A DNA stretch of 64,000 nt from an uncultured Veillonella sp. (lineage in GTDB: Bacteria; Bacillota; Negativicutes; Veillonellales; Veillonellaceae): assembly GCF_937981445.1 (NCBI RefSeq), contig NZ_CALJON010000008.1, positions 124,442 through 188,441 on the forward strand. The letters run 5' to 3'. This document shows, one piece after another, positions 1-64,000 of this stretch (its first letter is position 1; each line of letters begins with the position of its first letter). Under the pieces are notes generated by a model. The model had not been told where the DNA came from. It worked only from the letters and a program-made list of their open reading frames with translations, and searched no databases. Both the position numbers and the translations under genes were made by a program.

Positions 1-67
1 TTTTTATTTCTTATTTCTCATTTCTTATTTCTCATTTCTTATTTCTCATTTCTTATTCCTTATTTCA
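1..67. repeat. Degenerate 14-nt tandem repeat, about 4.5 copies of TTTCTTATTTCTCA
   Basis: Identical 14-mers start at 7, 21 and 35, with a diverged copy at 49. Pyrimidine-rich on the + strand. The array is cut by the window edge. Confidence 0.8.
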
Positions 68-269
68 TGTTTTACGTTATATAATTTCCCCGCTTCAAAA
101 TCTTTTCAACATATTTCTCATGTTATAATAAAATTAGTAATGTATCATCTAGACTGTCATCTTCGAACTATTACCTGTAAGCTATATCTGTAATCTATAT
201 CTACTCGCTACATCTATAGCCATCCTCTGTTGATGACAAAATAAAAACACCACTTTTAAGGAGGTTATC

Positions 270-938
270 ATGTCTATTCGTCAAACAAAGCACGCTGCCT
301 GCCCCGTATGTCATAAAGAGTTTGAAGTAAGCGCTTGGGATAGTCTAAATGGAGACCTTGACCCCGAAGCCAAAGAGCAACTAATTCATGGACACTTATT
401 TGATTATACTTGCCCCCATTGCCAAGCTAAAGGCAGCTTAGACTATCCACTGCTCTATCATGATATGACCAATCATTTAATGGTCCAATATAATTCTGAT
501 GCCCATGAGCTCGAAGAATTAATCAAAAATTTGTTAAATGGCCCTGATATTGTAAAAGAATACATGGCTTCTCAAGGCTATCGAATTCGTGCCGTTACAT
601 CACGCCGTGCCTTAAGTGAAAAAGCTACCATTTTCGACGCTGGTTTTGATGATTGCACTATAGAAATTGTAAAAATTATCTACGCTGTTATGCAGGAAAC
701 CCAAGACCCTACCATTAACTTCAATGATATACTCTTTATTAATGAAGCAACTCATGGCCCGTCCTTATATTTTGTATGTGAAAACAGTAATGACGATTTT
801 GCTGTTCCTATTTCAAATGAAATCTACCAAGACATCGCTAAAACAGTCGACTTATTACCTGAAGAAGAACGTCAAAAAACAGTCATAGACACCGATTGGG
901 CTACAAGAATTATGCGTACGTATGAGGTATTAAAATAA
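270..938 (+). CDS. CpXC-domain protein (two CPxC motifs), function unknown
   Basis: 222-aa ORF with AAGGAGG 5 nt upstream of the ATG. N-terminal motifs CPVCHKEF and CPHCQAKG. Hairpin terminator follows at 946-981. Confidence 0.8.
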   Translation: MSIRQTKHAACPVCHKEFEVSAWDSLNGDLDPEAKEQLIHGHLFDYTCPHCQAKGSLDYPLLYHDMTNHLMVQYNSDAHELEELIKNLLNGPDIVKEYMASQGYRIRAVTSRRALSEKATIFDAGFDDCTIEIVKIIYAVMQETQDPTINFNDILFINEATHGPSLYFVCENSNDDFAVPISNEIYQDIAKTVDLLPEEERQKTVIDTDWATRIMRTYEVLK

Positions 939-945
939 TTTAAAC

Positions 946-981
946 AAAAAGTCCCCCTACCAAAGTAGGAGGACTTTTTTT
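946..981. terminator. Bidirectional intrinsic terminator between convergent genes
   Basis: AAAAA-GTCCCCCTAC-CAAA-GTAGGAGGAC-TTTTTTT: a 10-bp stem with one mismatch, flanked by an A-run and a T-run. Confidence 0.8.
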
Positions 982-1034
982 ATATAAATCAGTAGATTAC
1001 GAGTTAAGTACTTTAAGTACTTTAACTACTTTAT

Positions 1035-2420
1035 CTACTTCTTCAACTTCACAAACAACAACACAATCGATCCCACAACAGGGAACACAGATATAGTATA
1101 CAAAGCCGTTTGGTAATGACCTGTATAGGCCAAGATACTTCCCAAAATCATCGGTGCTGTAATAGAGCCCATTTGATTAAATAGATTGACAAAGCCTGCT
1201 GTGGTACCACGCAAATGGCTTGGTGCGGATTGCACGACTAAGGCATTGGTCAACGGGCTATACATAAAGGCCCCGATCCCTAGAATAGCCCCTGTTACAT
1301 AGAGCATATGAGGATTGATTGTGCTGGCAAATAAAATCAAGGCTGGTCCAAAGCAGAAAAGACAAATGGCGGCTAAGTGATTTTTTTTGATAGGCAGCAT
1401 ATCTGATAAAATACCAATCGTAGGTTTTACCATAAGGGCCGCTAACCCATAAATGGTCATAACAGATCCGGCAAAAATAGATGTAACACCTAAATTTTTT
1501 ACCATATACAAATTAGTCCAATTTGTTACGCCCCAGGTAGTGCCAGTAGCAAAGAACCCCGTAATGGCTAAGAGCATAATATTACGGTTCGTTAATAAGT
1601 ATTTTAAATTATTCCACAAGGTCGATTCCGAAGTACCTACAATATCTTCTGGCCGTCGCTGCTTAGCACCAACTGATACAGACGATTTTTCAGCACCATC
1701 TCCAAATGTTCTTTGCTCTGCAGGACTTTCCAACAGTTTTTGTGTCGTAACACCTTCACCGCCCTTCACGGCATAAGCCCCATTCATGTTTTGGACGGTG
1801 CGAGCCGGGCGCTCACTAATAACTTGCCCTATTTCATGGTCTGCTTTTTTAGCTCTCACCAAAGTAAAATAGCTCATGCCTAATACAAGTAAAGGCAATA
1901 TGGCAGTCACTAAAAACGCCATACGCCAACCATAATGAGTCGCTACAGTAGGGGCATATAAATTAACCGTAAAAATCCCAAAAGATGTACAAGACATAAA
2001 AATGCCCACTGCCGTGCCTCGTTGGAAATTACTAAAATGGTCCCCAATAGCACTCAAGCAAGAGGATTGCACCGGCCCTGATACAAGCCCTAATAAAAGG
2101 CGCAATACCCAGCCCATGGTATAGCTTGTGATTGTACTCATCAGGCCCGTAATAAGGGCCATGGAAAATAAACTAAATAAAATCGTCTTACGATAGCCAA
2201 TGCGATCTGCAATAATGCCTCCAGGTAGTACCATAAGGGCATAACCGATATAAAAGGCCGTTACATAACTCGTCCCTTGCAGCGGCGTAAATTGCATCGC
2301 TTCATTTACAATAGGCATCAACGTAGACCAAGATAGGCGCACTACAAAGCTAAGCAAAAATGACAACCATATAGTTGCTAAGACTAACACTTGAGTACGT
2401 GTAAAATTCAAGGCTTTCAT
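1035..2420 (-). CDS. MFS transporter with a long central hydrophilic loop
   Basis: 461-aa ORF with about 12 hydrophobic segments. MFS motif-A-like GGIIADRIGYRK after the second segment. A low-complexity loop of about 90 aa sits between the two halves. Confidence 0.85.
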   Translation of the reverse strand: MKALNFTRTQVLVLATIWLSFLLSFVVRLSWSTLMPIVNEAMQFTPLQGTSYVTAFYIGYALMVLPGGIIADRIGYRKTILFSLFSMALITGLMSTITSYTMGWVLRLLLGLVSGPVQSSCLSAIGDHFSNFQRGTAVGIFMSCTSFGIFTVNLYAPTVATHYGWRMAFLVTAILPLLVLGMSYFTLVRAKKADHEIGQVISERPARTVQNMNGAYAVKGGEGVTTQKLLESPAEQRTFGDGAEKSSVSVGAKQRRPEDIVGTSESTLWNNLKYLLTNRNIMLLAITGFFATGTTWGVTNWTNLYMVKNLGVTSIFAGSVMTIYGLAALMVKPTIGILSDMLPIKKNHLAAICLFCFGPALILFASTINPHMLYVTGAILGIGAFMYSPLTNALVVQSAPSHLRGTTAGFVNLFNQMGSITAPMILGSILAYTGHYQTALYTISVFPVVGSIVLLFVKLKK

Positions 2421-2447
2421 AGTCTTTCTCCTATAAATAAAATTAAC

Positions 2448-3407
2448 TCAATTCGTATCTTCCCTGTTACAATTTGCCTCTACAACCACTACTTGCCCCG
2501 TACGAAGGGATGTAAAAACAATCCGTTTTGCCACAAGTGAATAGGTCTGTCCTGGCAATTTATGACCATATAGTGCATCACCCACTAACGGATGACCTAA
2601 ATGGGCCATGGTTACACGAATTTGATGGGTCTTACCCGTATAGAGACGAATATCTACATGCGTTATGAGCTGCGCTTTCACTTCATCATTTAAATCGCTT
2701 AGCTCTTGCTCTTCTACTTTTCGCTCTAGCCAACCCTCACCAATGGGTTCGAGTCGGTATACAGCCTCTGCCTTATAAGCAGTGCGCGTCATTTTACCAT
2801 CTTCACTGACCACCTGATGGATTCCATCATCACCACGCTTCATAGGAAGTTCAATAATGCGTGTGCCTTCCAAAAGGCCTTCGACTTTAGTATGATACCA
2901 TTTTTCAAAAATTTGCTCTTCCATTTGCTGCTGGTAAAATGCTTGAGCCACAGCACTTTTTGCTATAACAATACAGCCTGACGTGTCTCGATCTAGGCGA
3001 TTCAAAAAGCGAACTTTCCGTTTAATTCCTTGTTCTTTAAAATATTGAGCCACTCCATTAGCCAATGAAACTTGCCCCTCTGAATTCACAGTAATGCCCA
3101 CAGGTTTATGTAACACCAGAAGATCTTCATCCTCATATAGTACATCTAGGTCCATTCCTATAGGTTCATGGTCTAATTTTTCCTTCGGCATTTGTAGACG
3201 CAATTCATCCCCAATAGTAACAGTTGCTTTTGGATTGGTCTTCTTGCCATTTAATAAAACAAGCTTTTCTTCAAAGAGTTTCTTCATGGCGCCCCGAGAC
3301 ATGCGCTTCGCATCTAACCATTCGCCTACAGAACTAACCCCGGCTTCTTGATCTAAAGAAGAAAACAAAAAGCAAATATCATCAGGCCGGTATGTTTTTC
3401 TCGCCAT
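2448..3407 (-). CDS. RluA-family 23S rRNA pseudouridine synthase (RluD-like, N-terminal S4-like domain)
   Basis: 319-aa ORF. Catalytic-Asp motif FLNRLDRDTSGCIV and motif GKTHQIRVTMAHLGHPLVGDALYG. Confidence 0.9.
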   Translation of the reverse strand: MARKTYRPDDICFLFSSLDQEAGVSSVGEWLDAKRMSRGAMKKLFEEKLVLLNGKKTNPKATVTIGDELRLQMPKEKLDHEPIGMDLDVLYEDEDLLVLHKPVGITVNSEGQVSLANGVAQYFKEQGIKRKVRFLNRLDRDTSGCIVIAKSAVAQAFYQQQMEEQIFEKWYHTKVEGLLEGTRIIELPMKRGDDGIHQVVSEDGKMTRTAYKAEAVYRLEPIGEGWLERKVEEQELSDLNDEVKAQLITHVDIRLYTGKTHQIRVTMAHLGHPLVGDALYGHKLPGQTYSLVAKRIVFTSLRTGQVVVVEANCNREDTN

Positions 3408-3440
3408 ACGGACACCTCCTTTTTATCAAAGATTTTATAC

Positions 3441-3500
3441 TATGCGTTACTAGGCTTTACTATGCTTTGCTAGACTTTACTAGGCTTTACTTTACCTTCC
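3441..3500. repeat. 10-nt phased tandem repeat, 6 copies of TAGGCTTTAC-like units
   Basis: TATGCGTTAC TAGGCTTTAC TATGCTTTGC TAGACTTTAC TAGGCTTTAC TTTACCTTCC. Lies between the helicase stop (3512) and the rluA-family start (3407). Confidence 0.8.
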
Positions 3501-3511
3501 ATATAATATCC

Positions 3512-6202
3512 TCAATCATACACCACATCAGAAGGCAAGTATTTCAAAAATCGACTAGGCGTAGTTTCTCTATTATAAGGGCCACCGGTTTTACTATACG
3601 AAATGTAAAGCTCTTTTTTCGCCCTTGTTAAGGCTACATAAAAGAGGCGCTGCTCTTCTGATAAGCGCCCTTCTTTTAAGGCATAAAAGCTAGGAAAATT
3701 ATTATCTGTCATGCCCGCTAAAAAGACATAGTCAAATTCGCTCCCCTTGGCCTGATGAATGGTAATAATAGGGATACGCGTACTATTTTTAATCCGTCGA
3801 TCTGGCTCACCAGCTGTAAGCGCGGCCTCTTCTAAAATCCGCTGCAAACAATCGCGCCCACCTAACGCTTCATTAGTCACTTCTAAGTCTAACAGTATGC
3901 GATACAAGTCGCGAATATGTTCTACCCGTTCTACTTCATGACGGCCTTTATAGTACTCAATGACGCCCATATCATTCATAATATAGGCCAATAATTTAGT
4001 TGGTTTTTCTGTCATACTCTTGCGTCGTAAGGTGGTCATTTGAGACGCAATAGTTCCAAAGGCCCCTTTATAACGCACAATAAGGGCTCGTCTTTGGTCC
4101 ACTGTAGGCACAATATTTTCCTTTAAAATATAGCGCAACAATAAGCCTGTCGCGCGAATATCGTCCATCGCATTATGGGTTGGCTTATGATTAATAGGAA
4201 AGTGCTCGCTCAAAAAGCCCAGTTTATGATTAGGTAGTCGCGGGTAAAAGCGCCTAAACATGTCCAATGTATCATATACGGCGGCAAATTCCGGACGGCC
4301 TAACTTATGACGGTGCAATTCGCTAGTAAAAATATTCACATCATAGCTCACATTATGACCTACAATAATAGCGCCTTTAGTAAATTCTAAGAAATCTTTT
4401 AATACCACCTCAGCTGGCTCACCGCGCTCAGCTAAAATTTCATCAGTAAACCCATGCACCTCGGCAGAGCGGCCCACTGACTTAGTAGGACGAATGAAAC
4501 GTTCAAATATCTCGCCCTCTGAGCCATCGGGATTCATGCGATATGCCGCAATTTGTATAATTTCATCACGCGTTGTATCGGTACCCGTACTTTCCACATC
4601 ATAGATAATAACCTGCCCGTTGGCAAGGCCCTGAATTAAATGATCATAGGGTTCTCGTTCAAAAATTTGCATATCTAAAAAATCAGTAAGTCGAAGTCCT
4701 AATGTTCTAACGGCTTCGCTTTCTAATTCTTTTATACGAGCCTCACCAATCCCTGATACATACCGTTTTACAAGACGCTTCACACTTAATGCATCATTCG
4801 GATTAAGGAGCAGTTTAAAATAGGCCATCACATCTTTAATCTCTTGGCGGCGGAAAAATTTAAATTCATCAATAATCATAAAGTCTCGCCGCTCTTCAGG
4901 AGACAATTTCATATTGAGATTTTCAAAGAAATGGCTCAAATTTTGTGCCTGCTTATTAACCCGCACAAGTACCCCTACAGAGGCCTCTTTAGGTAAACTA
5001 CGGATTGTATCAAAAATAAATGCCCCTTCTTTCCACTCTGTAGGCGCCTGATGGACTACAATCGGTTTGCCTTCGTCTTCACTGGCCGCATAAGGGGCCT
5101 TTTTATAAAATTTGCTGATTAAGCTAGGAAACATATTCTGTAGTACAGTAAAGGACGCATCAAAAAGATGGCGATTGGCTCGATAATTCTCATAAAATAC
5201 AATAATTTCTGGATTGAATTCCGCCTCATACATGGCTAAGAACTCTTCTGGATTGGAGCCACGCCATTCATAAATAGTCTGAAAATAATCACCGCACAGC
5301 AAGATATGATTTCCTGGCCATAATTGCTTCATAACAAGACCTTCCAAATCACTCGTATCTTGCATTTCATCTACGCAAATATAGGAATAGCGTTCACGCC
5401 AGCGCTGGCAAATGACTGGATTTTGAAATAAGCGATGTACGCCTGTAATCAAATCAGTAAAATCAACGCCATGAAGCTGACCTAAGCTTTGTTCATAGGC
5501 TACTAATTGTTCGTAACCATGAAGAATAAATTCCTGAAAATCATGTTGTAATAATTGCCCCGTACCAAAAAATCCTTCTAATTCTTTATACTTTTCCTTC
5601 TTAAGACGAGCAATGGTTGCTTTATAATCAGCGGCGCTGTCATCACTATAATACCCATATAAGGAACGATATTCTTTGACAAAACTAATGAGCCCCGCAT
5701 AGGCAAAGGCTTTCATGCTCATAGGCCGTAAGGGCGCTAAGAGTTCATCGCAATCTTCCTCATCATAAATGGCCATATCTGCATATAAGCTCTCATCACG
5801 CTTGCTTTCTTCTTGCAAAATTTTATAACAAAAACTATGAAATGTGCTCACTTCTACCGCACGCGCCGCTTCCGCCATGGAGACGACCTTAGTATCTACC
5901 GTCTCAGCCTGCTCAGCGTGAGAGCCTATGTCCTTGCTCTTAGTCTGTGGCGACTCCTTAGCACTTACAATAGAAAGAATGCGCTCCTTCATTTCCCGGC
6001 AAGCCTTATTCGTAAAAGTTAGACAAAGAATGTCTTCACCTTTAGCTGCCCCACTTTGAATAATATGTGCGACACGATGAGCCAATGTATTTGTTTTGCC
6101 CGTTCCAGCTGAAGCAAGGAGCAGAATATTCTTGTCTAAAGTCTTTACTACCTGCTGCTGTAATTCATTTAGCTGTTCCAATAATTCACCCTCCTCTAGC
6201 AA
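3512..6202 (-). CDS. UvrD/Rep-type SF1 helicase with an internal DEDDh 3'-5' exonuclease domain
   Basis: 896-aa ORF. Helicase motifs ASAGTGKT, VDEMQD, GDYFQTIYEWRG, IHQAKGSEFD and VALTRAKK. Exonuclease motifs YDVESTG, GHNVSYDVNIF and HNAMDDIRAT at residues about 529-695. Confidence 0.85.
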   Translation of the reverse strand: MLEEGELLEQLNELQQQVVKTLDKNILLLASAGTGKTNTLAHRVAHIIQSGAAKGEDILCLTFTNKACREMKERILSIVSAKESPQTKSKDIGSHAEQAETVDTKVVSMAEAARAVEVSTFHSFCYKILQEESKRDESLYADMAIYDEEDCDELLAPLRPMSMKAFAYAGLISFVKEYRSLYGYYSDDSAADYKATIARLKKEKYKELEGFFGTGQLLQHDFQEFILHGYEQLVAYEQSLGQLHGVDFTDLITGVHRLFQNPVICQRWRERYSYICVDEMQDTSDLEGLVMKQLWPGNHILLCGDYFQTIYEWRGSNPEEFLAMYEAEFNPEIIVFYENYRANRHLFDASFTVLQNMFPSLISKFYKKAPYAASEDEGKPIVVHQAPTEWKEGAFIFDTIRSLPKEASVGVLVRVNKQAQNLSHFFENLNMKLSPEERRDFMIIDEFKFFRRQEIKDVMAYFKLLLNPNDALSVKRLVKRYVSGIGEARIKELESEAVRTLGLRLTDFLDMQIFEREPYDHLIQGLANGQVIIYDVESTGTDTTRDEIIQIAAYRMNPDGSEGEIFERFIRPTKSVGRSAEVHGFTDEILAERGEPAEVVLKDFLEFTKGAIIVGHNVSYDVNIFTSELHRHKLGRPEFAAVYDTLDMFRRFYPRLPNHKLGFLSEHFPINHKPTHNAMDDIRATGLLLRYILKENIVPTVDQRRALIVRYKGAFGTIASQMTTLRRKSMTEKPTKLLAYIMNDMGVIEYYKGRHEVERVEHIRDLYRILLDLEVTNEALGGRDCLQRILEEAALTAGEPDRRIKNSTRIPIITIHQAKGSEFDYVFLAGMTDNNFPSFYALKEGRLSEEQRLFYVALTRAKKELYISYSKTGGPYNRETTPSRFLKYLPSDVVYD

Positions 6203-6276
6203 GACTACAAATTAACTCCTGCACATACTAAAATTGGTAGCCACCATTGTAGCTACCAATTTATATGCATATCTAA

Positions 6277-6519
6277 CTACATGCCATGTTGCCATAAGGC
6301 CATAGCAATAACAGGAATAGGCCCAAATAGAGCGCTTAATGCCCACATGCCAAGGCCCATGTCCATTGGGATATGGAAATAGTTAACTGCAATGTAGTAG
6401 GCCGCATAGCCTGTAATTAAATGAATGGCTACGCGTTTAATAGTAAAGTAGGCAATTTTAAAAATCATGTAAATCGCCACAAGGCCTACACCAATTTGTA
6501 TTATAAAATCTAAACCCAT
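6277..6519 (-). CDS. bofA: BofA-like small membrane protein (pro-sigmaK processing inhibitor family)
   Basis: The ORF track gives 6277-6531 with a GTG start overlapping the recR stop. An internal ATG at 6519 has GAGGA 5 nt upstream. Two or three TM segments, an FHIP motif as in Bacillus BofA, and the position after recR matches the Bacillus dnaX-yaaK-recR-yaaL-bofA order. Confidence 0.5.
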   Translation of the reverse strand: MGLDFIIQIGVGLVAIYMIFKIAYFTIKRVAIHLITGYAAYYIAVNYFHIPMDMGLGMWALSALFGPIPVIAMALWQHGM

Positions 6520-6527
6520 AGAAATCC

Positions 6528-7118
6528 TCACATTTCCCGGCGATTCACTACGGCACCGCCTAATGTCAATTCATCAGCATATTCAATGTCGCCACCTACT
6601 GGTACGCCACGAGCAATGCGGGTCACCTTAATCCCTGTAGGCTGTAATAAGCGAGCTATATATAAAGCCGTTGCTTCCCCCTCTACATCAGGGTCTGTCG
6701 CTAAAATCACTTCTTGTACAGTTTCATCGCGAAGTCGAGCAATTAATTCTTTAATGCGAATATCTTCTGCCCCAATGCCTTCAATAGGAGATAATGCACC
6801 TTCTAGTACATGATATACCCCTTTATAATCGCCACTGCGCTCAATAGCCATAACATCACGAGATGTTTCCACCACGCATATGGTGCTATGATCTCGTTGT
6901 TCATTGGCACAAAATTGACATGGGTCTTGTGCGGACAAATTGAAGCAAATGGAGCAGCGTTTAGTTGCTTCCTTAGCAGCCTTGATAGTCTCTACTAAAT
7001 CATCCACTTCTTCAGCTGGTAATTCTACTAAATGATAGGCTAAGCGTCGCGCTGACTTTGCCCCAATGCCTGGTAAGCGTCGCAATGATTCTACGAGCTT
7101 TTCTAATGCATTTGTCAT
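6528..7118 (-). CDS. recR: Recombination protein RecR
   Basis: 196 aa with an N-terminal HhH, zinc finger CSICFNLSAQDPCQFC and Toprim motif ATDPDVEGEATA. Confidence 0.95.
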   Translation of the reverse strand: MTNALEKLVESLRRLPGIGAKSARRLAYHLVELPAEEVDDLVETIKAAKEATKRCSICFNLSAQDPCQFCANEQRDHSTICVVETSRDVMAIERSGDYKGVYHVLEGALSPIEGIGAEDIRIKELIARLRDETVQEVILATDPDVEGEATALYIARLLQPTGIKVTRIARGVPVGGDIEYADELTLGGAVVNRREM

Positions 7119-7119
7119 A

Positions 7120-7446
7120 TTAGAATAATCCTGGAATATTCAAGCCGCCTGTTACTTTACCCATTTCCTGAGCCATCATATCGTCTACTTTGCGACCTGC
7201 TTCATTCACAGCAGATACGATAATGTCTTCTAACATTTCTACATCTTCTGGGTCAACAGCTGCTGGGTTGATTTGAATGGATTGAACCACTTTTTCACCA
7301 TTCATTACCACTGTAACAGAACCGCCGCCGGCAGATGCTTCTACAGTGCGTTGTTTAAGTTCTTCCTGCATTTTTTGCATATCTGCTTGCATCTTTTGAA
7401 CTTTCTTCATCATACCTTGCATATTGCCCATACCTTTATTAAACAT
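7120..7446 (-). CDS. ybaB: YbaB/EbfC-family nucleoid-associated protein
   Basis: The ORF track starts at 7470. The ATG at 7446 has GGAGG 7 nt upstream and gives a protein of about 108 aa, typical of the family. Sits between dnaX and recR. Confidence 0.9.
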   Translation of the reverse strand: MFNKGMGNMQGMMKKVQKMQADMQKMQEELKQRTVEASAGGGSVTVVMNGEKVVQSIQINPAAVDPEDVEMLEDIIVSAVNEAGRKVDDMMAQEMGKVTGGLNIPGLF

Positions 7447-7636
7447 TCGATTGCCTCCTTGTAAATACAATTAATTATTATATATTATACCCTATAACCG
7501 ATTACTTTGTCATAAGGTTCCTTTTTATTCAATCATAGTATTGTTGCTACACACAGTCTTAAATCTCATAAGCCGTGTGCCACCACGACCATAGATCGCT
7601 CCCACTAAGATTTACGGCTGAGCTTCAGTCTCAAGT

Positions 7637-10300
7637 TTATGAATGAGGGGGAGTCTCATCGTCCTCATCAGGGATGATTTCTACATATATATCATTGCCT
7701 TCTGCAGCGGCCGTAGTCAACGCACCTAATAAAAGAGGATTATTGCGTTCCTCCTCCGTGCTCTGGTCAGGACTCCACTTAGGTAGGTTTTCTAAGGCCT
7801 TTCGATTGATGCCTTCCACCATCTCATCACTGCTATTAGTCCCCGTATTTATAGGCGACGCTGGTGGATTAGGCTGCGTAGTCATCGTGACCATATTACT
7901 ACTAGGATCTAATCCTGCTTCAATTTGAGCACTGCCGAAATCATCAATAATATCAGCCCCTGGTGCTTCTGGAGTCAGTCCATAGGGCGTATCCTGTGAA
8001 TCAGGACTTACGGTCAAGGCAGGACCCGAATTCGTTCCCACATTACGCTTAGCTAGTGCTGCCAAGGCGGCTTGTTTTGCCATTTCATGATTAGATTGAG
8101 CTGCTGTCCCTTGAATTGGTGGTGCTCCCATGACAGCGTTCTCGCCTTGCATTGGCGGCGTACTCATGGTGGCGGTTCCCCCTTGAGTTGACAGCGCACC
8201 CAGAGCAGAGCTTCCCCCTTGAGTTGGTGGAGCTCCCATAACAGAGTTCTCGCCTTGAGCTAGCGGCGCAGTCATAGCAAGATCGTTTTCCTTAGCATGA
8301 CCTACACTGGACACTGCCGCGGAAGGCGCTCCATGGTGCATAGGGGCCACCTCTGGAGCCACTTGTCCTTGAGTACCACTCGCTTTATGATGACTACCAG
8401 AACCAAATAAATTTTTTAACGCCTCTCGATAGCCTTGGTCTGTCGGACTATTATGACTAATTACTTGCACCGATAGAGGACGTCCTACTACATGGAGCAA
8501 AGCCTCTTCTACTTCACCTAAGCGCGTTGCTGAGCCAGCAATACTAATTAAGCTAGGTCCCTTAAAAACAAACACTGCATGAGTTTCATCCAAATAACTC
8601 ATAGCAGACATACTAAAGAAACTGCGTGTCATTTGCCAATTCTTTTTCTTTGTGTACTCAATGACTTTTTGCCATATATCTTTATATTGACTAGGATGAA
8701 CCACTTGTTGCCCTAATATGATAGCCATATTTCCAGGGGTTGATAAAATTTGCTTTTTACCTTTACCAGCTTTACCCCCTGTATGACTGTTATTATTAGC
8801 AGTTGGTGCACCATTACCGGCCAGACGTTGCACGCGAGGTGGCTGCATACCAGGTACGGCAGCAGTACCGCCATTCATCATAGTCCCTGCTGAAGCCGGC
8901 ACACTTGGCAAAACGCCGCCTGAAGGATGATTCCCTAATGTAGCACTTGGAAGCTGATTTTCTAATGCATCACCTGGGAGTTGATTTCCTAAAATAGTAC
9001 CGGGGTTACCAGACATAGGACTTGTTAAACCACCTACTGGCTGCGCTGTATAGGCTCCATTCATAGGTCCTGCCTGTGCCCCTTGGTGAACCGGAAAATT
9101 ACCGGACTCAACCACTTGCTCTAATTCAGCAATACGTGTAGCCAATGCATCGCGATCAGCCCCTAAATTTCGCTCGATGGCAGCAACTCGCTCTTCCACA
9201 TCGGCCCCATCAGATTGCACCCGCGCGCAAAGCCCTAAGAGTCCCATTTCAATAACGATACGAGGATTATCAACCCGTTTAGCATCATTTAAGACCTGCT
9301 GCAATTCCTTTACATAATAGTTTAATTCATCAATACTCACACTACTTGCTTGTACTGTAAAACTTTCTTTAAAGGGTGTATACAAACTTAGTTCTTCCGC
9401 ATTAGGCATTACTTTTTGAATCAAGAGGGCCCTTACATGTTCTATGAGGGCTTCTAAAATTTGACGACTATCGCGCCCTTCCATAAGGGCTGTCTTAGCG
9501 GCTACTAACACATTAGCACCATCTCCAGCACGCAAGATATCAAAGAAGGAAATAATCCACTCCTTGCTCACTAAGCCAATCATAGTTTCCACGGTACTCG
9601 CCGTAATCGTATCAGATGTCATGCCTGAACATTGGTCTAAAATGCTGAGCGCATCACGTAACCCGCCATCTGCATGAATAGCAATTAATTGCGCTGCCTG
9701 CGGGTCTAAGGATATATTAGAGGCCTGAGCCACCTTCAATAAATGAGCACTAATATCTTCTGCTGTAATGCGTCTAAACGTATAGCGTTGACAGCGAGAT
9801 AAAATTGTTACAGGTAATTTATCTATTTCAGTAGTAGCAAAAATAAATAGCACATGATCTGGCGGCTCTTCAATGGTCTTTAAAAGCGCATTCCAAGCTT
9901 CATTAGTAAGCATATGGGCTTCATCAATGATGAATATTTTTTTGCGTCCTTCTACGGGTAAGAATTTTACACTTTCACGAAGAGCCCGTATTTCATCAAT
10001 GCCGCGATTAGAAGCCGCATCAATTTCCATAACGTCCATGGACTGGCCATTTAAAATCTGCTTACAACTCGTACATTCATTACAAGGATGGTCAGTGGGG
10101 CCTTTTTCACAGTTGATAGCACGGGCGAAAATTTTTGCAATACTAGTCTTACCTGTTCCCCTTGGTCCAGAAAACAAGTATGCATGGGCCACTTTATCTT
10201 CCCGAATAGCCCGCATCAAGGTTTCACTCACTTGCTTTTGTCCTACTACATCGGTGAATGTTTGAGGTCGCCATTTTCTATATAAAGCTAAATAACTCAT
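7637..10300 (-). CDS. dnaX: DNA polymerase III subunit gamma/tau with a greatly extended low-complexity C-terminal half
   Basis: 887 aa. Walker A GPRGTGKTS, zinc module CNECTSCKQI, Walker B IFIIDEAHML and sensor SRCQRY. The C-terminal roughly 480 aa are rich in G/P/Q/A/S/T repeats. Confidence 0.95.
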   Translation of the reverse strand: MSYLALYRKWRPQTFTDVVGQKQVSETLMRAIREDKVAHAYLFSGPRGTGKTSIAKIFARAINCEKGPTDHPCNECTSCKQILNGQSMDVMEIDAASNRGIDEIRALRESVKFLPVEGRKKIFIIDEAHMLTNEAWNALLKTIEEPPDHVLFIFATTEIDKLPVTILSRCQRYTFRRITAEDISAHLLKVAQASNISLDPQAAQLIAIHADGGLRDALSILDQCSGMTSDTITASTVETMIGLVSKEWIISFFDILRAGDGANVLVAAKTALMEGRDSRQILEALIEHVRALLIQKVMPNAEELSLYTPFKESFTVQASSVSIDELNYYVKELQQVLNDAKRVDNPRIVIEMGLLGLCARVQSDGADVEERVAAIERNLGADRDALATRIAELEQVVESGNFPVHQGAQAGPMNGAYTAQPVGGLTSPMSGNPGTILGNQLPGDALENQLPSATLGNHPSGGVLPSVPASAGTMMNGGTAAVPGMQPPRVQRLAGNGAPTANNNSHTGGKAGKGKKQILSTPGNMAIILGQQVVHPSQYKDIWQKVIEYTKKKNWQMTRSFFSMSAMSYLDETHAVFVFKGPSLISIAGSATRLGEVEEALLHVVGRPLSVQVISHNSPTDQGYREALKNLFGSGSHHKASGTQGQVAPEVAPMHHGAPSAAVSSVGHAKENDLAMTAPLAQGENSVMGAPPTQGGSSALGALSTQGGTATMSTPPMQGENAVMGAPPIQGTAAQSNHEMAKQAALAALAKRNVGTNSGPALTVSPDSQDTPYGLTPEAPGADIIDDFGSAQIEAGLDPSSNMVTMTTQPNPPASPINTGTNSSDEMVEGINRKALENLPKWSPDQSTEEERNNPLLLGALTTAAAEGNDIYVEIIPDEDDETPPHS

Positions 10301-10374
10301 CAGCCCCTCCTTCCTACAGTCATCACATCTACTACTATTTAATACTCTCTACGTCACATTCTAATAATACATAT

Positions 10375-10400
10375 AAAAAAAGCAGCGGTAACCGCTGCTT
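10375..10400 (-). terminator. Intrinsic terminator of the SRP RNA gene
   Basis: Minus strand reads GCAGCGGTTACCGCTGC followed by TTTTTTT. Confidence 0.85.
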
Positions 10401-10404
10401 TCTT

Positions 10405-10566
10405 CTGCCTATGCAGCACTCGATTATGACAGCCTCATAGGTTCCCTTGTGGCACATGGAAGTGACCGCTTAGTGCTGCTATCTCTCGATCCTGACACGA
10501 TTCACAGGCTCCCATTGCACAAGCCCCACAAGACTGCCATAATCCAGTCCTGCATTACGGCTAGCT
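10405..10566 (-). ncRNA. ffs: Signal recognition particle RNA (about 155-160 nt)
   Basis: Minus-strand GUCAGGAUCGAGAGAUAGCAGC (10475-10496) matches the SRP helix-8 consensus (E. coli GUCAGGUCCGGAAGGAAGCAGC), with compensatory stem changes and a GNRA loop. The 5' GCCGUAAUGCAGGACUGGAUUAUGGCAG pairs with the 3' CUGUCAUAAUCGAGUGCUGCAUAGGC. It has its own promoter and terminator and lies upstream of dnaX as in Bacillus. Confidence 0.85.
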
Positions 10567-10571
10567 ATATC

Positions 10572-10600
10572 ATTATATCTTAATAAAGGGAAAAATACAA
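10572..10600 (-). promoter_or_regulatory. sigma70-type promoter of ffs
   Basis: Minus strand TTGTAT-17 nt-TATAAT, with the -10 ending about 6 nt before the proposed RNA 5' end. Confidence 0.7.
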
Positions 10601-10617
10601 TACTAGGAAGTACAGCC

Positions 10618-10762
10618 TCTTTATTATCTTTATTATCTTTATGGTCTTTGTTATCTTTGTTATCTTTGTTATATTTATTTTCCATGTTATCCTTGTTCTC
10701 TGTATGCTCTTTGTTCTCTGTGTGCTTTTTGTTCCCTATGTTCCCTTTCTCATCTTCATTGT
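10618..10762. repeat. Degenerate 9-nt tandem array, about 16 copies (CTTTGTTAT-like)
   Basis: CTTTATTAT CTTTATTAT CTTTATGGT CTTTGTTAT x3 and further diverged copies. Pyrimidine-rich on the + strand, immediately upstream of the ffs promoter. Confidence 0.8.
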
Positions 10763-10975
10763 CTCCAGTATACTTACATATTGATTTCAATATGTATAAA
10801 ATATGATTTCCCAATCTACAATTCGCTAAAAGTCCCTCGGTTTTAATTCTACAGTCTATACGAATGCGAAAAACTTGTAGTATAATATATTTTGTGCTTT
10901 TTTTATGGAAATTATAACAGTTATTAAATATTTACTTTCTTTTTCTATTCTATACGTTTTAATGAAAGGATTTAT

Positions 10976-12394
10976 ATGGATTTATTCAACAATATAATCG
11001 GTTCCATTACTGGTTTCCTTTGGGACTATATCATTATTATCTTCCTCATTGGCGCTGGTATTTGGTTTTCCATTACTACTAAGTTCATTCAAATACGAGA
11101 AATAAAGGAAATGGTCCGACTCCTAGGTGAAGGTGTGGGCACAAAAACAGAAGGTAATCGCATTTCCTCCTTCCAAGCTTTCTGTGTTAGCTCCGCATCA
11201 CGCGTTGGTGTTGGAAATATTGCCGGTATTGCCATTGCTGTCGTACTCGGTGGTCCTGGCGCAGTATTTTGGATGTGGTTCATCGCCTTTCTAGGGGCCT
11301 CCACAGGCTTTGTAGAAAGTACATTGGCACAGATTTACAAAGTTCCTTCCCAAAAAGGTGGCTTCCATGGCGGTCCTGCCTATTATATTAAAGCCGGCTT
11401 GAAAAGTCCCTTCTTTGCCTTCCTATTTGCCGTACTAATCAGTGTTACCTATGGACTTATTTACAACTCCGTTCAAGCTAATACGATTTCCATGGCCTTA
11501 CAAGTGTTTGAGCTAAATGGTCATATTGTAGGACTAACTGTAGCCATTCTTACGGCCCTAGTTATCTTCGGTGGCATTGCGCGCATCGCCAAACTTAGCG
11601 AATGGTTCGTGCCTCTTATGGCTGGTATTTATATTTTAACCGCTGTCTTTATTACCTTAGTACATATTACGGAACTACCACACATTTTATATCGCATCGT
11701 TACCGAAGCCTTTTCCTTTGATGCAGCCTCTGGCGGCTTCTTTGGCGCCGCCATGATGAATGGTATCAAGCGTGGCCTTTTCTCCAACGAAGCAGGCGAA
11801 GGTTCCGTCCCAAATGCTGCAGCCACGGCCGATGTAAGTCATCCTGTAAAACAAGGTCTTATCCAAAGCTTTGGGGTATTCGTGGATACCTTCTTAGTAT
11901 GTAGTGCCTCCGCTTTTATCGTGCTTTTATCAGGTAATTTTGAAACCTCTGGACTTACGGGGATCGCCTTAGTACAACATGATTTATCCCTTCAATTAGG
12001 CAGTTGGGCCCCTAGTGTCATGGCCATTTTCATCTTTATGTTTGCCTTCTCCTCTATTGTAGGCAACTACTACTATGGTGAAATTAACATTGCCCATTTA
12101 ACTAAAAATCCAATGTACCTCAACATATTCCGTATCTTAGTCGTCTTCATGGTATACTTTGGCTGTGTAGCGTCTTTAAATCTTGTGTGGAATCTAGCGG
12201 ATCTCTTCATGGCCTTCATGGTACTCACCAACTTAACGGCCATTTTATTACTCAACAAACAATCTGAACTGGCTACCCTAGACTATTTCAAACAGAAAAA
12301 AGCAGGTATCAAAGAACCCGTATTCCACCGCGATGTATTAACTGACCGCGATGGCATTGTATGGTGGCATGAAAATGCTAAGCACCAAGACTAA
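10976..12394 (+). CDS. Alanine/glycine:cation symporter (AGCS family)
   Basis: 472 aa and polytopic. The N-terminal pattern (FLWDYIIIIFLIGAGIWFSITTKFIQIRE) and overall layout are typical of sodium:alanine symporters. AAAGGA lies 5 nt upstream of the ATG. Confidence 0.85.
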   Translation: MDLFNNIIGSITGFLWDYIIIIFLIGAGIWFSITTKFIQIREIKEMVRLLGEGVGTKTEGNRISSFQAFCVSSASRVGVGNIAGIAIAVVLGGPGAVFWMWFIAFLGASTGFVESTLAQIYKVPSQKGGFHGGPAYYIKAGLKSPFFAFLFAVLISVTYGLIYNSVQANTISMALQVFELNGHIVGLTVAILTALVIFGGIARIAKLSEWFVPLMAGIYILTAVFITLVHITELPHILYRIVTEAFSFDAASGGFFGAAMMNGIKRGLFSNEAGEGSVPNAAATADVSHPVKQGLIQSFGVFVDTFLVCSASAFIVLLSGNFETSGLTGIALVQHDLSLQLGSWAPSVMAIFIFMFAFSSIVGNYYYGEINIAHLTKNPMYLNIFRILVVFMVYFGCVASLNLVWNLADLFMAFMVLTNLTAILLLNKQSELATLDYFKQKKAGIKEPVFHRDVLTDRDGIVWWHENAKHQD

Positions 12395-12406
12395 ATAAAA
12401 AACAAA

Positions 12407-12478
12407 AACGCCATAAACACTTCACTGCATCAGTCGAATATATCGAATTTGATGTGAGAAGTAGTTATGGCGTTTTTT
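12407..12478. terminator. Long-stem bidirectional terminator
   Basis: AACGCCATAAACACTTCAC ... GTGAGAAGTAGTTATGGCGTT followed by TTTTTT, preceded by an A-run, between convergent genes. Confidence 0.75.
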
Positions 12479-12489
12479 ATTTCCATCAT

Positions 12490-13716
12490 TTATCCTTCAA
12501 ATTCCGCCTTAATTGCTTTTAATGTATCAGGTGTTTCCATTAAATGTAACAAGGTTTTCACGATAATAGACGCCCCTTCTTCAATGGACGTTTTAATGGT
12601 TGGTTCAGTCATAGCCTGAGCAAATTCGATGGTATGACACACTTTATCAGCCCCTTTTAGGCGTAAGGTAGGATGAAAGGCAGGGCAAATTTTACTTACA
12701 TTGCCAATATCTGAACTTCCTAGGTCAGTGGGCTTACCAGTTTTATGTGGAATAGCAAGCTCCTCGTAAACCTGCTCAATAAGGGCTGTGCCGGCCTCAT
12801 TCCACTTCATGTCATCAAAGCTATTGCCGTACATGTTCATTTCATAGGTCGTCCCAGTTGCTAGGGCCGCCCCTTTTACACAATTAGTAATTTTATATAC
12901 CAAGGTATCCAAATACGCCCGTTCTGTATGACGCACACAAAGTTCAAATTCCGCATATTCTGGAATTACATTCGATGCATTGCCACCATTAATAACATAG
13001 TAACCAATGCGTGTTTCTGGCCTTGTTTGCTGACGAAGCATGTCTATCGCCTGAAATGCTAAATTCATGCCATTAAGCGCATTAACACCATTCCAAGGCT
13101 CACCGGCCGCATGAGCTGGTACACCATGAAAGGCTATGCGATAACAATCAAGAGCTAAAAAGGCTGAATTAGCCCGTGATTCAACGCCATCCATATGAAC
13201 CATGATAGCAAAATCATACTCATCAAATTCACCAGCCTTAACTAAATCAACCTTACCACCAGTGGCCTCCTCATCCGGTGTACCTATAATATCCACATCC
13301 ATAGGTAAACCCTCAGCGCCTTCCGCCTTAAGCGCAGCATCAAGCCCTTTTAAAGTTAATGCTGCTAAGGTGCTAATAGAGCCGCTAGCACAATGTCCAC
13401 AACCATGGCCAATATTAGGCAGGGCATCATATTCACATAAAATAGCCAATCTTGGACGACGTAGCCCTTTACGCCCGTGAATCATCAAACCTGTCGTAGT
13501 ATCGCCTTTGATGACTTGTCCTCTAAAGGAGTGTGTAACGCCACTAAGTTCACGAGAAATAGGAATCCCTGCCCCTTCAAGAATCGAACTAATATAACGA
13601 GCCGATTGTTCTTCCTGCCCCGATATTTCTGGATGTGCTGCAAGTTCAAAATTTATATTGAATGCTTGTTCCTTATGCGCTTCTATCTGTGCCTTAGCAC
13701 GTTCCCAATATGTCAT
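12490..13716 (-). CDS. M20-family amidohydrolase / peptidase
   Basis: 408 aa. Metal-ligand-like NIGHGCGHCASG and a DEE(A)TGG block. Layout matches an M20 catalytic domain plus dimerisation domain. Confidence 0.8.
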   Translation of the reverse strand: MTYWERAKAQIEAHKEQAFNINFELAAHPEISGQEEQSARYISSILEGAGIPISRELSGVTHSFRGQVIKGDTTTGLMIHGRKGLRRPRLAILCEYDALPNIGHGCGHCASGSISTLAALTLKGLDAALKAEGAEGLPMDVDIIGTPDEEATGGKVDLVKAGEFDEYDFAIMVHMDGVESRANSAFLALDCYRIAFHGVPAHAAGEPWNGVNALNGMNLAFQAIDMLRQQTRPETRIGYYVINGGNASNVIPEYAEFELCVRHTERAYLDTLVYKITNCVKGAALATGTTYEMNMYGNSFDDMKWNEAGTALIEQVYEELAIPHKTGKPTDLGSSDIGNVSKICPAFHPTLRLKGADKVCHTIEFAQAMTEPTIKTSIEEGASIIVKTLLHLMETPDTLKAIKAEFEG

Positions 13717-14099
13717 ACAAACCTCCTATGTCTCAATGGTTCACACATAAACGCCCTTCATTACTGCTTATTACATGTCAAAGTGCTCTGCATTGAAGCG
13801 TAGTTCACACTTAAGCCTTTTCTTCAAAACGTATTTTACACGCAACCAATAGTCTCTGTAAATTTATAACTCAATCAGTGCATAAATTCAAATGCCATAC
13901 ACTTTGCTTTTTATTATACTCATTTCACCTATATAAGTATACATAGAGTTTTATAAATCGCTATCAACCAATTTATTCATTGTACTATTTCGTGTTTTTC
14001 CGTCTATTTAGCAAATAACATCTTAGCGTTATTTCTTTATAGCAGATGGTATCTCCTATGAATAACCTCAAGAAATTAAGTAATTCTATCATTTCTATG

Positions 14100-14128
14100 T
14101 TGATATTTATACAGAAAAAAGTTATAAT
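14100..14128 (+). promoter_or_regulatory. sigma70-type promoter of the binding-protein gene
   Basis: TTGATA-17 nt-TATAAT, about 80 nt upstream of the start codon. Confidence 0.65.
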
Positions 14129-14210
14129 GTGCCTATGAATTGAGAGGAGACAGTAGTTCATTCCTATCAAACTCCTCAAAATAGTACTCATGGGGCATAA
14201 GGAGGCATAT

Positions 14211-15002
14211 ATGTTTAGCAATTTAAAGAAATTTGCATCTAAAAGAGTAGTTCTTGGTGTAACTGCTGCTTTATTAGCTGTTGGTCTATTAGCTGGTTGT
14301 GGCAATGATTCTGCACAACAAGGAGAAAAGGTACTTCGCGTGGGCGCCGAAACAACCTTCCCTCCATTCGAATTTACTGAAGGCGATAAATATGTAGGCT
14401 TTGATATCGACTTGGCTGAAGCTATCGCTAAAAAAATGGGTTACAAAATGGAATTCAAGAGCATGGGCTTTGATGCATTAATTCCAGCGCTTCAAAGTAA
14501 TGATATTGATATGATTGCATCTGGTATTAATGCTACACCAGAACGCGCTAAAGCAGTTGATTTCTCCGAACCATACTTCACTGAAGGCGGCTTTGCTATT
14601 GTTGTTCGCAAAGATAACACTACCATCAATGACTGGAAAGACTTAGAAGGCAAACGTATCATCACTCAAATTGGTACTATTCCTTCTGAAATGGCCCGCA
14701 AAATTGACGGTGCTCAAGTAAAAGACGTAGATAGCAATTCCCAAGCATTCAATGAATTACAAGCTAATACAGCGGATGCTATGATTCTTGATAATGCAGT
14801 CGCTATGTATTATTTAAAACAAGGGGCTGACAAGGATCTAAAAATCACTGGTCAACCAACACAAGCTGAAGGCACTGTATGGGCATTCCGCAAAGGGGAT
14901 AATGAACTTCGCGAAAAAGCTAACAAAGCACTTCAAGACTTAAAAGCTGATGGCACATACCAAAAAATTTATGACAAATGGTTTGGTTCTAGCCAGAAAT
15001 AA
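14211..15002 (+). CDS. Amino-acid ABC transporter substrate-binding lipoprotein (family 3 SBP)
   Basis: The ORF track starts at 14190. The ATG at 14211 has AGGAGG 6 nt upstream. Signal peptide with lipobox LLAGCG; polar amino-acid SBP-like sequence. No permease or ATPase gene is adjacent. Confidence 0.9.
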   Translation: MFSNLKKFASKRVVLGVTAALLAVGLLAGCGNDSAQQGEKVLRVGAETTFPPFEFTEGDKYVGFDIDLAEAIAKKMGYKMEFKSMGFDALIPALQSNDIDMIASGINATPERAKAVDFSEPYFTEGGFAIVVRKDNTTINDWKDLEGKRIITQIGTIPSEMARKIDGAQVKDVDSNSQAFNELQANTADAMILDNAVAMYYLKQGADKDLKITGQPTQAEGTVWAFRKGDNELREKANKALQDLKADGTYQKIYDKWFGSSQK

Positions 15003-15050
15003 TCCTGTAAGTTAGGTACAGCGTAATAAAGTAAATTTTAAATATAAAAT

Positions 15051-15084
15051 AAAAATAGGAGCTCTAAGAGCTCCTATTTTTTTA
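15051..15084. terminator. Bidirectional intrinsic terminator
   Basis: AAAAATAGGAGCTC-TAA-GAGCTCCTATTTTTTT: a perfect 10-bp stem. Confidence 0.9.
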
Positions 15085-15114
15085 TTTTCTACTATCTGCC
15101 ATAACTCATATCTT

Positions 15115-15270
15115 TTGCATTATAGCGCTTATATTTTACACTATACTACTTATGCGTTACTCTATACAACTTACGCTTTCCCCTATACTACTCATGCGTT
15201 ACTCTATACGACTTAGGTGTTACTCTATACGACCTATGTGTTACCCTATAATGCTTATGCTTTATCATAC
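15115..15270. repeat. Degenerate 21-nt tandem array, about 7.4 copies (TTACTCTATACGACTTAGGTG-like)
   Basis: Copies start at 15115, 15136, 15157, 15178, 15199, 15220, 15241 and 15262. The array ends exactly at the addA stop codon (15271). Confidence 0.85.
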
Positions 15271-18200
15271 TCAAATTTTAACTGCTTCATGAAGTCTAAA
15301 AGAGTAAATATATGTTTCTTTAACAGGTATATGCGTCAATGTTTCTAAGGCCTCTTTATACATGCGCAATTGTAATGCATAGCGCTGTTTCAATTCCTCA
15401 CCGGATCGAACGCGGTCTGTTTTATAATCAACCAATACCCATGCGCCATCTTCTAAAAAGACAGTATCAATAATCCCCTGTAAAAATAACTGTTCACCCT
15501 TTGGTACTTCTTTATAAACAGTCTGTGCTTCTAGGAGTAAACTGAAGGGCCATTCCCGCTCAACTCGCTGGGACTTAAGGAGTCGGCGTCCTAAGGAAGA
15601 TGTAAAAAATCTGTACAAGCTCCCCACACCCAATACATGACGTTCTTCTTCAGTAAAATAACCTGCCAAAGTCAATGTATCTAAAGCTTCACTTAACGAT
15701 TCTTTGGTATAGTCCTTCAAAGGCAACCATTGCATGGCTTCATGCATTAAAGTGCCCCATTGTACACCGCTTTGTAAGGCTGTCTCGGCTCGAAAAGAGG
15801 CTGGTGCTAAGCTAAATATTCCCAAGTCTACTTCGTTATCACTCGCAAGCTCTTCAACAGGCGTCGCTTCCGTATCAGTTGCCCTAAGAGACATTACTGT
15901 ATTGTCTTCAGTAGACTGTGCCGCTACAATACGCTCTTCAGCATCCTGTGCCTCTACTGCAGTCCCTTGAGCATCCTGTGCCGCTACGGTAATCCCCTTA
16001 CCATCCTGCACCGCATCAACAGTAAGGCTATTGGACGGTGCAGACGAATTTATTTCGCCCTTTTCTATTCCTTCTAAGCCAATAACTGGCAAGGAGTCTG
16101 CTAAAGGCTGGGCTTCCTCTTCCATTTCAGCAAAACGACGTTTCAATTCGCTAACAGAAATTTTGGCTGCCCGTTCTGTAGCCGCTTCATAAGGATAGGC
16201 AAAGTCAAAGCGCTTTGCTAGAAAATCTGGTAACGGTGACGCTTCAATAGGTGCTAACTGGCGAATCGCTGAAAGCATTTCACTTTCCTTAGCTCTATGA
16301 GTAAGGCGCTCTCTATATGCATTACCATCATGAACCGAGACGGCTACCTTACAAGATTTGTAAGGTAAATCCATGAGTCTCACTTCTTCAACGCCACTAT
16401 GAACACGCAGTATATTACCTTCAATATGACGCCCCAAAGCCATTACAATCCAATCTAAATATGAATTGGCGCCTTGAATCAAAGCACTAGAGAATTTTTC
16501 ATCATTGCATACGAGCGCAGGTGCTACTGTAGACTGACAAAAGGATTCTAATCCCTTAATATAGCCCGTAATAAAGAGTTTATCCCTAGCACGTGTAAGA
16601 GCTACATATAACACACGCTCTTCCTCAGCTTTCATAGCATGTGCCGCATGATCGCGCGCATAGAGCCATGGAAAGGTACCATAGAGCAATCGATAGTCTT
16701 CATAATAGCCTTTTAAACCAATGCCACTCTCACTGTCTAAAATCATGGATTTTCGCAAATCCATGTCATTGAATTTTTTATTCGTAGACATGAGAAATAC
16801 CACCGGAAATTCGAGGCCTTTACTCTTATGAATGGTCATAATGCGCACCACATCATCGGCCTCACTCACCGTAGTGCCTTGCCCCAAGTCCTTGCCAGCA
16901 GCTTGCAAACTCTCTAAAAAGCGCAAGAAACGGAATAAGCCTCTAAAGCTGCCTGACTCATATTGCTTAGCCCTTGTATATAAGGCCATCACATTAGCCC
17001 TTCGCACTAGGCCATTCGGCATGGCACTGACATATTCCAAATAATTCATTTCTTCGTAAATAGTCCACAATAGTTCACTTACACTGTGACGCCGAGAATA
17101 GGTTCGCCACCGCTCTAAGCGCTCCACAAACACCTGCAAAGCCCTATTATCAGTCGATTTGGCATACTCAGGCAAAACACTCCACAAGGATCCCTCTCCA
17201 GTCAAACGAAGACGTCCTAATTCGTTCGCATCCATGCCTACAAAAGACGATGCTAGGACAATAGCCATAGAAAGATCCTGTTCTGGATTGTCAATAATCT
17301 GCAATAAAGCGAGAAGTAATTTTATTTCAATAGCACTAAAGTACCCACTCTTTGACTCCGCATAAGCGGGGATTTTTTTGGCTCGCAATGCTTCTACAAT
17401 GCGATTCCCCTTCCCTTCTGTGGACCGCAGTAAAATTACAATATCGCGATACATCAAAGGTCTAAACGAACCATCTTTTTCTTCCACCACATAGTTACCA
17501 GCCATAAGCTGTTCAATCTTCTCTACAACAAAGGCAATTTCTTTGTCCTGATTATCGAGCTCATCCTTTTCGTCTGAAGATCCTTCACTACTACCATTAA
17601 CTGGAGCCGCTGAAGAAAGACTAGACTGACTGGTATTCCCCTTACCATTAGAAGGGGATTGACTAGTCCCTACACCGGACTGGGCTTGACTAACCGCTGG
17701 ACTAGACTTAGCTTGATTAGTTACTGCACTAGACGGCTCTGAATTAGACGCATCCTGTTCGTCAACTGCCGATTTGCCATCGCCCACATCCAGCACATGT
17801 AGCTCCACAGCACCGCCTACCCAATTAGATGGTGCGTCCTTTACTTTACGACCTGCATACAGCGCTTCCGCTTTGCCATAATCAAGCTCTGCGCCATCGG
17901 TCGTCATAATTTGACTAAATAAGAAATTAGTAAAATCTAGTATATTTTCATCAGATCTAAAATTTTTAGCCAAATCAATGCGGCGCTCTTCATCCTCTAC
18001 ATCATGACCAAAGGTATTATACTTATGCAAAAACAAACCTGGATTAGCCATGCGGAAGCGATAAATACTTTGCTTTACATCGCCCACATAAAAGCGATTG
18101 TCCTTACGGGATACCAAATTAACGATGGCTTCCTGTACGCCACTAGTATCCTGGTATTCATCTACCATAATTTCTTTGAATTGCTCTTGAAGTTCCAAAG

Positions 18201-19404
18201 CCACTTCAGAGGGTATCCACTGTCCGTCTTCATCCTTATCTCTTAGAATCTGTAAGCACAGGTGTTCCAAATCAGAAAAATCCACCATGCCTTCTTCTTT
18301 TTTCCGTTCTTGAAAGGCTTCCATAAATGCCTTCGTCAATTCAATGAGACCTTTTATATAAGGCAATTGTTGTTCCATTTGCCAAGCAAATTGCTCTTCA
18401 GTAATACCAAACGGTCCATGACTCATAGCCTTTAATTCATTTTGATTGAGTAAGCCCAACGCATGTGTTTTAGACACTGCTGCCGCACTAATGGCCCCTG
18501 TATGTAAGCCTTCTTTATATTTAGTGGTACGGAATTGCTTGTATTTATGAGCGGCTCCTAATGCTGCCGCTGCCACCATCTCATCCCAAGTAGTAGCCCC
18601 TTTTAAGGCTTCCACAATATATGCTACGGAACTAACATTTTCGTCCCAAGCATACGGTCCTTCTGGCAATGCAATGAGCTCTTTCATCTCTTCATAGCGC
18701 GCCTCTATAGTGGCAATTTGTTCCTGCTGCTTCTGCCAAAAATACTGGCCCCATATGGTGTCTTTAAGCGCCATATGAGCACTCTTTTCATAGAGCGCTA
18801 ACCCCTTATTTAACCAACCTAAAGGGTCATCTTGGGCCATTACAAAACGATGTAAATCAAGAACCTGCTCCTTAACGCCTTCATCAGAACGCGTGGTGCC
18901 AAACATATCGGCTAAACCATAGATATGGTACAGATTATTCTCATAAGCCTCGATAAGAAGCTCATCTAATACTTCTGCTTTAATGAGCAATAATTCAGAT
19001 TCATTACCAATGCGAAAGGACGGATCTAAATCAATACGATAAAAATAATTACTAATCACCCATTGGCAAAATGAGTGCAATGTTGAAATATGAGCTGACG
19101 GCAATAAACTAAGCTGTTCCTCTAAATAGGCATGACCTGTTTCACTAAATACTTCAGATAATTTAGCCCCTATTCTCGCTCTCATTTCAGCTGCTGCCGC
19201 CTTAGTAAAGGTAACAACTAGCAACTCCTGAATGGATAAAGGACGACTTGTATCTTGCAAACGCTGAATAATACGCTCTACGAGAACGGCCGTTTTACCT
19301 GACCCAGCAGCAGCGGCCACTAATAGCGTCTGCGCTGATCTAGAACCGGGCTTAGGTGAATCAATGGCCTGTTGTTGTTCGGGCGTCCACTTCATATACT
19401 TCAT
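15271..19404 (-). CDS. addA: ATP-dependent helicase/nuclease AddA, with two low-complexity insertions
   Basis: 1377 aa. UvrD-type motif AAAGSGKTAVL and C-terminal RecB-family nuclease GIIDTVFLEDGAWVLVDYKTD. Overlaps the addB 3' end by 44 nt; the alternative ATG at 19395 is also possible. Confidence 0.95.
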   Translation of the reverse strand: MKYMKWTPEQQQAIDSPKPGSRSAQTLLVAAAAGSGKTAVLVERIIQRLQDTSRPLSIQELLVVTFTKAAAAEMRARIGAKLSEVFSETGHAYLEEQLSLLPSAHISTLHSFCQWVISNYFYRIDLDPSFRIGNESELLLIKAEVLDELLIEAYENNLYHIYGLADMFGTTRSDEGVKEQVLDLHRFVMAQDDPLGWLNKGLALYEKSAHMALKDTIWGQYFWQKQQEQIATIEARYEEMKELIALPEGPYAWDENVSSVAYIVEALKGATTWDEMVAAAALGAAHKYKQFRTTKYKEGLHTGAISAAAVSKTHALGLLNQNELKAMSHGPFGITEEQFAWQMEQQLPYIKGLIELTKAFMEAFQERKKEEGMVDFSDLEHLCLQILRDKDEDGQWIPSEVALELQEQFKEIMVDEYQDTSGVQEAIVNLVSRKDNRFYVGDVKQSIYRFRMANPGLFLHKYNTFGHDVEDEERRIDLAKNFRSDENILDFTNFLFSQIMTTDGAELDYGKAEALYAGRKVKDAPSNWVGGAVELHVLDVGDGKSAVDEQDASNSEPSSAVTNQAKSSPAVSQAQSGVGTSQSPSNGKGNTSQSSLSSAAPVNGSSEGSSDEKDELDNQDKEIAFVVEKIEQLMAGNYVVEEKDGSFRPLMYRDIVILLRSTEGKGNRIVEALRAKKIPAYAESKSGYFSAIEIKLLLALLQIIDNPEQDLSMAIVLASSFVGMDANELGRLRLTGEGSLWSVLPEYAKSTDNRALQVFVERLERWRTYSRRHSVSELLWTIYEEMNYLEYVSAMPNGLVRRANVMALYTRAKQYESGSFRGLFRFLRFLESLQAAGKDLGQGTTVSEADDVVRIMTIHKSKGLEFPVVFLMSTNKKFNDMDLRKSMILDSESGIGLKGYYEDYRLLYGTFPWLYARDHAAHAMKAEEERVLYVALTRARDKLFITGYIKGLESFCQSTVAPALVCNDEKFSSALIQGANSYLDWIVMALGRHIEGNILRVHSGVEEVRLMDLPYKSCKVAVSVHDGNAYRERLTHRAKESEMLSAIRQLAPIEASPLPDFLAKRFDFAYPYEAATERAAKISVSELKRRFAEMEEEAQPLADSLPVIGLEGIEKGEINSSAPSNSLTVDAVQDGKGITVAAQDAQGTAVEAQDAEERIVAAQSTEDNTVMSLRATDTEATPVEELASDNEVDLGIFSLAPASFRAETALQSGVQWGTLMHEAMQWLPLKDYTKESLSEALDTLTLAGYFTEEERHVLGVGSLYRFFTSSLGRRLLKSQRVEREWPFSLLLEAQTVYKEVPKGEQLFLQGIIDTVFLEDGAWVLVDYKTDRVRSGEELKQRYALQLRMYKEALETLTHIPVKETYIYSFRLHEAVKI

Positions 19405-22400
19405 CTCCCTTCTCCATTTTTTCTAATGCTTCTTCTTCATTTAACTTACTTATATAGCGATAGGAATTACGTGTATTTTCAAAGCGGCATAAGCCTTTAT
19501 ATTGACAATAATTACAAGGAATGGCGTCATTGTAATTATACGGACTAATAGGGAAATGCCCCTCTAACATATGGGCCCCTGCACGGCTCATCACATCTTG
19601 CGCATATTGAGTCAACACATTAAATTGCTCCGTTGATTTTGTTAAATACATATCGCTGGCATAAATTGTGCCCTTACTGCTAATTCGAATCGGCACATAT
19701 GGTGTTTTCTTGCCTTTAGTATTTTCTAAGGTATCATCAATTTTCATCAATATATCTAAATCATCCGTATAATAGCCTGTATTTCTTAAATCCCCTTTGT
19801 CTGCTGCAATCTGAGGAGCTGTGAGAGGACTCACTAAATCAGATGTAGTAATCCTAGGATTTTGCACAAAACTATATACTAAAGCTGCTGGCACTAAACC
19901 ATTAGTTCGCTGCGCCTTTTCTAAGGCCAATAAATACGTTACTAATTGAAGTTTTAAACCATAATAAATTTCCGATGCACTGACCTTAATATTCCCTGTC
20001 TTATAATCCACCACCAGACCATAGGTATGCTGTCCATCAGACCACTCATCAACGCGGTCTAACTGCCCTTGTAAGCGAATATAATTCGCCCCACCTAGAG
20101 GAATCATAACGGGCGGCCAACTATTGGTACCACTACCAAAGTTCTGCTCTAAGTATTTCGTATCAAATGCGCTCTTTTGTGACCAGTCACGAAGTCGTGC
20201 CACCGTACGCCGCAGTGTATCTTCCAGGCGTTGCCGCAGAACAAGTTCATAAATATTGCCATCTTCCCCTAATTTTACCTCCTCTGCTATTTCATCAATA
20301 ACAGCTTTACACAAGGCCGCTTCATCCAGTTCAGGTATGTGACGCCACTGTTTTTGTTCACGCAATAAGCGCTGTCCCAAAACCCGCAAGCTTTCATGGA
20401 GGAACGTCCCGATTTCAGGCGCGCCAAACTGTTTTACTGGCCGCTCTTCTAAACGCAAGCCATATTGCGCGTAAAAAGCAAAGGGACATTTCTGATAGCG
20501 TTCAATTCGTGTAACCGAACCACTTAATGCATCATTTCTAAAAAGCAAAGCCTCCACAATAGACCGCTGCACAATTGGCACGGCATTCGAATCTAAGGAT
20601 CCTCGAGTGGCAATGCGTAGTGCATCACCATAAGGACTTGACCTAGTCCACTCATAGAGACTGCGCCAAATAGGCTGTAACGCCTCACCATGTGCCAAAG
20701 GAGCCATCTGATTAGCTAATAGGCTCAAACTCTGCGTTGGCCGCCATAAATAAGGCCACACCGCTTCATCACCAGCTTCACTAGGAAGTGTAAGAGGCAC
20801 CTCTTCACCTTTACCTATATATCCTAATTGTTGCCAACGCTTTAGGGGCAAGGATAACTCCAAGGCGCCCCCTTCATCTTCGTCCCCTTCTGAGGACTTA
20901 GCACAGGATAGGTATAATGTATGACGCGCTCTCGTGCAGGCCAAGTACAGCAAAAAGTTTTCATTAAAAGCACGCACTAAAGCCCCTTCAGCTAAAATAA
21001 CACCAGCCTTACGCAAGTCTACGCGCTCTGAGTCATTTAACAAGCCTTCGTCACCCATGTGTTGAGGAAATACGCCATCATTTAAGCCCATGAGAAATAC
21101 AATATCATGCTCCCTAGTATAGCCACGTTCGATAGTAGTTACTGTTACATGATCTAAACTTGGCGGCACTAAGGAATAGGTAACTTCTTCAATGCCTTCT
21201 TCTAAAAGAAGTTCAATTTCCTGTATGGTCAATTCATCTGGTAATTGCAAAGTCATAATTTCATCAAAAAGACTGATTACCTGCTTGTACATCTGCTCAT
21301 GAGCAGCGGCTTCTTCCATCTGACCATTCTCACGAGCTAGTTCAGTCCACGTATATAGATGGGCTGGCACACCTACAGCTAGTAGCACCTGGTAGAGCAT
21401 GTCACACCATGCCTGCCCAGTGTGTGCTGTTTTAGCAAAATCCCACAGGGGCCGTAATTCCTGCATGATGAGTTCACGACTCGCATTGACCCGTTCACAG
21501 CGCTCCACTTCACCTGGTAAAGGCTGACGAGTGACCGGTTCTTCTCCAGAAACCGCCTCACTACCCATTAAGCGCTGGTAACGCATATAATCCCAATGAT
21601 CTTTTAACCACATAAACTCGCGAATGCCGAATTCTAAACAATAATTTTCTAGTTCGTCAATATCACTACGCGAGAGTCCCCAAAAATCTGTTTTTAATAG
21701 TCTAAATAAGGTGTCATGATTGAAGTTACGACGCACCACTTCCAATAGCCCTAATAAAAATTCCCCTAAAGGATGACTCACCATGGGGCGTGTTCTATCA
21801 GAAAAATAGGGAATTCCATAGCGTTTCAAGGCCTTTTCTAAGGCATCACCATAGGTCTCAGATTCACGCAACATAATGGCCATATCACGCCAGCGGCGAT
21901 GGGGTGCTTCCATTTCAGCCAATATCTTACGACATACTGCATCAGCCTCTCGCTCCCGATTATAGGCCACCATAAAAGGCAATGTCTGATCAGATTGATT
22001 CCCCTTCATCGATACATTAAAATAACCTGATTCAAGAGCCTTAATAGCAGGATTTTCAAAGCGTTGCGGCGTCTCAAATGTTCGTATGAGTAATTTATTC
22101 CCATATTCTTTACTTAGATCTTCAAAAATAGAATAAGGACGGCCAAAAAGGCGTAGTTTTTCTGGACCCACACCTAATTTTGCTAACTCTGGCGGCAAGG
22201 TTAAGGTAATAATACTATCTGCTGCCAAATCTACTAAAGTATATACTAACTCCATCTGCAAAGGCGTAAACCAATGAAATCCATCAATTATAACATGGCT
22301 CTCCGTGAGCAAAGGACTGAGGGGTAAATCTTCAATGAGCTCCGTCATCTGATCTTTTCTATCCCCGATAGTTTCGCTGGCCAATTCTTTATAAGCATCC

Positions 22401-22885
22401 ATAAGATGTGCCAGTTCTTTTAACTTGCGCTGTAAAACAATAGAATCCACCGCTTCAGCACCAGCACGCAAGGCCTCACCATCTACTTTGAAGGAGTTGC
22501 ATTCGGTCAATAATTGCTGCACAATATCAGCAAAATGAGGCTGCTTTGCCACTTGCCCTAACAGCTCTAGCGAACCTCCTTGACGCTTCATAATAAGACG
22601 CAACAACAGCTTTTGTCCCACATCGGATAATCCTATTTCGCGCACTTTTCCTAAGGATTGAAAGACCTGATACGCTAAACGATTAAACCCTACTACACGA
22701 ACCGTTGTAAACCCTCGTTCAGGCATAAATTCGGCCAAGCGCCGTTCTGTTACATAAGTAGCTGGCTCTGGTACCAGCAATATAATAGGCTCGCCTGGTT
22801 TCGTGGCAATCAATTCTTTAATATGTTCAAAACAAGCCTCTGTTTTCCCCGTGCCAGCTCGTCCTAGATACACTGAAATCGACAT
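19361..22885 (-). CDS. addB: ATP-dependent helicase/nuclease AddB (Fe-S cluster type)
   Basis: 1174 aa. Walker A GRAGTGKTE, nuclease motif GLVVDYKTG, and cysteines YQKCPFAFY ... PCNYCQYKGLC typical of the AddB 4Fe-4S staple. Confidence 0.95.
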   Translation of the reverse strand: MSISVYLGRAGTGKTEACFEHIKELIATKPGEPIILLVPEPATYVTERRLAEFMPERGFTTVRVVGFNRLAYQVFQSLGKVREIGLSDVGQKLLLRLIMKRQGGSLELLGQVAKQPHFADIVQQLLTECNSFKVDGEALRAGAEAVDSIVLQRKLKELAHLMDAYKELASETIGDRKDQMTELIEDLPLSPLLTESHVIIDGFHWFTPLQMELVYTLVDLAADSIITLTLPPELAKLGVGPEKLRLFGRPYSIFEDLSKEYGNKLLIRTFETPQRFENPAIKALESGYFNVSMKGNQSDQTLPFMVAYNREREADAVCRKILAEMEAPHRRWRDMAIMLRESETYGDALEKALKRYGIPYFSDRTRPMVSHPLGEFLLGLLEVVRRNFNHDTLFRLLKTDFWGLSRSDIDELENYCLEFGIREFMWLKDHWDYMRYQRLMGSEAVSGEEPVTRQPLPGEVERCERVNASRELIMQELRPLWDFAKTAHTGQAWCDMLYQVLLAVGVPAHLYTWTELARENGQMEEAAAHEQMYKQVISLFDEIMTLQLPDELTIQEIELLLEEGIEEVTYSLVPPSLDHVTVTTIERGYTREHDIVFLMGLNDGVFPQHMGDEGLLNDSERVDLRKAGVILAEGALVRAFNENFLLYLACTRARHTLYLSCAKSSEGDEDEGGALELSLPLKRWQQLGYIGKGEEVPLTLPSEAGDEAVWPYLWRPTQSLSLLANQMAPLAHGEALQPIWRSLYEWTRSSPYGDALRIATRGSLDSNAVPIVQRSIVEALLFRNDALSGSVTRIERYQKCPFAFYAQYGLRLEERPVKQFGAPEIGTFLHESLRVLGQRLLREQKQWRHIPELDEAALCKAVIDEIAEEVKLGEDGNIYELVLRQRLEDTLRRTVARLRDWSQKSAFDTKYLEQNFGSGTNSWPPVMIPLGGANYIRLQGQLDRVDEWSDGQHTYGLVVDYKTGNIKVSASEIYYGLKLQLVTYLLALEKAQRTNGLVPAALVYSFVQNPRITTSDLVSPLTAPQIAADKGDLRNTGYYTDDLDILMKIDDTLENTKGKKTPYVPIRISSKGTIYASDMYLTKSTEQFNVLTQYAQDVMSRAGAHMLEGHFPISPYNYNDAIPCNYCQYKGLCRFENTRNSYRYISKLNEEEALEKMEKGDEVYEVDARTTTGH

Positions 22886-22949
22886 AATAACTCCTAATTA
22901 AGCATTCCTAACTTTCTAATCATATAATTACATCTATTATAGCATTTAT

Positions 22950-23050
22950 ACATTTCTTCTTTTATAACATTTCTTCTATAACATTTCTTCCTATTATCTT
23001 TTCCCTATCAAACTTCTTCTACATCGCTTCTGTTATATTTCGTCTATTAC
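22950..23050. repeat. Degenerate tandem array with a period of about 14 nt (CATTTCTTCTATAA-like)
   Basis: CATTTCTTCTTTTATAA CATTTCTTCTATAA CATTTCTTCCTATTA and further diverged copies. Pyrimidine-rich on +, so purine-rich on the addB sense strand, just upstream of the addB start. Confidence 0.75.
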
Positions 23051-23344
23051 CCTCAACATGGACAAACAAACGTTACAGCTTAGGCTCCCCATTATAGATC
23101 AAAAATAGATTGTTCTTTGATAAAATTATTATTTACTACCTTCTAACTTCATTAGTGAAACCGGTTTATTTAAGTAGAAGCTCTTATGTATATATTAAAA
23201 TAACAAACTGTTACAAAAATGTATATTTACTATAAAAATTTAGAAAGTATAACTTAATACGCCTTATAATACCGCACTAAAACGAATTATACTTATTATC
23301 ACTTTTTTATATATTACCTATTAATTTTTACAACGCAAAATGAA

Positions 23345-23373
23345 TTGACATTTTAAACCTAGCGTTTTAGTAT
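23345..23373 (+). promoter_or_regulatory. sigma70-type promoter of cfa
   Basis: TTGACA-17 nt-TAGTAT, about 50 nt upstream of the ATG. Confidence 0.6.
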
Positions 23374-23420
23374 ATATAAATCAAGTATGTAAAAATTTTC
23401 AATGAGGAGGATTTCCGATT

Positions 23421-24605
23421 ATGTTTAATGCAATAGGTGAAAAATTAGAAGAGAAAGCAATGATCAATTTTTTGCAACGCTTCGACGCCAATCCATTTAA
23501 AGTGAAATTCCAAGATAATGAGTATATAATCGGCGAAGGCACTCCCTCATTTACTGTTAATATGAAGGAACCAATCCCTGTTAGTAAGTTAATGAGCAGT
23601 ACCTCTATCGCCCTTGGCGAAGCCTATATGGACGGCACCTTAGATATTGAAGGGGACTTATATGATGCCCTTAATCATTTCTTAGGACAAATGGACCAAT
23701 TTGCTACCACAGGTGATGTACTCAACAAATTAACTCACAATCCGCTTACAAAAAAGCACCAAGCAGAAGAAGTGCAAAGCCATTATGATATTGGCAATGA
23801 CTTCTACTCTTTATGGCTCGATGACACGATGCAATACTCTTGTGCCTATTTTGAGCACCCTACCGATACTTTATACGAAGCACAAATGCATAAAATTGAT
23901 CGCATTTTAAAAAAGCTTTATTTAAAAGAAGGTCTTCGCCTGCTCGATATTGGCTGTGGCTGGGGCTTTCTTCTTATCGAAGCAGCTAAAAAATATAAAA
24001 TTAAAGGCACGGGCATCACCCTAAGTCATGAACAATATGAAAAGTTTCAACAACGTATCAAAGATAATCATCTCGAAGACTATCTTGAAGTGCGACTCAT
24101 GGATTACCGTGATTTACCAAAGTCAGGGCTTGAATTTGACCGTGTTGTCAGTGTAGGCATGGTAGAACATGTAGGCCGTCAGAACTATCAACTCTTCAAT
24201 GATTGTGTCGATTCAGTCCTCGTCAAAGGTGGCGTGTTCTTGCTCCATTTCATCAGTGGCATGGATGAAAAACCTGGTGATGCGTGGATGAGCAAATATA
24301 TCTTCCCCGGTGGCATGCTACCTAGCCTTCGTGAAATGGTTGCAGATATGACAGAAGATAATTTCCATGTACTCGATGTGGAAAATCTCCGCAATCACTA
24401 CAATCTAACCTTGCTCGCATGGGATAAAAACTTCCGTGCCCAACTGCCTAAAATCCGCGAAACCTTTGACGAACGCTTTATCCGCATGTGGGATCTATAT
24501 CTAAACGGCTGCGCCGCCGCATTTTACAATGGCATGATGGACCTACATCAAATCTTAGCCACCAAAGGCATTAATAATGACTTACCTATCACACGTTGGT
24601 ATTAA
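23421..24605 (+). CDS. cfa: Cyclopropane-fatty-acyl-phospholipid synthase
   Basis: 394 aa. SAM-binding LLDIGCGWGFL and the HYDIGNDFY / YSCAYF blocks characteristic of CFA synthases. Confidence 0.9.
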   Translation: MFNAIGEKLEEKAMINFLQRFDANPFKVKFQDNEYIIGEGTPSFTVNMKEPIPVSKLMSSTSIALGEAYMDGTLDIEGDLYDALNHFLGQMDQFATTGDVLNKLTHNPLTKKHQAEEVQSHYDIGNDFYSLWLDDTMQYSCAYFEHPTDTLYEAQMHKIDRILKKLYLKEGLRLLDIGCGWGFLLIEAAKKYKIKGTGITLSHEQYEKFQQRIKDNHLEDYLEVRLMDYRDLPKSGLEFDRVVSVGMVEHVGRQNYQLFNDCVDSVLVKGGVFLLHFISGMDEKPGDAWMSKYIFPGGMLPSLREMVADMTEDNFHVLDVENLRNHYNLTLLAWDKNFRAQLPKIRETFDERFIRMWDLYLNGCAAAFYNGMMDLHQILATKGINNDLPITRWY

Positions 24606-24696
24606 CTATCAACTCATCACGTGTAGGCGCTAATTAGCAATGAAAACGTAAATTTACAGTGAGAACGTAAATTTATAGTAATAATATAAATTAAAC

Positions 24697-24798
24697 AGGC
24701 TATCAAAGAGGTATGAACTGCTGCTTCTTCTCATTAGAATCCTTGCATCTAATCCTAAGAAACAACAGCCTACATACTCTTTGATAGCCTATTTTTAT
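24697..24798. terminator. Long-range hairpin between convergent cfa and the DUF554 gene
   Basis: AGGCTATCAAAGAGGTATG ... CATACTCTTTGATAGCCT (about 18 bp, about 57-nt loop) followed by ATTTTTAT. The T-run overlaps the stop codon of the minus-strand gene. Confidence 0.6.
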
Positions 24799-25523
24799 AA
24801 TAAGGCCCACAACGCCGCCACAATTAAGGTAGGCAACATATTAGCAATCCGTATTTTCTTGTCCCACAATAAATTTACCCCTACAAGAAATATCATAAGC
24901 GAGCCCGTAAGAGAAATATTACTTAAAGCCTGTTCAGTAAGCCAAGGTGCAATAAATACAGCTAATAAAGTGACGGCCCCTTGCACAAAACCTACAGGGA
25001 TGGCCGAATATATACAGCCCTTACCCATGGTAGTGGTCATAATCATTACGACAATACCATCCATCATAGCCTTTGCCAATAGAATTGACGGATCACCTGA
25101 TGCATCTTGAATAGAGCCAATAATAGCCATTGCGCCAATGCACACCATGAAGGACGTAGTTAAAAATCCTTCTATAAAACCTCCATCGCCTTCATTTTTG
25201 CTCTTTACCTTGAGCCAAGTACCAAATTGTTCTAACCTCTTATCTAAATCTAATAGTTCCCCCTTAACAGTGCCAATAATAAAGGTAACAACAAGCATCA
25301 TAATATGATTAGCCACAAAATGACCCTCTACAAATGCTAAGGATTCTTTAATAGCCCCTATAAAACCAATGAACAAAATACATACACTCATGGCTGCCAT
25401 CAAGGTCTCTAGCAAGCGTGCTTTCAGATAGTTACGTGCCATAAGACCAATAAAGCCCCCTATAACAATAACTACCATATTTATGACCGTCCCCATACCA
25501 GGAACACCTTGAAACTGCATCAT
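24795..25523 (-). CDS. DUF554-family membrane protein (YdfK/YqgA-like)
   Basis: 242 aa, about 7 hydrophobic segments. The internal start at MGTVINM (25496) is equally plausible. Confidence 0.75.
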   Translation of the reverse strand: MMQFQGVPGMGTVINMVVIVIGGFIGLMARNYLKARLLETLMAAMSVCILFIGFIGAIKESLAFVEGHFVANHIMMLVVTFIIGTVKGELLDLDKRLEQFGTWLKVKSKNEGDGGFIEGFLTTSFMVCIGAMAIIGSIQDASGDPSILLAKAMMDGIVVMIMTTTMGKGCIYSAIPVGFVQGAVTLLAVFIAPWLTEQALSNISLTGSLMIFLVGVNLLWDKKIRIANMLPTLIVAALWALL

Positions 25524-25684
25524 ATACTTCGCCTCTTCTCTTTTCTCTATACATTCTTGCGGTTTTATACTATCATAAACACCATATATCGCTTTTCATC
25601 GCTTTGACAGTATAACTAGCCGCTCTCGCCCTAATGAAGGCTGGTACCATTCTCTCATGTAGCTAATTATAGCATAAAAAAGAT

Positions 25685-25730
25685 ATAAAAAGACCCCTAC
25701 GCTCTAGGTATATCCTAGTTCAGTAGGGGT
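25685..25730 (-). terminator. Intrinsic terminator downstream of tRNA-Ser
   Basis: Minus strand ACCCCTAC-22 nt-GTAGGGGT followed by CTTTTTATATCTTTTTT. Confidence 0.75.
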
Positions 25731-25770
25731 TTTAATACTTCCAACAAGTATCAGTCAAAAGTATAAGATA

Positions 25771-25861
25771 TGGCGGAGGATTAGGGATTCGAACCCTAGC
25801 GACGGTAACCCGCCCTAACGATTTAGCAAACCGTCCTCTTCAGCCTCTTGAGTAATCCTCC
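25771..25861 (-). tRNA. tRNA-Ser (anticodon GCU), class II with a long variable arm, encoded CCA
   Basis: Minus strand GGAGGATTACTCAAGAGGCTGAAGAGGACGGTTTGCTAAATCGT...GGGTTCGAATCCCTAATCCTCCGCCA. 7-bp acceptor stem, anticodon loop UUGCUAA, T-loop GGTTCGAATCC. Confidence 0.95.
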
Positions 25862-26049
25862 ATATTATGAAATTTTTCTCTATCACAAGAGTTAAATTAC
25901 TAGAGTAGTATACCATTTAAATAAGAATTTTGTCAAGAATTACCGATTAAAATTTTACTAGCCACTGTTTTATTCCTTTTATCTTTTTCAGTCCACCATA
26001 TCCAATACATATACAATTATATATAATAATAGTAAGGAGGGGCGTTCGT

Positions 26050-26766
26050 ATGACTAATAAACAACTCGTATACTTTTTCTTTGATGACTCAGGTATTTTT
26101 CATAGCTCCAATCCTTCCGGCTATTTTGTATACGCAGGGTATATATTTTTTAGTAAATCTGAAAAAGACTCTGCCCGCCGCCAATATCAATCGCTAAACA
26201 AAAAAATCCGAAACAGCCTCCATAGACAGGATGAATTAAAAGCCTGTTCCTTGCGCAATACACATAGACGAGCCCTTTTAAATGTATTAAAAAAATATGA
26301 ACGGCTCGCCCTCGTTGTCACGTTACACAATGTGCATTCCCATATTATAGAGGACAAATACGCTCGTGTACGCTATAAGGACTTTATACTCAAGCAGCTC
26401 ATTAAAGAAAAAGTAAAACTACTCATTGCTCAGGGTAAACTAGATCCTAATCTAGACACGCAACTTATAATTAATATTGATGAACAGTCTAACGCCAGCA
26501 GTGGTATTTACGATTTAAAAACCGCTATCATAGAAGAATTTCGCCATGGCATTTCCAATTGGAACTACAATGCCTTCATGCCACCTATATTTACAGGGGA
26601 ATTACTAGTGGATATTAAATATTGTCATTCTGACCATGAATATCTAATACAAGCTGCTGATATTTTAGCCAATTATATACATCATCAAAGTAAAAATAAT
26701 CTTCCCATAAAGAAAATTTTTACCCTACACTTTCCCCAAATAGAGTACAACAACACGTCAACCTAG
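26050..26766 (+). CDS. DUF3800-family protein, function unknown
   Basis: 238 aa. GGAGGGG upstream of the ATG. N-terminal YFFFDDSG and C-terminal LIQAADILANYI match the DUF3800 D-(D/E)-SG ... QxAD signature as I remember it. Noticeably more AT-rich than its neighbours. Confidence 0.7.
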   Translation: MTNKQLVYFFFDDSGIFHSSNPSGYFVYAGYIFFSKSEKDSARRQYQSLNKKIRNSLHRQDELKACSLRNTHRRALLNVLKKYERLALVVTLHNVHSHIIEDKYARVRYKDFILKQLIKEKVKLLIAQGKLDPNLDTQLIINIDEQSNASSGIYDLKTAIIEEFRHGISNWNYNAFMPPIFTGELLVDIKYCHSDHEYLIQAADILANYIHHQSKNNLPIKKIFTLHFPQIEYNNTST

Positions 26767-26912
26767 ATATAAAATAGTAAAAAGAAAATTTTTATACCCG
26801 TTGCCAGACCTCATCCTCTATGTTACTATTATGTTACAGACAATATGTACTGTTCACATGTAACTGCGATGCGAAGCATTAAGTGTACTTTTTAGTGCAC
26901 CGTACTACATGG

Positions 26913-26959
26913 AGCCCCTCCTAGATTTAGGCTTAAGGCCTAATCTGGAGGGGCTTTTT
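26913..26959 (+). terminator. Intrinsic terminator
   Basis: AGCCCCTCC-25 nt loop-GGAGGGGCT followed by TTTTT. Confidence 0.75.
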
Positions 26960-26970
26960 GTATACTACTT

Positions 26971-28785
26971 CTATTTAACTTCAAGTTGTATCATCATACC
27001 ATTTTCTTCATGTTCTAAAATATGGCAATGAACCATGAAAATGCCTGGTTTCGTGAATTTTACTTTAAGTCGTACTGTTTCACTAGGGCTTACTAATATG
27101 GTGTCTTTTAAGCCCTGTTCACTTGGTGATACAGGCTTACCATTACGTGTTAACACTTCAAATTGAACTCCATGTATATGGAATGGATGAATCATGCCCA
27201 TCATAGCATTATCAGCATTGGTAATATCCCAAATTTCCGTGCTACCTAATTTACTTGTTAAATCAACACGATCCATGGAGAATTTCTTACCATTAATAGT
27301 AACTGCTTCGGCCATACCAGACATGACTACATGTTTGTCTGCTTTTTGTTCATTAATAGACGCTACATTAGATTGTAAGTCTTTATATGTTTCAAAGTTC
27401 ATATGCCAAGTAGGAATCGGTTCTACTGGGGCATTAGCAAAATTGGCACCCGCTCTAAATTGAAGCACTGTAACTGCCCCATCTTGAGTTACCAAGCTAG
27501 GGAGTTCACCTTTATACTGAGAGAAATCAATTAATAATTCTGCCCGTTCCCCTGGTACAAGCGTCACTTTGCGTTGTGATACAGGCGTATTTAACAGTCC
27601 TCCATCAACAGCAATTTTTGTAAAACGACTGCCATCACTTAAAGCAACTGTGTAATTACGAGCATTCGAGCCATTAAGAAGACGTACGCGAACTAATTTA
27701 CGATTCACTTCAAAGTACGGATTAATTGTGCCGTTAACAACCAAGGTATCTCCATAAACACCATCAGCATTATATGCTTGGTCATAATCCCATTGATTTG
27801 TATCTGTAAACGTTCTGTCTTGAAGAACTACCGGAATATCATTGACACCATATTCCTGTGGTAATCCCAAATCAGCTTGCTTATCATCATTGATAATTAT
27901 AAGACCAGCTAAGCCCTTATATACTTGACTTGCCGTACTCCCCATATTGTGGGGATGATACCAAGCCATCCCAGCCCCTTGTTGAACAGTAAATTCAATT
28001 GAACCAGTTCCACCATTAGCCTTGATTGGATAATGTGGGCCCCCGTCTACATCGGAACGAACTACGAGACCATGCCAATGAAAGGTTGTATCTTCTGGTA
28101 AATTATTTTGTAAATTAATTCGAACCTTTTCGTTCGTTTTCATAAGTAATACAGGTCCTAGCACATCGCCGTTGTAACCATAAGTAGCCGTAACGGCACC
28201 TTCTTTAATTGCACTATGACCACTTTGAGCCGTCACATTATACACCACACGGCCACTTTCATCAGCTTCCCCTTTTAGTACCGGTGGCAAAGCTAAAGGC
28301 CGTGCTGCTTGCGCAATAGCCTTAAATGGTACTACATCATCTACTCCATGACGCATCATGTGATGCCCATTAGAAGAGCCCATTTGATGTCCCATGGAAT
28401 TGCCCATATAATGACTCATGGACCCCTCCATACTATGATTCATAGACATATCCATACCATGATTCATGGACATATCCATGTGATGCATTCCAGACTGGCC
28501 CATACTTTGGTGCATTTCTTCCATATGGTGAGCCATACCGGCTTCCATCATAGAATGCATATCTCGATCCATGTCAGGATGCATGCCTTGGCCCATTTTA
28601 TGATGCATGCCCTCACCCATATCATGTTGCATCTCTTGAATCATATCTTGTTGCATTCCTTGATGCATAGAACTCATACTTTGATTGGCATATGCATGTC
28701 CCGTATATATGCTGCTTGTTAAAATAGTAGCTACTAACAATGCGGTGCGAAAATTTTTTCTAGATTGATTCTTTAATAGCTTCAT
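26971..28785 (-). CDS. Multicopper oxidase with a Met/His-rich N-terminal region
   Basis: 604 aa with a signal peptide. Four MCO copper motifs: FHWHG, WYHPHNMG, HPFHIHG, HCHILEHEENGMM. Residues about 35-145 are almost only M/H/G/S/D/Q (MHxxM-type repeats). Confidence 0.9.
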   Translation of the reverse strand: MKLLKNQSRKNFRTALLVATILTSSIYTGHAYANQSMSSMHQGMQQDMIQEMQHDMGEGMHHKMGQGMHPDMDRDMHSMMEAGMAHHMEEMHQSMGQSGMHHMDMSMNHGMDMSMNHSMEGSMSHYMGNSMGHQMGSSNGHHMMRHGVDDVVPFKAIAQAARPLALPPVLKGEADESGRVVYNVTAQSGHSAIKEGAVTATYGYNGDVLGPVLLMKTNEKVRINLQNNLPEDTTFHWHGLVVRSDVDGGPHYPIKANGGTGSIEFTVQQGAGMAWYHPHNMGSTASQVYKGLAGLIIINDDKQADLGLPQEYGVNDIPVVLQDRTFTDTNQWDYDQAYNADGVYGDTLVVNGTINPYFEVNRKLVRVRLLNGSNARNYTVALSDGSRFTKIAVDGGLLNTPVSQRKVTLVPGERAELLIDFSQYKGELPSLVTQDGAVTVLQFRAGANFANAPVEPIPTWHMNFETYKDLQSNVASINEQKADKHVVMSGMAEAVTINGKKFSMDRVDLTSKLGSTEIWDITNADNAMMGMIHPFHIHGVQFEVLTRNGKPVSPSEQGLKDTILVSPSETVRLKVKFTKPGIFMVHCHILEHEENGMMIQLEVK

Positions 28786-29328
28786 ATTATATCCTCCAAG
28801 TCATTTATAACTACAATCTAATTACAAACCCCATTTATTTTGTACAAATTTTACATAATGTACTGTTAACTAATTTGTTTTCCTATAATACCCAACTAGA
28901 GTATCCTATCCTAAGCTCTCCCCTATACTATCATCTCATAGCACTTTACTCAATAAGGGGGTATATAGTAACGAATTGTATCCCCTAACTAGCTAATCCA
29001 ATATCCTCTGACCATACCATAAGAGCATAAAACAACACAGTAAAATTCACAAAATAAAATGTAAGTTCTATACAAATATAACGCTAGATCAAGTGCTACT
29101 TAATCTAGGGTTATATTTCGTGTATAGTGTACAACTTAAAATTGCTATTATACAGGATCTATGGCAATCCAAAAGTCTCTTTTCTTTTTCTCTATTTGCT
29201 ACACACCTGTTTCAACAACCGGTGTAGCGCTCGTAGTATATACACCTTTAACCTAATGCTGACGGTTTATTTAGACTCTTGATTGTCACATCCACAGTCT
29301 AATAAAATACCAAAATTAAATTAATATC

Positions 29329-29958
29329 TTAAATAAACCAAGCCATTTCATCAGTCATATCTTTTGGTGTAAATGCTACTTTATGCCGTGGTCGATGTTT
29401 TCCACCTGATACTACATGAATACTAGGCTTATGACGTCTTACAGCAATATTTTCTGGTTCTGTTTCGTAAATAACCACATGTTCAGGTACATCGCGCTTA
29501 ATGACTAAATTACAGCCAATACGGCTACCACTGCCTACCGTAATATCGCCTAGCACTTTCGTGCCAGCGCCGATAAGTACATCATTACCTACTGTAGGAT
29601 GCCGTTTCACACGGCGTGAACTCATCCCCCCAAGGGTAACCCCATGGAATAAAGTCACATCATCTCCTACAATGGCAGTTTCACCAATCACCACGCCCAT
29701 ACCGTGGTCAATAAATAAACCGCGTCCAATCTGTGCACCAGGGTGAATTTCTATGCCGGTAGCATTCCGTGCATGCAACGCCACACGACGGGCCAAAAGT
29801 TTAAAGCCATGCTTATATAAACGATGGGCAAAGAAGTGCCAAAACAATGCTGTAATATGCGGATATGTCCAAAGCACCATGAGCACCGAAGTGGCTGCTG
29901 GATCAGAGTCCATAACTCGTTTAATATTATACCGAATAGATTTCCATAATTCTTTCAT
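29329..29958 (-). CDS. cysE: Serine O-acetyltransferase
   Basis: The ORF track starts at a GTG (29970) inside the RBS. The ATG at 29958 has GGGAGG 4 nt upstream. Hexapeptide-repeat region GIEIHPGAQIGRGLFIDHGMGVVIGETA. Confidence 0.9.
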   Translation of the reverse strand: MKELWKSIRYNIKRVMDSDPAATSVLMVLWTYPHITALFWHFFAHRLYKHGFKLLARRVALHARNATGIEIHPGAQIGRGLFIDHGMGVVIGETAIVGDDVTLFHGVTLGGMSSRRVKRHPTVGNDVLIGAGTKVLGDITVGSGSRIGCNLVIKRDVPEHVVIYETEPENIAVRRHKPSIHVVSGGKHRPRHKVAFTPKDMTDEMAWFI

Positions 29959-30100
29959 AGGGCCTCCCACACTTGAAGTTCCTAAGTGAATTCTTAGTCC
30001 CTAGTCCCCAGAAGTAAAGTCCCCCATAGTTGAGTCCTCTCTCATAGACCCAATCACTAGGTATTTACTGTGAAACCTCTTTTACTAAGCCCTTAATCAC

Positions 30101-31021
30101 TTAAGCTTTTACGTATTCAACATCACCAAATTCGAGCATAGATAAGTATTTTTCAACTCCATCTGGAGCAATAGCAACTACTGCTACACCAGGGTTTTGA
30201 GCACCTAAATCTTTTGCTACTTTAATTGCTGCACCAGCAGAAATACCAATGCTAATGCCTGTTTCGCGCATAAATGTTTCTACTTGTGCAATCGCTTCTT
30301 CATCGCTTACAGTTTTAACTTCATCCATTAAGCTGCGATCAAAGTTTTCAGGAATAAAGCCAGCGCCAATACCTTGAATCTTATGCGCGCCACCTTTACC
30401 TTCAGAAATCATTGGAGAACCAGCTGGTTCAACAGCTACGGCTTTTACATCTTTTTTAAGCTCTTTTAATTTACGAGCCACACCAGTAAATGTACCACCA
30501 GTACCAATACCAGCAACTACGATACCTACATTAGGCACTTGTTCAAAAATTTCTGCCCCTGTAGTTTCATAATGAATAGCAGGGTTAGCAGGGTTAACGA
30601 ATTGACCAAGTGTAACGGCAGATGGATTAGCATCAAGAATTTCTTGAGCTTTTGCAAGCGCACCTTTCATACCAGTTGCTTTTGGAGTCAAAATTAATTG
30701 AGCACCATATGCTTTTACTAATTCGCGGCGTTCTTTACTCATACTTTCAGGCATCAAAATCACTACTTTAATGCCAAGTACAGCACCTAACATAGCAAGA
30801 GCAATACCAGTGTTACCGCTTGTTGCTTCTACTAAAATAGTATCAGGTTTAATCAAACCTTTATCCTGTGCGTCTTTTAACATGCCATACACAGCACGGT
30901 CTTTTACGCTACCACCAGCATTGTATTTTTCTAGTTTTACATACACATTGCTGTCTTTAATTTGATATACTGGGGTATTACCAATCAATTGTAATGTATC
31001 ATTTACAGGTTTTGTACTCAT
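30101..31021 (-). CDS. cysK: Cysteine synthase A (O-acetylserine sulfhydrylase)
   Basis: The ORF track starts at 31042; the ATG at 31021 follows AAGGAAGAGAG. PLP lysine context NAGGSVKDR, plus TSGNTGIALA and GTGGT loops. Confidence 0.95.
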   Translation of the reverse strand: MSTKPVNDTLQLIGNTPVYQIKDSNVYVKLEKYNAGGSVKDRAVYGMLKDAQDKGLIKPDTILVEATSGNTGIALAMLGAVLGIKVVILMPESMSKERRELVKAYGAQLILTPKATGMKGALAKAQEILDANPSAVTLGQFVNPANPAIHYETTGAEIFEQVPNVGIVVAGIGTGGTFTGVARKLKELKKDVKAVAVEPAGSPMISEGKGGAHKIQGIGAGFIPENFDRSLMDEVKTVSDEEAIAQVETFMRETGISIGISAGAAIKVAKDLGAQNPGVAVVAIAPDGVEKYLSMLEFGDVEYVKA

Positions 31022-31195
31022 AATAATCTCTCTTCCTTTCAAAAATGACGATACGTATTACATACTGTTTTTAAATTCATAAATCTATAAATCCATGGTA
31101 AGTAGCGCTAAATTTCATACATTCAGAGATTTATAAATTTATAAACATGTGGAGCCTTTGTACCTTTGTAAAATTTTAATCTAAGGTTTAATGCA

Positions 31196-31574
31196 ATAAA
31201 AAAAGCCCTCAGTCACTATTGTGACCAAGGGCGATAATCGCGGTTCCACCTTGATTCATCTAATGCACTTTTATTTAAGAGCATTAAATATCTCTAACTG
31301 TACAGGTCTTAAAGACTGTATACAGATTCGCTGTAACGGGCGACACCCGAAAAAAACTCCCCTACTACTCATCAGCGCATTATCAAGGGCGACTCCGTCA
31401 ACCTCCATAAGCTTTGCCTTCATAACTCCAAGATGCACTTCCATATATGTCCTATGACCCGCTCTCACCGTCCGGGCTCTCTGCACATATTCTCATATAT
31501 GTACTCTTCTCTTCATCGTCTGATTTCTATTCAAATCGTAAACCTACTATAACACTATGAATTAACCCTGTCAA
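31196..31574 (-). promoter_or_regulatory. T-box riboswitch leader, probably Cys-specific, with its promoter, upstream of cysK-cysE
   Basis: Minus strand: TTGACA-17-TATAGT; GAUGAAGAGAAGAGUA; AG bulge CAGAGAG; distal loop ACGGUGAGAG; specifier region GGAAGUGCAUC; T-box core AAUCAAGGUGGAACCGCG; terminator GCCCTTGGTCAC-AATA-GTGACTGAGGGC followed by TTTTTTT. Confidence 0.85.
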
Positions 31575-31734
31575 CTTCTTTTTTACAAGTTTATTTGCAA
31601 GGCCTCATTATAAATCGTTTTTCTTTTATTAATTCAGCTAGCAAAAAAGCCCATAAAAATGGGATTTTTCTATCATAGCCATACTAACAGTATAAGCTAA
31701 AATATAGGCGTAATCAATATACACTTGAATCTTG

Positions 31735-32250
31735 CTAAGCATATATAGACATATGTGGTTTACCATCCTTAAGGGGCATTGGCTTCTTTCCCTCTTTTTT
31801 CTTACCCTCTGTCTGAGGTGCCTTTGGTGCTTCTACCTTGTGATTATTTTCATTACCTACCGGTTTTTCTATTCTCTTACGCTCCTCATAGTCCTTTGCA
31901 AGGGCTATACGACGCTTCTCTTTAACTTCACTGCTTACAGTTGGCTTTTTGTGATTCTTTTCAAAAGTATCATGCTTTTTATCCTGGTTTCGATCTTGTT
32001 TCCTATCTTCTGCATTGTACTTCTTATCTTCTGCATTGTACTTCTTATCTTGTGTATTGTGCTTCTTCTCTTGTGTATTAGTCTTCTTATCTTGTGTCTT
32101 ATCTAAATTCTGTAACCCATCCCACTGCATATAAATAGGACGATTGGCACCTTCATACGGCTCTACTGATGCTGCACTCACAATGAAACCAAATGAGTTA
32201 GCCCATAACGTAACTGCCGCCACTGGAACAATAAACACAAACTTCTTCAT
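31735..32250 (-). CDS. Secreted lysine-rich repeat protein, function unknown
   Basis: The ORF track starts at 32274; the ATG at 32250 has GGGAGGG upstream. Signal peptide MKKFVFIVPVAAVTLWANSFGFIVSAA. Repeats KKxNTQ(D/E)KK / DKKYNAEDKK. Confidence 0.7.
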   Translation of the reverse strand: MKKFVFIVPVAAVTLWANSFGFIVSAASVEPYEGANRPIYMQWDGLQNLDKTQDKKTNTQEKKHNTQDKKYNAEDKKYNAEDRKQDRNQDKKHDTFEKNHKKPTVSSEVKEKRRIALAKDYEERKRIEKPVGNENNHKVEAPKAPQTEGKKKEGKKPMPLKDGKPHMSIYA

Positions 32251-32553
32251 AATATAACCCTCCCTAATTTGCATTATTATGCTATTTTAAACCATTAGTT
32301 GCATTTTTATAACAAAGTTATTCCATCCTTTGTATCATAGATATACAGGTACATGCAACAATCTATATTAACCGATAGCCTGTTAATCTACCGGAGCATG
32401 CTTATACTATACGCATATTTTATGAGATAGCTGTGAATAGTCCGTGAGTATAAAATGAGTTTTTTCTAAAATTTTCTTCATTTTATTTTTGGGATATAAT
32501 AGCATTTTTATGCGCATTGTATTCATCTTATAATCATGAAATTATTTTTTTGA

Positions 32554-32587
32554 AAATACAAATACAAATACAAATACAAATACAAAT
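32554..32587. repeat. Hexanucleotide microsatellite (AAATAC)x5.5
   Basis: AAATACAAATACAAATACAAATACAAATACAAAT read directly. Confidence 0.9.
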
Positions 32588-32694
32588 CCGAATTTAAATC
32601 TAACCCCAAACCTAATCCTTATCTTTACCCTCAGCTTAAAGCAACGGAAACTCTAAAAACTACTGTATCCAAATCTATACAGCTAATTACAAAT

Positions 32695-32966
32695 AAAAAA
32701 GATGCCTTACGGCGGCGGATCACTAATAATAAGATAATGTATCTATCATTAGCAATAGCGCCACCTTGGCATCTTGCATATAAAACGAAAAGTGCCCCAG
32801 CCCTTAGGGAGGAGGCTGAGGCAAGGTGTTCGTACATGTTTGTACTCACGATTAGGTATAGGTATTTAGAGGTTTAACAAGTAGACTCGCATGATAGTAA
32901 CTCCGGGATAAAGAGTTAAAACCAAGTGTAATCACTAGGGAAAGTGATTACTGTTCTCTTGTTATG
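32695..32966 (-). ncRNA. Candidate non-coding RNA of about 270 nt, unknown class
   Basis: Bounded by a consensus promoter (32972-33000) and a terminator: GATGCCAAGGTGGCG ... CGCCGCCGTAAGGCATC followed by TTTTTT at 32695-32773. A perfect 9-bp hairpin GTAATCACT-TTCCCT-AGTGATTAC sits near the 5' end. There is no ORF with a credible RBS apart from an 8-codon one. Confidence 0.45.
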
Positions 32967-32971
32967 TACAC

Positions 32972-33000
32972 ATTATAACATGTAAATCTAATAAATTCAA
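32972..33000 (-). promoter_or_regulatory. Near-consensus sigma70 promoter of the candidate ncRNA
   Basis: Minus strand TTGAAT-17 nt-TATAAT. Confidence 0.65.
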
Positions 33001-33423
33001 TATGTAATTTCTATTTTTTTCGATTTATTTTTTGGACACATAAAAATTAACATAAATGCCCGCCACACAACGGTTTTTAGATAAACTCACACCATATTTT
33101 CCATACTTTAAAATAAAATCTTACTAAAATTTTACTACATTTACAAAAAATTTACGTGACATGTGCAACATGTAGTCAAAAATAATACTTTATATTTTAC
33201 TGCACCATATGAATGACACACGTCAACATGTCCATCTACACAGTACATTTAACATTTTTGCAGTACATTTAGCATCTTTACAGAATATTCAACGGCCCAA
33301 TTACGTAGTACTTAAATACACTCTCTTTTAATATCATCTTACTTGTGTCATTTTATAATTAAATAGCTACATTCTTATAAATGCTACTCTTTAATCATTT
33401 ACTTTCTTAAGTAATTTTGGTTC

Positions 33424-34041
33424 TTAAGTCCGATCTTTATAAGATATATGTGCTTTAACCTGTTCGTCTATAATAGGCCAGGCCGTTTCGTACATATACC
33501 GATACCCCAATGTATTAGGATGTACATCACCAGCAAAGATAATCTCTTTTCGTGCATCCGCTGCTAGTAAGGCGTCATAAAAATTAATCACTACCAAGCC
33601 TTGCGCCTTTGCATAAGCTAAAATTAGTTCCCCATAGGCCTTTACTACGGCATTATCCCCATCAGGGTCAAAATCAATATGAGGTGGCAGACCCAGAATA
33701 GGTATTGCCCCAAGGGATTGAATATATGCCACATTTTTCTTCAACATGTGAAAACAATCTTCAGCCCTGCGACCTTGCAAAATATCATTGGTACCGCCCA
33801 TGATGATAATAAAATCATAGGGAGTTTTTGTCATCCCACACTGGCACTCTAAATTATTATATATGGCCTGTAAAGTAGCACCATCCACACCGGCATTGCG
33901 AAGAATCCACGGACTAGCGCCCTTAAAAGAAGTCTCCTTCTCAACAGCTCGTAAGGCCTTAATACTCAGCTCAACCCAGCCTTCACCATAGGGCACATCA
34001 TAACCTCGAGTGAGACTGTCTCCTATAAACAAAATATTCAT
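33424..34041 (-). CDS. SGNH/GDSL-family hydrolase
   Basis: 205 aa. Block I ILFIGDSLT, block III GGTND, block V GDVHPN. Confidence 0.85.
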   Translation of the reverse strand: MNILFIGDSLTRGYDVPYGEGWVELSIKALRAVEKETSFKGASPWILRNAGVDGATLQAIYNNLECQCGMTKTPYDFIIIMGGTNDILQGRRAEDCFHMLKKNVAYIQSLGAIPILGLPPHIDFDPDGDNAVVKAYGELILAYAKAQGLVVINFYDALLAADARKEIIFAGDVHPNTLGYRYMYETAWPIIDEQVKAHISYKDRT

Positions 34042-34061
34042 TGTCCTACCCCAGCATTAAA

Positions 34062-34290
34062 CATCTATCGTTAATTTCACGTATCTATTTCTTTACTTCG
34101 CATCCCCATCTTTATTTCACATTTTCTTACTTCACATATCCATCTTTATTTCACATATCTTCTTTATTTCGCATATTTTTTATTTTATGCAGCTATCGTT
34201 AATCTCACACAGCTTAAGCGTATGTTAATAAGTAACCTATGTTAATGTTAATGTTAATGTTAATGTGAATGTGAATAAATAGCCTATGTT
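34062..34290. repeat. Composite intergenic repeat region including (ATGTTA)n
   Basis: TATCGTTAAT(T/C)TCAC occurs at 34066 and 34194, flanking TTTATTTCAC/TTACTTCAC-type degenerate repeats. ATGTTAATGTTAATGTTAATGTTAATGTGAATGTGAAT at 34239-34276. Confidence 0.75.
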
Positions 34291-34345
34291 AATGTGAATC
34301 TTGTTGTAATTTTTACTGGCCTTAACTTTTTATCTTACTTAAATT

Positions 34346-35044
34346 CTATTTGTTTTGCTTTAATAAAGGATCCGTCGTGCCATTCAACTCAAAAGCCTTA
34401 ATGCGGTCAATGCAAGTACCGCAGGTGCCACAAGGGGTGTCGCCACCTTCGTAACAACTCCAAGTTAATTCATAAGGCACTTTAAGACCTAAGCCCACAC
34501 CCACAAGTTGGGCTTTATTTTTATCCGCAAAAGGGGCCACCACTTTCACCTTTTCATAAGTCCCTATGTTAATAGCCTGACCCATGGCGGCAATAAAGGC
34601 TTCACTACAATCAGCATAGGCATTCCCGGCCGCATCATCAGCATGAGCACCAAGATAAATTTCAACCTCTTCCTCAGGAAACAAACTCATACCAAGTGCC
34701 GCCACGGCCGACATCATGAGACCATTTCGAAATGGCACATAAGTACTGACTATGCCAGTACCATCTTCCGCAATCTGTTTCGCATAACTCTTATGACTAA
34801 TTTCATCTGTAGAGCCTTGCATGAGTGAAGAATTGGAATATTTTAAAATATTCGCTAAATTTAATTCATAATGAGGCACTTTATAATACGCCGCAATCTG
34901 TCTAGCACAAGCTAGTTCCTTATCATGTTTTTGACCATAAAAAATCGAAACCGCGGCTACATTCTCTGCCCCTAAACGATCAATAGCTAATGCTAAGCAA
35001 GTGGTAGAATCTACACCACCACTAGATAATACAATGGCTTTCAT
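34346..35044 (-). CDS. queC: 7-cyano-7-deazaguanine synthase
   Basis: 232 aa. PP-loop VLSSGGVDSTT, YGQKH, VPFRNG, and C-terminal zinc cysteines CGTCGTCIDR. Starts 18 nt after the ecfT stop. Confidence 0.9.
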   Translation of the reverse strand: MKAIVLSSGGVDSTTCLALAIDRLGAENVAAVSIFYGQKHDKELACARQIAAYYKVPHYELNLANILKYSNSSLMQGSTDEISHKSYAKQIAEDGTGIVSTYVPFRNGLMMSAVAALGMSLFPEEEVEIYLGAHADDAAGNAYADCSEAFIAAMGQAINIGTYEKVKVVAPFADKNKAQLVGVGLGLKVPYELTWSCYEGGDTPCGTCGTCIDRIKAFELNGTTDPLLKQNK

Positions 35045-35062
35045 TTTATTCTCCTTATGTGT

Positions 35063-35743
35063 TTACATCATTCCCTGACCATATATAACTAAACCAATTG
35101 TAATGGCCAGGAGAATCAAAGTTACCAAGTAATCAAGGCCACGCATACCTACCTTAGCAACGAAGCTATGGTCTTCATTGCCAAAGCCGCGGAGTTCCAA
35201 TGACAGCGCCATTGTTTCCGAGCGACCTAAGGATTTTAAAAGTAATGGCTGCATGATAGAGCCATAGGATTTACAGCGTTTTAAAAAGTTACTATCTAGT
35301 GCTAGTCCTCGGCATGCTTGTGCCTCTTGAACGGCCCGACTTTCGGCAATAAAGTCTGGCACAAAGCGTAAGGCCGCCGTAAACATAAAGGCATATTCAT
35401 AAGGGATTTTACACTGTGTTACAAGAGCTGCCGTTAAATCCTGCAATTTAGTTGTCGCCAAAAGCATAATAAATACCATGGTCATACAGAGCATGCGAAG
35501 GCCTGTTACATAAGCCGACTCTAAAGTGCCGCCACCTACGTATTGCACTAAAGATAAAAATGCCGCAAAGACAGCCAAAGTAAGTACAGCCTTATATTGT
35601 TTTACCAATAAACCGGTTACGAGTAACAATACAAGCTCTAAGCCTAATAATAAAGAAAGTTCCAAGGATGTTTGAAGTAAAATAGCCCAAATAGAGAAGG
35701 CAATGGTCATTAATATTTTTGTAAATGGTACAAGTCGTTTCAT
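35063..35743 (-). CDS. ecfT: ECF transporter transmembrane (T) component
   Basis: 226 aa, CbiQ/EcfT-like, with coupling-helix Arg motifs (AESRAVQEAQACRG, SETMALSLELRG). Confidence 0.85.
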   Translation of the reverse strand: MKRLVPFTKILMTIAFSIWAILLQTSLELSLLLGLELVLLLVTGLLVKQYKAVLTLAVFAAFLSLVQYVGGGTLESAYVTGLRMLCMTMVFIMLLATTKLQDLTAALVTQCKIPYEYAFMFTAALRFVPDFIAESRAVQEAQACRGLALDSNFLKRCKSYGSIMQPLLLKSLGRSETMALSLELRGFGNEDHSFVAKVGMRGLDYLVTLILLAITIGLVIYGQGMM

Positions 35744-35752
35744 AATTGCCTC

Positions 35753-36595
35753 CTATTTCATCATATCTACTGTATGAGCCTTCACTGCTGCACCTTGTTT
35801 TAGTGCTAACATGCGCTCTTCAAACTCAACCATGGACTTGCAATACCCAATCCCTGGTACGGCATCAGATAATTCTACACAAGCAGGCTTAGTCAATCCT
35901 AAATCGAATAAATCATCACGTTTGGTAAACAATTCTTCTGGTGTACCATCAAAGGCCTTGGTGCCATAGCCAACAATAATGGCTCGCGTACAATGACCAG
36001 CGATAATTTCCATATCATGAGTCACTAGTATAATTGTTAAACCTGTAGCGCGCAATGTTTCTAATAGTTCCAATAACTCTCGTGTTTCCTTGCCATCTTG
36101 ACCACTCGTTGGCTCATCAAGGATTAAAATCTTTGAATTCATAGCCAATGCTGAGGCAATGGCCACCCTTTGTTTTTCACCGCGGCGCAATGTTGGTGGG
36201 TAGGCCTCTTTTAAATGAAGAATCCCTGTTTGCGCCAAAGCTCGATCTGTAATTTCACTAACCTCAGCTTTTGTATACCCTAATTGCTCGGGACCAAAAG
36301 ATACTTCTGCCCCTACAGTGGGACGGAACATTTGGCGATCTGGCTGTTGAAATACATAGCCTATGAAACGGCCCCGATCAGCTGGTGCAAGTTTTGTAAT
36401 ATCTTCGCCATCATAATATATGTTGCCACCGCGAGGCTTTTCAAGCCCCATTAAAAGTCTTGTTACCGTTGTTTTGCCACATCCATTGCGGCCCCCTAAA
36501 GCGATAAACTCGCCTTCTCCTATGGTAAAATCCACATCATCAATTATGTCACGACCTGGCACATAACCAAATCGTAAGCCCTTCACTTCTAACAT
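35753..36595 (-). CDS. ecfA: ECF transporter ATPase component
   Basis: 280 aa. Walker A GRNGCGKTT, signature LRRGEKQRVAIA, Walker B ILILDEPTSGQD. Confidence 0.9.
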   Translation of the reverse strand: MLEVKGLRFGYVPGRDIIDDVDFTIGEGEFIALGGRNGCGKTTVTRLLMGLEKPRGGNIYYDGEDITKLAPADRGRFIGYVFQQPDRQMFRPTVGAEVSFGPEQLGYTKAEVSEITDRALAQTGILHLKEAYPPTLRRGEKQRVAIASALAMNSKILILDEPTSGQDGKETRELLELLETLRATGLTIILVTHDMEIIAGHCTRAIIVGYGTKAFDGTPEELFTKRDDLFDLGLTKPACVELSDAVPGIGYCKSMVEFEERMLALKQGAAVKAHTVDMMK

Positions 36596-36631
36596 AGCAT
36601 CCTCCTATTGGTGCTGTATCCAACTTTATCT

Positions 36632-38095
36632 TTAATTCTTCAATCCAGCTTTAGCAGCTTTTACACTGAGCCATGGCTCATTAAATGTATAGCCACCTTG
36701 TTCAAGACGCATATAAGTAACAAAGATAGAAGGCAACGCATCTACATAAATATTATGTTCATACATATAGCGCAAGGTCGCTTCTGCCGTATCATCACAT
36801 TGTAAGGCCCCATCTACCATGAGAGCTACGCGATTGGCATAAGGAAGTACAGCCTGTAAATCATGGTCAATAACTACTACTGTGATGCCATAGTCCTTAT
36901 TTAAACTGCCTACTAAACGATATAACTCTTCGGTCCCTTCTGGATCTAGGGAGCTCGTTGGTTCGTCTAATACTAAGATTGATGGGTTCGTAGCCAACAC
37001 GGAAGCGATAGCCAAGCGTTGACGCTGGCCGCCAGAAAGGCTCGTGATTTTTCGCTCTTCCATGCCTTCAAGGCCGACTTGTTTAAATACGATAGCACTG
37101 CGTTCCTTAATCTCGTCTGGTGTATAACCTCGATTTTCCATGGCAAAGGCCACTTCTTCGCCTACTGTCATAGTGACGAGCTGCGTATCATAATCGGCTA
37201 ATACAACGCCAATTTCCGTAGCAAGTTCTGCTATTTCTAATTGTGTTGTCGCCTTGCCATTAACAAATACCATGCCCTCCATACGGCCGCCATAAAATTT
37301 AGGTACCGCCCCAATCATGGCCATGCACAAGGTGGATTTACCACAACCCGCTGGACCTGTAATAACCAAGAAATCTCCATCATTAACAACTAAATTTACA
37401 TCTTTAATCGCTGGCTCTTCCCTATGACCATAGTAATAAGTAAAATGTTCCATGCTGATTTTTCCATCCACCGCAGGCACTAATTCTAACTCACTATGAT
37501 CACTGGTAATTACTTCATCAGCACTCGGTAAGTAGCCACGGCGAGCAAATAAACGCTGTGCGGGAATAAAAAGAAGTGGTGTTACTACAGCATTACAAAG
37601 GGATATGATTAAAACTAAAGGCCACATGCCTTTTAAATATACATCTAAAGGTAAATCTAACAATACATATAAAATACTAACAAATATGCCCCCAGATACT
37701 AAGGTACTAAAGAACCCAGACACAACTGGTGGTATTACATTTCGGCCTAATTTAACGCGGCTAAATAATTGTACTACAAAGGCACAAACAAGAGCCCCAG
37801 CTGGTTCACTTAGCAAATTAGCATAAGGAAACGCGGACTTAGAAGTCATCACATTAATAAGCGCTGCCACAAGACCAATCCCTACCGCTTGCCGATAATT
37901 AGGGCGGGTTAAGTGAATTGCTACACAGTACGTAGCAATCATCCAATTCGGCGTAATCCCCGCCACACTAGGGCTCACTAAGTGTAAAATAGTGCCCAAG
38001 GCGAGCATCAAGGTACTTACTGTTACCCAGCGAAACTGACCGCCTTGCATATGTGTATATACTAATTTTGAAACATCAGTCACTCGTTCCATCAT
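36632..38095 (-). CDS. Fusion of an ECF substrate-specific (S) membrane domain with an ECF ATPase domain
   Basis: The ORF track starts at 38137, inside the leader terminator. The ATG at 38095 follows AGGAGG. About 200 aa with 5-6 TM segments, then an ABC domain (GPAGCGKST, LSGGQRQRLAIA, ILVLDEPTSSLD). Confidence 0.85.
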   Translation of the reverse strand: MMERVTDVSKLVYTHMQGGQFRWVTVSTLMLALGTILHLVSPSVAGITPNWMIATYCVAIHLTRPNYRQAVGIGLVAALINVMTSKSAFPYANLLSEPAGALVCAFVVQLFSRVKLGRNVIPPVVSGFFSTLVSGGIFVSILYVLLDLPLDVYLKGMWPLVLIISLCNAVVTPLLFIPAQRLFARRGYLPSADEVITSDHSELELVPAVDGKISMEHFTYYYGHREEPAIKDVNLVVNDGDFLVITGPAGCGKSTLCMAMIGAVPKFYGGRMEGMVFVNGKATTQLEIAELATEIGVVLADYDTQLVTMTVGEEVAFAMENRGYTPDEIKERSAIVFKQVGLEGMEERKITSLSGGQRQRLAIASVLATNPSILVLDEPTSSLDPEGTEELYRLVGSLNKDYGITVVVIDHDLQAVLPYANRVALMVDGALQCDDTAEATLRYMYEHNIYVDALPSIFVTYMRLEQGGYTFNEPWLSVKAAKAGLKN

Positions 38096-38116
38096 AAACC
38101 TCCTAAAAAAGGGTAT

Positions 38117-38510
38117 AAAAAAAACCTTCCAATCCAACTAATACAAATGTACTAGGGACGAAGGTTACTCCGCGGTGCCACCCCAATTGATTCAATACGA
38201 ATCCGGCTCACTACGTACGGCTCATCATAGAAAGTGATAGAACTGTAAAAGAATTACATACATAGCAAACGCTCTTATATATTGCTCTTCCTATCTGGCG
38301 ATACGCGCTCCTTTGTTAACGGTCAGAGACGACCGGTGGTACCTACTCAAATTCGGGCCACATCTCCCAGGGCCATTCCTTACAATGTCCAGCATCGGGC
38401 TTCCACCACTCCCAACTCGCTGTAGCTGACTACTTATAAGTACTCTTCCTGTTCGTAGATGATGTCTTTATGTTTTGCTTAATTATACACACAAGAAAAT
38501 ACTAAGTCAA
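38117..38510 (-). promoter_or_regulatory. T-box riboswitch leader (specifier probably UGG, Trp) with promoter, upstream of the ECF operon
   Basis: Minus strand: TTGACT-17-TATAAT; AGAGUA-CUUAUAA stem partner UUGUAAG-GAA-UGG-C; AG bulge AGCGAG; distal loop AGUGGUGGAAG; T-box core AAUUGGGGUGGCACCGCG; terminator AACCTTCG ... GGAAGGTT followed by TTTTTTTT. Confidence 0.85.
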
Positions 38511-38535
38511 TAGGAAGATATGTATTTTTATTAAT

Positions 38536-38564
38536 TTGACAAATGTCTCGCTATATACTACTAT
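38536..38564 (+). promoter_or_regulatory. sigma70-type promoter of the pan-operon leader, divergent from the T-box promoter
   Basis: TTGACA-17 nt-TACTAT. Confidence 0.55.
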
Positions 38565-38787
38565 CATAACGTAGTGTGAAGCACCTAGCTTTTTATAGAG
38601 CCCTACTTTGGAATGAAAGCGCCATAGAGGCTAATATCAAATGGTATCGACTCAGAACTGTATTGATATTGAATCATGCCGCATCATATCCTACACAGTA
38701 TGCCTAGTAACAGCCATTCACTTACAAACGCAATATTCGCTTGGATCAATTAGACCGGGACGAGACGCAACAAAAGAGATTTTTCAT

Positions 38788-38818
38788 GCGCATTTCGGGC
38801 CGAAGTGCGCCTTTTTTT
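38788..38818 (+). terminator. Intrinsic terminator inside the 5' leader of the pan operon
   Basis: GCGCATTTC-GGGCC-GAAGTGCGC followed by CTTTTTTT, 136 nt upstream of the first pan-operon start codon. Confidence 0.8.
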
Positions 38819-38953
38819 ATATGGGACCAGTCTGCTTTAGCCTGGCCCTCTTACGCGTTAGCCGTACCGGAATTCACTTTATTACACAAAGTATTCAATT
38901 CCTGTAAAGCTAGCGCGTTTTCTTTTGTTCCCTATCCGGCAGAAAGGAGAATT

Positions 38954-39883
38954 ATGAATCTCGGTATTATCGGTGGTGGTAAAGTGGGGACTACCTTAGG
39001 CCTCTACTTAAAAGACCAGCTTCGAGGAATTACGGCGCATTCTAAAGAATCATCAGAAAAATTAGCGACCTATTTTAAGCTCCCCCCCCCCTATACTAAT
39101 GAAGAGTTAGTACAGGTAAGTGATGTCATTTTCATTACCGTTCCCGACCGAATGATTGGCCCTATGGCTTATGAATTAGCCCAATCCATAGGAAAAAGAC
39201 TTCAGCCCAATCAAAGCCTACAAGGCAAGACGTTTCTACACTGCAGTGGCAGTTTAGGCCTAGAAACACTGGCCCCCTTGCAAGCATTAGGGGCATCCAC
39301 CGGGAGCCTTCATCCCTTACAAAGCTTTGCGATTCATCCTCTAGAAAGAACTCGCCCAGATACACCCCCACACCTAGATAGTATAACGGATCTCAACGGT
39401 GTGTTCATGGCCCTAGATGGTGATAACCAAGCCCTCCAAGTTGGTGAGGCCATCGTCAATTTATTAAAAGGTCATGCCTTTCACGTGCCGGCCCAGGAGC
39501 GTCCGCTCTATCATGCAGCCGCCTGCCTTTGTTCTAATTATGTAGTTACCTTAGAAACACTGGCTACTAAACTCATGAGCCGTTGGGCTGGTGAGCATGC
39601 TTGGGAAGCCTTACGGCCCTTATTTGAAGGTACTGTTAAGAATCTAACACAAGAGCCTCCCCCTAAGCAAGGGCCCAATCCTGCCGCAGCGTTAACAGGG
39701 CCTATTGCGAGAGGTGATAAAGCCACTATTAAGAGTCATTTAGACCAAATGCCAGTAGAGTTAAAAGAACTCTATTGTGTATTAGGCCGCTATACTACAA
39801 CTATCGCCGTAGAACAAGGATATATTGATTCATCCACAGCCCAATCCTTTGAAGCACTATGGCAAGAGATGTTAACTAAGTAA
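38954..39883 (+). CDS. Rossmann-fold / DUF2520-type oxidoreductase, candidate ketopantoate reductase
   Basis: The ORF track starts at a TTG (38741) and runs through the terminator. The ATG at 38954 follows AAAGGAGA. Dinucleotide fold MNLGIIGGGKVG. First gene of the panBCD operon. Confidence 0.75.
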   Translation: MNLGIIGGGKVGTTLGLYLKDQLRGITAHSKESSEKLATYFKLPPPYTNEELVQVSDVIFITVPDRMIGPMAYELAQSIGKRLQPNQSLQGKTFLHCSGSLGLETLAPLQALGASTGSLHPLQSFAIHPLERTRPDTPPHLDSITDLNGVFMALDGDNQALQVGEAIVNLLKGHAFHVPAQERPLYHAAACLCSNYVVTLETLATKLMSRWAGEHAWEALRPLFEGTVKNLTQEPPPKQGPNPAAALTGPIARGDKATIKSHLDQMPVELKELYCVLGRYTTTIAVEQGYIDSSTAQSFEALWQEMLTK

Positions 39884-39915
39884 AGTAAACTATTCTACCC
39901 TGTAAGGAGGCAATT

Positions 39916-40782
39916 ATGCTACTCAATACCCCTGAAAAAGAATCTCCCAGAAAACCTGTGACGGTCAGTACCATTCGCACTATGAAGGCCCATAAAGAAC
40001 CTATTTCTATGATTACAGCGTATGATGTTGCCATGGCTCGCAATGTAAATGAAGCAGGCATCGACATGATTTTAGTAGGCGATTCCCTAGGCAATGTAGT
40101 CCTCGGCTACCAATCCACGGTACCTGTTACTATGGACGAAATGATTCATCACACCAAAGCCGTGATGCGCGGTAATAGTACCGCGCTGGTAGTCGCTGAT
40201 ATGCCATTTATGAGCTACCAAGCTAGTCTCTCTGACGGCCTATATAATGCAGGTCGCTTACTAAAAGAAACAGGTTGTACCGCTGTAAAATTAGAAGGCG
40301 GCAGTGAAGTCTGTGAGCTAGTAGAAAAGCTCACCACCGCAGGCATTCCTGTTGTAGCCCATATTGGCTTAACCCCACAATCGGTAAATCAATTAGGGGG
40401 CTTTAAAGTACAAGGAAAAGACCTAACAGCAGCCAAAAAGCTCCTAGCCGATGCCAAAGCCCTAGAAGCAGCCGGTGCGTTTGCCTGTGTGCTAGAATGT
40501 GTACCTGCTGCCTTGGCCGCATCCATTACGGCAGAACTTAATACGATGGCCACCATTGGCATTGGTGCAGGCCATGGTTGCGATGGACAAGTCCTTGTTT
40601 GCAATGATCTACTTGGTGTAAGCACAGGCTTTTGTCCTAAATTTGTAAAACAATATGCCAATTTGCATGATATAACGGTTAACGCTGTAAAAGAGTATAT
40701 TGCAGATGTAAAATCTCGTAACTTTCCAGCCCCAGAACATACCTTTAAAATAGATGATTCTGTGCTAGAAAAACTATATTAA
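39916..40782 (+). CDS. panB: 3-methyl-2-oxobutanoate hydroxymethyltransferase
   Basis: 288 aa. MITAYD, VGDSLGNVVLGY and KLEGG blocks typical of PanB. AAGGAGG RBS. Confidence 0.95.
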   Translation: MLLNTPEKESPRKPVTVSTIRTMKAHKEPISMITAYDVAMARNVNEAGIDMILVGDSLGNVVLGYQSTVPVTMDEMIHHTKAVMRGNSTALVVADMPFMSYQASLSDGLYNAGRLLKETGCTAVKLEGGSEVCELVEKLTTAGIPVVAHIGLTPQSVNQLGGFKVQGKDLTAAKKLLADAKALEAAGAFACVLECVPAALAASITAELNTMATIGIGAGHGCDGQVLVCNDLLGVSTGFCPKFVKQYANLHDITVNAVKEYIADVKSRNFPAPEHTFKIDDSVLEKLY

Positions 40783-40804
40783 TCTTTGAAAGAAGGACAT
40801 ACTT

Positions 40805-41659
40805 ATGAAATGCATTCACACTGTAGCCGAGCTTCGTCAAGAAATTCAAAATGCTAAATTACAACAAAAAACCATCGGTTTAGTTCCTACTATGGGCGCG
40901 CTTCACGAAGGCCATGCATCCCTTATTAAGGCTGCACACGAAGAAAATGATATGGTCGTAGTCAGTGTATTCGTCAACCCTACCCAGTTTGGCCCTGGCG
41001 AAGACTTAGATGCTTATCCACGTACCTTAGAAGCCGATTGCCACTTAGCCCAAGCCATGGGGGCCACCATCGTCTTTGCCCCTTCCCCTAAGGAGATGTA
41101 TCCCAGTGATGAGCCTACTTGGGTCGAAGTAATGGGGGATATTACTAAAGTGCTTTGCGGACGCACCCGCCCTATCCATTTCAGAGGGGTTACTACAGTC
41201 GTTACCAAACTTATCAATTTAGCACAGCCAAATCGAGCCTACTTTGGACAAAAAGATGCACAGCAAGTGGAAGTACTAAAACGACTCGTAAAGGACTTAT
41301 TCATCCCCGTTGAGCTCCGCATCATGCCCATTGTGAGGGAAGCTGATGGCCTTGCGAAAAGTTCCCGCAATACCTATTTAAGTCCAGAAGAACATAAAGC
41401 AGCCCTTATTTTAAATCAAAGCCTTAAGGCCGCTCAAACAGCCTTTGAACAGGGCGCGCACGAAGCTGACAAATTAGTGGAGTTAACTAAAACCTCTATT
41501 CAAAGGGAACCAAAAAGTCAAATTGATTATGTAGAAATCTATGCCTTACCAGGCCTTACAGCACCTCGTACACCTATGACAGGAGCACATCTTCTTGCTG
41601 TCGCTGTAAAATTTGGCACGACGCGCCTCATTGATAATGTCATTTTAGAAGAAAAATAA
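40805..41659 (+). CDS. panC: Pantoate--beta-alanine ligase
   Basis: 284 aa. HIGH-type motif PTMGALHEGHASLI, plus FVNPTQF and FGQKDAQQ. Confidence 0.95.
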   Translation: MKCIHTVAELRQEIQNAKLQQKTIGLVPTMGALHEGHASLIKAAHEENDMVVVSVFVNPTQFGPGEDLDAYPRTLEADCHLAQAMGATIVFAPSPKEMYPSDEPTWVEVMGDITKVLCGRTRPIHFRGVTTVVTKLINLAQPNRAYFGQKDAQQVEVLKRLVKDLFIPVELRIMPIVREADGLAKSSRNTYLSPEEHKAALILNQSLKAAQTAFEQGAHEADKLVELTKTSIQREPKSQIDYVEIYALPGLTAPRTPMTGAHLLAVAVKFGTTRLIDNVILEEK

Positions 41660-41811
41660 AATTACCAATCTAGAGACATCATATAGTAAAAAAGCTCTCT
41701 CTGAGTAATAATAAAATAACCAAAAGCCAGTTCGAAGAGATGTAGGTTATTTAGAAAAACTAAGATAGAAGATAGAAATAGAAAACACATAATAAACTAA
41801 AAGGAGTCTGT

Positions 41812-42195
41812 ATGTTATACAATATGTTTCATGGAAAAATCCATCGTGCCACTGTAACGAAAGCTTGTCTTGAATATATGGGGAGCATCACCATTGATAG
41901 TGAGCTCTTAGAATTATCGGGCATTTTACCTGGAGAACGCGTACAAATCGTAGACAACAATAATGGTAATCGTCTAGAAACCTATGTAATAGCTGGTGAA
42001 CCAGGAAGTGGTGTGATTTGCCTAAATGGCGCTGCCGCACGGAAAGTACAAGTCGGTGATACGGTCATCATCATCGCCTACAGCCTTATGACAGAAGAAG
42101 AGGCCAAAACCTTTGAACCAAAGGTTGTTATGGTCGATGAACATAATCATCCCATCAATGTGCGCGGTACAGAAAAAGAAAGGGAAATCGGCTAA
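41812..42195 (+). CDS. panD: Aspartate 1-decarboxylase (pyruvoyl type)
   Basis: 127 aa. KIHRATVT and the self-cleavage site YMGSITID. Confidence 0.95.
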
Positions 42196-42220
42196 TACAG
42201 TCCCATAGCCGCACATAACA

Positions 42221-42327
42221 AAAACCTCTAGACTCTATATGTTGTGAACGTCTCATATTAGACCTTATATCTAACCTGAGAACATCAGTTCAAACCAACT
42301 ATAGCGTCTAGAGGTTTTCTATTTTTT
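42221..42327. terminator. Long-range hairpin terminator between convergent panD and the zinc-ribbon cluster
   Basis: AAAACCTCTAGAC-72 nt-GTCTAGAGGTTTT followed by CTATTTTTT. Confidence 0.6.
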
Positions 42328-42379
42328 CTAGTTTTATTTTTCTAATTTTTTTATTTTTAGTTTGTAACTAGCTTCTTAA

Positions 42380-43039
42380 TTATTGGAAATAATGTTGCTT
42401 AGTCACAGGGTCATACGTAGGCACTGGACCATATTCGTTAGGGAATGGTTTTGTATTTAAACAACCCACAACAATGCTACCAACACCGCCGAATAGACTC
42501 GCTAAAAGGATCCACCAACCAGCATAGCCCGCATCATGCAAACGGCGTACAGATACACCTAAGCTTGGCAAAACAAGAGCAAGAATTACAAGACCAGATA
42601 AAATATCGGCCCCTTCGTCATCCCCAATAAGAGCACCTAATAGAGCGGCAATAAAGACGATAATAAAGGTAGCTAATGTGAAATACCAATACTCCTTACG
42701 ACTTGCACGGCCTGTAAAGCAAAAGTACTTCTTAGTTAAAATCATCATAAAATTATCAATAAATGGAGGTGCACTTTCCCAATTAGGTGGTAATTGTTGG
42801 TACCCACCTTGTTGGTACGCCCCTTGAGGTTGACCATAACCTTGTTGTGGCTGTTGGTAAGAACCTACTTGATTTACGGGAGCACCTACAGGACCATTTA
42901 CTTGACCTGCTGGGCGATTGCTCACAGGATTCGCTGGTGCTGAACCATTATTTTGTGCTGGCTGCGCTAAATGCTCACCGCAATTAGGACAAAAGGCTGC
43001 ACCATCATTAATTTGCTTTCCGCATTCTGGACAAAACAT
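42380..43039 (-). CDS. Zinc-ribbon / Q,P,G,Y-rich linker / DUF805-type membrane protein
   Basis: MFCPECGKQ..FCPNCG; linker QQPQQGYGQPQGAYQQGGYQQ; GRASRKEYWYF ... RRLHDAGYAGWW with 3-4 TM segments. The second ATG is preferred (AGGAGG 6 nt upstream). Confidence 0.8.
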   Translation of the reverse strand: MFCPECGKQINDGAAFCPNCGEHLAQPAQNNGSAPANPVSNRPAGQVNGPVGAPVNQVGSYQQPQQGYGQPQGAYQQGGYQQLPPNWESAPPFIDNFMMILTKKYFCFTGRASRKEYWYFTLATFIIVFIAALLGALIGDDEGADILSGLVILALVLPSLGVSVRRLHDAGYAGWWILLASLFGGVGSIVVGCLNTKPFPNEYGPVPTYDPVTKQHYFQ

Positions 43040-43102
43040 CATATGCCTCCTTATAAAATAAATATAATAAGTTCAAACTAGTATATCATATACATAGAGT
43101 AT

Positions 43103-43966
43103 TTAAAAATTTTGCCCATGTCTCTGACTATGTGGCACATAATATCTAAAATCGGGTAAAGGCCCAAATTCATTAGGCTGAGGATCACTCTCTAAGCACA
43201 TGAAGACTAGCAATACAAAACTTCCTATGCCTGTTAATCCTAGCAAAAGCCATAAGGTACTGCGCCCTGTATCATGTAAGCGCCTGGCCGTAACGGCCAA
43301 ATTCGGCAAGAAGAACACCATCGGTGCAATGTAAAGGCTAATTCCTAAAGTAAAAATAGCCGTTACTATAGTGATAACTAATGTAGCCAATTGAAAGTAC
43401 CAATATTCTTGCCTAGTAGCACGACCTTCAAAATTTACAAAATTATCTAAAAAGCACCATTTAAAATTCTCCACAATGCCAGGAGAACTCACCCATCCAG
43501 CGGGATATTTACTATAACCATAAGTTCCTTGAGAATTATAAGGCCCTTGAGAGTTATAAGTCCCATAGGCTCCATTAGTCTGACCTGCACTATACCCCGC
43601 GCCATACCCTGTGCCATTAGGAGCAGCAGGTACCTGCATACCATTAGTAACAGTAGGTACCTGCGTACTATTAGCAACAGTAGGTACTTGCGTACCATTA
43701 ATAGGGGGTAGCGAGCCATTTACTCCATTCGGTGGCGCTGCTGGATTCATTACATAGGGATGACGAATCGCTCCCCATTGCGAATGGCCTTGTGCCCCAC
43801 CTGGCGAATTAGGTGAATAGCCCCGTGATTGCGCCATGGGTTGACCTGCACCATTATGTCTGCCTTGGGGGCCTTGTATGGAGCGGTTCATATGAAGTTG
43901 CGAACCACAGTGTGTACAAAATGCCGATCCTTCATTTACGGCCTTACCACATTGGGGACAAAACAT
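43103..43966 (-). CDS. Zinc-ribbon / low-complexity linker / DUF805-type membrane protein
   Basis: MFCPQCGKA..FCTHCG; 27-nt DNA repeats encoding VPTV(A/T)N(S/G)(T/M)Q; GRATRQEYWYF ... RRLHDTGRS. Confidence 0.8.
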   Translation of the reverse strand: MFCPQCGKAVNEGSAFCTHCGSQLHMNRSIQGPQGRHNGAGQPMAQSRGYSPNSPGGAQGHSQWGAIRHPYVMNPAAPPNGVNGSLPPINGTQVPTVANSTQVPTVTNGMQVPAAPNGTGYGAGYSAGQTNGAYGTYNSQGPYNSQGTYGYSKYPAGWVSSPGIVENFKWCFLDNFVNFEGRATRQEYWYFQLATLVITIVTAIFTLGISLYIAPMVFFLPNLAVTARRLHDTGRSTLWLLLGLTGIGSFVLLVFMCLESDPQPNEFGPLPDFRYYVPHSQRHGQNF

Positions 43967-44035
43967 GGTATCACCTCTTTTCCATAATATCCTATCATAA
44001 ACTTTTTATCATTTAGCTTCATTATACACTATCTA

Positions 44036-44791
44036 TTAACCTGCATAGTATGTATAATCTGGCAAAAGTCCGTATTTATTAGGCCCCGGATTACTTGGCA
44101 AGAACATAAATACTAAAATAGCAATACTCAAAAGTGGCACAAAACTAATCAAGAGCCACCAACCAGAGCGCCCCGTATCATGTAAACGACGTACTGTAAC
44201 CCCTAAATAAGGCAATAAAAATGCCAAATTAAGTAGACCCGCCGCAGCATAGGAAATAATGAAATTATCAAAAATGAGACCAATTAATGTAATAATCAAC
44301 AAACTCACTACGCTATTAGCCAAGGCAAAGCGCCAATATTCACCGCGTGTAGCCCGTCCTGTAAAGGATGCATATTTCTTGGTCATGCACATTTTAAAAT
44401 TAGGAATCAGCGCCAAGCAACCTACCCAATTAGGTGGATATTGTCCATAGGCACCGGCCTGTGGACTCCCATTCATGCCCCCATTTATAGGTGCATTACC
44501 TTGCATTGGGGTTACTTGTGCTGGTCGATTTTGGCCAGGAGTAGGCATGGGTTGAACTGCCCCTGGTTGACCTAGTCCCATAGGAGCACCCGTGGGTTGC
44601 ATAGGACGGGGGCTATGAGCCTGATTTGCCATTGGCGTTGCTTGAGCCGGTCTAGGAGGCGCCGGTGGTACAACCCTACCTACTCCAGGGCCGGCATTAG
44701 ATGCCCCTGTAGTTTGTTTAAATTGATTGCCACAAGCAGGGCAAAACTTAGTGCCCTCAGCAACTTGTTTTCCACATTGATTACAAAACAT
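44036..44791 (-). CDS. Zinc-ribbon / Pro-rich linker / DUF805-type membrane protein
   Basis: The ORF track starts at a GTG (44800); the ATG at 44791 has GAGGAG 8 nt upstream. MFCNQCGKQ..FCPACG; GRATRGEYWRF ... RRLHDTGRSGWW. Confidence 0.8.
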   Translation of the reverse strand: MFCNQCGKQVAEGTKFCPACGNQFKQTTGASNAGPGVGRVVPPAPPRPAQATPMANQAHSPRPMQPTGAPMGLGQPGAVQPMPTPGQNRPAQVTPMQGNAPINGGMNGSPQAGAYGQYPPNWVGCLALIPNFKMCMTKKYASFTGRATRGEYWRFALANSVVSLLIITLIGLIFDNFIISYAAAGLLNLAFLLPYLGVTVRRLHDTGRSGWWLLISFVPLLSIAILVFMFLPSNPGPNKYGLLPDYTYYAG

Positions 44792-44807
44792 GTATATCAC
44801 TCCTCTA

Positions 44808-45980
44808 CTACCAGCTTAGATTATTCTTTAACTTCATCGTAAGCACATGACGCACCGCATCATCAAGGCGCTCTTTGGAGATCTCCCCATTGCGCACGGC
44901 TTTTAAAATCGCATTATATCCTTCAATAGCATGGTCATATTCCTGTCCAATGAGAACAATATCAGCTCCTGCTTGGATAGTTTTTACACTCATTTCGCCA
45001 AAGCTGTAATGATTAGCTACGGCGCCCATTTCCATGTCATCAGTAATAATAACACCCTTATAGCCTAACTGCTTGCGAAGTATATCCTGCATAATTATTT
45101 TAGATAAGCTAGCTGGTGCCTCACTATCAAGCCCCGTATAAGTAGCATGACTTACCATCACCATGTAGTCATTATTGTCTACAGATTTAATCATTTCTTC
45201 AAATGGTTTTAAATCCGTTGCCCACATATCTTCTGCTGTAACATCTAACACATTACCCTCTTTATGAAGATCTGTAACGGTACGTCCAATACCAGGAAAA
45301 TGTTTGAGCGAATAAATAAGCCCCGCTTCATGATAAGACTGCCCTACAGCTTTTACGAAAGGTATTACACTCTCTGCATCAGTACCATAGGAGCGTTTAT
45401 CGCCAAGGCCTATATCAGCCACCGGTGCAAAATTTATATTAAAACCTAACGCTTTTAATTCTTTGCCACTCGTACTCGCTAACTCAGCGGCCTTACTGAC
45501 CTCCCCTTGGCCAAGAATTTCTGCGGCTGGCACATTCGTGAGTTCCTCACTCATGCGTTCTACTAGGCCCCCTTCTTGGTCAACAGCTACAAAGAGCGGT
45601 ACTTTTTCACTTTGCCGTGCTGTTTTTTGCAAATCCTTGATGAGCTCAGACACTTGTGTCTTTGATTCCATATTGCGGTCAAATAAAATGACCCCACCCA
45701 TCTTGTATTCACTGAGCATATAGGCTACATCATCACTTACTTTAGTGCCTTGCATGCCAAATAAAATGAGCTGCCCCACTTTATCTGCATCACTCATAGA
45801 TTCCATTAAGGCATCTACTTTTTGCTCCGCTGTAAGCTCTTGTTTTTGCCAAATCTCTTCCTTAGGCGCTTCCGATGTGGCCTTGCCACAGCCTACTAAG
45901 CCCAACACTAAACCCGTTAATAAAGCAAGGCTTAGGACCTTGCGCACCGGTCCCTGCCAAAATTTAAATCTCTTCATCAA
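44808..45980 (-). CDS. Glycoside hydrolase family 3 lipoprotein (NagZ-like beta-N-acetylhexosaminidase)
   Basis: 390 aa. Lipobox LVGCGK. GH3 motifs VILFDRN, AVDQEGG and KHFPGIGRTVTDLH. Confidence 0.85.
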   Translation of the reverse strand: MMKRFKFWQGPVRKVLSLALLTGLVLGLVGCGKATSEAPKEEIWQKQELTAEQKVDALMESMSDADKVGQLILFGMQGTKVSDDVAYMLSEYKMGGVILFDRNMESKTQVSELIKDLQKTARQSEKVPLFVAVDQEGGLVERMSEELTNVPAAEILGQGEVSKAAELASTSGKELKALGFNINFAPVADIGLGDKRSYGTDAESVIPFVKAVGQSYHEAGLIYSLKHFPGIGRTVTDLHKEGNVLDVTAEDMWATDLKPFEEMIKSVDNNDYMVMVSHATYTGLDSEAPASLSKIIMQDILRKQLGYKGVIITDDMEMGAVANHYSFGEMSVKTIQAGADIVLIGQEYDHAIEGYNAILKAVRNGEISKERLDDAVRHVLTMKLKNNLSW

Positions 45981-45994
45981 TTAACTCCAACCTC

Positions 45995-47392
45995 CTATAG
46001 TTGTCTTGCTTCAATGCTATCAATAAGCCAACGGTTATTTACTTTTACCATCGTAGCTTGTCCTGTAAAGGATCGTTTTACTGTACCACTGCCTTCATAA
46101 TCTGTAGCATGAAGAACGAAGTTAATTACGATTTGATTATTATTTTGAGACACCACATTCATGGAGTCCACGACACTTTCCTTAGTCGTAGCAAAGCCGC
46201 TGGCCCAAGCATTTACATCGCCAGCTTGGTTTTTAAATTGATCTGTAAATTGATTATATGCTGCTGTATAATTACGAGCTGTAATATATTGATGATATTG
46301 ATTAAATGCGCGCTGTGCCTGTTCTGCATCCACCTTGAGAGGGTCTGGCTTAGGTGCTGGCGTAGCAGTTTGCACTGGCGTAGGCGTTGCTGTTTTCCCC
46401 TTTGGCTCCGTTTTTGATGTATCACGCTTATGTGAATCCGTATCGCGACTATCCTCATAGGTATATTCATCAAAAATACCATATTCGTCCCCAAAGCTAT
46501 TACTTGCACTCATGAAACTACTGAACATAAGCATCCATGACGAGCCCCATAATACAAAAACTAAAATGATGGCAACAATAATATGGACTTTGTCATTGCG
46601 CTCATATAGTTTACGTCCCTGTGGTCCCTGACCACCTGGTATACCGCCTTGTGGACCCCCTTGAGCAGGCATGCCTTGCTCTGGTAATGGCCCTTGACCT
46701 GGTTGGAAGCGCTGACCTCCTTGAGGACCCACCGGTTGCCCCTGTTGACCACGTTGAGGACCTACTGGTGGCTGTCCCCCTTGTACAGAGCTAGCACCAT
46801 TTGTATGCGCCGACTGAATAGGCGGTATTGGAGGTGTTGGAGGCACTGGTGGTACAGGAGGCATTGGAATCCCTGTAGAAGAATCCTTATCTCCTGCTGC
46901 CTGCACTGATGCCGACTTTTCAGCCGATGCTGTAACGGCCCCTGCTTTAGAATCTGAACCAGCCCCTGTGGTAGAAGCGGAACCAGCCCCTGCAGTAGAA
47001 GCGGAACCAGCCTCTGCAGTAGAAGCGGAACCAGCTTCTGATTTCATATTAGATGCTACAGATGATGCCCCGTCGACTGTGCTATCTGTCTTTACGTCTG
47101 ATACTGTAGCTACTCTGCCCTCTGCACTAGCCTGTGATGACAAGCCTGTATCGGCAGTTGAAGATGTGCCAACACACCCCTCTGGTGATGTAGTTGTACT
47201 AGCCGATGATGGAGTAGCGGTACTGACCGCTGATGCTGTAGTCGCACTAGCCGATGATGCTGTAGCTCCACTAGTTGATGATGCTGCATCTAAACTGGTA
47301 GCACCTGCTACGGCTTCATTGACTAAGTTACCTCCACATTGACTACAAAATTTCCCCTGCGGCTGTTCATGGCCACATGACTTACATTTCAT
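45995..47392 (-). CDS. Zinc-ribbon / S,T,A-rich and Pro-rich linker / single-TM protein with a C-terminal globular domain
   Basis: The ORF track starts at a GTG (47401); the ATG at 47392 has GGAAGGAG 8 nt upstream. MKCKSCGHE..FCSQCG; 24-nt repeats (EAGSASTA); PPVPPVPPTPPIPP; TM IIVAIILVFVLWGSSWMLMF; C-terminal domain of about 110 aa. Confidence 0.8.
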   Translation of the reverse strand: MKCKSCGHEQPQGKFCSQCGGNLVNEAVAGATSLDAASSTSGATASSASATTASAVSTATPSSASTTTSPEGCVGTSSTADTGLSSQASAEGRVATVSDVKTDSTVDGASSVASNMKSEAGSASTAEAGSASTAGAGSASTTGAGSDSKAGAVTASAEKSASVQAAGDKDSSTGIPMPPVPPVPPTPPIPPIQSAHTNGASSVQGGQPPVGPQRGQQGQPVGPQGGQRFQPGQGPLPEQGMPAQGGPQGGIPGGQGPQGRKLYERNDKVHIIVAIILVFVLWGSSWMLMFSSFMSASNSFGDEYGIFDEYTYEDSRDTDSHKRDTSKTEPKGKTATPTPVQTATPAPKPDPLKVDAEQAQRAFNQYHQYITARNYTAAYNQFTDQFKNQAGDVNAWASGFATTKESVVDSMNVVSQNNNQIVINFVLHATDYEGSGTVKRSFTGQATMVKVNNRWLIDSIEARQL

Positions 47393-47431
47393 ACCAAACA
47401 CTCCTTCCTAACACTGCTATGATGAAATGAT

Positions 47432-47499
47432 TATTTTATTTCCATTCCTATTTTATTTCCATTCCTATTTTATTTCTATTTTACTTCTATTTTACTTCC
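47432..47499. repeat. Tandem array of 17-nt x2 then 11-nt x3 (TATTTTATTTCCATTCC / TATTTTACTTC)
   Basis: Units start at 47432, 47449, 47466, 47477 and 47488. The stop codon and last 4 codons of the 47487-48458 gene lie inside the last units. Confidence 0.85.
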
Positions 47500-48458
47500 T
47501 TAACATAATATGTATAATCTGGCAAAGGTCCATATTGATTACTAAATCGCTGACTTTTCCTCAAACAAAGGAGCAAAAATATAAAGGACATAACATCAGC
47601 CACTATGAGTAGAGGCAATAAAAGTTGTCCCGCTTCATTAGGCCCTATCAAAAAGCTAATAACACGACTCGGTATTTCTAGTAAAATCCAAAAAGCACTC
47701 ATCCCCGAATCATGGAGTCGTCTAATGCCAGCACTAAGAACGGGAATCGTAAAGATAAAAATCATGCCATAATATACTATATCTAGTAAGGGATCTGATT
47801 TTAATAATAAAGCCCCCACTTCAACTAACACGGACAAAGTTAAAATGACTAAAATAAATCGAAAATACTCCGCTCGCGTCATCCGTCCTGAAATATCGTT
47901 AAATTTAGACGTCATAGACTCTTTAAACACCGACCAGATATCAAGTGAGCCTACCCATGGTCCCATTTGCCACTCATAGAGAGGATATCCATATGGTGGA
48001 CCCCCTGGAGGCATCATCCCATAAGGGGGATAGCCATTGGGTGGCGTCCCATATGGGGAAGCTCCACTAGGCGGCATTCCATTAGGAAAATACCCATTTG
48101 ACTGTGTCCCATATGGTGAGGCTCCATTAGGCGGCATTCCATAAGGGGAATAGCCATTAGGTGGTGTCCCATATGGCGAAGCTCCATTAGGTGGCGTTCC
48201 ATAAGGGGAATAGCCATTAGGTGGTGTCCCATATGGCGAAGCTCCATTAGGTGGCGTGCCATACGGCTGATGTCCATCTGGTGGCGCCCCATAGGGTACC
48301 TGCCCCGTCTGTTCAGATTCAGCACCAGTAAATGCTTCGTCACTCTTTGCCTGCGCGGTCGACCCTGCATCTTTATGTTTCTTTACCACGGGACGCCCAC
48401 AGCGAGGACAGAATTTACCATCCTGAGGAATTTCATGTCCACAATAAATACAAAACAT
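47487..48458 (-). CDS. Zinc-ribbon / (PPNGxSPYGT)n linker / DUF805-type membrane protein
   Basis: MFCIYCGHE..FCPRCG; about 9 decapeptide repeats; GRMTRAEYFRF ... RRLHDSGMSAFW. TAGGAGG RBS. Confidence 0.8.
   Translation of the reverse strand: MFCIYCGHEIPQDGKFCPRCGRPVVKKHKDAGSTAQAKSDEAFTGAESEQTGQVPYGAPPDGHQPYGTPPNGASPYGTPPNGYSPYGTPPNGASPYGTPPNGYSPYGMPPNGASPYGTQSNGYFPNGMPPSGASPYGTPPNGYPPYGMMPPGGPPYGYPLYEWQMGPWVGSLDIWSVFKESMTSKFNDISGRMTRAEYFRFILVILTLSVLVEVGALLLKSDPLLDIVYYGMIFIFTIPVLSAGIRRLHDSGMSAFWILLEIPSRVISFLIGPNEAGQLLLPLLIVADVMSFIFLLLCLRKSQRFSNQYGPLPDYTYYVKEVK
48010..48290. repeat. In-gene 60-nt tandem repeat, about 4.5 copies, two of them nearly identical
   Basis: The sequence rows 48121, 48181 and 48241 align column by column with a period of exactly 60 nt, encoding PPNGASPYGTPPNGYSPYGT. 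Confidence 0.9.
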
Positions 48459-48468
48459 TGTATTCCTC

Positions 48469-49041
48469 CTATTCTTCTATAAAAACCCCTAGTACTGCGA
48501 GGGCTATAATACAAATAATGATAAGAAATGCAATCCACCCTGAGTCATTGCGCCTATATATAGGGCGAAATGAATTAGACCCAGGCGCTTGGGTATTTTG
48601 CCAAGGCTGCCATGGCTGTCCTGATGGCTGCATTGGTTGCAACCCTTGTTGTCCTTGTTGAACTCTTGATGATTGTTCTGCTGACTGCGCAGAATAAGGG
48701 TTGTGATGCCTCTGATTCTCTACTGCAGGGTCTTCTGTTGAATTTTCTATATTTGAATGTTCTGTACTAGAATTCGCTCTATATAAGTTCTCTGTATTGG
48801 AGTTCTCTGCATTTGAATTCTCTGTATTAGAACTCTCTATATTTGAGCTTTCAGTATTGAAGTTTTCAGTATTGGAGTTTTCTATACGTAAATCGTCCGC
48901 CCCATCCGCTTCCATCCATTCATCATGAGTGGGTACTGATTCGCTGGTAGGACTAATTTCTGGTTCACCATGCAGTACTTGCCCGCAGCGATTACAAAAC
49001 CGCTCTCTTTCATCCTTACTTCCACAATTTGGACAATCCAT
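48469..49041 (-). CDS. Zinc-ribbon / (NSNTE)n linker / C-terminal single-TM protein
   Basis: The ORF track starts at 49056. The ATG at 49041 gives MDCPNCGSK..FCNRCG, parallel to the paralogs. 15-nt repeats encode N(S/T)(E/N)N(S/F)-type pentapeptides. C-terminal TM WIAFLIIICIIALAVLGVFI. Confidence 0.75.
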   Translation of the reverse strand: MDCPNCGSKDERERFCNRCGQVLHGEPEISPTSESVPTHDEWMEADGADDLRIENSNTENFNTESSNIESSNTENSNAENSNTENLYRANSSTEHSNIENSTEDPAVENQRHHNPYSAQSAEQSSRVQQGQQGLQPMQPSGQPWQPWQNTQAPGSNSFRPIYRRNDSGWIAFLIIICIIALAVLGVFIEE

Positions 49042-49254
49042 AATCTCCCCCCTCATCGATTCCTATATCTTTATAAAAAGCTTATACTGTATAAATACCA
49101 TATGGAGTAGTAAAACTCCTCTTAATCTGCTTATATTAGCAAAAATTAGTCACAATAATGCCAAATTTAGCTTCAATAAATGTTAAAATTTCATTTTATT
49201 TTTATACTTTCTATTATACCTAAATTGTTGATAAAAATCTTCAAAAAAATATAT

Positions 49255-49306
49255 AAAAGCTGTAACAGAATGAATCCTATGCCCTTCATTTTGTTACAGC
49301 TTTTTT
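49255..49306. terminator. Hairpin terminator between leuB and the zinc-ribbon cluster
   Basis: AAAAGCTGTAACA-24 nt-TGTTACAGCTTTTTT. Confidence 0.7.
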
Positions 49307-49370
49307 CATGCGTTTCTCTTATTTTTTATTTTTCTTTTTTACGGACTTAAGAGCAGAAAAATGGCTCCAT

Positions 49371-49530
49371 CACTTAAGCTATATACTTAAACCATACACT
49401 TAAACTATATACATAGACCACATACTCAGGCTATATACTTAGACCACATACTTAGGCTATACAATTAAGCTCTACACTTAAACTAAACTATAAACTTAGG
49501 CCATACAATTAGGCTCTACAATTAAGCCAT
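49371..49530. repeat. Degenerate 13-nt tandem array, about 12 copies (CTTAGGCTATACA-like)
   Basis: CTTAAACCATACA CTTAAACTATATACA TAGACCACATA CTCAGGCTATATA CTTAGACCACATA CTTAGGCTATACA ATTAAGCTCTACA and further copies. The last copy contains the leuB stop codon (49522). Confidence 0.8.
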
Positions 49531-50598
49531 ATATTGTATGACCGCCTGTGTCATACCTTCTGTATTTACTTTAATCATCCCTGGCTTATATATATCTCCG
49601 GTTCGATAGCCTGCTTCCAAAGCTTTTTCTACAGCCCTTTCAATAGTATCTGCGGCCGTGCTAGCCCCTAAGGAGTAGCGACAAAGCATGGCTGCCGATA
49701 AAATGGTGCCCAATGGATTGGCAATGCCCTGTCCTGCAATATCTGGAGCAGAACCATGAATTGGTTCATATAAAGCTGTGCCCGTTCCCATAGAAGCAGA
49801 TGGCAATACGCCTAGTGAGCCAGATACTACTGCGCCTTCATCACTTAAAATATCACCAAATAAATTTGTCGTCACAATCACATCAAATTGTGCTGGATTT
49901 ACAACTAATTGCATGGCCGTATTATCTACATATAAATAATCCATAGTAATATCTTGATTAGCCTCAGCCTTTTCTTGCGCAATAGTGCGCCATAATCTAG
50001 ATGAGGCCAATACATTGGCTTTATCTACACTAGTAACATGGCCCTTGCGCTTACGAGCCGTTTCTATGGCTACGTCCATAATGCGTTCCACTTCATACCG
50101 TGCATAGGTCTCCTTATCCCACGCTGCCTCATTCGGCCCCGCACCACTTGCTTCAGAGCGCTCGCCAAAATAAATGCCCCCAGTCAATTCGCGAACAATC
50201 ACGAAATCTACAGCCTGCACTAACTCAGCCTTTAATGGAGAGTATTCCCGAAGGGAGGGGAAAATTTTGACTGGTCGTAAATTACAAAATAAACCTAAGG
50301 CTTTACGAAGACCTAAAATAGCTTGCTCCGGACGTAAGTGAGGGGCCACAGTATCCCATTTAGGCCCGCCCACAGCACCGAGCAACACTGCATCTGCATT
50401 GTTACAAGCTTCAATAGTATCCTTTGGTAAGGGTTCCCCATAGGCATCAAGGGCTGCACCACCAGCCTTTTTTTCAATCCAGTTTACTGTAATTCCTTCC
50501 TTAGCCAAGGCGGCATCCATAACTTGACGTGCGGCATAAACAATTTCACTGCCAATGCCATCACCATCAATGGCCACTACCGCTTTATGTATACTCAT
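49522..50598 (-). CDS. leuB: 3-isopropylmalate dehydrogenase
   Basis: The ORF track starts at 50634; the ATG at 50598 (MSIHKAVVAIDGDGIG) follows AGAGGAA. NLFGDILSDE motif. Confidence 0.95.
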   Translation of the reverse strand: MSIHKAVVAIDGDGIGSEIVYAARQVMDAALAKEGITVNWIEKKAGGAALDAYGEPLPKDTIEACNNADAVLLGAVGGPKWDTVAPHLRPEQAILGLRKALGLFCNLRPVKIFPSLREYSPLKAELVQAVDFVIVRELTGGIYFGERSEASGAGPNEAAWDKETYARYEVERIMDVAIETARKRKGHVTSVDKANVLASSRLWRTIAQEKAEANQDITMDYLYVDNTAMQLVVNPAQFDVIVTTNLFGDILSDEGAVVSGSLGVLPSASMGTGTALYEPIHGSAPDIAGQGIANPLGTILSAAMLCRYSLGASTAADTIERAVEKALEAGYRTGDIYKPGMIKVNTEGMTQAVIQYMA

Positions 50599-50702
50599 AA
50601 GCCATTCCTCTATTCTCTCTAATTTCTCAAACACTTTAGTTCTATCGCTTTAACACTAGGCTTTAATTCTAAGCCCTAATTATTCTTTTAATGATCCTGT
50701 AC

Positions 50703-51191
50703 TTATGCTCGCTCCTTCGCAAAATTAACTAAGCCCCCAGCTTTTGCAATGTTTTGGATAAATGGCGGCAAGGCCGTGCCCTCATATATCTCTCCAGTAC
50801 TTATATTGTGAACTTTACCTGCCCCTAATTCGACACCAATCCTATGATCAGGCGCTATCCGATTCACAGCGTCACCAATTTCAATGACCGGAAGACCTAT
50901 ATTAATGGCATTACGGAAAAAAATCCGCGCAAAGCTGTGCGCAATAATGCAAGGCACACCATTCGCTTTAATAACAGCTGGTGCATGCTCCCGTGATGAA
51001 CCACAGCCAAAATTTTTACCTGCCACCATAATATCACCAGCTTCAACTTGTTGAGCAAAGCTTGTATCAATATCTTCCATTGCATGAGTGGCTAATTCTG
51101 TCATATCAGCAATAGCTAAATAACGCGCTGGAATAATTACATCTGTATCTACATTGTCGCCATAGCGCCAAATTTTACCTTCAAAATCCAT
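50703..51191 (-). CDS. leuD: 3-isopropylmalate dehydratase small subunit
   Basis: 162 aa. GKNFGCGSSREHA motif. Confidence 0.95.
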   Translation of the reverse strand: MDFEGKIWRYGDNVDTDVIIPARYLAIADMTELATHAMEDIDTSFAQQVEAGDIMVAGKNFGCGSSREHAPAVIKANGVPCIIAHSFARIFFRNAINIGLPVIEIGDAVNRIAPDHRIGVELGAGKVHNISTGEIYEGTALPPFIQNIAKAGGLVNFAKERA

Positions 51192-51391
51192 AGGTCCTCC
51201 TTATACTCTGCTATTACAACCTAATCCCCTACTATTACAACCTATTTTCACATCTAGCCCCTACATCTTTTACTATCTAACGCTACCCAGTCTTCTCGCC
51301 CCCAAAGCAATCCATATCTCTACACTCTAAATATAGCCCCATCAAATGCCCCATAGCATCAAGTTCTTCAATACACTCCCATATATATTCG

Positions 51392-52660
51392 TTAATGCGC
51401 CCCAACCTCTTCAGGTCCTGCAATGCGTCCAAGTATAGCGCTCGCCGCCGCCACATAAGGGCTAGCTAAATAGACTTCGCTATCCACATGACCCATGCGC
51501 CCTCTAAAATTACGATTCGTCGTTGATACAGTTCGTTCGCCCGCTGCCATAATCCCCATATAGCCCCCCAAGCAAGGGCCACAAGTAGGCGTGCTCACAG
51601 CACAACCAGCGGCTACAAAAATATCGACTAAGCCAGATTTAATCGCTTGATCATACACAGCTTGACTTCCTGGCACTACGATACAGCGTACAAAATCGGC
51701 CACCTTTTTACCTTTAAAAATAGAAGCTGCAGCCTCTAAATCTTCATAGCGCCCATTAGTACAGGAACCTATAACCACCTGGTCAATGGTAATATCTTTA
51801 GCGATTTCATTAATATAATGTGTATTTGATGGCAAATGTGGAAACGCCACTACAGGCTGCAAGGCCCCAAGATCTATAATAATATGCTCGCAATATACCG
51901 CATCAGGATCTGCTTCAAGAGGCGTGAACTGCCTTGTTACACGGCCTGTAACATACTCTTCTGTCACCGCATCATAAGGAAAGACGCCACATTTACCACC
52001 CGCTTCAATCGCCATATTGCAGATTGTTAGACGATCGGCCATGGTCATATGGGCCACGCCAGAGCCAGTAAACTCTAAGGCTTTATAGCGAGCCCCATCA
52101 ACGCCGATTCGACCAATCAACTCAAGAACAATGTCCTTGCCCGTTACCCAACGATTGGGCTGCCCCACAAGTTCCACTTTAATGGTCTCAGGTACTTTGA
52201 ACCAAGTCTTCCCCATAGCCATAGCCACTCCTGCATCAGTAGAACCTACACCAGTAGCAAAAGCACCGAGCGCACCATATGTGCAAGTATGAGAATCCGC
52301 CCCGATAATCATATCCCCAGGAGCTACTAGGCCCTGTTCAGGCAATAATACATGTTCGATTCCCATGCGACCTACTTCAAAATAATGAGTAATGCCTGTT
52401 TCTCTTACAAAATCACGCATTATTTTAGCTTGCTCCGCTGATTTAATATCCTTATTAGGTGTAAAATGATCTGGTACTAAATAAATCCGTTCTGTATCAA
52501 ATACAGGCTTACCAATTTTTCTAAACTCCTTAAGTGCTGGTGGGAATGTAATATCATTCATCAAAATAGCATCTAATTGACACTCTACAATCTGTCCCGC
52601 TTTTACTTCTGCCACGCCTGCATGACGGGCCATATTCTTCTCTGTTATCGTCATTCCCAT
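51392..52660 (-). CDS. leuC: 3-isopropylmalate dehydratase large subunit
   Basis: The ORF track starts at 52720; the ATG at 52660 has GAGGAGG 8 nt upstream. Aconitase-type cysteines [15 protein letters not shown] and CGPCLG. Confidence 0.95.
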
Positions 52661-52736
52661 AACAATAGCCTCCTCGAACTTTCTCTTTTCCCTCTTTTTA
52701 TTTAAAAATTGCCTATTCATCTCATTAGCTTACGAA

Positions 52737-52866
52737 ATAACACCTATTTTAATATCTAGAAGTGTAAACAAGTACCTCATCAGTCTTAAGATGTAACACC
52801 TATCTTAGTATCTAAAAGTGTAAACAAGTATCTCATCAGCTTAAAATGTAACACGCATCGTATCAG
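52737..52866. repeat. Direct repeat of about 57 nt, 2.3 copies, in the leuA-leuC intercistronic spacer
   Basis: AACACCTATTTTAATATCTAGAAGTGTAAACAAGTACCTCATCAGTCTTAAGATGT / AACACCTATCTTAGTATCTAAAAGTGTAAACAAGTATCTCATCAGCTTAAAATGT / AACACGCATCGTATCAG. Confidence 0.85.
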
Positions 52867-52867
52867 T

Positions 52868-54508
52868 TTACGATATAAGGCTCATCTCATTCTCTATTTC
52901 TTCTTTTAAATAAATGTAATTCACTGCATTAATATAGGCCAATACGCTAGATAAAATAACATCCGTACTCATGCCCCGGCCATTATATTTTCGCCCTTTA
53001 TATTCCACCGTAACCTGCACTTCCCCTAGTGCATCCTGGCCCTCTGTAACAGCTCGCACTTGATAATTTTTTAAAATGATTGGCAAACCAATCACCCGTT
53101 CGCAAGCTTTAAGCGAAGCATCTACGGCGCCATCACCAACGGCCGCGTCTTCACGAATCCCCGTAGGCGTCTGTAACCGCACATCGGCGTAAGCATATCC
53201 ACGCTCATTTGAATGATAATGATGATGTACTAGTTCTATCGCCTTGGTATGGTCAATAGTGTCAATAACCAGGGCTAACAAATCTTCATCAAAAATTTCT
53301 TTTTTACGATCTGCCAAAGCTTTAAATTTAACAAATAAATCATTGATCTTCTCAGCCCCAAAGGTAAAACCCATGGCGTCTAAATGGCTTTCAAAGGCGT
53401 GACGACCAGAATGTTTACCAAGCACTATATGTGTCTTATCAGCGCCCACACTATCGGGGGTCATAATTTCATATGTAGTTGGATTGTTTAACATGCCATG
53501 TTGATGAATCCCCGATTCATGAGCAAATGCATTGGCACCCACAATCGCCTTATTCGGTGGCACTACCATGCCCGTCAATTTACTAATCATTTTACTTACT
53601 CTTGTAAACTGTTTGGTATCAATTTGCGTATAAACACCATATATATCGCGCCTTGTGTGAAGAGTCATAACCACTTCTTCAATCCCTACATTGCCAGCCC
53701 GTTCACCTAAGCCATTGACGGTGCATTCTACTTGGCGTGCACCGTTTTGAATCGCTGCCAAAGTATTCGCATTAGCAAGGCCTAAATCATCATGACAATG
53801 AACACTAATTATGGCCTTTTCAATACCTTTTACATGATCTTTAATATACTTAATCTTAGCCCCAAATTCTTCAGGCGTCATATAGCCTACTGTGTCAGGC
53901 ACATTTAAAATCGTAGCGCCCCCTTCAATGGCTACAGAGAACACTTCGCAAAGATAGTCCATATCGGTGCGCGACGCATCTTCTGCAGAAAACTCTATTT
54001 CGTGAAATTTCCCTTTTGCAAAGGCTAAACAATCTTTAATACTTTCAATCACTTCACGGCGTGTTTTTTTCAACTTATATTCTAGGTGAATATCACTTGT
54101 AGCAATAAATACATGAAGACGATTTCGCTCAGCCTTAGCCAATGCTTCCGCCGTCTTTTCAATATCTTTTTTATTGGCTCTCGCTAAGCCACAAATGGTC
54201 GCCCCTTTTACCTGTTCTGCTATAGCTGCTACAGCTTCAAAGTCGCCTGGTGAGGCAGCTGGAAATCCTGCTTCTATAACATCCACTCCAAGGCGCACTA
54301 AGTTTTGAGCAATTTCAATCTTTTCCGGTGTTTGAAGGCTCACGCCTGGACTTTGTTCACCATCACGCAAGGTGGTATCGAAGAAATACACGCGATCCAT
54401 AGTATCCTGGCTACTGTGTTTTTCATTGACTGCCCCTTGATATATCTTATCTTGAGTTACATGACTTTGATTTTCTTTGCCTTGGGTTGCCCCTATATTC
54501 TCTCTCAT
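52868..54508 (-). CDS. leuA: 2-isopropylmalate synthase with an N-terminal extension of about 36 aa
   Basis: 546 aa. FFDTTLRDGEQSPG, HCHDDLGLA and a C-terminal LeuA dimerisation/regulatory domain. The ATG at 54508 has GAGGAG 7 nt upstream; the conserved core begins at residue 37. Confidence 0.9.
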   Translation of the reverse strand: MRENIGATQGKENQSHVTQDKIYQGAVNEKHSSQDTMDRVYFFDTTLRDGEQSPGVSLQTPEKIEIAQNLVRLGVDVIEAGFPAASPGDFEAVAAIAEQVKGATICGLARANKKDIEKTAEALAKAERNRLHVFIATSDIHLEYKLKKTRREVIESIKDCLAFAKGKFHEIEFSAEDASRTDMDYLCEVFSVAIEGGATILNVPDTVGYMTPEEFGAKIKYIKDHVKGIEKAIISVHCHDDLGLANANTLAAIQNGARQVECTVNGLGERAGNVGIEEVVMTLHTRRDIYGVYTQIDTKQFTRVSKMISKLTGMVVPPNKAIVGANAFAHESGIHQHGMLNNPTTYEIMTPDSVGADKTHIVLGKHSGRHAFESHLDAMGFTFGAEKINDLFVKFKALADRKKEIFDEDLLALVIDTIDHTKAIELVHHHYHSNERGYAYADVRLQTPTGIREDAAVGDGAVDASLKACERVIGLPIILKNYQVRAVTEGQDALGEVQVTVEYKGRKYNGRGMSTDVILSSVLAYINAVNYIYLKEEIENEMSLIS

Positions 54509-54532
54509 ATGATTCTCCTCTTTCTCAACTAT

Positions 54533-54773
54533 CTTTGAAGTCTCTCACCTCTTCAAAGATCCTCTGTTCTTTCTCAATTCCACTCAAAGGCTCTCACCCC
54601 TTTAAGCTCTCTCTTCTTTCTCAAATCCTTTGAAGTTTCCCATCTCTTCAAATGTCCTCTGTTCTTTCTCAATTCTACTCAAAGGCTCTCACCCCTTTAA
54701 GCTCTCTCTTCTTTCTCAAGTCGCCCTAAGTTGCTTTCCACGCTAAGGGCTCACTCTCTTCTTTCTCAAATGT
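54533..54773. repeat. 95-nt direct repeat, 2 full copies plus a partial third, in the leuA 5' UTR
   Basis: Copies start at 54533 and 54628, with only a few mismatches by eye; partial copy at about 54750-54773. Each unit contains the hairpin CTTTGAAG-9 nt-CTTCAAAG. Pyrimidine-rich on +. Confidence 0.85.
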
Positions 54774-54787
54774 AGGTTAAGGGTACT

Positions 54788-54830
54788 AAAAAAGCCCCTG
54801 GACAAACAGACTGTATCTGCGTCCAGGGGC
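54788..54830 (-). terminator. Second, orphan intrinsic terminator between the leu T-box and leuA
   Basis: Minus strand AACGCCCCTGGAC-17 nt-GTCCAGGGGC followed by TTTTTT. Its 5' arm and flank (ATAACGCCCCTGGA) duplicate those of the T-box terminator about 140 nt upstream. Confidence 0.75.
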
Positions 54831-54928
54831 GTTATGTTGTATATTTACATACTTAAAAACTAACAAATCTTGCCTAAATTAAGCTAATGCTCACTACAAA
54901 ATCTATTATCTTTTTATTCGTATATAAC

Positions 54929-55197
54929 AAAAGCCCCTGAATTCACATCGTGAATCCAGGGGCGTTATGACATAACACGGTACCACCCTAGTTGGTGCTC
55001 TATAGTTATAACGGAACTACCGTCATGGCTTACTTAGTTTCAGCCACAATGCTCACAGGGGAGTTTCGATTATACAAGCTCTATTGCCTCACACCAACCG
55101 GCAACTCTCTGAAAGCAACTTAGTATATCTTTAAACCTGCTCATTGCATCTTTCATTTGATGTGTGTTATTTTCTCACAGGAAAAGACAATTGTCAA
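54929..55197 (-). promoter_or_regulatory. T-box riboswitch leader (probably Leu, CUC) with candidate promoter, upstream of leuABCD
   Basis: Minus strand: TTGACA (55192-55197); AG bulge CAGAGAG; distal loop GGUUGGUGUGAGG; specifier region CGAAACUCCCC; T-box core AACUAGGGUGGUACCGUG; terminator GCCCCTGGATTCAC-GATG-TGAATTCAGGGGC followed by TTTT. Confidence 0.85.
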
Positions 55198-55274
55198 TTA
55201 AAAAGAGAGTTCCATCACATAAAATATGCGATTCGTGTAATTTTAGTCATATAATATAGCTGTATTTTCTATTC

Positions 55275-56039
55275 CTATTTCACATGTTTAGCTACCATAA
55301 AGCCTGTTGCTTGTTGGTTTGCCATAATAGTAACATCGGAGATTTGTACACGCCGTGGCTGATTGGCAGTAAATAAAATAACCTCCGCAATATCTTCTGC
55401 TTGTAAGGCTTCTACGCCAGCGTATACATTCGCTGCTTTGTCCTTATCACCATGGAAACGCACTTCACTAAATGGTGTTTCTACAATACCTGGTTGAATA
55501 TTTGTTACTTTAATATTCGTTTCAATTGTATCAATGCGAATCCCATCACTCAAGGTCTTAACGGCTGCTTTAGTGGCACAATATACAGCGCCTTTTGCAT
55601 AGGCATAAATCCCTGCAGTAGAGCCTAAATTAATAATATGACCTTCATTGCGTTCTTTCATGTATGGCAAAATGGTACGGGTTACATATAGAAGGCCTTT
55701 CACATTAGTATCAATCATCGTTTCCATATCATCGATAGAGCTCTCTTCAAAAGAATCTAAGCCCTGTGCCAAACCAGCATTATTTACAAGCACATCAATA
55801 GAGCCTGCAGCTTTTACTACATCAGGTAACGTCTGAGTCACAGCTTCACGGTCTGATACATCAAGAGTAAATACAGTCACCTTTACGCCATATTCCGTTT
55901 CAAAATGATTTTTTAATTCATCTAAAACAGCTTGACGACGGGCACAGAGAATTAGATTATCCCCATGTTTAGCAAATGCCTCTGCTGTAGCACGTCCGAT
56001 TCCTGAAGTTGCACCTGTAATTAATACATTTCGACTCAT
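55275..56039 (-). CDS. SDR-family NADP-dependent oxidoreductase (YdfG-like)
   Basis: The ORF track starts at a TTG (56069); the ATG at 56039 has AAAGGAGA 7 nt upstream. TGATSGIG, NNAG and the catalytic YCATKAA. Confidence 0.9.
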   Translation of the reverse strand: MSRNVLITGATSGIGRATAEAFAKHGDNLILCARRQAVLDELKNHFETEYGVKVTVFTLDVSDREAVTQTLPDVVKAAGSIDVLVNNAGLAQGLDSFEESSIDDMETMIDTNVKGLLYVTRTILPYMKERNEGHIINLGSTAGIYAYAKGAVYCATKAAVKTLSDGIRIDTIETNIKVTNIQPGIVETPFSEVRFHGDKDKAANVYAGVEALQAEDIAEVILFTANQPRRVQISDVTIMANQQATGFMVAKHVK

Positions 56040-56222
56040 AATACTGTCTCCTTTACTCATCAAGACCAATGCAAGTATAAAATAATCTATATTATTTATT
56101 ATACACTGAATTCATGATAAAACAACTGAAGCCCCTTTGTATATAGGCTCTAGCACTATTTTGACCATATACTATGCATGCCATTCGCCCCTTATGATGT
56201 AAGCCATTACATATAAGTATAG

Positions 56223-57464
56223 CTATTTTTCTAACATGGATTCTAAAATGACAATATCTGTCTCTTTCATACCTTCACGAGCTAAGGTGCCAATGGCCTT
56301 TACGGTTTTATCTATAGAGCCCTTCACCATGCCATCGCCGACTTTAAAGCTATTCTGTGATTTTGCCTGCCGATAGGAAAGCAATGCATTGCCTAAGGAC
56401 ATGCCAATTTTCATAGCACAGGATGCTTTGGCGCCATCGCAAACAACGCCTGAAGTCCCTACTAAGGCGTTGGATAAGGTTTCCCAAACTACTTCACGCG
56501 GCTCATTCAATAAATACGCAATCCCCGCCGCCGTCGCTGATGCGGCACTAACAACGCCACAGTAGGCACTTAGACGACCTATGTCCTGTTTAATATATAA
56601 CGCCAATGTATTTGCTAAGGCGAGCGCACGATAGCGTCGTTCTTCCGGAATATTATACTCCTGTGCATATATCAAAATAGGCACTGATAATGTAATCCCT
56701 TGATTCCCACTGCCACAATTGATCATAACCGGCATACTGCAGCCATTCATACGTGCATCGGAACCTGCTGCTGCATAGGCACGCGCCTTATCTGCAATCG
56801 TATGAGCCTCTTCAATAATTAATTTACCAATATTAGAGCCATAAGTTCCCTTCATACCCTCTTCAGCAATAGCCATATTATATTCAAACTGACGACTCAA
56901 TAATGACTTTAACCGTTCCAAATCAGCCTGTTCGGCAAATTCATAACAGTCATTAAAATCCACTTCAATCTCCTCAGCTACGGCCACTTCTAGAGGAATA
57001 TCCAACAAGATGTTTCCATCTTTTTCAATACGAGTAATATTCGTATGTTTTTGCTGCAATACGACTTTGACTTCATGATCATTTGTACTCGCAATGACCT
57101 CAATATATAAATTGGCCACCCCTTCAGCAAGGCGGAGCGTGCAAAACTCGCTGTCATTGAGTTCATCAGCGCGCGCTACATCAGCTGATGTCAAATCTTC
57201 TAATACTTCTAATTCTTTTGACGCATCACCTACGATGGCGCCTAAAATCAAACTATAATAAATGCCCGTCCGGCCATCTGCATTGGGAATGGTCACACTT
57301 TTTGCGTTTTTAATAATATTACCACTACAATTAGCGTGCAATTTAGTAGGAAACTCCCCTAATACTTCTACTGCTTTCGCTGCGGTCAATGCTAGGGCAA
57401 TAGGTTCCGTACATCCAAAAGCAGGTAGGACTTCCCGCTCCAATACTGCATATAAATCTTTCAT
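56223..57464 (-). CDS. UPF0597 / CyuA-like L-cysteine desulfidase family protein
   Basis: 413 aa. FGCTEPIALALTAA, SDARMNGCSMPVMINCGSGNQGIT and CDGAKASCAMK align with blocks I recall from E. coli YhaM/CyuA. Confidence 0.8.
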   Translation of the reverse strand: MKDLYAVLEREVLPAFGCTEPIALALTAAKAVEVLGEFPTKLHANCSGNIIKNAKSVTIPNADGRTGIYYSLILGAIVGDASKELEVLEDLTSADVARADELNDSEFCTLRLAEGVANLYIEVIASTNDHEVKVVLQQKHTNITRIEKDGNILLDIPLEVAVAEEIEVDFNDCYEFAEQADLERLKSLLSRQFEYNMAIAEEGMKGTYGSNIGKLIIEEAHTIADKARAYAAAGSDARMNGCSMPVMINCGSGNQGITLSVPILIYAQEYNIPEERRYRALALANTLALYIKQDIGRLSAYCGVVSAASATAAGIAYLLNEPREVVWETLSNALVGTSGVVCDGAKASCAMKIGMSLGNALLSYRQAKSQNSFKVGDGMVKGSIDKTVKAIGTLAREGMKETDIVILESMLEK

Positions 57465-57582
57465 CTCATCCTCCTACTCACTGGTGTATGTTCATGCAAT
57501 AAATTATTCTTATACCATCATCATGCCATATATACGCTCATACAAGGCTTATTCTTATATAATAATCCTCCATATATAAATC

Positions 57583-58953
57583 TTACCACCATTCATTAAT
57601 AAATGTATGTACCTTTGGATACAGTGCATCTAACGCCTTTACTAACGGCGCCCCTTCTGAGGAAACTTCTAATTTGCCTTCAAATAGAAGTTCAGACGCT
57701 GTCATTCGCCCCATGAGCAAGAGACTCAAGGCCCCCACGGTAATCGTAAGAATCGGTTTTCCTACAGCATCACTATCAACAATGGCTTCCGCGGTAAGGC
57801 GAATGGCGCCCTCTCCATGTGTCATATCCATAGCAGCCTCTTCACTGGTTTTTACTAATTGGAAAGAAAATACTTGGTCATTCCATTCGGCCAAAGGATC
57901 TATGACACGCATTTGCCAAGAGGACTGACCAGACTCTAGTAAATCCTTAGCAGCCCCTTCATTCACTGGTACTTGACTGACTGCCAAAGGCACATCTACA
58001 ATGCGGCTCATCATAAAAGGCATGGTTGTATGCCCTGCTTTACCATCAGGATGGAAAATATAGGATTCATCTTTAAGCCCTTCATTCCAACGAAGAGTAT
58101 GACCTTGGGAACGATGATTGTAAAAATAATTCAACAAACCTCGCTGTGCCCGTCTTGTAGTATAAATAAATTCCGTAACGGGAATTTCACTATCTCCCAA
58201 GCGGTACATAGCATAGCCTTCAATAGGTGCCCACTGCCCAGCACCTGTAGTGGCACCTGCTTGCTGAGACGCTTCACGAGTACCACCCCATTGACCCTTT
58301 TTAGAATGGCTTCCTACTTGAGTAGCTTCACCCATAGGCGCTGGGCCACGTACATAGGCTACGCGCACGCCTTCAGCAAAAAGACTTTCTAACAATCTTG
58401 TCCATTCTGCTTCACCTCGTACAGCATGACCACTTGTATTCTTAGTATACGCTTCATACACAGGGGCTAATAAAGTCCATTCACTAACATCTTCTAGTAG
58501 GCCAAACTCCATGGTTTTATCGGTTAATGGTCGCAACTCATCTAAAGGTAAGGTTTGTACCCATTGATGGGCATACAAATCCCAACCATACTGCTGATAA
58601 AAGGCAGCCTTTGATGGCATGAGGATCGTAAGCCCTTGTTTACGCGAGCGCAGTTCCTCTAACGAGTGCTTAAGCAAACGCCCACCAATACCACCGCGCC
58701 GTGCTATGGGATCTGTGGCCACGCCCACCATGTAACTAATAGGCAAAATCGCACCGCGTACATCCAAATTATATTGACGCAAATGAACCATGCTAGCCAA
58801 AGTCTCATTTTCATAGCCCACTAAGGTATGTTCTGGCTCATAGGCCTTCTCAAAATAATATTTAAAAAATGGCGTATCTTCCGTTTCAAAGCAATAGTCC
58901 CACAAACGCTTTACCGCCTTAGTATCACCATCATTAGCAATTCTAAATTCCAT
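57583..58953 (-). CDS. Eis-like GNAT acetyltransferase with a C-terminal SCP2-like domain and a low-complexity insertion
   Basis: 456 aa. GNAT core VATDPIARRGGIGGRLL. Insertion GEATQVGSHSKKGQWGGTREASQQAGATTGAGQW between the two GNAT-like halves. Confidence 0.75.
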   Translation of the reverse strand: MEFRIANDGDTKAVKRLWDYCFETEDTPFFKYYFEKAYEPEHTLVGYENETLASMVHLRQYNLDVRGAILPISYMVGVATDPIARRGGIGGRLLKHSLEELRSRKQGLTILMPSKAAFYQQYGWDLYAHQWVQTLPLDELRPLTDKTMEFGLLEDVSEWTLLAPVYEAYTKNTSGHAVRGEAEWTRLLESLFAEGVRVAYVRGPAPMGEATQVGSHSKKGQWGGTREASQQAGATTGAGQWAPIEGYAMYRLGDSEIPVTEFIYTTRRAQRGLLNYFYNHRSQGHTLRWNEGLKDESYIFHPDGKAGHTTMPFMMSRIVDVPLAVSQVPVNEGAAKDLLESGQSSWQMRVIDPLAEWNDQVFSFQLVKTSEEAAMDMTHGEGAIRLTAEAIVDSDAVGKPILTITVGALSLLLMGRMTASELLFEGKLEVSSEGAPLVKALDALYPKVHTFINEWW

Positions 58954-59040
58954 CTATCTCACCCTTTCATATAAAGAATATGTTCCTCTAAAAATACAAT
59001 CAACTAACATAGACTCAACTAAAAAACTTAACTGTTAAGG

Positions 59041-59125
59041 GCATCCCATACAGCCCTAGCCTTTTAAGATCATGCAATACAGCCCTAGCCCTTTAAGAGC
59101 ATGCAATACAGCCCTAGGCCTTATG
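59041..59125. repeat. Tandem repeat of about 30 nt, 2.9 copies
   Basis: GCATCCCATACAGCCCTAGCCTTTTAAGAT / CATGCAATACAGCCCTAGCCCTTTAAGAG / CATGCAATACAGCCCTAGGCCTTATG. Confidence 0.85.
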
Positions 59126-59167
59126 TAAAAATAAGGGAGCCCAAATGGACCCCCTAATTTATACATA

Positions 59168-60076
59168 CTATGCCTGCGCTGCTTTTTCTTTAACGCAAAC
59201 AGCATCATATTTTTCTGCAAAATGATCAGGATGATATGACTCTTTTGCCTTACGTAAGCCAGGTAAGCCCATATCTTCTTCTCGATTTACAAATTCTACA
59301 TCAGCAAATTCATGACGTAAAAATTCATTGTTAATAGCTTGGTATAAGCCACGAATAGTTGGATTTGCTTTTTCAATATGAATTAGTGCCATGCGATCAT
59401 TTAGCATTTGCCCAATAGTGAAGGCTTCAATACGGCCAAATAATTTAATCGCACCACCTACCAAACCTAATTCGTCCCAATGAGTGAAGAGTAATTTAAT
59501 CGCTTCAAGCTCATCTTCAATGCCCTCTTCATGATGCGTTTCTACCCAGGATTCAGCGGTAGCAATGCAATCAGCAAAAATATCATCTGTTAGTGGCATG
59601 TATTCGTAATTAGTGTACTGCATGCGGAATTGGTTCAAATGATTTTTCTTCTGACGCAATTTTTTACCTGCCAAGGTAATCATATCCTGCGTTCTATAAA
59701 TATATTCAAAATTATCACGGTCAGCTGTAAACTCATAGCAATCTGGACAAAGTGTCTTCATGCGCTCTACCATGATTGGATTAATCCCTTTTAAGCTAAA
59801 AGGCAAGTTGTTTTCCTTAAACCATTCTTTAGCCATTTCAAGACCATCTACAAATTTTGCATCTTTGCCGGCAAAAGGTGGTAACATAAATGGATCGCGC
59901 TTGCCGCCCCCTTTAATAAAGAGGATGCCATCTTCTTCAGCCCATTCAATACCATAGGAATCTTGCCACATAAATAAAGTTGTAAAACAACAGTCAGATG
60001 CTTCATAATGATGCTCTGCAAAATAAGCATCAATTAAAGGTTTATCTTTTAATTCAAAACGTCGAAAATCTAAAAT
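59168..60076 (-). CDS. DUF2156-family protein (lysyl-phosphatidylglycerol-synthase C-terminal-like domain); proposed non-canonical ATT start
   Basis: The ATG-initiated ORF is 59168-59971. The frame stays open upstream to a TAA at 60101-60103 and encodes (I)LDFRRFELKDKPLIDAYFAEHHYEASDCCFTTLF, which reads like the family N-terminus. There is no ATG/GTG/TTG in that stretch, but ATT at 60074-60076 has AGGGGG 8 nt upstream. Confidence 0.6.
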   Translation of the reverse strand: MLDFRRFELKDKPLIDAYFAEHHYEASDCCFTTLFMWQDSYGIEWAEEDGILFIKGGGKRDPFMLPPFAGKDAKFVDGLEMAKEWFKENNLPFSLKGINPIMVERMKTLCPDCYEFTADRDNFEYIYRTQDMITLAGKKLRQKKNHLNQFRMQYTNYEYMPLTDDIFADCIATAESWVETHHEEGIEDELEAIKLLFTHWDELGLVGGAIKLFGRIEAFTIGQMLNDRMALIHIEKANPTIRGLYQAINNEFLRHEFADVEFVNREEDMGLPGLRKAKESYHPDHFAEKYDAVCVKEKAAQA

Positions 60077-60414
60077 CGGAATCGCCCCCTGAAAACTATA
60101 TTAAATCTCAGTATCCATAACTACGAATACTTGTATGTACAATCAGTTTCGTGGCCCTACCACAAAGGCAAAGCACACAAAATACTGCTTCATTTACACA
60201 TGGTAAAAAACACAGCAAATCTATTATACTACATAATTTAATTTTACAAAATCATCTATATCTATATATCTCATTCTTTCTATATGTATTGTATCATAGA
60301 ATCAAGTAAAAGAGAATTATGAACATTTAGCTTCCCTATCATGATATAATAAATGCAATTCAGTTATCATAATAGACCAAAGTATACAGCCTCAGTTTAC
60401 ATAGGAGCCAACTC

Positions 60415-61326
60415 ATGACCTTACAACAATTAAAATACATTTTAACTATTGCTGAAACGGGCTCTATTAGTGAAGCAGCTCGGCGACTGTTTATTTCACA
60501 GCCCAGCCTGTCCAATGCCTTACAGGATATTGAAAAGGAGCTCCATCAGCCACTCTTTATGCGCCGCCGCAATGGCGTCATTTTAACACAATTTGGCCAA
60601 CAATTTATTGGTTATGCCCGCGCTGTACACCAACAAATGGACTTATTAGAAGACCGTTTTATCAATAGTCGGCCTCCCAAAATTCGCTTCTCCGTATCCA
60701 CTCAGCACTACACATTTACGGCCAATGCCTTTGTTCATATGGTAAAACAATTTGGCGAGGATCGTTTTGAGTTTATTCTCAATGAAACACAGACCTATCA
60801 GATTTTAGAAGATGTAAAAAATCGCTTTAGTGATTTAGGCGTCATATACCTGAGCCAATCCAATGAATCTATTTTACGCAAGGAAATAGAACAGCGTGAA
60901 CTTCAATTTACACCTTTGTTTACAACGAAGCCTCATGTATTTCTTCGCCGTAATCACCCACTGTCTACTAAATCCTTAGTTACTTTAGAAGAATTAGCCC
61001 CTTACCCACGGCTCAACTTTTTACAAGGGCCCTATGAATCCAATTATTTTTCTGAGGAACTTTTGAGCACCCTCCCGGCAGATAAACTCATCCGCATCAG
61101 TGATCGTGCTTCCGTAGTTAATTTATTAATCGGCCTTGACGGTTACACCATATCTAGCGGTATTATGCCGAGCTATTTGCAAGGTGATGTACTCATTGCC
61201 ATCCCCCTTGATTATGATGAGACCATTACGATTGGCTATGTACAATTAAAAAATCAGAGTTTATCGGAATTAGCCTCCATTTATATTGAAGCATTAAAAT
61301 CCTACGAAAAAGAAATTACATCATAA
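60415..61326 (+). CDS. LysR-family transcriptional regulator
   Basis: 303 aa. N-terminal wHTH LKYILTIAETGSISEAARRLFISQPSLSNALQDIE. TAGGAG RBS. Confidence 0.9.
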   Translation: MTLQQLKYILTIAETGSISEAARRLFISQPSLSNALQDIEKELHQPLFMRRRNGVILTQFGQQFIGYARAVHQQMDLLEDRFINSRPPKIRFSVSTQHYTFTANAFVHMVKQFGEDRFEFILNETQTYQILEDVKNRFSDLGVIYLSQSNESILRKEIEQRELQFTPLFTTKPHVFLRRNHPLSTKSLVTLEELAPYPRLNFLQGPYESNYFSEELLSTLPADKLIRISDRASVVNLLIGLDGYTISSGIMPSYLQGDVLIAIPLDYDETITIGYVQLKNQSLSELASIYIEALKSYEKEITS

Positions 61327-61334
61327 GGTCATAT

Positions 61335-61440
61335 CTTTAGTAAAGCTAACAATATTAGTAAAACTAGTGAAATTACTGAAATTAGTGAAACTAGTGAAAT
61401 TAACAAAACTATCAAAATTAGTAAGCTAGTAATTGTACTA
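61335..61440. repeat. Degenerate tandem array with a period of about 12 nt (ATTAGTGAAACT-like)
   Basis: ATTAGTAAAACT AGTGAAATTACT GAAATTAGTGAAACT AGTGAAATTAAC AAAACTATCAAA ATTAGTAAGCT AGTAATTGTACT, immediately after the lysR-family stop. Confidence 0.75.
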
Positions 61441-61529
61441 AAATTTATAAAATCATACTATTATAATACACTTACAACCTTTAACATCTTAAACACTATC
61501 TTTATATCTTAAACTCTAAATGAGTATAT

Positions 61530-61570
61530 AAAAGCCATCCATAGTTTAAAACTATGGATGGCTTAATTTT
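61530..61570 (+). terminator. Hairpin terminator
   Basis: AAAAGCCATCCATAGTT-TAA-AACTATGGATGGCTT followed by AATTTTAT (weak T-run). Confidence 0.6.
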
Positions 61571-61678
61571 ATATGTATTACCTATCTTAGGATATTTTAT
61601 TGTATGATAAGCGCAACACAAATTTTCTTATCAAATATACAACTACTATCTATTTACTTCATCTCCTAAGGAGGTCCT

Positions 61679-62260
61679 ATGTCACTTTATATACTAAGCA
61701 ATTATCTACTGTACTGTATTATTAATGCCTTTACGCCAGGTCCTGACAATATTCTAGCCCTAAACACGACCAATATATATGGTTGGTCAAAAGGGAAACC
61801 TTTATTCTTTGGCATTTTTGCCGGTTATTTTGCTGTACAAATCATAAGTGGACTGTTCGTTTTCTTTTTAGGCACTACCTCCCCTGAGCTTCTTACTATC
61901 ATCAAATATATGGGCATCGCCTATATTCTTTGGCTCGCTTATACTATTGCTACCAGTACACCGGCTACTACCACTGAAACGCATAAAGCCTCATTTCTTA
62001 AAGGCTTTTTGTTACAATTCGTAAATGTAAAAATCTACATCTTTGGTATCACGGCCTTAACAGGCTACATCACGCCATATACAAATCATATGACCTGGAT
62101 TTTAGCAGCCAACTTATGTATTGCTACCATTGGTTGTATCGCCACTAGCTCTTGGATTGCCGCGGGACTCGCCTTGCAGCGCGTCTATAATCGTCACTTT
62201 CGCCTTATTAATAGTATCTTAGCCCTAACATTATTAGAATGTGTCTACAGCATGTGGTAA
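61679..62260 (+). CDS. LysE/RhtB-family amino-acid exporter
   Basis: 193 aa, 5-6 TM segments, N-terminal NAFTPGPDNILALN typical of LysE translocators. AAGGAGG RBS. Adjacent to the LysR regulator. Confidence 0.85.
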   Translation: MSLYILSNYLLYCIINAFTPGPDNILALNTTNIYGWSKGKPLFFGIFAGYFAVQIISGLFVFFLGTTSPELLTIIKYMGIAYILWLAYTIATSTPATTTETHKASFLKGFLLQFVNVKIYIFGITALTGYITPYTNHMTWILAANLCIATIGCIATSSWIAAGLALQRVYNRHFRLINSILALTLLECVYSMW

Positions 62261-62410
62261 ATCAAGCGCGCACTTAGAACTCATAGGAATGTAAAGTTAA
62301 CGCCCTACATATAAATATAAAACCCTTTATATATAATTATAAAATCCTCCATATCTAAATATAAAAACCCCTAAATAAAAAACTCCCAAATAAAAGAGTC
62401 TCTAAATATA

Positions 62411-62477
62411 AAAAACCTCAGACCAGACATATACATAAGACAAACAATCTTATATATGCTAACTGAGGTTTTTTTAA
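62411..62477. terminator. Bidirectional terminator between convergent genes
   Basis: AAAAAACCTCAG-43 nt-CTGAGGTTTTTTT. Confidence 0.7.
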
Positions 62478-62502
62478 TTAACGAATGTAAAACTTAAATC
62501 GC

Positions 62503-64000
62503 TTACGCTTCGTCTTCGTTTTCTAATTCTGATTTAGCAATAATAGCTACAGAAGCTACTTTGTCATCACCATCAAGACTTTGAAGTTTAACGCCCGATA
62601 TAGCCTTGCCCTTCTTAACAGCAATATCTTTCATATCAAAGCGAATAATCTTGCCTTGTTCTGAAATTAACATCACTTCATCATCGTCAGTTACGATTTC
62701 AACGGCTACTACATCACCAGTTTTATCAGTAATGCGGAAGTTTTTTGTCCCTTTACCGCCACGTTTTTGAAGTGTATAGGCATCTTCACTATTGCGTTTA
62801 CCAAAGCCTTCTTCACTAATAGTGAAGACTTGGCATACTTCGCCAGTACCATTAATAATGCCCGCACCAACAACTTCGTCACCGCTATTTAACTTAATGC
62901 CACGAACGCCTTGTGCGGAGCGCTTCATGAGACGCGCATCTTCTTCGCTAAAGCGAATCGCCATCCCCTTACGAGTACCGATGAGAACTTCTTGACCACC
63001 TTCTGTAATACATACAGAAATAAGTCTATCTTCATCGCCAAGAGAAATTGCATTAAGACCACTACGACGAATATTGCGATATTCTTCAATAGATGTACGT
63101 TTTACTACGCCATGTTTAGTTACCATGAAGAGATTCAAATCATGATTTACTGTTTCCATATCAATCATGGTGGTCACAGCTTCACCTACATTAAGCGGCA
63201 ATACATTAATTATCGCCGTTCCTCGTGAATTGCGACTGGATGCTTCTGGTACTTCATAGCCTTTTAAGCGATACGCACGGCCTGCTGTAGTAAAGAACAA
63301 TAAGGTATTATGAGTGCGAACATGTAAAATTTGAACTACATAATCGTCCTCTTTAGTCTTCATACCTACAACACCAACGCCACCTTTATGTTGATTGCGA
63401 TATACATTGGCATTCATGCGTTTAATATAGCCTTGACGAGTCAATGTAATTACCATTTCTTCATCGGCAATTAAATCTTCCACATCAAGATCTGATGTAT
63501 CAATGGTAATTTCACTGCGACGCTCATCACCATATTTATGTTTCATATCAGTCAATTCTTCTTTAATAATGCCGCGTTGACGTTCTTCACTAGCAAGAAT
63601 GGCTTTCAAATCAGCAATAAGAAGTTCTAACTGTTTGTATTCTTCTTCGATTTTTTCTCGTTCTAAACCGGTTAGACGGCGTAAACGCATATCGAGAATC
63701 GCTACGGCTTGTTTTTCAGTAAGGCCAAATTTGCTAATCAATGCATTCTTCGCAATTTCATCAGTTTCAGATGCACGAATGGTGGCAATAACTTCATCAA
63801 TATGATCAAGCGCAATTAATAAGCCTTCTAAAATATGAGCACGTGCTTCCGCCTTAGCCAATTCAAACTGCGTACGACGCACGATAACGCCTAAACGATG
63901 GTTTAAATAGTGAGATAGCACTTCTTTTAAAGTCAACACTTTAGGATGACCATCTACAAGGGCCAGCATAATCACGCCGAAAGACTCTTGTAATTGCGTG
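62503..64000 (-). CDS. gyrA: DNA gyrase subunit A, C-terminal part (gene continues beyond the window end)
   Basis: The frame is open to nt 64000. Coiled-coil region, beta-pinwheel repeats, GyrA-box-like YRNQHKGGVGVVG and an acidic tail ENEDEA. A ParC paralog cannot be fully excluded. Confidence 0.8.
   Translation of the reverse strand, partial: TQLQESFGVIMLALVDGHPKVLTLKEVLSHYLNHRLGVIVRRTQFELAKAEARAHILEGLLIALDHIDEVIATIRASETDEIAKNALISKFGLTEKQAVAILDMRLRRLTGLEREKIEEEYKQLELLIADLKAILASEERQRGIIKEELTDMKHKYGDERRSEITIDTSDLDVEDLIADEEMVITLTRQGYIKRMNANVYRNQHKGGVGVVGMKTKEDDYVVQILHVRTHNTLLFFTTAGRAYRLKGYEVPEASSRNSRGTAIINVLPLNVGEAVTTMIDMETVNHDLNLFMVTKHGVVKRTSIEEYRNIRRSGLNAISLGDEDRLISVCITEGGQEVLIGTRKGMAIRFSEEDARLMKRSAQGVRGIKLNSGDEVVGAGIINGTGEVCQVFTISEEGFGKRNSEDAYTLQKRGGKGTKNFRITDKTGDVVAVEIVTDDDEVMLISEQGKIIRFDMKDIAVKKGKAISGVKLQSLDGDDKVASVAIIAKSELENEDEA

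Follow-up and report, generated by a model that had tools for sequence, protein, structure and literature searches.

RsaE/RoxS and other UCCC-motif sRNAs of the Bacillales act independently of Hfq (RF01820; PMC4409812, PMC6158497). In RNase III-dependent sRNA-mRNA pairs of Gram-positive bacteria, long and near-perfect duplexes are cleaved (PMC9217828), and RNAs derived from 3′UTRs can form pairs with sRNAs as sponges, as exemplified by the RoxS sponge (PMC8216469). The locus described here lies in a 64,000-nt stretch of DNA from an uncultured Veillonella sp., referred to as the window. Veillonella and its relatives are common gut and oral commensals and, to our knowledge, the regulatory RNAs of the Negativicutes are almost unstudied. 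Like the RsaE/RoxS genes, the locus stands alone, is framed by a promoter and an intrinsic terminator of its own and lies in an Hfq-independent setting. Unlike these RNAs, however, it is not matched by the RF01820 model, either at the gathering threshold or at E ≤ 10. We propose that it probably represents an independently transcribed, structured sRNA of ~185 nt that acts by base pairing in trans without Hfq.

A preliminary description of the same DNA had reported a promoter-to-terminator unit of about 270 nt at this site, and every motif that it listed is present on the minus strand where it had been placed. The unit is indeed an independent one, but conservation stops at a C-rich hairpin, giving a length of ~185 nt instead of 270 nt. 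Its boundaries are set by the following features.

33006..33027, minus strand: conserved A/T-rich box TAAATCGAAAAAAATAgAAatt, immediately 5′ of the -35 hexamer
32972..33000, minus strand: sigma-70-type promoter, TTGAAT, 17-nt spacer, TGnTATAAT (extended -10)
33000-32995, minus strand: -35 hexamer TTGAAT (sequence inspection)
32980-32972, minus strand: extended -10 element TGnTATAAT (sequence inspection)
32782..32966, minus strand: conserved ncRNA of ~185 nt, predicted to start at about A32965 and extending through the first U-run
32782..32822, minus strand: conserved intrinsic terminator, 9-bp G+C stem, loop UCCUCCCUAAG, then U4CGU4
32822-32814 with 32802-32794, minus strand: arms of this terminator stem (C-rich hairpin 32822-32794)
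32791-32782, minus strand: terminator U-run U4CGU4
32695..32773, minus strand: second, strain-specific terminator, GAUGCC..GGUGGCG...CGCCGCC..GGCAUC + U6, folding as a long interrupted hairpin
32773-32701, minus strand: two-part stem GATGCC.../...GGCATC of the second terminator, followed by T6 at 32700-32695

The promoter, previously called near-consensus, agrees with the consensus at 10 of 12 positions in addition to carrying the extended -10, and consensus scoring ranks TTGAAT-17-TGnTATAAT as the best promoter-like site within 32000-33600. In the alignment, the -35 hexamer, a spacer motif TTAGAT and the -10 hexamer are kept in all homologues. The A/T-rich box TAAATCGAAAAAAATAgAAatt is nearly invariant among 11 same-genus sequences, its core ATCGAA also occurs in the sister genus, and the element may be an UP element or the site of a regulator. 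Because promoter and terminator are both conserved, we infer that the gene is transcribed; what is said below of the direction of regulation and of all physiological roles is likewise conditional.

In a BLAST search of 32690-33000 against 40 relatives, conservation was limited to query positions 1-222, and in every relative the cross-species homology breaks off just past the U-run of the C-rich hairpin, which gives the conserved unit a length of ~185 nt. In agreement, the covariance model (R1) matches 32966..32785 with 186.5 bits and E = 1.9e-44. The C/G-rich segment that had been regarded as an internal part of the RNA is present, but is itself the conserved intrinsic terminator, including its conserved loop UCCUCCCUAAG. 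Conversely, the 13-bp stem with T6 that had been taken for the terminator exists as a strain-specific second terminator and not as the conserved end: it occurs in one copy, in this genome only, with no match in any relative examined, and the nearest relatives carry other, different second terminators at the same position. The 270-nt unit of the preliminary description is the ~185-nt RNA plus a strain-specific back-up terminator. Just 3′ of the second terminator, at 32555-32600 (minus strand), a hexamer microsatellite of (TTTGTA) × ~5-6 follows GGATTAGGTTTGGGGTTAGATTT, within which GATTAGGT forms an 8-nt complement of the invariant strand of the sRNA.

Near the sRNA gene, an SGNH hydrolase and a small secreted protein are encoded, together with queC. 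The window holds ~300 nt of extra sequence (33060-33330, minus strand) from the stop codon of the SGNH-hydrolase gene to the sRNA promoter, where the spacer of most relatives measures only ~100-150 nt; this sequence contains the inverted repeats GACATGTTGACGTGTGTC ... GACTACATGTTGCACATGTCACG, and part of it is shared only with the nearest metagenome relative (L101). Directly 5′ of the SGNH-hydrolase start codon, at 34060-34190 (minus strand), lies a purine-rich tandem array of GAAATAAAGATGGATATGTGAA-like units, in which inspection by eye revealed no complementarity to the sRNA strand. The secreted protein, encoded at 31735-32250 (minus strand), is a small, repetitive Lys/Gln/Asp-rich polypeptide with a conserved signal peptide (MKRK.VLMVPVAAVTLWANSFG).

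Outside this strain, the unit recurs in 10 of the 11 genomes of its own genus, which is the Veillonella ratti / magna / seminalis / intestinalis group, and furthermore in one sister genus and in contigs from gut metagenomes. In the BLAST search of the 40 relatives, a 38-nt core was matched in a single sister-genus genome. The covariance model located the RNA in every sampled genome of the V. ratti/magna/seminalis/intestinalis genus and in 28 genome or gut-metagenome contigs; it detected none in ~145 other genomes of the order, among them 36 of the large Veillonella-type genus g5. One assembly, G001, lacks a match to the RNA as well as to the entire 4.1-kb neighbourhood including queC. Because this whole region is missing from the assembly, we treat the absence as an assembly gap rather than a loss, and as uninformative. 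In the sister-genus homologue (L012:1427-1610, minus strand) the helices differ, while the single strand and three UCCC-containing loops are kept.

In line with the earlier suggestion of a novel ncRNA, the RNA matches no Rfam family: an Rfam scan of the whole window at gathering thresholds returned nothing at the locus, and at E ≤ 10 over 32200-33450 only noise appeared (mir-2804, ppoRNA, PVT1, psRNA6). Literature searches yielded neither a described Veillonella sRNA of comparable kind nor an sRNA acting on bioA. 6S RNA (RF00013) was rejected, as its model does not match the locus and the fold is multi-domain. A guide RNA (tracrRNA/crRNA, omega-RNA or TldR) was dismissed likewise, there being no effector neighbour and no repeat array, and the complementary stretch being internal. 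A BirA operator inside the RNA was also discarded, since no second half-site lies at the correct distance from the half-site-like TTGTTAAACC.

The 276-nt strand folds with -90.6 kcal/mol, compared with -54.1 ± 4.4 kcal/mol for 200 dinucleotide shuffles (z = -8.2), and none of the 200 folds as stably; it is therefore more folded than expected by chance. The structure was derived as the RNAalifold consensus on a MAFFT alignment, and 11 sequences were used to build the covariance model. It comprises, upstream of the terminator, the following elements.

32876..32963, minus strand: 5′ domain, P1 enclosing the hairpins P2 and P3 (RNAalifold, pair counts)
32963-32956 with 32884-32876, minus strand: P1 closing helix, AACAAGAG with CUACUUGUU, compensatory changes at 3/9 pairs
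32951-32928, minus strand: P2 hairpin, perfect 9-bp GTAATCACT/AGTGATTAC, compensatory changes at 3/5 pairs
32917-32899, minus strand: P3 hairpin, invariant loop UUUAUCCCGG, compensatory changes at 8/13 pairs including its extension
32850..32873, minus strand: invariant unpaired 24-nt segment ACCUCUAAAUACCUAUACCUAAUC, proposed seed
32832..32845, minus strand: small hairpin GUACA-loop-UGUAC, followed by invariant GAACA

The perfect 9-bp hairpin reported near the start of the RNA is P2. Compensatory changes, with substitutions on both sides, occur at 24 of 44 predicted pairs; 93.3% of the paired cells hold a pair, compared with 37-41% when the partners are slid by 1-3 columns, and 0 of 500 column shuffles attained any of the observed covariation measures. 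The signal is strongest in the terminator, where compensatory changes affect each of the 10 stem pairs and pairing is kept in 100% of the cells. The stem of the GUACA hairpin is invariant within the genus and thus gives no covariation signal either way. The segment ACCUCUAAAUACCUAUACCUAAUC is unpaired in both the minimum free energy and the consensus fold. Of the 11 aligned sequences, only that of G004 deviates from it, by one substitution; the segment forms the invariant 24-nt core of a pyrimidine-rich single strand of ~30 nt in total. Unpaired C-rich motifs are furthermore displayed in two conserved loops, AUCCCGG in P3 and CCUCCCUAAG in the terminator.

In three genomes of the V. ratti lineage (G004, G008 and G011), as well as in many contigs from gut metagenomes, the bioA ATG is preceded at a distance of 14 nt by the exact reverse complement of ACCUCUAAAUACCUAUACCUAAUC; the sRNA is antisense to the mRNA in every case, an orientation compatible with pairing. 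The gene is a class-III aminotransferase that follows a dethiobiotin-synthase gene, which identifies the pair as bioD-bioA. In this lineage the perfect match between sRNA and bioA comprises 24-26 bp and ends one base before the AAAGGAG ribosome-binding site. A metagenome scan with an 18-mer returned, besides unrelated marine matches, only further copies of the sRNA and the V. ratti-type bioA leader. In 9/9 genus members having bioA, a duplex is predicted at -48..-2, counted from the start codon, with energies of -18.6 to -42 kcal/mol; these species are not independent events, as the site is inherited within one clade. For each of the nine, at most 1.3% of 3000 random windows of 120 nt drawn from this genome do as well. 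In the sister species 1-10 nt separate the end of the site from the bioA ribosome-binding site, and in most of them the duplex is interrupted. When both strands of the 4.3-kb locus were scanned, the bioA leader ranked first in 6 of 9 genomes and within the top few sites in the others; further high-scoring windows lay at the bioD leader. Cofolding the sRNA of G011 with its own bioA leader gains ~37 kcal/mol and leaves the sRNA helices intact.

A search of the genus for the 20-nt core, in which as many as 3 mismatches were allowed, brought up the short 3′UTR of rnc, which encodes RNase III, as the second recurrent place. An insert of 20-25 nt between stop codon and terminator is complementary to the segment in 10/11 genus members (-17.5 to -31.7 kcal/mol), species that again share one inherited site and do not count as independent events. 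In G001 the insert matches 23/24 positions. In 18 genomes of two sister genera without the RNA, the rnc stop codon abuts the terminator and the energies are only -8.7 to -16.1 kcal/mol. The site in this genome is

C44:62033-62049: complementary site in the rnc 3′UTR, -18.8 kcal/mol

and the insert ends in GAGG, bases that overlap with the 5′ arm of the terminator stem (C44:62020-62070; L067-L077). The bioA and rnc sites belong to unrelated loci in different lineages; each is similar to the complement of the sRNA strand and thus to the other, a likeness expected under selection for pairing. For the homologue of the sister genus, neither bioA nor rnc offers a significant site: the bioA leader of G012 reaches -15.8 kcal/mol, which 20% of shuffles equal. 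In that genus, bioA has its own promoter (L143, G012 C3), flanked by the inverted repeats TTGTAAAC ... GTTAACAA / TTGACAA, which look like BirA operators; in the genus of the window, bioA instead lies inside an operon, after bioD.

This genome and its relative G009 lack bioA and bioD. In this genome, the lack of the two genes together with the presence of BioY suggests a biotin auxotroph that relies on uptake. In G009 the rnc site is gone along with the bioA site, and yet the RNA with its invariant strand is kept. The retention of this strand in both genomes therefore indicates at least one important partner besides bioA and rnc. This genome was scanned with ungapped scoring. Its seed-complementary sites show no enrichment, either as a whole or near start codons, with 417 in total and 61 near starts, compared with means of 618 and 85 for 25 shuffled seeds. 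The strongest site of this genome (-29 kcal/mol, codons 5-12 of an M48 peptidase gene) was set aside for lack of conservation; the bioY leader, at -14.3 kcal/mol not significant, was likewise discarded. A weak candidate is the spacer between tonB and a TonB-dependent-receptor gene (-26.1 kcal/mol; -24.5 in G009 and -25.4 in G003), which is not conserved more widely. Since bioA and bioD are absent here, the relevant targets in this genome would be the weaker rnc 3′UTR site and candidates of the tonB-receptor kind. Within the tonB-receptor spacer the stretch complementary to the sRNA strand reads UGGGUGUAGGUUAG; the spacer is part of an iron-type uptake cluster (G000 C31:17500-30500; L174) encoding a FecCD permease, an ABC ATPase, a binding protein, ExbB, ExbD, TonB and three TonB-dependent receptors.

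We thus favour an uncatalogued, clade-restricted sRNA of the trans-acting base-pairing class, with targets predicted from complementarity. The locus combines a promoter and a terminator of its own with an unpaired seed, cross-species complementarity to mRNAs and the lack of a conserved ORF. The RNA is composed of three parts, a three-helix 5′ domain, the pyrimidine-rich single strand of ~30 nt and the terminator hairpin. The terminator loop CCUCCC resembles an anti-Shine-Dalgarno sequence, a second UCCC-containing loop is present in the 5′ domain, and the single strand would pair with purine-rich, UAGGUA-type stretches of mRNAs. Its best-supported partner is predicted to be the bioD-bioA intergenic region of the sister species, where pairing at the bioA leader would block translation initiation and the 24-26 bp duplex would additionally create a substrate for RNase III; the second recurrent partner site would be that between the rnc stop codon and terminator. 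No Hfq domain was found in this genome, which is 99.8% complete, a result that fits a reliance on long or C-rich pairing. A more far-reaching version, which we regard as rather unlikely, is that of an Hfq-independent riboregulator whose long duplexes are RNase III substrates and which also pairs to the rnc 3′UTR at the start of the terminator stem. If true, RNase III would be subject to an sRNA-wired feedback loop and a step of biotin synthesis (bioA) to RNA control. Biotin operons are otherwise known to us as controlled by protein repressors.

There is a similarly small chance that the RNA acts mainly by binding a protein, as a decoy, a scaffold or a component of an RNP, with the invariant single strand and the loops as contact surfaces and the bioA and rnc complementarities as secondary or incidental. 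Such a role would account for the invariance of the 24-nt segment, the P3 loop and the GUACA hairpin even in G009, where both targets are missing, for the lack of genome-wide enrichment of complementary sites, and for a 5′ domain more elaborate than a simple seed-plus-terminator sRNA requires. A perfect 24-26-bp antisense match beside a ribosome-binding site is nevertheless hard to explain without RNA-RNA pairing, and so is a 23/24 match in the 3′UTR of another gene in a different lineage. Moreover, none of the neighbouring genes provides a candidate partner protein, and a canonical 6S RNA is already encoded elsewhere in the genome (C15:77991-78164).

Improbable, and more so than protein binding, is a cis-acting leader, that is, a riboswitch or a protein- or RNA-dependent attenuator of the downstream gene for the secreted Lys/Gln-rich protein (32250..31735). 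In 10 of the 13 loci examined this gene does lie 3′ of the RNA and in the same orientation, the RNA ends in a terminator as attenuators do, and in six species the ribosome-binding region of the gene has AGGUAUAG, an 8-nt complement of the invariant segment. The RNA is intact, however, in the three loci that lack the gene (G002, G007 and G012), and the spacer of 240-500 nt between the two is poorly conserved; it includes TGTATAAT elements resembling promoters, and three lineages have a second terminator in it as well. Free covariation in the arms of the terminator, beside a single strand that does not change, leaves no conserved anti-terminator pairing; no Rfam riboswitch or leader is matched, and the duplexes with the leader of the secreted-protein gene are weak (-10 to -17 kcal/mol). 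We consider it very improbable that the product is a small protein or the locus of the toxin-antitoxin type. ORFs of 72 aa and 8 codons exist on the minus strand, and two of 46 and 31 aa on the plus strand also overlap the region; none is conserved and they run into strain-specific sequence, in line with the earlier statement that no credible ORF is present. The 8-codon ORF has no conserved start codon, and its frame varies between species as well. The 72-aa frame crosses helices whose substitutions are compensatory rather than synonymous, the indels in P2 are not multiples of three, and the invariant segment shows no third-position variation.

A base-pairing sRNA is thus the reading that we retain. 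The well-delimited gene, strong covariation, obvious seed and second recurrent site in the RNase III 3′UTR make a case for experiments, and the perfect 24-26-bp bioA match offers a target that can be tested in type strains amenable to culture, V. ratti ATCC 17746 for example. If confirmed, it would be a first sRNA-target pair for the clade and would place post-transcriptional control inside a biotin operon. The general concept of RNA regulation is unchanged by this RNA, which would be a regulator of a familiar kind.

Its resemblance to RsaE/RoxS includes unpaired UCCC/CCUCC loop motifs, among them that in the terminator loop, able to pair with G-rich ribosome-binding regions, and metabolic genes as targets, which for the present RNA are predicted ones. 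In contrast to the ~100 nt of RsaE/RoxS, it comprises ~185 nt with a three-helix 5′ domain. Its dominant conserved element is a 24-30-nt A/U/C strand directed against a UAGGUA-type sequence rather than a C-run of the RsaE/RoxS type, and, unlike RsaE/RoxS, it is confined to one genus-level clade of the Negativicutes. With the RNase III-dependent pairs it shares the predicted bioA duplexes of the V. ratti lineage, which at 24-26 bp are long enough for a double-strand-specific RNase and require no Hfq; their length suggests the involvement of RNase III. Feedback through a site in the 3′UTR of the RNase III mRNA itself is speculative, and we know of no such site among RNase III-dependent examples. 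As in 3′UTR-derived sponges, the seed-complementary stretch of the rnc 3′UTR is fused directly to the terminator hairpin, a layout able to titrate the sRNA, from which we can only infer that the rnc 3′ end might serve as a sponge RNA.

Follow-up and report, generated by a model that had tools for sequence, protein, structure and literature searches.

A tryptophan T-box predicted to control an operon with a fused S-EcfA transporter in a pig-gut Veillonella, and the probable capture of queC by deletion

The 64,000-nt stretch of DNA analysed here (the window) carries an operon that probably encodes a dedicated ECF importer controlled by a tryptophan T-box, with queC at its end as a passenger captured by deletion. 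The tight 18-nt junction that places queC behind the riboswitch looks designed, and calls for caution, as comparison with relatives shows loss of a ~9.6-kb his operon.

The host is a pig-gut Veillonella, and all features named in a preliminary description of this DNA were found where it had placed them (Table 1).

Table 1. Elements of the T-box-transporter-queC region in the window
Feature	Position	Strand	Details
Sigma-70-type promoter TTGACT-17-TATAAT	38510-38482	-	11/12 matches, top site of the region
T-box leader	38465-38151	-	RF00230, 106.7 bits, E 1.4e-22
T-box leader parts			Stem I, specifier loop, Stem II/IIA-B region, ~97-nt insert, Stem III, antiterminator
Specifier codon UGG (Trp)	38375-38373	-	followed by C38372 and closing stem CCUG
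T-box bulge UGGC	38177..38180	-	predicted pairing with tRNA 3' end, discriminator G73-CCA
Intrinsic terminator of leader, hairpin + U8	~38166-38115	-	overlaps 3' half of antiterminator
S/A fusion gene	38095-36632	-	Pfam TrpP 36.5 bits (cut-off 27.2); ABC_tran 98.5 bits
EcfA', second ATPase	36595-35753	-	ABC_tran 103.4 bits; best NCBIfam matches ECF_ATPase_1 and ECF_ATPase_2
EcfT/CbiQ family, dedicated T component	35743-35063	-	PF02361, 77.9 bits
ecfT-queC junction	35062-35045	-	18 nt, holds queC ribosome-binding site AAGGAGA
queC (7-cyano-7-deazaguanine synthase)	35044-34346	-	PF06508 178 bits; TIGR00364 161.3 (cut-off 150.3)

By the equivalog model QueC is an ordinary enzyme with predicted activity, whose translation has the PP-loop LSSGGVDST (SGGxDS) near the N-terminus and a C-terminal zinc-binding cysteine cluster, WSCYEGGDTPCGTCGTCIDR. 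A second real QueC was not found in the genome, which makes this gene the sole copy; queD, queF, tgt and queA are also present, so that the pathway is otherwise complete, the que genes being scattered and no preQ1 riboswitch being found near the queD, queF or tgt/queA loci. As previously described, queC is the last of the tightly packed genes and has its own ribosome-binding site. The 18-nt gap neither contains a predicted terminator nor gives room for one, and a consensus sigma-70 scan detected no site with at least 9 of 12 matches in the 3'-terminal ~580 nt of ecfT (coding strand), the nearest weak 9/12 promoter-like sites lying further upstream (35676-35647 and 35896-35869, reverse strand). 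Thus neither a promoter nor a terminator between ecfT and queC, either of which had been named beforehand as contrary evidence, was found in the window.

The idea that queC is linked to the T-box as a regulatory design did not withstand comparison with relatives. Only one of 26 related loci, that of the closest species (L003), has queC after the operon, and there a 438-nt spacer behind ecfT includes a hairpin (dG -27.8 kcal/mol, z -4.3) with a U-run behind it, that is, a strong terminator. The same transporter and UGG T-box occur without queC at 24 of the 26 loci, and at several other loci a terminator stands directly 3' of ecfT. Of 11 other genomes from the genus, 10 keep queC paired with a GDSL gene, with an aminotransferase gene plus a terminator upstream. 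In most sister species a hisJ/his operon (~9.6 kb) separates ecfT from queC, as at locus L044, and none of the genes of the L044 block was found in the window's genome; hisD is missing from G000, G009 and G010, and at least seven of the nine remaining genomes have it on the queC contig, at a distance of 5-8 kb from that gene. The region preceding queC in relatives (~240-440 nt, AT-rich, promoter-like) is wholly absent from the window. Loss of the intervening his operon accounts for the adjacency of queC to ecfT, and the position of queC behind the T-box appears to be an accident, the scar of a deletion, rather than a conserved design.

Since a deletion in the window's strain type would have removed the terminator together with the promoter region of queC, the gene is probably co-transcribed by read-through from the T-box promoter, and its control by tRNA-Trp in the window strain is plausible. 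That queC is adjacent yet transcribed independently, from a weak or non-consensus promoter in the 3' part of ecfT and outside T-box control, is rather unlikely. Retention of its own strong ribosome-binding site and the weak 9/12 sites speak for such independence, and selection might favour constitutive expression of the only queC of a complete pathway; however, these sites are no commoner than expected for A+T-rich coding sequence, the final ~580 nt before queC are free of them, and the region found in relatives is gone entirely. It is quite possible, if slightly short of probable, that the sole queC is promoterless and expressed solely via the tRNA-Trp T-box, a single deletion having coupled preQ0/queuosine synthesis to tryptophan starvation. 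If so, queuosine modification of Asp, Asn, His and Tyr tRNAs would be tied to lack of tryptophan, and the close pig-gut strains with the unfused arrangement would form a natural matched pair for the cost or gain of an accidental rewiring.

The ecfT-queC junction is polymorphic among ~97%-identical strains, which argues against any conserved association of the T-box with queC: contigs of pig-gut metagenome runs X1, X2 and X4 stop matching at 35062-35064, where they pass into unlike sequence to either side of the junction. We infer the direction of this last rearrangement to be a deletion in the window strain; the alternative is an insertion of >2.8 kb in the X1, X2 and X4 strains, AAA being the 3-bp target duplication, and the window arrangement would then be ancestral within the species. 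An assembly artefact of the window genome is very improbable as the source of the 18-nt junction even though the assemblies of close strains from three metagenomes end at precisely this point, for a record from an independent run of another study (X6 record 21, 34999-35259, 3 mismatches) bridges it and matches over 45 nt or more to its left and right. Moreover, only 3 nt overlap at the breakpoint, well under the k-mer length of any assembler, and the long window contig keeps its collinearity with relatives in both directions.

The leader that would govern this transcription starts ~17 nt downstream of the promoter and agrees with the complete T-box (promoter, specifier loop, core and terminator) proposed earlier: the Rfam covariance model is covered in full (positions 1-219), above its gathering score of 93, and hairpin and U8 follow. 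Across 27 related leaders 89.3% of Stem I cells are paired and 17 of 22 pairs are changed on both sides, giving a covariation of 0.582 against 0.269 in shuffled alignments, a value reached by none of 500 shuffles; the specifier loop, with AGUA on its 5' side and GAA plus the codon on its 3' side, is likewise supported by covariation. In the minimum-energy fold AACCUUCGUCCC... lies within a long hairpin and is followed by UUUUUUUU. The terminator hairpin takes in CGUCCC of the antiterminator, which makes the two structures mutually exclusive; the folding energy of the 105-nt segment as a whole is unexceptional (z -0.70). Judged by these features the leader is a canonical T-box, predicted to act by tRNA-dependent antitermination. 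Such control is not universal, the T-box being absent from this operon at four Veillonella sensu stricto loci.

The assignment of UGG (Trp) as specifier, made initially from the canonical register, was borne out by comparison. GAAUGG is unchanged throughout the 27 leaders, and the closing helix after it is paired at 100%, and in two of its pairs both partners have changed (AU:16/GC:11 and GC:25/AU:2); being fully paired and covarying, this helix sets the edge of the loop one base beyond UGG. The UGGC bulge, present in 22 of 23 Veillonellaceae leaders having a core, matches G73 of tRNA-Trp: the genome's tRNA-Trp(CCA) ends in G-CCA, while all four tRNA-Gly genes end in U-CCA (U73). A shifted register, GGC (Gly) or AUG (Met), with the switch sensing another tRNA, is highly improbable. 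It draws on the C that replaces the usual purine after UGG in the window and in L003, and on GGN staying glycine in every relative; against it, the other 25 aligned leaders have A or G at this position and the next four columns form the covarying helix, the bulge fits tRNA-Trp and none of the tRNA-Gly genes, and the gene under the switch is TrpP-like.

The first gene starts with ATG at 38095 (or 38092), just after an AGGAGG ribosome-binding site at ~38104-38099; TTG at 38137, the start given by the ORF finder, was rejected as it lies inside the terminator region. Its product consists of a TrpP-type S component with six helices (~aa 18-184), a linker (~aa 185-211) and an EcfA-type ABC ATPase, so that the fusion seen earlier, TrpP and ABC_tran in one frame, stands. 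Membership of the S domain in the TrpP family, previously suggested, was corroborated by the PF17099 profile, matched above its cut-off over positions 5-161 of 169 (relatives score 37-46 bits), and a QueT match was not reported at E <= 0.01 in the Pfam profile search. Neither a specifier other than UGG nor an S domain of another family, a combination that would have spoken against the initial reading, was found in the window. The best NCBIfam match of the fusion is ECF_ATPase_1, under its equivalog cut-off, and the ECF_ATPase matches of both ATPases fall short of these cut-offs. AlphaFold modelled the fusion with a mean pLDDT of 84.9 and the S domain alone, with six helices, at 85.8. This domain has no sequence-level match to any PDB chain; in a Foldseek comparison with the PDB all 15 top matches shown were S components (PanT, RibU, BioY, FolT and ThiT) with query-normalised TM of 0.48-0.60, the best being PanT 6zg3_C at 0.60, and with weak E-values (>=0.017). 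S components dock on EcfT through an AxxxA motif in their first helix (PMC11109136); helix 1 here reads ...STLMLALGTIL..., where strict AxxxA is absent and small residues are spaced as S27-x3-A31, with G33 invariant and A31 nearly so. Together with the S component, the two ABC ATPases and the CbiQ/EcfT-family T component make the dedicated ECF module complete, and a second, housekeeping EcfT is encoded elsewhere in the genome (C11).

Fusion of S and A domains, initially regarded as unusual, turned out to be the standard form across the order Veillonellales: it was found, as an uninterrupted frame of 490-585 aa, in all 66 genomes sampled, and it is already catalogued, since all 120 listed database homologues carry precomputed PF00005 plus PF17099. 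The NCBI name for the Megasphaera homologue P0199 is 'tryptophan transporter'. Related representatives include other fusion types, S-A-A' (674-790 aa) and S-T (364 aa), while outside Veillonellales solitary forms of 190-230 aa occur; a description of S-A fusions was not found in the literature searched. Among solitary orthologues of other Negativicutes families 8 of 12 have a T-box upstream, which exceeds the gathering score in six cases and falls just under it in two (90.3 and 85.0 bits); all eight read GAA-UGG-R. This order-wide fusion would offer a natural demonstration of an S component working while permanently tethered to its motor, bears on the debate over whether the S component topples or is released, and provides a convenient single-chain target for structural work.

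From the T-box specifier and the family name we infer that the substrate is tryptophan; UGG T-boxes precede both fused and solitary orthologues, and trpA is absent from the genome at 99.84% completeness, which implies a need for tryptophan import. The invariant UGG T-box before both forms is the strongest available comparative evidence of tryptophan as the substrate of this TrpP subfamily, and the missing trpA and his operon mark the genome as that of a gut auxotroph reliant on such importers. Some ECF S components (QueT and QrtT) carry queuosine precursors, and queuosine occurs in Asp, Asn, His and Tyr tRNAs, tRNA-Trp not being modified in this way. A designed queuosine unit, in which the transporter imports a 7-deazaguanine precursor and the T-box couples queuosine synthesis to tRNA status, is hardly credible, since an adjacency seen in the window only and explicable by his operon loss is set against the TrpP match of the S domain, the choice of a tRNA lacking queuosine, and UGG T-boxes that precede the transporter without queC and solitary orthologues alike.

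The preferred explanation, a tryptophan importer with queC as a passenger, would operate as follows. Uncharged tRNA-Trp would pair through its anticodon CCA with the UGG specifier and through its free 3' end, G73-CCA, with the UGGC bulge, stabilising the antiterminator and letting polymerase enter the genes; with charged tRNA-Trp the terminator hairpin and U8 would form and transcription would end. The tryptophan-binding S component would be tethered to EcfA through a flexible linker of ~27 residues, EcfA' and the dedicated EcfT completing the importer in the group-I style. In the genus ancestor the order was probably T-box, S/A, A', T, hisJ with the his operon, terminator, queC and the GDSL gene. 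The window lineage has lost the his operon, and its strain type would then have undergone a further deletion, unless both went in a single step; this last deletion, taking out the terminator and queC's own promoter region, would have brought the 18 nt that precede queC directly up against the ecfT stop codon.

Several known systems resemble parts of this arrangement. TrpP (YhaG) of B. subtilis and other Firmicutes (PF17099, ECF group II) shares with the window the Pfam family, the six-helix fold and, as predicted here, regulation by tryptophan availability. The B. subtilis protein is solitary, ~170 aa long, uses the shared housekeeping EcfAA'T module and is under TRAP control, while the window's S domain forms one chain with EcfA, comes with an EcfA' and EcfT of its own and is under predicted T-box control. 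The ECF S-component genes listed for B. subtilis in PMC11487621 include trpP. Tryptophan T-boxes, such as those of B. subtilis rtpA-ycbK, Firmicutes trp operon leaders and Streptococcus suis trpX (PMC9382623), share with the window leader the UGG specifier, a UGGN bulge that complements the discriminator of tRNA-Trp, and a terminator that competes with an antiterminator ahead of a tryptophan supply gene. The window leader differs from them in that GAA abuts the codon (7 nt on the 3' loop side), C follows the codon, a ~97-nt insert precedes Stem III, and the regulated transporter is of ECF type rather than a binding-protein-dependent ABC transporter. Group I ECF transporters (CbiMNQO, BioMNY and QrtTUVW) likewise have S, A, A' and T in one operon beside a housekeeping module, whereas in the window S and A are one polypeptide. 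As for the canonical contexts of queC, that is, queCDEF clusters and que genes with preQ1 riboswitches, the enzyme is alike, whereas its position behind a tryptophan T-box operon probably came about through deletion.

All elements of the leader and the gene layout that the preliminary description attributed to this locus, an operon of S component-ATPase fusion, second ATPase, EcfT and queC preceded by a tryptophan-specific T-box, are present and confirmed, their positions being compiled in the table. The specifier codon is placed by cmscan at 38375-38373 (UGG), and this register is borne out by alignment of Stem I from 27 leaders, comprising the window, 18 Veillonellaceae loci and eight loci of other Negativicutes families. 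The GAAUGG motif is invariant in all 27, and the base after UGG is C in the window and its closest relative (L003) and A or G in every other leader. The four columns beyond that base pair with 5′ CAGG in 100% of cells, and two positions of this closing helix are changed on both sides (AU in 16 and GC in 11 leaders; GC in 25 and AU in two). Pairing and covariation of this helix set the 3′ boundary of the loop one base past UGG. For the whole of Stem I 89% of cells are paired, and covariation reaches 0.582 versus 0.269 in shuffled alignments (0 of 500 as high) and falls to 0.11-0.14 with shifted partners. An independent test is provided by the T-box bulge, which reads UGGC; the discriminator base is G73 in tRNA-Trp(CCA) of this genome and U73 in all four tRNA-Gly genes. 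The shifted registers GGC and AUG are thus ruled out by covariation and the discriminator base.

Features of the T-box-controlled transporter locus (window positions)
Feature	Position	Strand	Remarks
Promoter TTGACT-17-TATAAT	38510-38482	minus	Strong, upstream of the T-box
T-box leader, full-length Rfam RF00230	38465-38151	minus	106.7 bits versus gathering score 93
Leader terminator, hairpin and U8	~38166-38115	minus	CGUCCC segment common to hairpin and antiterminator
S component-ATPase fusion, 487 aa	38095-36632	minus	N-terminal ~190 residues Pfam TrpP, 36.5 bits versus cut-off 27.2; C-terminal ECF-type ABC ATPase
Second ATPase	36595-35753	minus	
CbiQ/EcfT protein	35743-35063	minus	
QueC	35044-34346	minus	PF06508 178 bits; TIGR00364 equivalog 161.3 bits versus cut-off 150.3

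The mode of action suggested by this arrangement is the usual one of T-boxes: uncharged tRNA-Trp would pair with both UGG and UGGC, stabilizing the antiterminator and allowing transcription of the importer genes, while charged tRNA-Trp would be unable to bind the bulge, leaving the terminator free to form. Besides the T-box, no riboswitch, preQ1 included, was detected between 34000 and 39000 up to E = 1. A T-box precedes the transporter operon in 23 of 27 leaders (window and 26 related Veillonellaceae loci); the four loci devoid of it (L010, L011, L012 and L014) all belong to Veillonella sensu stricto, where T-box control apparently was lost, and their upstream sequences (~5560-6000 in each locus) contain only a short AT-rich promoter region. 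The T-box occupies 315 nt in the window and 307 nt in L003 (5631-5937) versus about 250 nt in other relatives, the extra length being due to ~97 nt inserted after the Stem II region and before Stem III (38220-38320, minus strand, in the window). Two further T-boxes are found on the minus strand of the window, at 54955-55153 and 31224-31525, with CUC (Leu) and UGC (Cys) in the cmscan register, respectively; both have GAA-N-codon spacing, whereas in the Trp leader the codon follows GAA directly. A pan motif RNA (RF01749, 46.9 bits) precedes the DUF2520-panB operon in sister species (L006:5396-5498 and L044:559-661), while the orthologous leader of the window (38638-38767, plus strand) matches this model with only 26 bits (E 0.23).

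Assignment of the S domain to the TrpP type is upheld by the Pfam match, and its fusion to the ATPase, considered unusual in the preliminary description, is an order-wide architecture already deposited in databases. The same three-gene operon is present in all 26 related Veillonellaceae loci, and in a class-wide sample the domain lies within an open frame of 490-585 aa in 66 of 66 genomes of the same order; in other Negativicutes families its nearest homologues (43-57% identity) are, with rare exceptions, solitary proteins of 190-230 aa. An exhaustive phmmer search returned only 222 representatives of the family, with S-A (432-518 aa), S-A-A′ (674-790 aa, with the second ATPase) and S-T (364 aa, with EcfT) architectures among them; PF00005 and PF17099 are assigned in public databases to all 120 homologues among the matches listed, and a 489-aa Megasphaera member is named "tryptophan transporter" by NCBI. 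Literature search revealed no paper describing an S-A fusion or the combination of TrpP, ECF module and T-box. Confident AlphaFold models (mean pLDDT 84.9 for the whole fusion protein, 85.8 for its S domain) comprise six membrane helices at about residues 18-184 and, after a linker modelled with low confidence (~185-211), the nucleotide-binding domain. Solved ECF S components make up all top Foldseek matches of this domain, PanT being the best (6zg3_C, TM 0.60). The E-values of these matches are weak, and profile search of the S domain against PDB sequences gave no match. Since a housekeeping ecfA-ecfA-ecfT module is encoded separately (G000:C11:21746-24136), the module of the tryptophan importer is an extra, dedicated one.

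Tryptophan as the substrate of this importer is inferred from family assignment, leader specificity and the lack of a tryptophan synthase alpha chain in the genome, taken together. Of 12 solitary orthologues from other families, eight have a T-box upstream, scoring above the gathering threshold in six cases and at 90.3 and 85.0 bits in the remaining two; GAA-UGG-R is present in all eight leaders and the UGGC bulge in seven. A queuosine-precursor transporter of QueT/QrtT type is ruled out by Pfam assignment and distribution.

As for queC, it starts 18 nt beyond ecfT with an AAGGAGA ribosome-binding site, and no terminator or promoter-like site is seen at or near this junction in the window, so that its description as the last packed gene behind the Trp T-box holds; the link itself is not conserved, queC following ecfT in only one of 26 related loci, L003 of the closest species (89% identity). 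There the spacer extends over 438 nt and contains a hairpin (-27.8 kcal/mol; z -4.3; equalled by 0 of 200 shuffles) with UUUUUCUUU after it and, further 3′, an AT-rich repeat region. This hairpin, missed by the terminator scanner owing to its 9-nt loop and recovered by folding, resembles an intrinsic terminator. Elsewhere in the genus queC is paired with a downstream GDSL gene in 10 of 11 genomes and preceded there by an aminotransferase gene with a terminator. The whole ancestral order would be that of the 16-kb sister-species locus L044: T-box, three transporter genes, HisJ (NCBIfam 292.6 bits) with ten further genes, terminator, queC and GDSL gene. The ten genes include hisZ, hisG, hisD and an aminotransferase gene, probably hisC (his block L044:4249-13842). 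For none of the his genes of L044 did tblastn give a match with E < 1e-10 to the genome of the window, and hisD is absent from this genome, from that of L003 and from one more (G010), while at least seven of the nine remaining genomes have it on the queC contig, 5-8 kb away from that gene. Comparison of gene orders thus suggests that queC came to adjoin ecfT because the his operon was lost, and their link is best described as a putative deletion scar. In L044 (V. seminalis-type) the 316-aa HisJ frame begins with an ATG that overlaps the stop codon of ecfT (ATGA, 4249-4252), so the histidinol phosphatase may ride on the Trp T-box operon as another passenger gene at its 3′ end.

Of the sequencing runs matching this stretch none is from RNA, and the DNA matches come from pig-gut metagenomes. 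In contigs of three runs from two studies (X1, X2 and X4), which are 95-99% identical to the window, the match ends precisely at 35062-35064 and unrelated sequence continues, in one of them for 2409 nt past ecfT and in another for 383 nt upstream of queC. A fourth run, from another study (X6), yielded a contig covering 34999-35259 with three mismatches, in which ecfT and queC are joined in the form seen in the window; thus the junction is real and variable among close strains. For the 30-nt loose ends of X1, X2 and X4, neither the window's genome nor the comparison loci contained a meaningful match, and JGI metagenome contigs contained no exact one. Such a pattern may alternatively arise if the strains of X1, X2 and X4 acquired an insertion longer than 2.8 kb, with AAA as target duplication; deletion in the window type is favoured by outgroup comparison, because non-coding sequence precedes queC in every other genome.

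This copy is the sole real QueC of the genome. Other queuosine genes are scattered (queD elsewhere on contig C8 of the window, queF on C11, tgt and queA on C50), with no preQ1 or other riboswitch found near any of them. The queC-GDSL spacer (34042-34345) comprises 304 nt versus ~20-100 nt in relatives with measured gene positions; its sequence consists of (ACATTA)n together with A-rich repeats about 15 nt long, and nothing resembling a terminator was seen on folding (z -1.2). The length of this spacer differs among metagenome strains. Since queC has neither a recognizable promoter of its own nor a terminator before it, read-through from the T-box, and hence coupling to tryptophan limitation, would be the most likely mode of its expression in this strain, a reading to which we give about an even chance, leaning slightly in its favour. 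The tryptophan synthase alpha chain gene (trpA), present in eight of 12 genomes of the genus, is absent from the window's genome (99.84% complete); the L003 genome retains trpA and lacks the his genes. With hisJ, hisZ, hisG, hisD through hisC and trpA all missing, the strain is probably auxotrophic for both histidine and tryptophan. With tryptophan auxotrophy the T-box may be in its read-through state for long periods, which would make the capture of queC tolerable. Literature search yielded no paper on queC under T-box control, and the locus is of some interest as a possible natural, polymorphic rewiring of a sole queC under a tRNA-Trp sensor. On the whole, the initial observation is confirmed and its interpretation partly supported, and the system belongs to two known kinds, namely tryptophan-specific T-box leaders and TrpP-type ECF importers.

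Follow-up and report, generated by a model that had tools for sequence, protein, structure and literature searches.

The cluster lies in a 64-kb window (the whole stretch of DNA analysed, 64,000 nt) from a Veillonella-like host, a diderm Firmicute. It comprises seven co-directional ORFs on the minus strand (42380-49041), separated by intergenic gaps of 10-94 nt. They encode four proteins built of a zinc ribbon, a predicted disordered linker and a DUF805 module (p1, p2, p3, and p6), the membrane proteins p5 and p7, and a GH3 lipoprotein of the NagZ type, p4 (Table 1). This is the gene set described in an earlier note on this DNA, with the gene ends refined. All building blocks of the cluster are already catalogued, and no function is known for any of the six membrane proteins.

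A Shine-Dalgarno sequence precedes each of the seven genes. Upstream, the terminator of the leu operon sets leuB apart from the cluster and is followed by an AT-rich promoter region, while the hairpin at the other end is likely a bidirectional terminator closing the cluster. Strong terminators thus stand on both flanks, and a scan of the gaps between the cluster genes detected no internal one. The seven genes probably form one transcription unit, and the sequence is consistent with their co-transcription. But promoter-like hexamers occur in AT-rich gaps and several transcripts could result, which we counted against the explanation favored below.

Table 1. Features of the cluster and its flanks (positions in the window; protein features as predicted)
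Feature	Position	Strand	Evidence
Long perfect-stem hairpin between p1 and convergent panD	42220..42319	.	fold -44 kcal/mol
p1: zinc ribbon, linker, DUF805	42380..43039	-	Pfam, TM prediction; 219 aa
p2: zinc ribbon, linker, DUF805	43103..43966	-	Pfam, TRF, TM prediction, orthologues; 287 aa
27-nt in-frame tandem repeat, p2 linker	43614..43700	.	TRF
p3: zinc ribbon, linker, DUF805	44036..44791	-	Pfam, AF2 model; 251 aa
p4: single-domain GH3, NagZ-type beta-N-acetylglucosaminidase	44808..45977	-	Pfam, NCBIfam, PDB matches; 389 aa
p5: four-Cys head, linker, one TM helix, periplasmic NTF2-like domain	45995..47392	-	TM prediction, structure model, Foldseek
24-nt in-frame tandem repeat, 4.1 copies, p5 linker	46938..47035	.	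TRF
Second 24-nt repeat tract, p5	47189-47286		TRF
p6: zinc ribbon, linker, divergent DUF805 with insertion	47487..48458	-	Pfam, TRF; 323 aa
60-nt (30/120-nt) in-frame tandem repeat, p6 linker, YGTPPNG units	48015..48293 (TRF, 60-nt unit: 48015-48263)	.	TRF
p7: four-Cys head, acidic linker, C-terminal TM anchor	48469..49041	-	TRF, TM prediction; 190 aa
15-nt in-frame tandem repeat, p7 linker	48738..48882	.	TRF
Hairpin and U-run terminator of the upstream leu operon	49242..49304	-	fold -22 kcal/mol

All six membrane proteins start with a CxxC-x9/10-CxxC motif, and among the window ORFs of at least 100 aa no others carry an N-terminal four-Cys motif. The spacing is exactly x10 in p1 (CPECx10CPNC), p2, p3, and p6, and x9 in p5 (CKSCx9CSQC) and p7 (CPNCx9CNRC). 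The earlier claim that all six carry a zinc ribbon stands at the level of this motif. At the level of profiles it holds for p1 (37 bits), p2, p3, and p6, which match Zn_Ribbon_1 above the gathering score, whereas the Pfam zinc-ribbon models gave no match to p5 and only sub-threshold matches to p7. The ribbons would bind zinc and, according to the topology models, are predicted to face the cytoplasm. [quoted passage not shown] This motif binds zinc, and both proteins affect lysozyme resistance, which is the cell-wall phenotype of Llmg_0524 (PMC4628341). Their spacing is that of p1, p2, p3, and p6, the comparison being one of motif and operon grouping alone; unlike in our cluster, no GH3, DUF805 or NTF2-like domain is reported for this operon, and L. 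lactis is a monoderm.

The composite architecture proposed for p1, p2, p3, and p6 was borne out by Pfam and by an AF2 model of p3. DUF805 (PF05656) scored above the gathering score in all four proteins, with E-values from 5e-15 (p6) to 1.5e-28 (p3; p1, 2e-25), and the p3 model reaches a pLDDT of ~90 or more in ribbon and DUF805 module and ~50 in the linker. The module consists of three predicted TM helices with the GRxxR and RRxHD motifs of the YhaH/YhaI family and a C-terminal PGxNxYGPxP tail; the invariant residues in p3 are G145, R146, R149, R201, R202, H204, D205, and N238. The E. coli members differ in being bare proteins of ~120 aa, while those studied here carry a zinc ribbon and a linker of 66-147 aa and occur as four clustered paralogues linked to a GH3 gene. 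The fusion of zinc ribbon and DUF805 as such is found widely and is already on record as a domain combination. Basic residues are concentrated ahead of TM1 and behind TM2, and the loop between the two helices is either acidic or very short. On this topology signal, the predicted position of GRxxR and RRxHD is the cytoplasmic membrane interface, leaving only a loop of 3-7 residues and a tail of ~20 residues exposed to the periplasm. We counted this small exposure, which suggests no clear physical link with the GH3 protein, against the explanation favored below. Since the conserved parts are predicted to be cytoplasmic, direct action of the DUF805 proteins on the wall is unlikely. As noted before, the whole family is of unknown function, and our literature search found no published one.

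The linkers measure 66 aa (p1), 137 (p2), 101 (p3), 240 (p5), 147 (p6), and 139 (p7), and are predicted to be disordered. The statement that they differ completely in composition did not survive: the four DUF805 linkers, as well as the orthologous ones from three other species, are uncharged and rich in Q/P/G/N/Y (49-72% versus 22% background), with p1 tending to Q/P/G, p2 to G/P/Q/N/Y, p3 to P/G/A/Q, and p6 to P/G/Y. The p5 linker is S/T/A-rich, then P/Q/G-rich, and the S/T/A-rich class is found across p5 linkers. Linkers of the p7 type are acidic (N/S/E in p7, with a net charge of -17). TRF recovered all the repeat units listed previously (27, 24, 60, and 15 nt), every one divisible by three. 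The description of a fast-evolving spacer between conserved ends was accurate: orthologous linkers are 12-67% identical versus 48-94% for the flanking domains (81-84% in the DUF805 part of p1 orthologues). Linkers drift fast in sequence and length while their gene-specific composition persists.

The amplification in tandem, by contrast, is not recent. Paralogues are 26-46% identical, and every one of them matches a separate orthologue at 71-94% identity; therefore, the cluster underwent no recent amplification. This bears on the idea that phages exploit the DUF805 proteins as inner-membrane factors, with the paralogue array and its variable repeats supplying decoys or escape variants. Infection by PhiWec188 and PhiWec190 indeed needs E. 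coli YhaH, as confirmed by complementation (PMC12548472), zinc-ribbon-DUF805 is matched (E 1e-19) by PHROG 12855, whose annotation is membrane-protein moron, DUF805 occurs in a few Stx prophage records, and both tandem arrays and repeat polymorphism exist. But variation lies in the linker, predicted to be cytoplasmic, and the loop and tail exposed to the periplasm belong to the best-conserved parts. The ancient paralogues have stable one-to-one orthologues without fast turnover, the matching phage records number only nine and are weak, PADLOC yielded just one weak match (DpdF to p7, E 0.0016, 15 bits), and the copy in the window carries no mobile-element signature. We consider a role in phage-host conflict very improbable.

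The assignment of p4 as a NagZ-like GH3 lipoprotein was well founded. It matches Glyco_hydro_3 (PF00933) with an E-value of 3e-73, reaches 199.7 bits against the NCBIfam NagZ equivalog NF003740, just under the cut-off of 207, and starts with a signal peptide and the lipobox LVGC, so that its sequence predicts a NagZ-type lipoprotein of the periplasm. In the PDB it matches 6k5j, YbbD, and LpqI best. The KHFPGxGxxxxDxH motif with its Asp-His pair and the TDD motif with the Asp nucleophile align with 6k5j and YbbD, and the catalytic motifs are intact, with D-L-H in p4 in place of the D-S-H of the aligned structures. Like p4, YbbD/NagZ of B. subtilis and LpqI of M. tuberculosis are extracytoplasmic, lipid-anchored GH3 beta-N-acetylglucosaminidases sharing both catalytic features; YbbD has two domains, p4 a single one. 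No recycling genes of the amiE/murQ type adjoin p4, its neighbours being the zinc-ribbon membrane proteins.

Membrane-protein C-termini consisting of TM helices, as the earlier note had them, apply only in part. p7 is tail-anchored by residues 170-188 of 190, but p5 runs on for ~175 residues after its single TM helix (residues 271-289), first with a periplasmic spacer and then with an NTF2-like domain of ~130 aa (about residues 340-465), which had been overlooked. The two proteins share the juxtamembrane motif IYxRND, and p7 is a p5 paralogue without the periplasmic part. From the topology models, p5 and the GH3 protein are predicted to possess the only real periplasmic domains in the cluster. 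No Pfam model reached threshold in p5. The modelled domain shows three helices and a curved four-stranded sheet (at modest confidence: mean pLDDT of the p5 model 56, 70-82 within the domain, from an alignment of only six sequences). Foldseek matched it to the RsgI9 NTF2 domain (7sjy) and the CaMKII hub with E-values of 1e-4 to 1e-3; target-normalised TM-scores were 0.6-0.65 for hub domains and 0.25-0.28 for the two-domain RsgI9 chain. The fold thus resembles the clan of these proteins, SnoaL and DUF4440, but by sequence the domain stands as a family of its own, with 470 or more representatives after clustering at 50% (exhaustive search), in all of which it is C-terminal.

That the best structural match is the sensor domain of an anti-sigma factor, in a bitopic protein with a cytoplasmic head, raises the question of transmembrane signalling: p5, and perhaps DUF805, would sense wall fragments or the envelope state on the outer side of the membrane and relay this via the tethered zinc ribbon to a cytoplasmic target, as RsgI-type anti-sigma factors or TcaA-like sensors do. 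In outline p5 also resembles S. aureus TcaA (N-terminal four-Cys motif, TM helix, extracellular domain, link to the envelope), and E. coli yhaH-yhaI are induced by CpxR as part of the Cpx envelope-stress regulon (PMC2731931). The TcaA resemblance is weak, however, since the NCBIfam model covers only the p5 ribbon, at 16 bits versus a cut-off of 550, and the extracytoplasmic NTF2-like domain is unrelated. Moreover, the Pfam search gave no RsgI_N or anti-sigma domain, the loci examined show no sigma factor or transcription regulator in or adjoining the cluster, and the zinc module of the L. lactis proteins was taken to be structural and not to act as a sensor (PMC4628341). Signalling therefore appears improbable to us.

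We surveyed 79 GH3 loci taken from genomes that represent their species. The NTF2 and DUF805 neighbours occur together in six of them and are both missing from the remainder. GH3 lacks both partners at ~60 loci of the V. parvula group, where it is solitary, at two Selenomonadaceae loci and at three more distant Firmicute loci. The NTF2-GH3-DUF805 neighbourhood recurs in the V. caviae clade, the V. ratti clade, a Veillonellaceae MAG, and one Selenomonas. In these four lineages gene orders differ, yet the NTF2 gene lies directly upstream of GH3, overlapping it by 4 nt in Selenomonas, with zinc-ribbon-DUF805 genes close by. The gene tied most tightly to GH3 is thus p5, not a DUF805 gene. Since the GH3 tree tracks the species tree, with outgroups clustered, the genes appear to have been linked in the ancestor and to have lost this linkage later. 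The suggested co-conservation with GH3 accordingly applies to related genomes, not to the V. parvula group. Elsewhere, DUF805 arrays of three to eight genes occur without GH3, and zinc-ribbon-DUF805 genes and p5-type NTF2 domains adjoin ankyrin, dynamin-like GTPase, and vWA/PP2C/TerY_C genes. Of p6, conspecific strains (DNA 99.9% identical) retain just the last 163 nt, which makes one paralogue at least dispensable. Given the solitary GH3 genes, these arrays and the p6 truncation, the GH3 link is not obligatory, and a "dedicated system" in that sense is unsupported.

The same data could indicate neighbours by descent only, i.e., an unrelated NTF2-GH3 pair beside a DUF805 family that multiplies in tandem wherever it is found, with the ribbons a very common Firmicute N-terminal module in membrane proteins and no sign of a shared role. 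Arrays of three and eight genes without GH3, the solitary GH3 of the V. parvula group, the strains without intact p6, the spread of zinc ribbon-DUF805 over unrelated organisms and contexts, and PF13240-type ribbons at the start of many different membrane proteins all speak for it. Against it stand the joint presence or absence of both partners at all 79 loci, their association with GH3 in four divergent lineages despite reshuffling, the long retention implied by the GH3 tree, the tight gaps without internal terminator, and P0160, in which a p5-type domain and DUF805 are fused in a single polypeptide. On balance, we regard mere descent as rather unlikely.

The explanation we prefer, at a little short of even confidence, is an old, Negativicutes-restricted operon for envelope homeostasis, in which p5 and GH3 would form the core and zinc-ribbon tethers facing the cytoplasm an accessory layer. 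In the core, lipid-anchored p4 would remove terminal GlcNAc from peptidoglycan fragments in the periplasm. On the outer face of the inner membrane, the NTF2-like domain of bitopic p5 may bind or position either the glycosidase or the muropeptide it acts on, and the p5 zinc ribbon, on the long disordered tether, may connect this site with a cytoplasmic partner. The p5-GH3 partnership, a function in homeostasis and the kind of cytoplasmic partner are all what we infer. In the accessory layer, the four anciently diverged DUF805 proteins and tail-anchored p7 would add more zinc ribbons to the cytoplasmic face, each held by a flexible tether.

From the invariant residues at the predicted cytoplasmic interface we infer that the DUF805 module would be a membrane anchor binding a ligand or partner on that side, rather than a wall-acting enzyme. 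For the RDD domain (PF06271), a conserved binding site on the cytoplasmic side of the membrane was reported (PMC12419801). RDD, too, is a small module with several TM helices and no known function that frequently follows an N-terminal zinc ribbon in fusion proteins, and by analogy a DUF805 site may face the cytoplasm too, although the motifs differ and the likeness is one of description. The linkers would act as entropic spacers, defined in composition and free in sequence, with selection holding their physical class and allowing repeats to expand and contract. In the strain variant P0312 (10 contigs), p5 lacks exactly two 24-nt units (16 aa, in frame), with the BLAST breakpoint at 46986/46987.

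The cluster consists of seven co-directional ORFs, all on the minus strand (starts refined after ORF calling): four zinc-ribbon/linker/DUF805 membrane proteins (p1, p2, p3, p6), a NagZ-type GH3 lipoprotein (p4) and two further four-Cys membrane proteins (p5, p7). It is flanked by panB-panC-panD, in convergent orientation, on one side and by leuB-leuD-leuC upstream on the same strand. The earlier note had described six zinc-ribbon membrane proteins around the GH3 gene, and all six non-GH3 proteins indeed start with CxxC-x9/10-CxxC. No other ORF of 100 aa or more in the 64-kb window has such an N-terminus. Therefore, the clustering is not due to chance. The DNA repeats of 27, 24, 60 and 15 nt described for the linkers were also recovered with TRF, as in-frame tandem repeats.

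Coordinates of the cluster genes and of other features in the window
Feature	Position	Strand	Length	Description
p1	42380-43039	minus	219 aa	zinc ribbon, linker, DUF805
p2	43103-43966	minus	287 aa	zinc ribbon, linker, DUF805
p3	44036-44791	minus	251 aa	zinc ribbon, linker, DUF805
p4	44808-45977	minus	389 aa	GH3 lipoprotein
p5	45995-47392	minus	465 aa	four-Cys head, linker, one TM helix, putative NTF2-like domain
p6	47487-48458	minus	323 aa	zinc ribbon, linker, DUF805
p7	48469-49041	minus	190 aa	four-Cys protein, predicted tail anchor
p6-p5 gap repeat	47432-47480			AT-rich 17-nt tandem repeat, 2.9 copies
p6 breakpoint	47649			rearrangement in conspecific strains, inside p6
leuB-downstream array	49367-49511			non-coding 13/26-nt tandem array
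T-box leader	54955-55153	minus		Rfam, gathering level
T-box leader	38151-38465	minus		Rfam, gathering level
T-box leader	31224-31525	minus		Rfam, gathering level
DUF3800-I sRNA	26829-26966	plus		Rfam, gathering level
Small SRP RNA	10432-10531	minus		Rfam, gathering level

Each cluster gene is preceded by a GGAGG-type Shine-Dalgarno sequence. A scan for consensus promoters and terminators gave counts no higher than in shuffled sequence, and the promoter-like hexamers in the AT-rich gaps occur at chance frequency only. We relied on the folding of the gaps instead. Within the cluster, folding of the six gaps (10-94 nt) is weak, and none contains a hairpin with a U-run; a terminator is located after leuB and a hairpin of -44 kcal/mol after p1. 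This pattern would fit a single operon. The tandem repeat between p6 and p5 overlaps promoter-like hexamers, and this region may represent an internal promoter for p5-GH3.

Profile searches bore out the shared architecture that had been proposed for the DUF805 proteins. Both Zn_Ribbon_1 (PF13240; gathering score 25 bits) and DUF805 (PF05656; gathering score 25.7 bits) scored above gathering in p1 (37.0 and 89.8 bits, respectively), p2 (31.7 and 81.0 bits), p3 (28.5 and 99.9 bits) and p6 (27.6 and 56.3 bits), with the four Cys of the ribbon arranged as CxxC...CxxC. No PF05656 match was obtained for p5 and p7 in the Pfam profile search. The ribbon of p7 scored under the cut-off for Zn_Ribbon_1 (17.7 bits) as well as Zn_ribbon_3 (22.9 bits), and p5 gave neither a Pfam zinc-ribbon match at E<=0.01 nor any other Pfam model at threshold. 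In both proteins, CxxC-x9-CxxC spans residues 3-19 and is kept in the orthologues. PF13240 is also carried by about one-quarter of the top 120 DUF805 relatives, so the fusion of zinc ribbon and DUF805 is common and already catalogued. Every module of the cluster comes from a catalogued family.

The DUF805 module comprises a short pre-helix and three TM helices, which are flanked by the motifs GRxxRxEYW and RRLHDxGxSGWW. Invariant in an alignment of 96 sequences including all four paralogues are G145, R146 and R149 before TM1, R201, R202, H204 and D205 after TM2, and N238 in the C-terminal tail (p3 numbering). The AF2 model of p3 derived from this alignment has a pLDDT of ~90 or more for the ribbon and the DUF805 part, and of ~50 for residues 30-120, consistent with disorder. 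From the crowding of basic residues in front of TM1 and behind TM2, and from a TM1-TM2 loop that is either tiny or acidic, an N-in topology is predicted. This would place zinc ribbon, linker and invariant charged site on the cytoplasmic side, and only a very short loop and the conserved tail of ~20 residues are predicted to be periplasmic. Solved structures searched by sequence gave no match for p3, and a Foldseek comparison of the PDB with the confidently modelled DUF805 part gave none with E <5. Only the ribbon part of the p3 model resembles RanBP2-type zinc fingers, and not significantly so. We rejected a holin-like role for a three-TM protein beside a wall hydrolase, because the GH3 protein has its own signal peptide and lipobox and because solitary DUF805 genes are widespread.

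The DUF805 family seems prone to tandem amplification in general. A metagenomic locus (L091:10001-15527) with no GH3 gene nearby contains eight DUF805 genes in succession, some of them with long N-terminal extensions, and another locus (L090) has three in a row. We found no published function in the literature on DUF805, and YhaH and YhaI of E. coli are still "y-genes". Expression of E. coli yhaH-yhaI is induced by CpxR (PMC2731931), Salmonella yhaH is repressed by the sRNA SdsR (PMC5137417), and yhaH is needed for infection by two E. coli phages (PMC12548472). DUF805-like membrane proteins are encoded by Stx-type Shigella prophages (KF766125.2 and KJ603229.1, ~16.3 kb) and include the 'moron' family PHROG 12855. 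Together with the requirement for YhaH, these cases hint that some DUF805 proteins act in phage entry or exclusion. For the cluster itself, a role in phage conflict is very improbable: its variable part is the linker, predicted to be cytoplasmic, few phage records carry DUF805, and the PADLOC component HMMs gave no defence-system match to the cluster except a chance-level hit of DpdF to p7 (E 0.0016, 15 bits).

Experimentally, the nearest parallel is the L. lactis llmg_0524-0525-0526 operon, which encodes two membrane proteins with an N-terminal zinc-binding CX2CX10CX2C motif and in which Llmg_0524 influences lysozyme resistance (PMC4628341). The cluster proteins show the four-Cys motif and a positive-inside charge pattern; zinc chelation and a cytoplasmic N-terminus, as in proteins of the Llmg_0524/0526 type, are predicted for them. 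Another module that is often fused to zinc ribbons is RDD, for which a cytoplasm-facing intramembrane binding site but no known role has been stated (PMC12419801). Six of the seven cluster proteins fall in no NCBIfam family. We rejected identities with TcaA and SCO2400, since the NCBIfam matches covered the ribbon only and were far below cut-off; for TcaA (NF053815, equivalog cut-off 550 bits), p1 reached 16.2 bits and p5 gave no match.

The GH3 protein p4 matched PF00933 over profile positions 4-315 of 316 (E 3.4e-73). Its closest solved relatives are GH3 β-N-acetylglucosaminidases, including the lipoproteins YbbD (NagZ) of B. subtilis and LpqI of M. tuberculosis. The Asp-His dyad motif KH(F/I)PGxGxxxxDxH is present, with KHFPGIGRTVTDLH aligning to KHFPGHGDTxxDSH of 6k5j, 4zm6 and YbbD, and the nucleophile Asp lies in ITDDMEM, which aligns to VTDCLEM/VTDALNM of the same three proteins. 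Hydrophobic residues 14-32, read as the signal peptide, end in the lipobox LVGC (pattern [LVI][ASTVI][GAS]C), which is kept in orthologues. These features agree with the description of a NagZ-like GH3 lipoprotein in the earlier note. Since the host is a Veillonella-like diderm Firmicute, p4 should be periplasmic. Against the NCBIfam NagZ equivalog NF003740 it scored 199.7 bits, narrowly under the curated cut-off of 207 bits, and it is therefore NagZ-like, not a certified equivalog.

Directly upstream, p5 begins with a four-Cys head, followed by a linker of 240 aa, a single TM helix and ~175 aa outside the cytoplasm, of which the last 130 aa are almost invariant between orthologues. An AF2 model of this C-terminal domain shows three helices (97-117, 121-129 and 137-144) and four long strands, the latter with a pLDDT of 70-82. 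The top 50 Foldseek matches are all NTF2-like (E from 1e-4) and include the NTF2 domain of RsgI9 and the CaMKII hub, which argues for an NTF2-like fold. Our confidence is moderate because the alignment was shallow. Searching solved structures by sequence with p5 gave one chance match only. An exhaustive HMMER search (E up to 0.001) found the p5-type domain in 470 representative proteins, nearly always at the C-terminus among the 150 matches listed, and so points to an NTF2-like domain family that lacks annotation and has at least 470 representatives. In one protein (P0160), DUF805, the p5-type domain and SH3_3 are fused in one polypeptide, independent evidence that DUF805 and NTF2-like modules can work together. 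The literature gave no link between NagZ and NTF2. The smaller p7 has the juxtamembrane motif (I/L)YxRND in common with p5 and ends two residues past its TM helix; it is predicted to be a tail-anchored, wholly cytoplasmic paralogue of p5.

The p5-type domain also occurs in other contexts. The P0160 gene is located downstream of three dynamin-like GTPase genes, one with 17 Sel1 repeats (L089:290-11121), and P0235 is a fusion of Dynamin_N, TPR/Sel1 and the p5-type domain. P0128, a zinc-ribbon/DUF4864/p5-type NTF2 protein, adjoins vWA, PP2C-with-zinc-ribbon, TerY_C and SH3_3 genes (L098:1871-7096), a context that we liken to the TerY-phosphorylation triad. Neither context was taken as part of the system, because no GH3 gene is found there.

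We then compared paralogues and orthologues. The DUF805 parts of the four paralogues are only 26-46% identical, and each is 71-94% identical to its own orthologues within the caviae-like clade and 48-78% in a more distant species (L004). These values contradict a recent amplification and point to old paralogues. The linkers drift, with only 12-67% identity between orthologues and lengths of 32-165 aa in p6 and 49-240 aa in p5. Their composition is kept within each family: 49-72% Q/P/G/N/Y (background 22%) and 2-16% charged residues in the DUF805 linkers, 31-45% S/T/A with almost no Tyr in p5, and a net charge of -10 to -18 in p7. The linkers do differ between paralogues in length and DNA repeat unit, as had been noted, but not completely in composition, since those of the DUF805 proteins are all Q/P/G/N/Y-rich. 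One p5 allele, seen on 10 contigs, differs only by a single substitution and by lacking exactly two of the 24-nt repeat units. Repeat-driven phase variation as an on/off switch was rejected, since all units are multiples of 3 nt and this strain variant is an in-frame 48-nt deletion. In conspecific strains with the short allele (L094-L097; 99.9% DNA identity), p6 is reduced to its last 163 nt and an rve integrase, a DDE_5 transposase, RtcB and a DUF4268 gene take its place upstream of p5. This loss is a mobile-element-associated rearrangement with 99.9% flanking identity, and p6 is therefore dispensable at that position.

Among named relatives, Veillonella caviae and Veillonella sp. matched best. 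Three other species of the clade keep the order leu operon-p7-p6-p5-GH3, followed by three to five zinc-ribbon-DUF805 genes. We scanned 79 species-representative loci anchored on GH3 with local HMMs. Zinc-ribbon-DUF805 genes nearby and a p5-type NTF2 gene just upstream of GH3 occurred either together or not at all. Both were found at six loci, from a caviae-like genome (L076), the V. ratti clade (L008-L010), a Veillonellaceae MAG (L072) and Selenomonas (L074), and a further ratti-type contig (L087) has the same arrangement. Gene order varies by lineage, and in Selenomonas the NTF2 gene overlaps the GH3 gene by 4 nt. Both were missing from ~60 V. parvula/dispar/atypica/rogosae loci, two Selenomonadaceae and three more distant Firmicutes. 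The expected co-conservation with GH3 thus holds in the caviae/ratti clades, the MAG and Selenomonas, but not in the V. parvula group. A neighbour-joining tree of GH3 agrees with the species tree: it pairs the parvula group with the caviae/ratti group as sisters and places the clustered loci of RUG114 and Selenomonas outside both. The simplest history would be that an ancestral neighbourhood was scattered later in some lineages. Taken together, the cluster is real and better conserved than one genome could reveal.

As the main rival explanation, the genes could be neighbours by descent without any joint function. DUF805 arrays without GH3, solitary GH3 genes and the loss of p6 in conspecific strains all speak for it, and we consider it rather unlikely. 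In that case, the finding would shrink to a tidy case of tandem paralogues with repeat-driven linker drift. A dedicated system is unproven. The best-supported reading, which we favour tentatively, is an envelope-homeostasis operon in two layers. The core layer would be p5 and GH3, with GH3 trimming peptidoglycan fragments in the periplasm while the NTF2-like domain positions or regulates it. The four DUF805 proteins and p7 would form the accessory layer of cytoplasm-facing zinc-ribbon tethers, with disordered spacers selected for physical class, not sequence. A signalling role of the cluster is improbable, as no regulator is encoded nearby. A bolder variant of the envelope reading, which we regard as a long shot, is a previously unrecognised trans-envelope module of diderm Firmicutes. 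Prion-like, uncharged Q/P/G/N/Y-rich tethers strung between zinc ribbons and membrane anchors would form a membrane-bound brush or condensate in the cytoplasm, the Arg/His/Asp site of DUF805 would bind a lipid-linked or nucleotide ligand, and the NTF2 domain of p5 would couple this layer to periplasmic NagZ-type trimming. If true, it would provide the first function for DUF805 and for the zinc ribbons that bacterial membrane proteins carry at the N-terminus.

Few unexplained modules of bacterial membrane proteins are as common as DUF805 and the short N-terminal zinc ribbon. The locus is an unusually rich natural experiment on them: it combines four paralogues of ancient origin with related bitopic and tail-anchored proteins, its linkage to a wall-trimming enzyme was kept over a long evolutionary span and disappeared from the V. 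parvula group, and conspecific strains provide a natural knockout of one paralogue. New here are the p5-type domain family with its tight pairing to GH3, the pattern by which the three families are jointly present or absent at GH3 loci across Negativicutes, the prediction that the conserved DUF805 site faces the cytoplasm, and repeat-polymorphic linkers of conserved composition. The p5-GH3 partnership, the cytoplasm-facing site and composition-selected tethers are testable hypotheses in a genus amenable to genetics.

At two of the clustered loci (L074:1986-10450 and L072:135-4517), the NTF2-GH3 pair is accompanied by extra genes, which encode a 1110-aa protein with a weak actin/Hsp70-like ATPase match, a trypsin-like lipoprotein, several proteins with C-terminal or RanBP2-type zinc ribbons, and 317-aa and 108-aa proteins that, judged by eye, seem similar at the C-terminus. 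The large proteins beside p5-type or DUF805 genes in L074 and L089 are not homologous to each other. Rfam gave no match at gathering scores between 42 and 50 kb. The array directly after the leuB stop codon precedes the leu terminator, and its unit was found neither elsewhere in the window nor in any of 98 fetched loci. It consists of ~8 units resembling TAAGTRTRKRGYYTAAGT, with 8 matches compared to 0.03 expected by chance.
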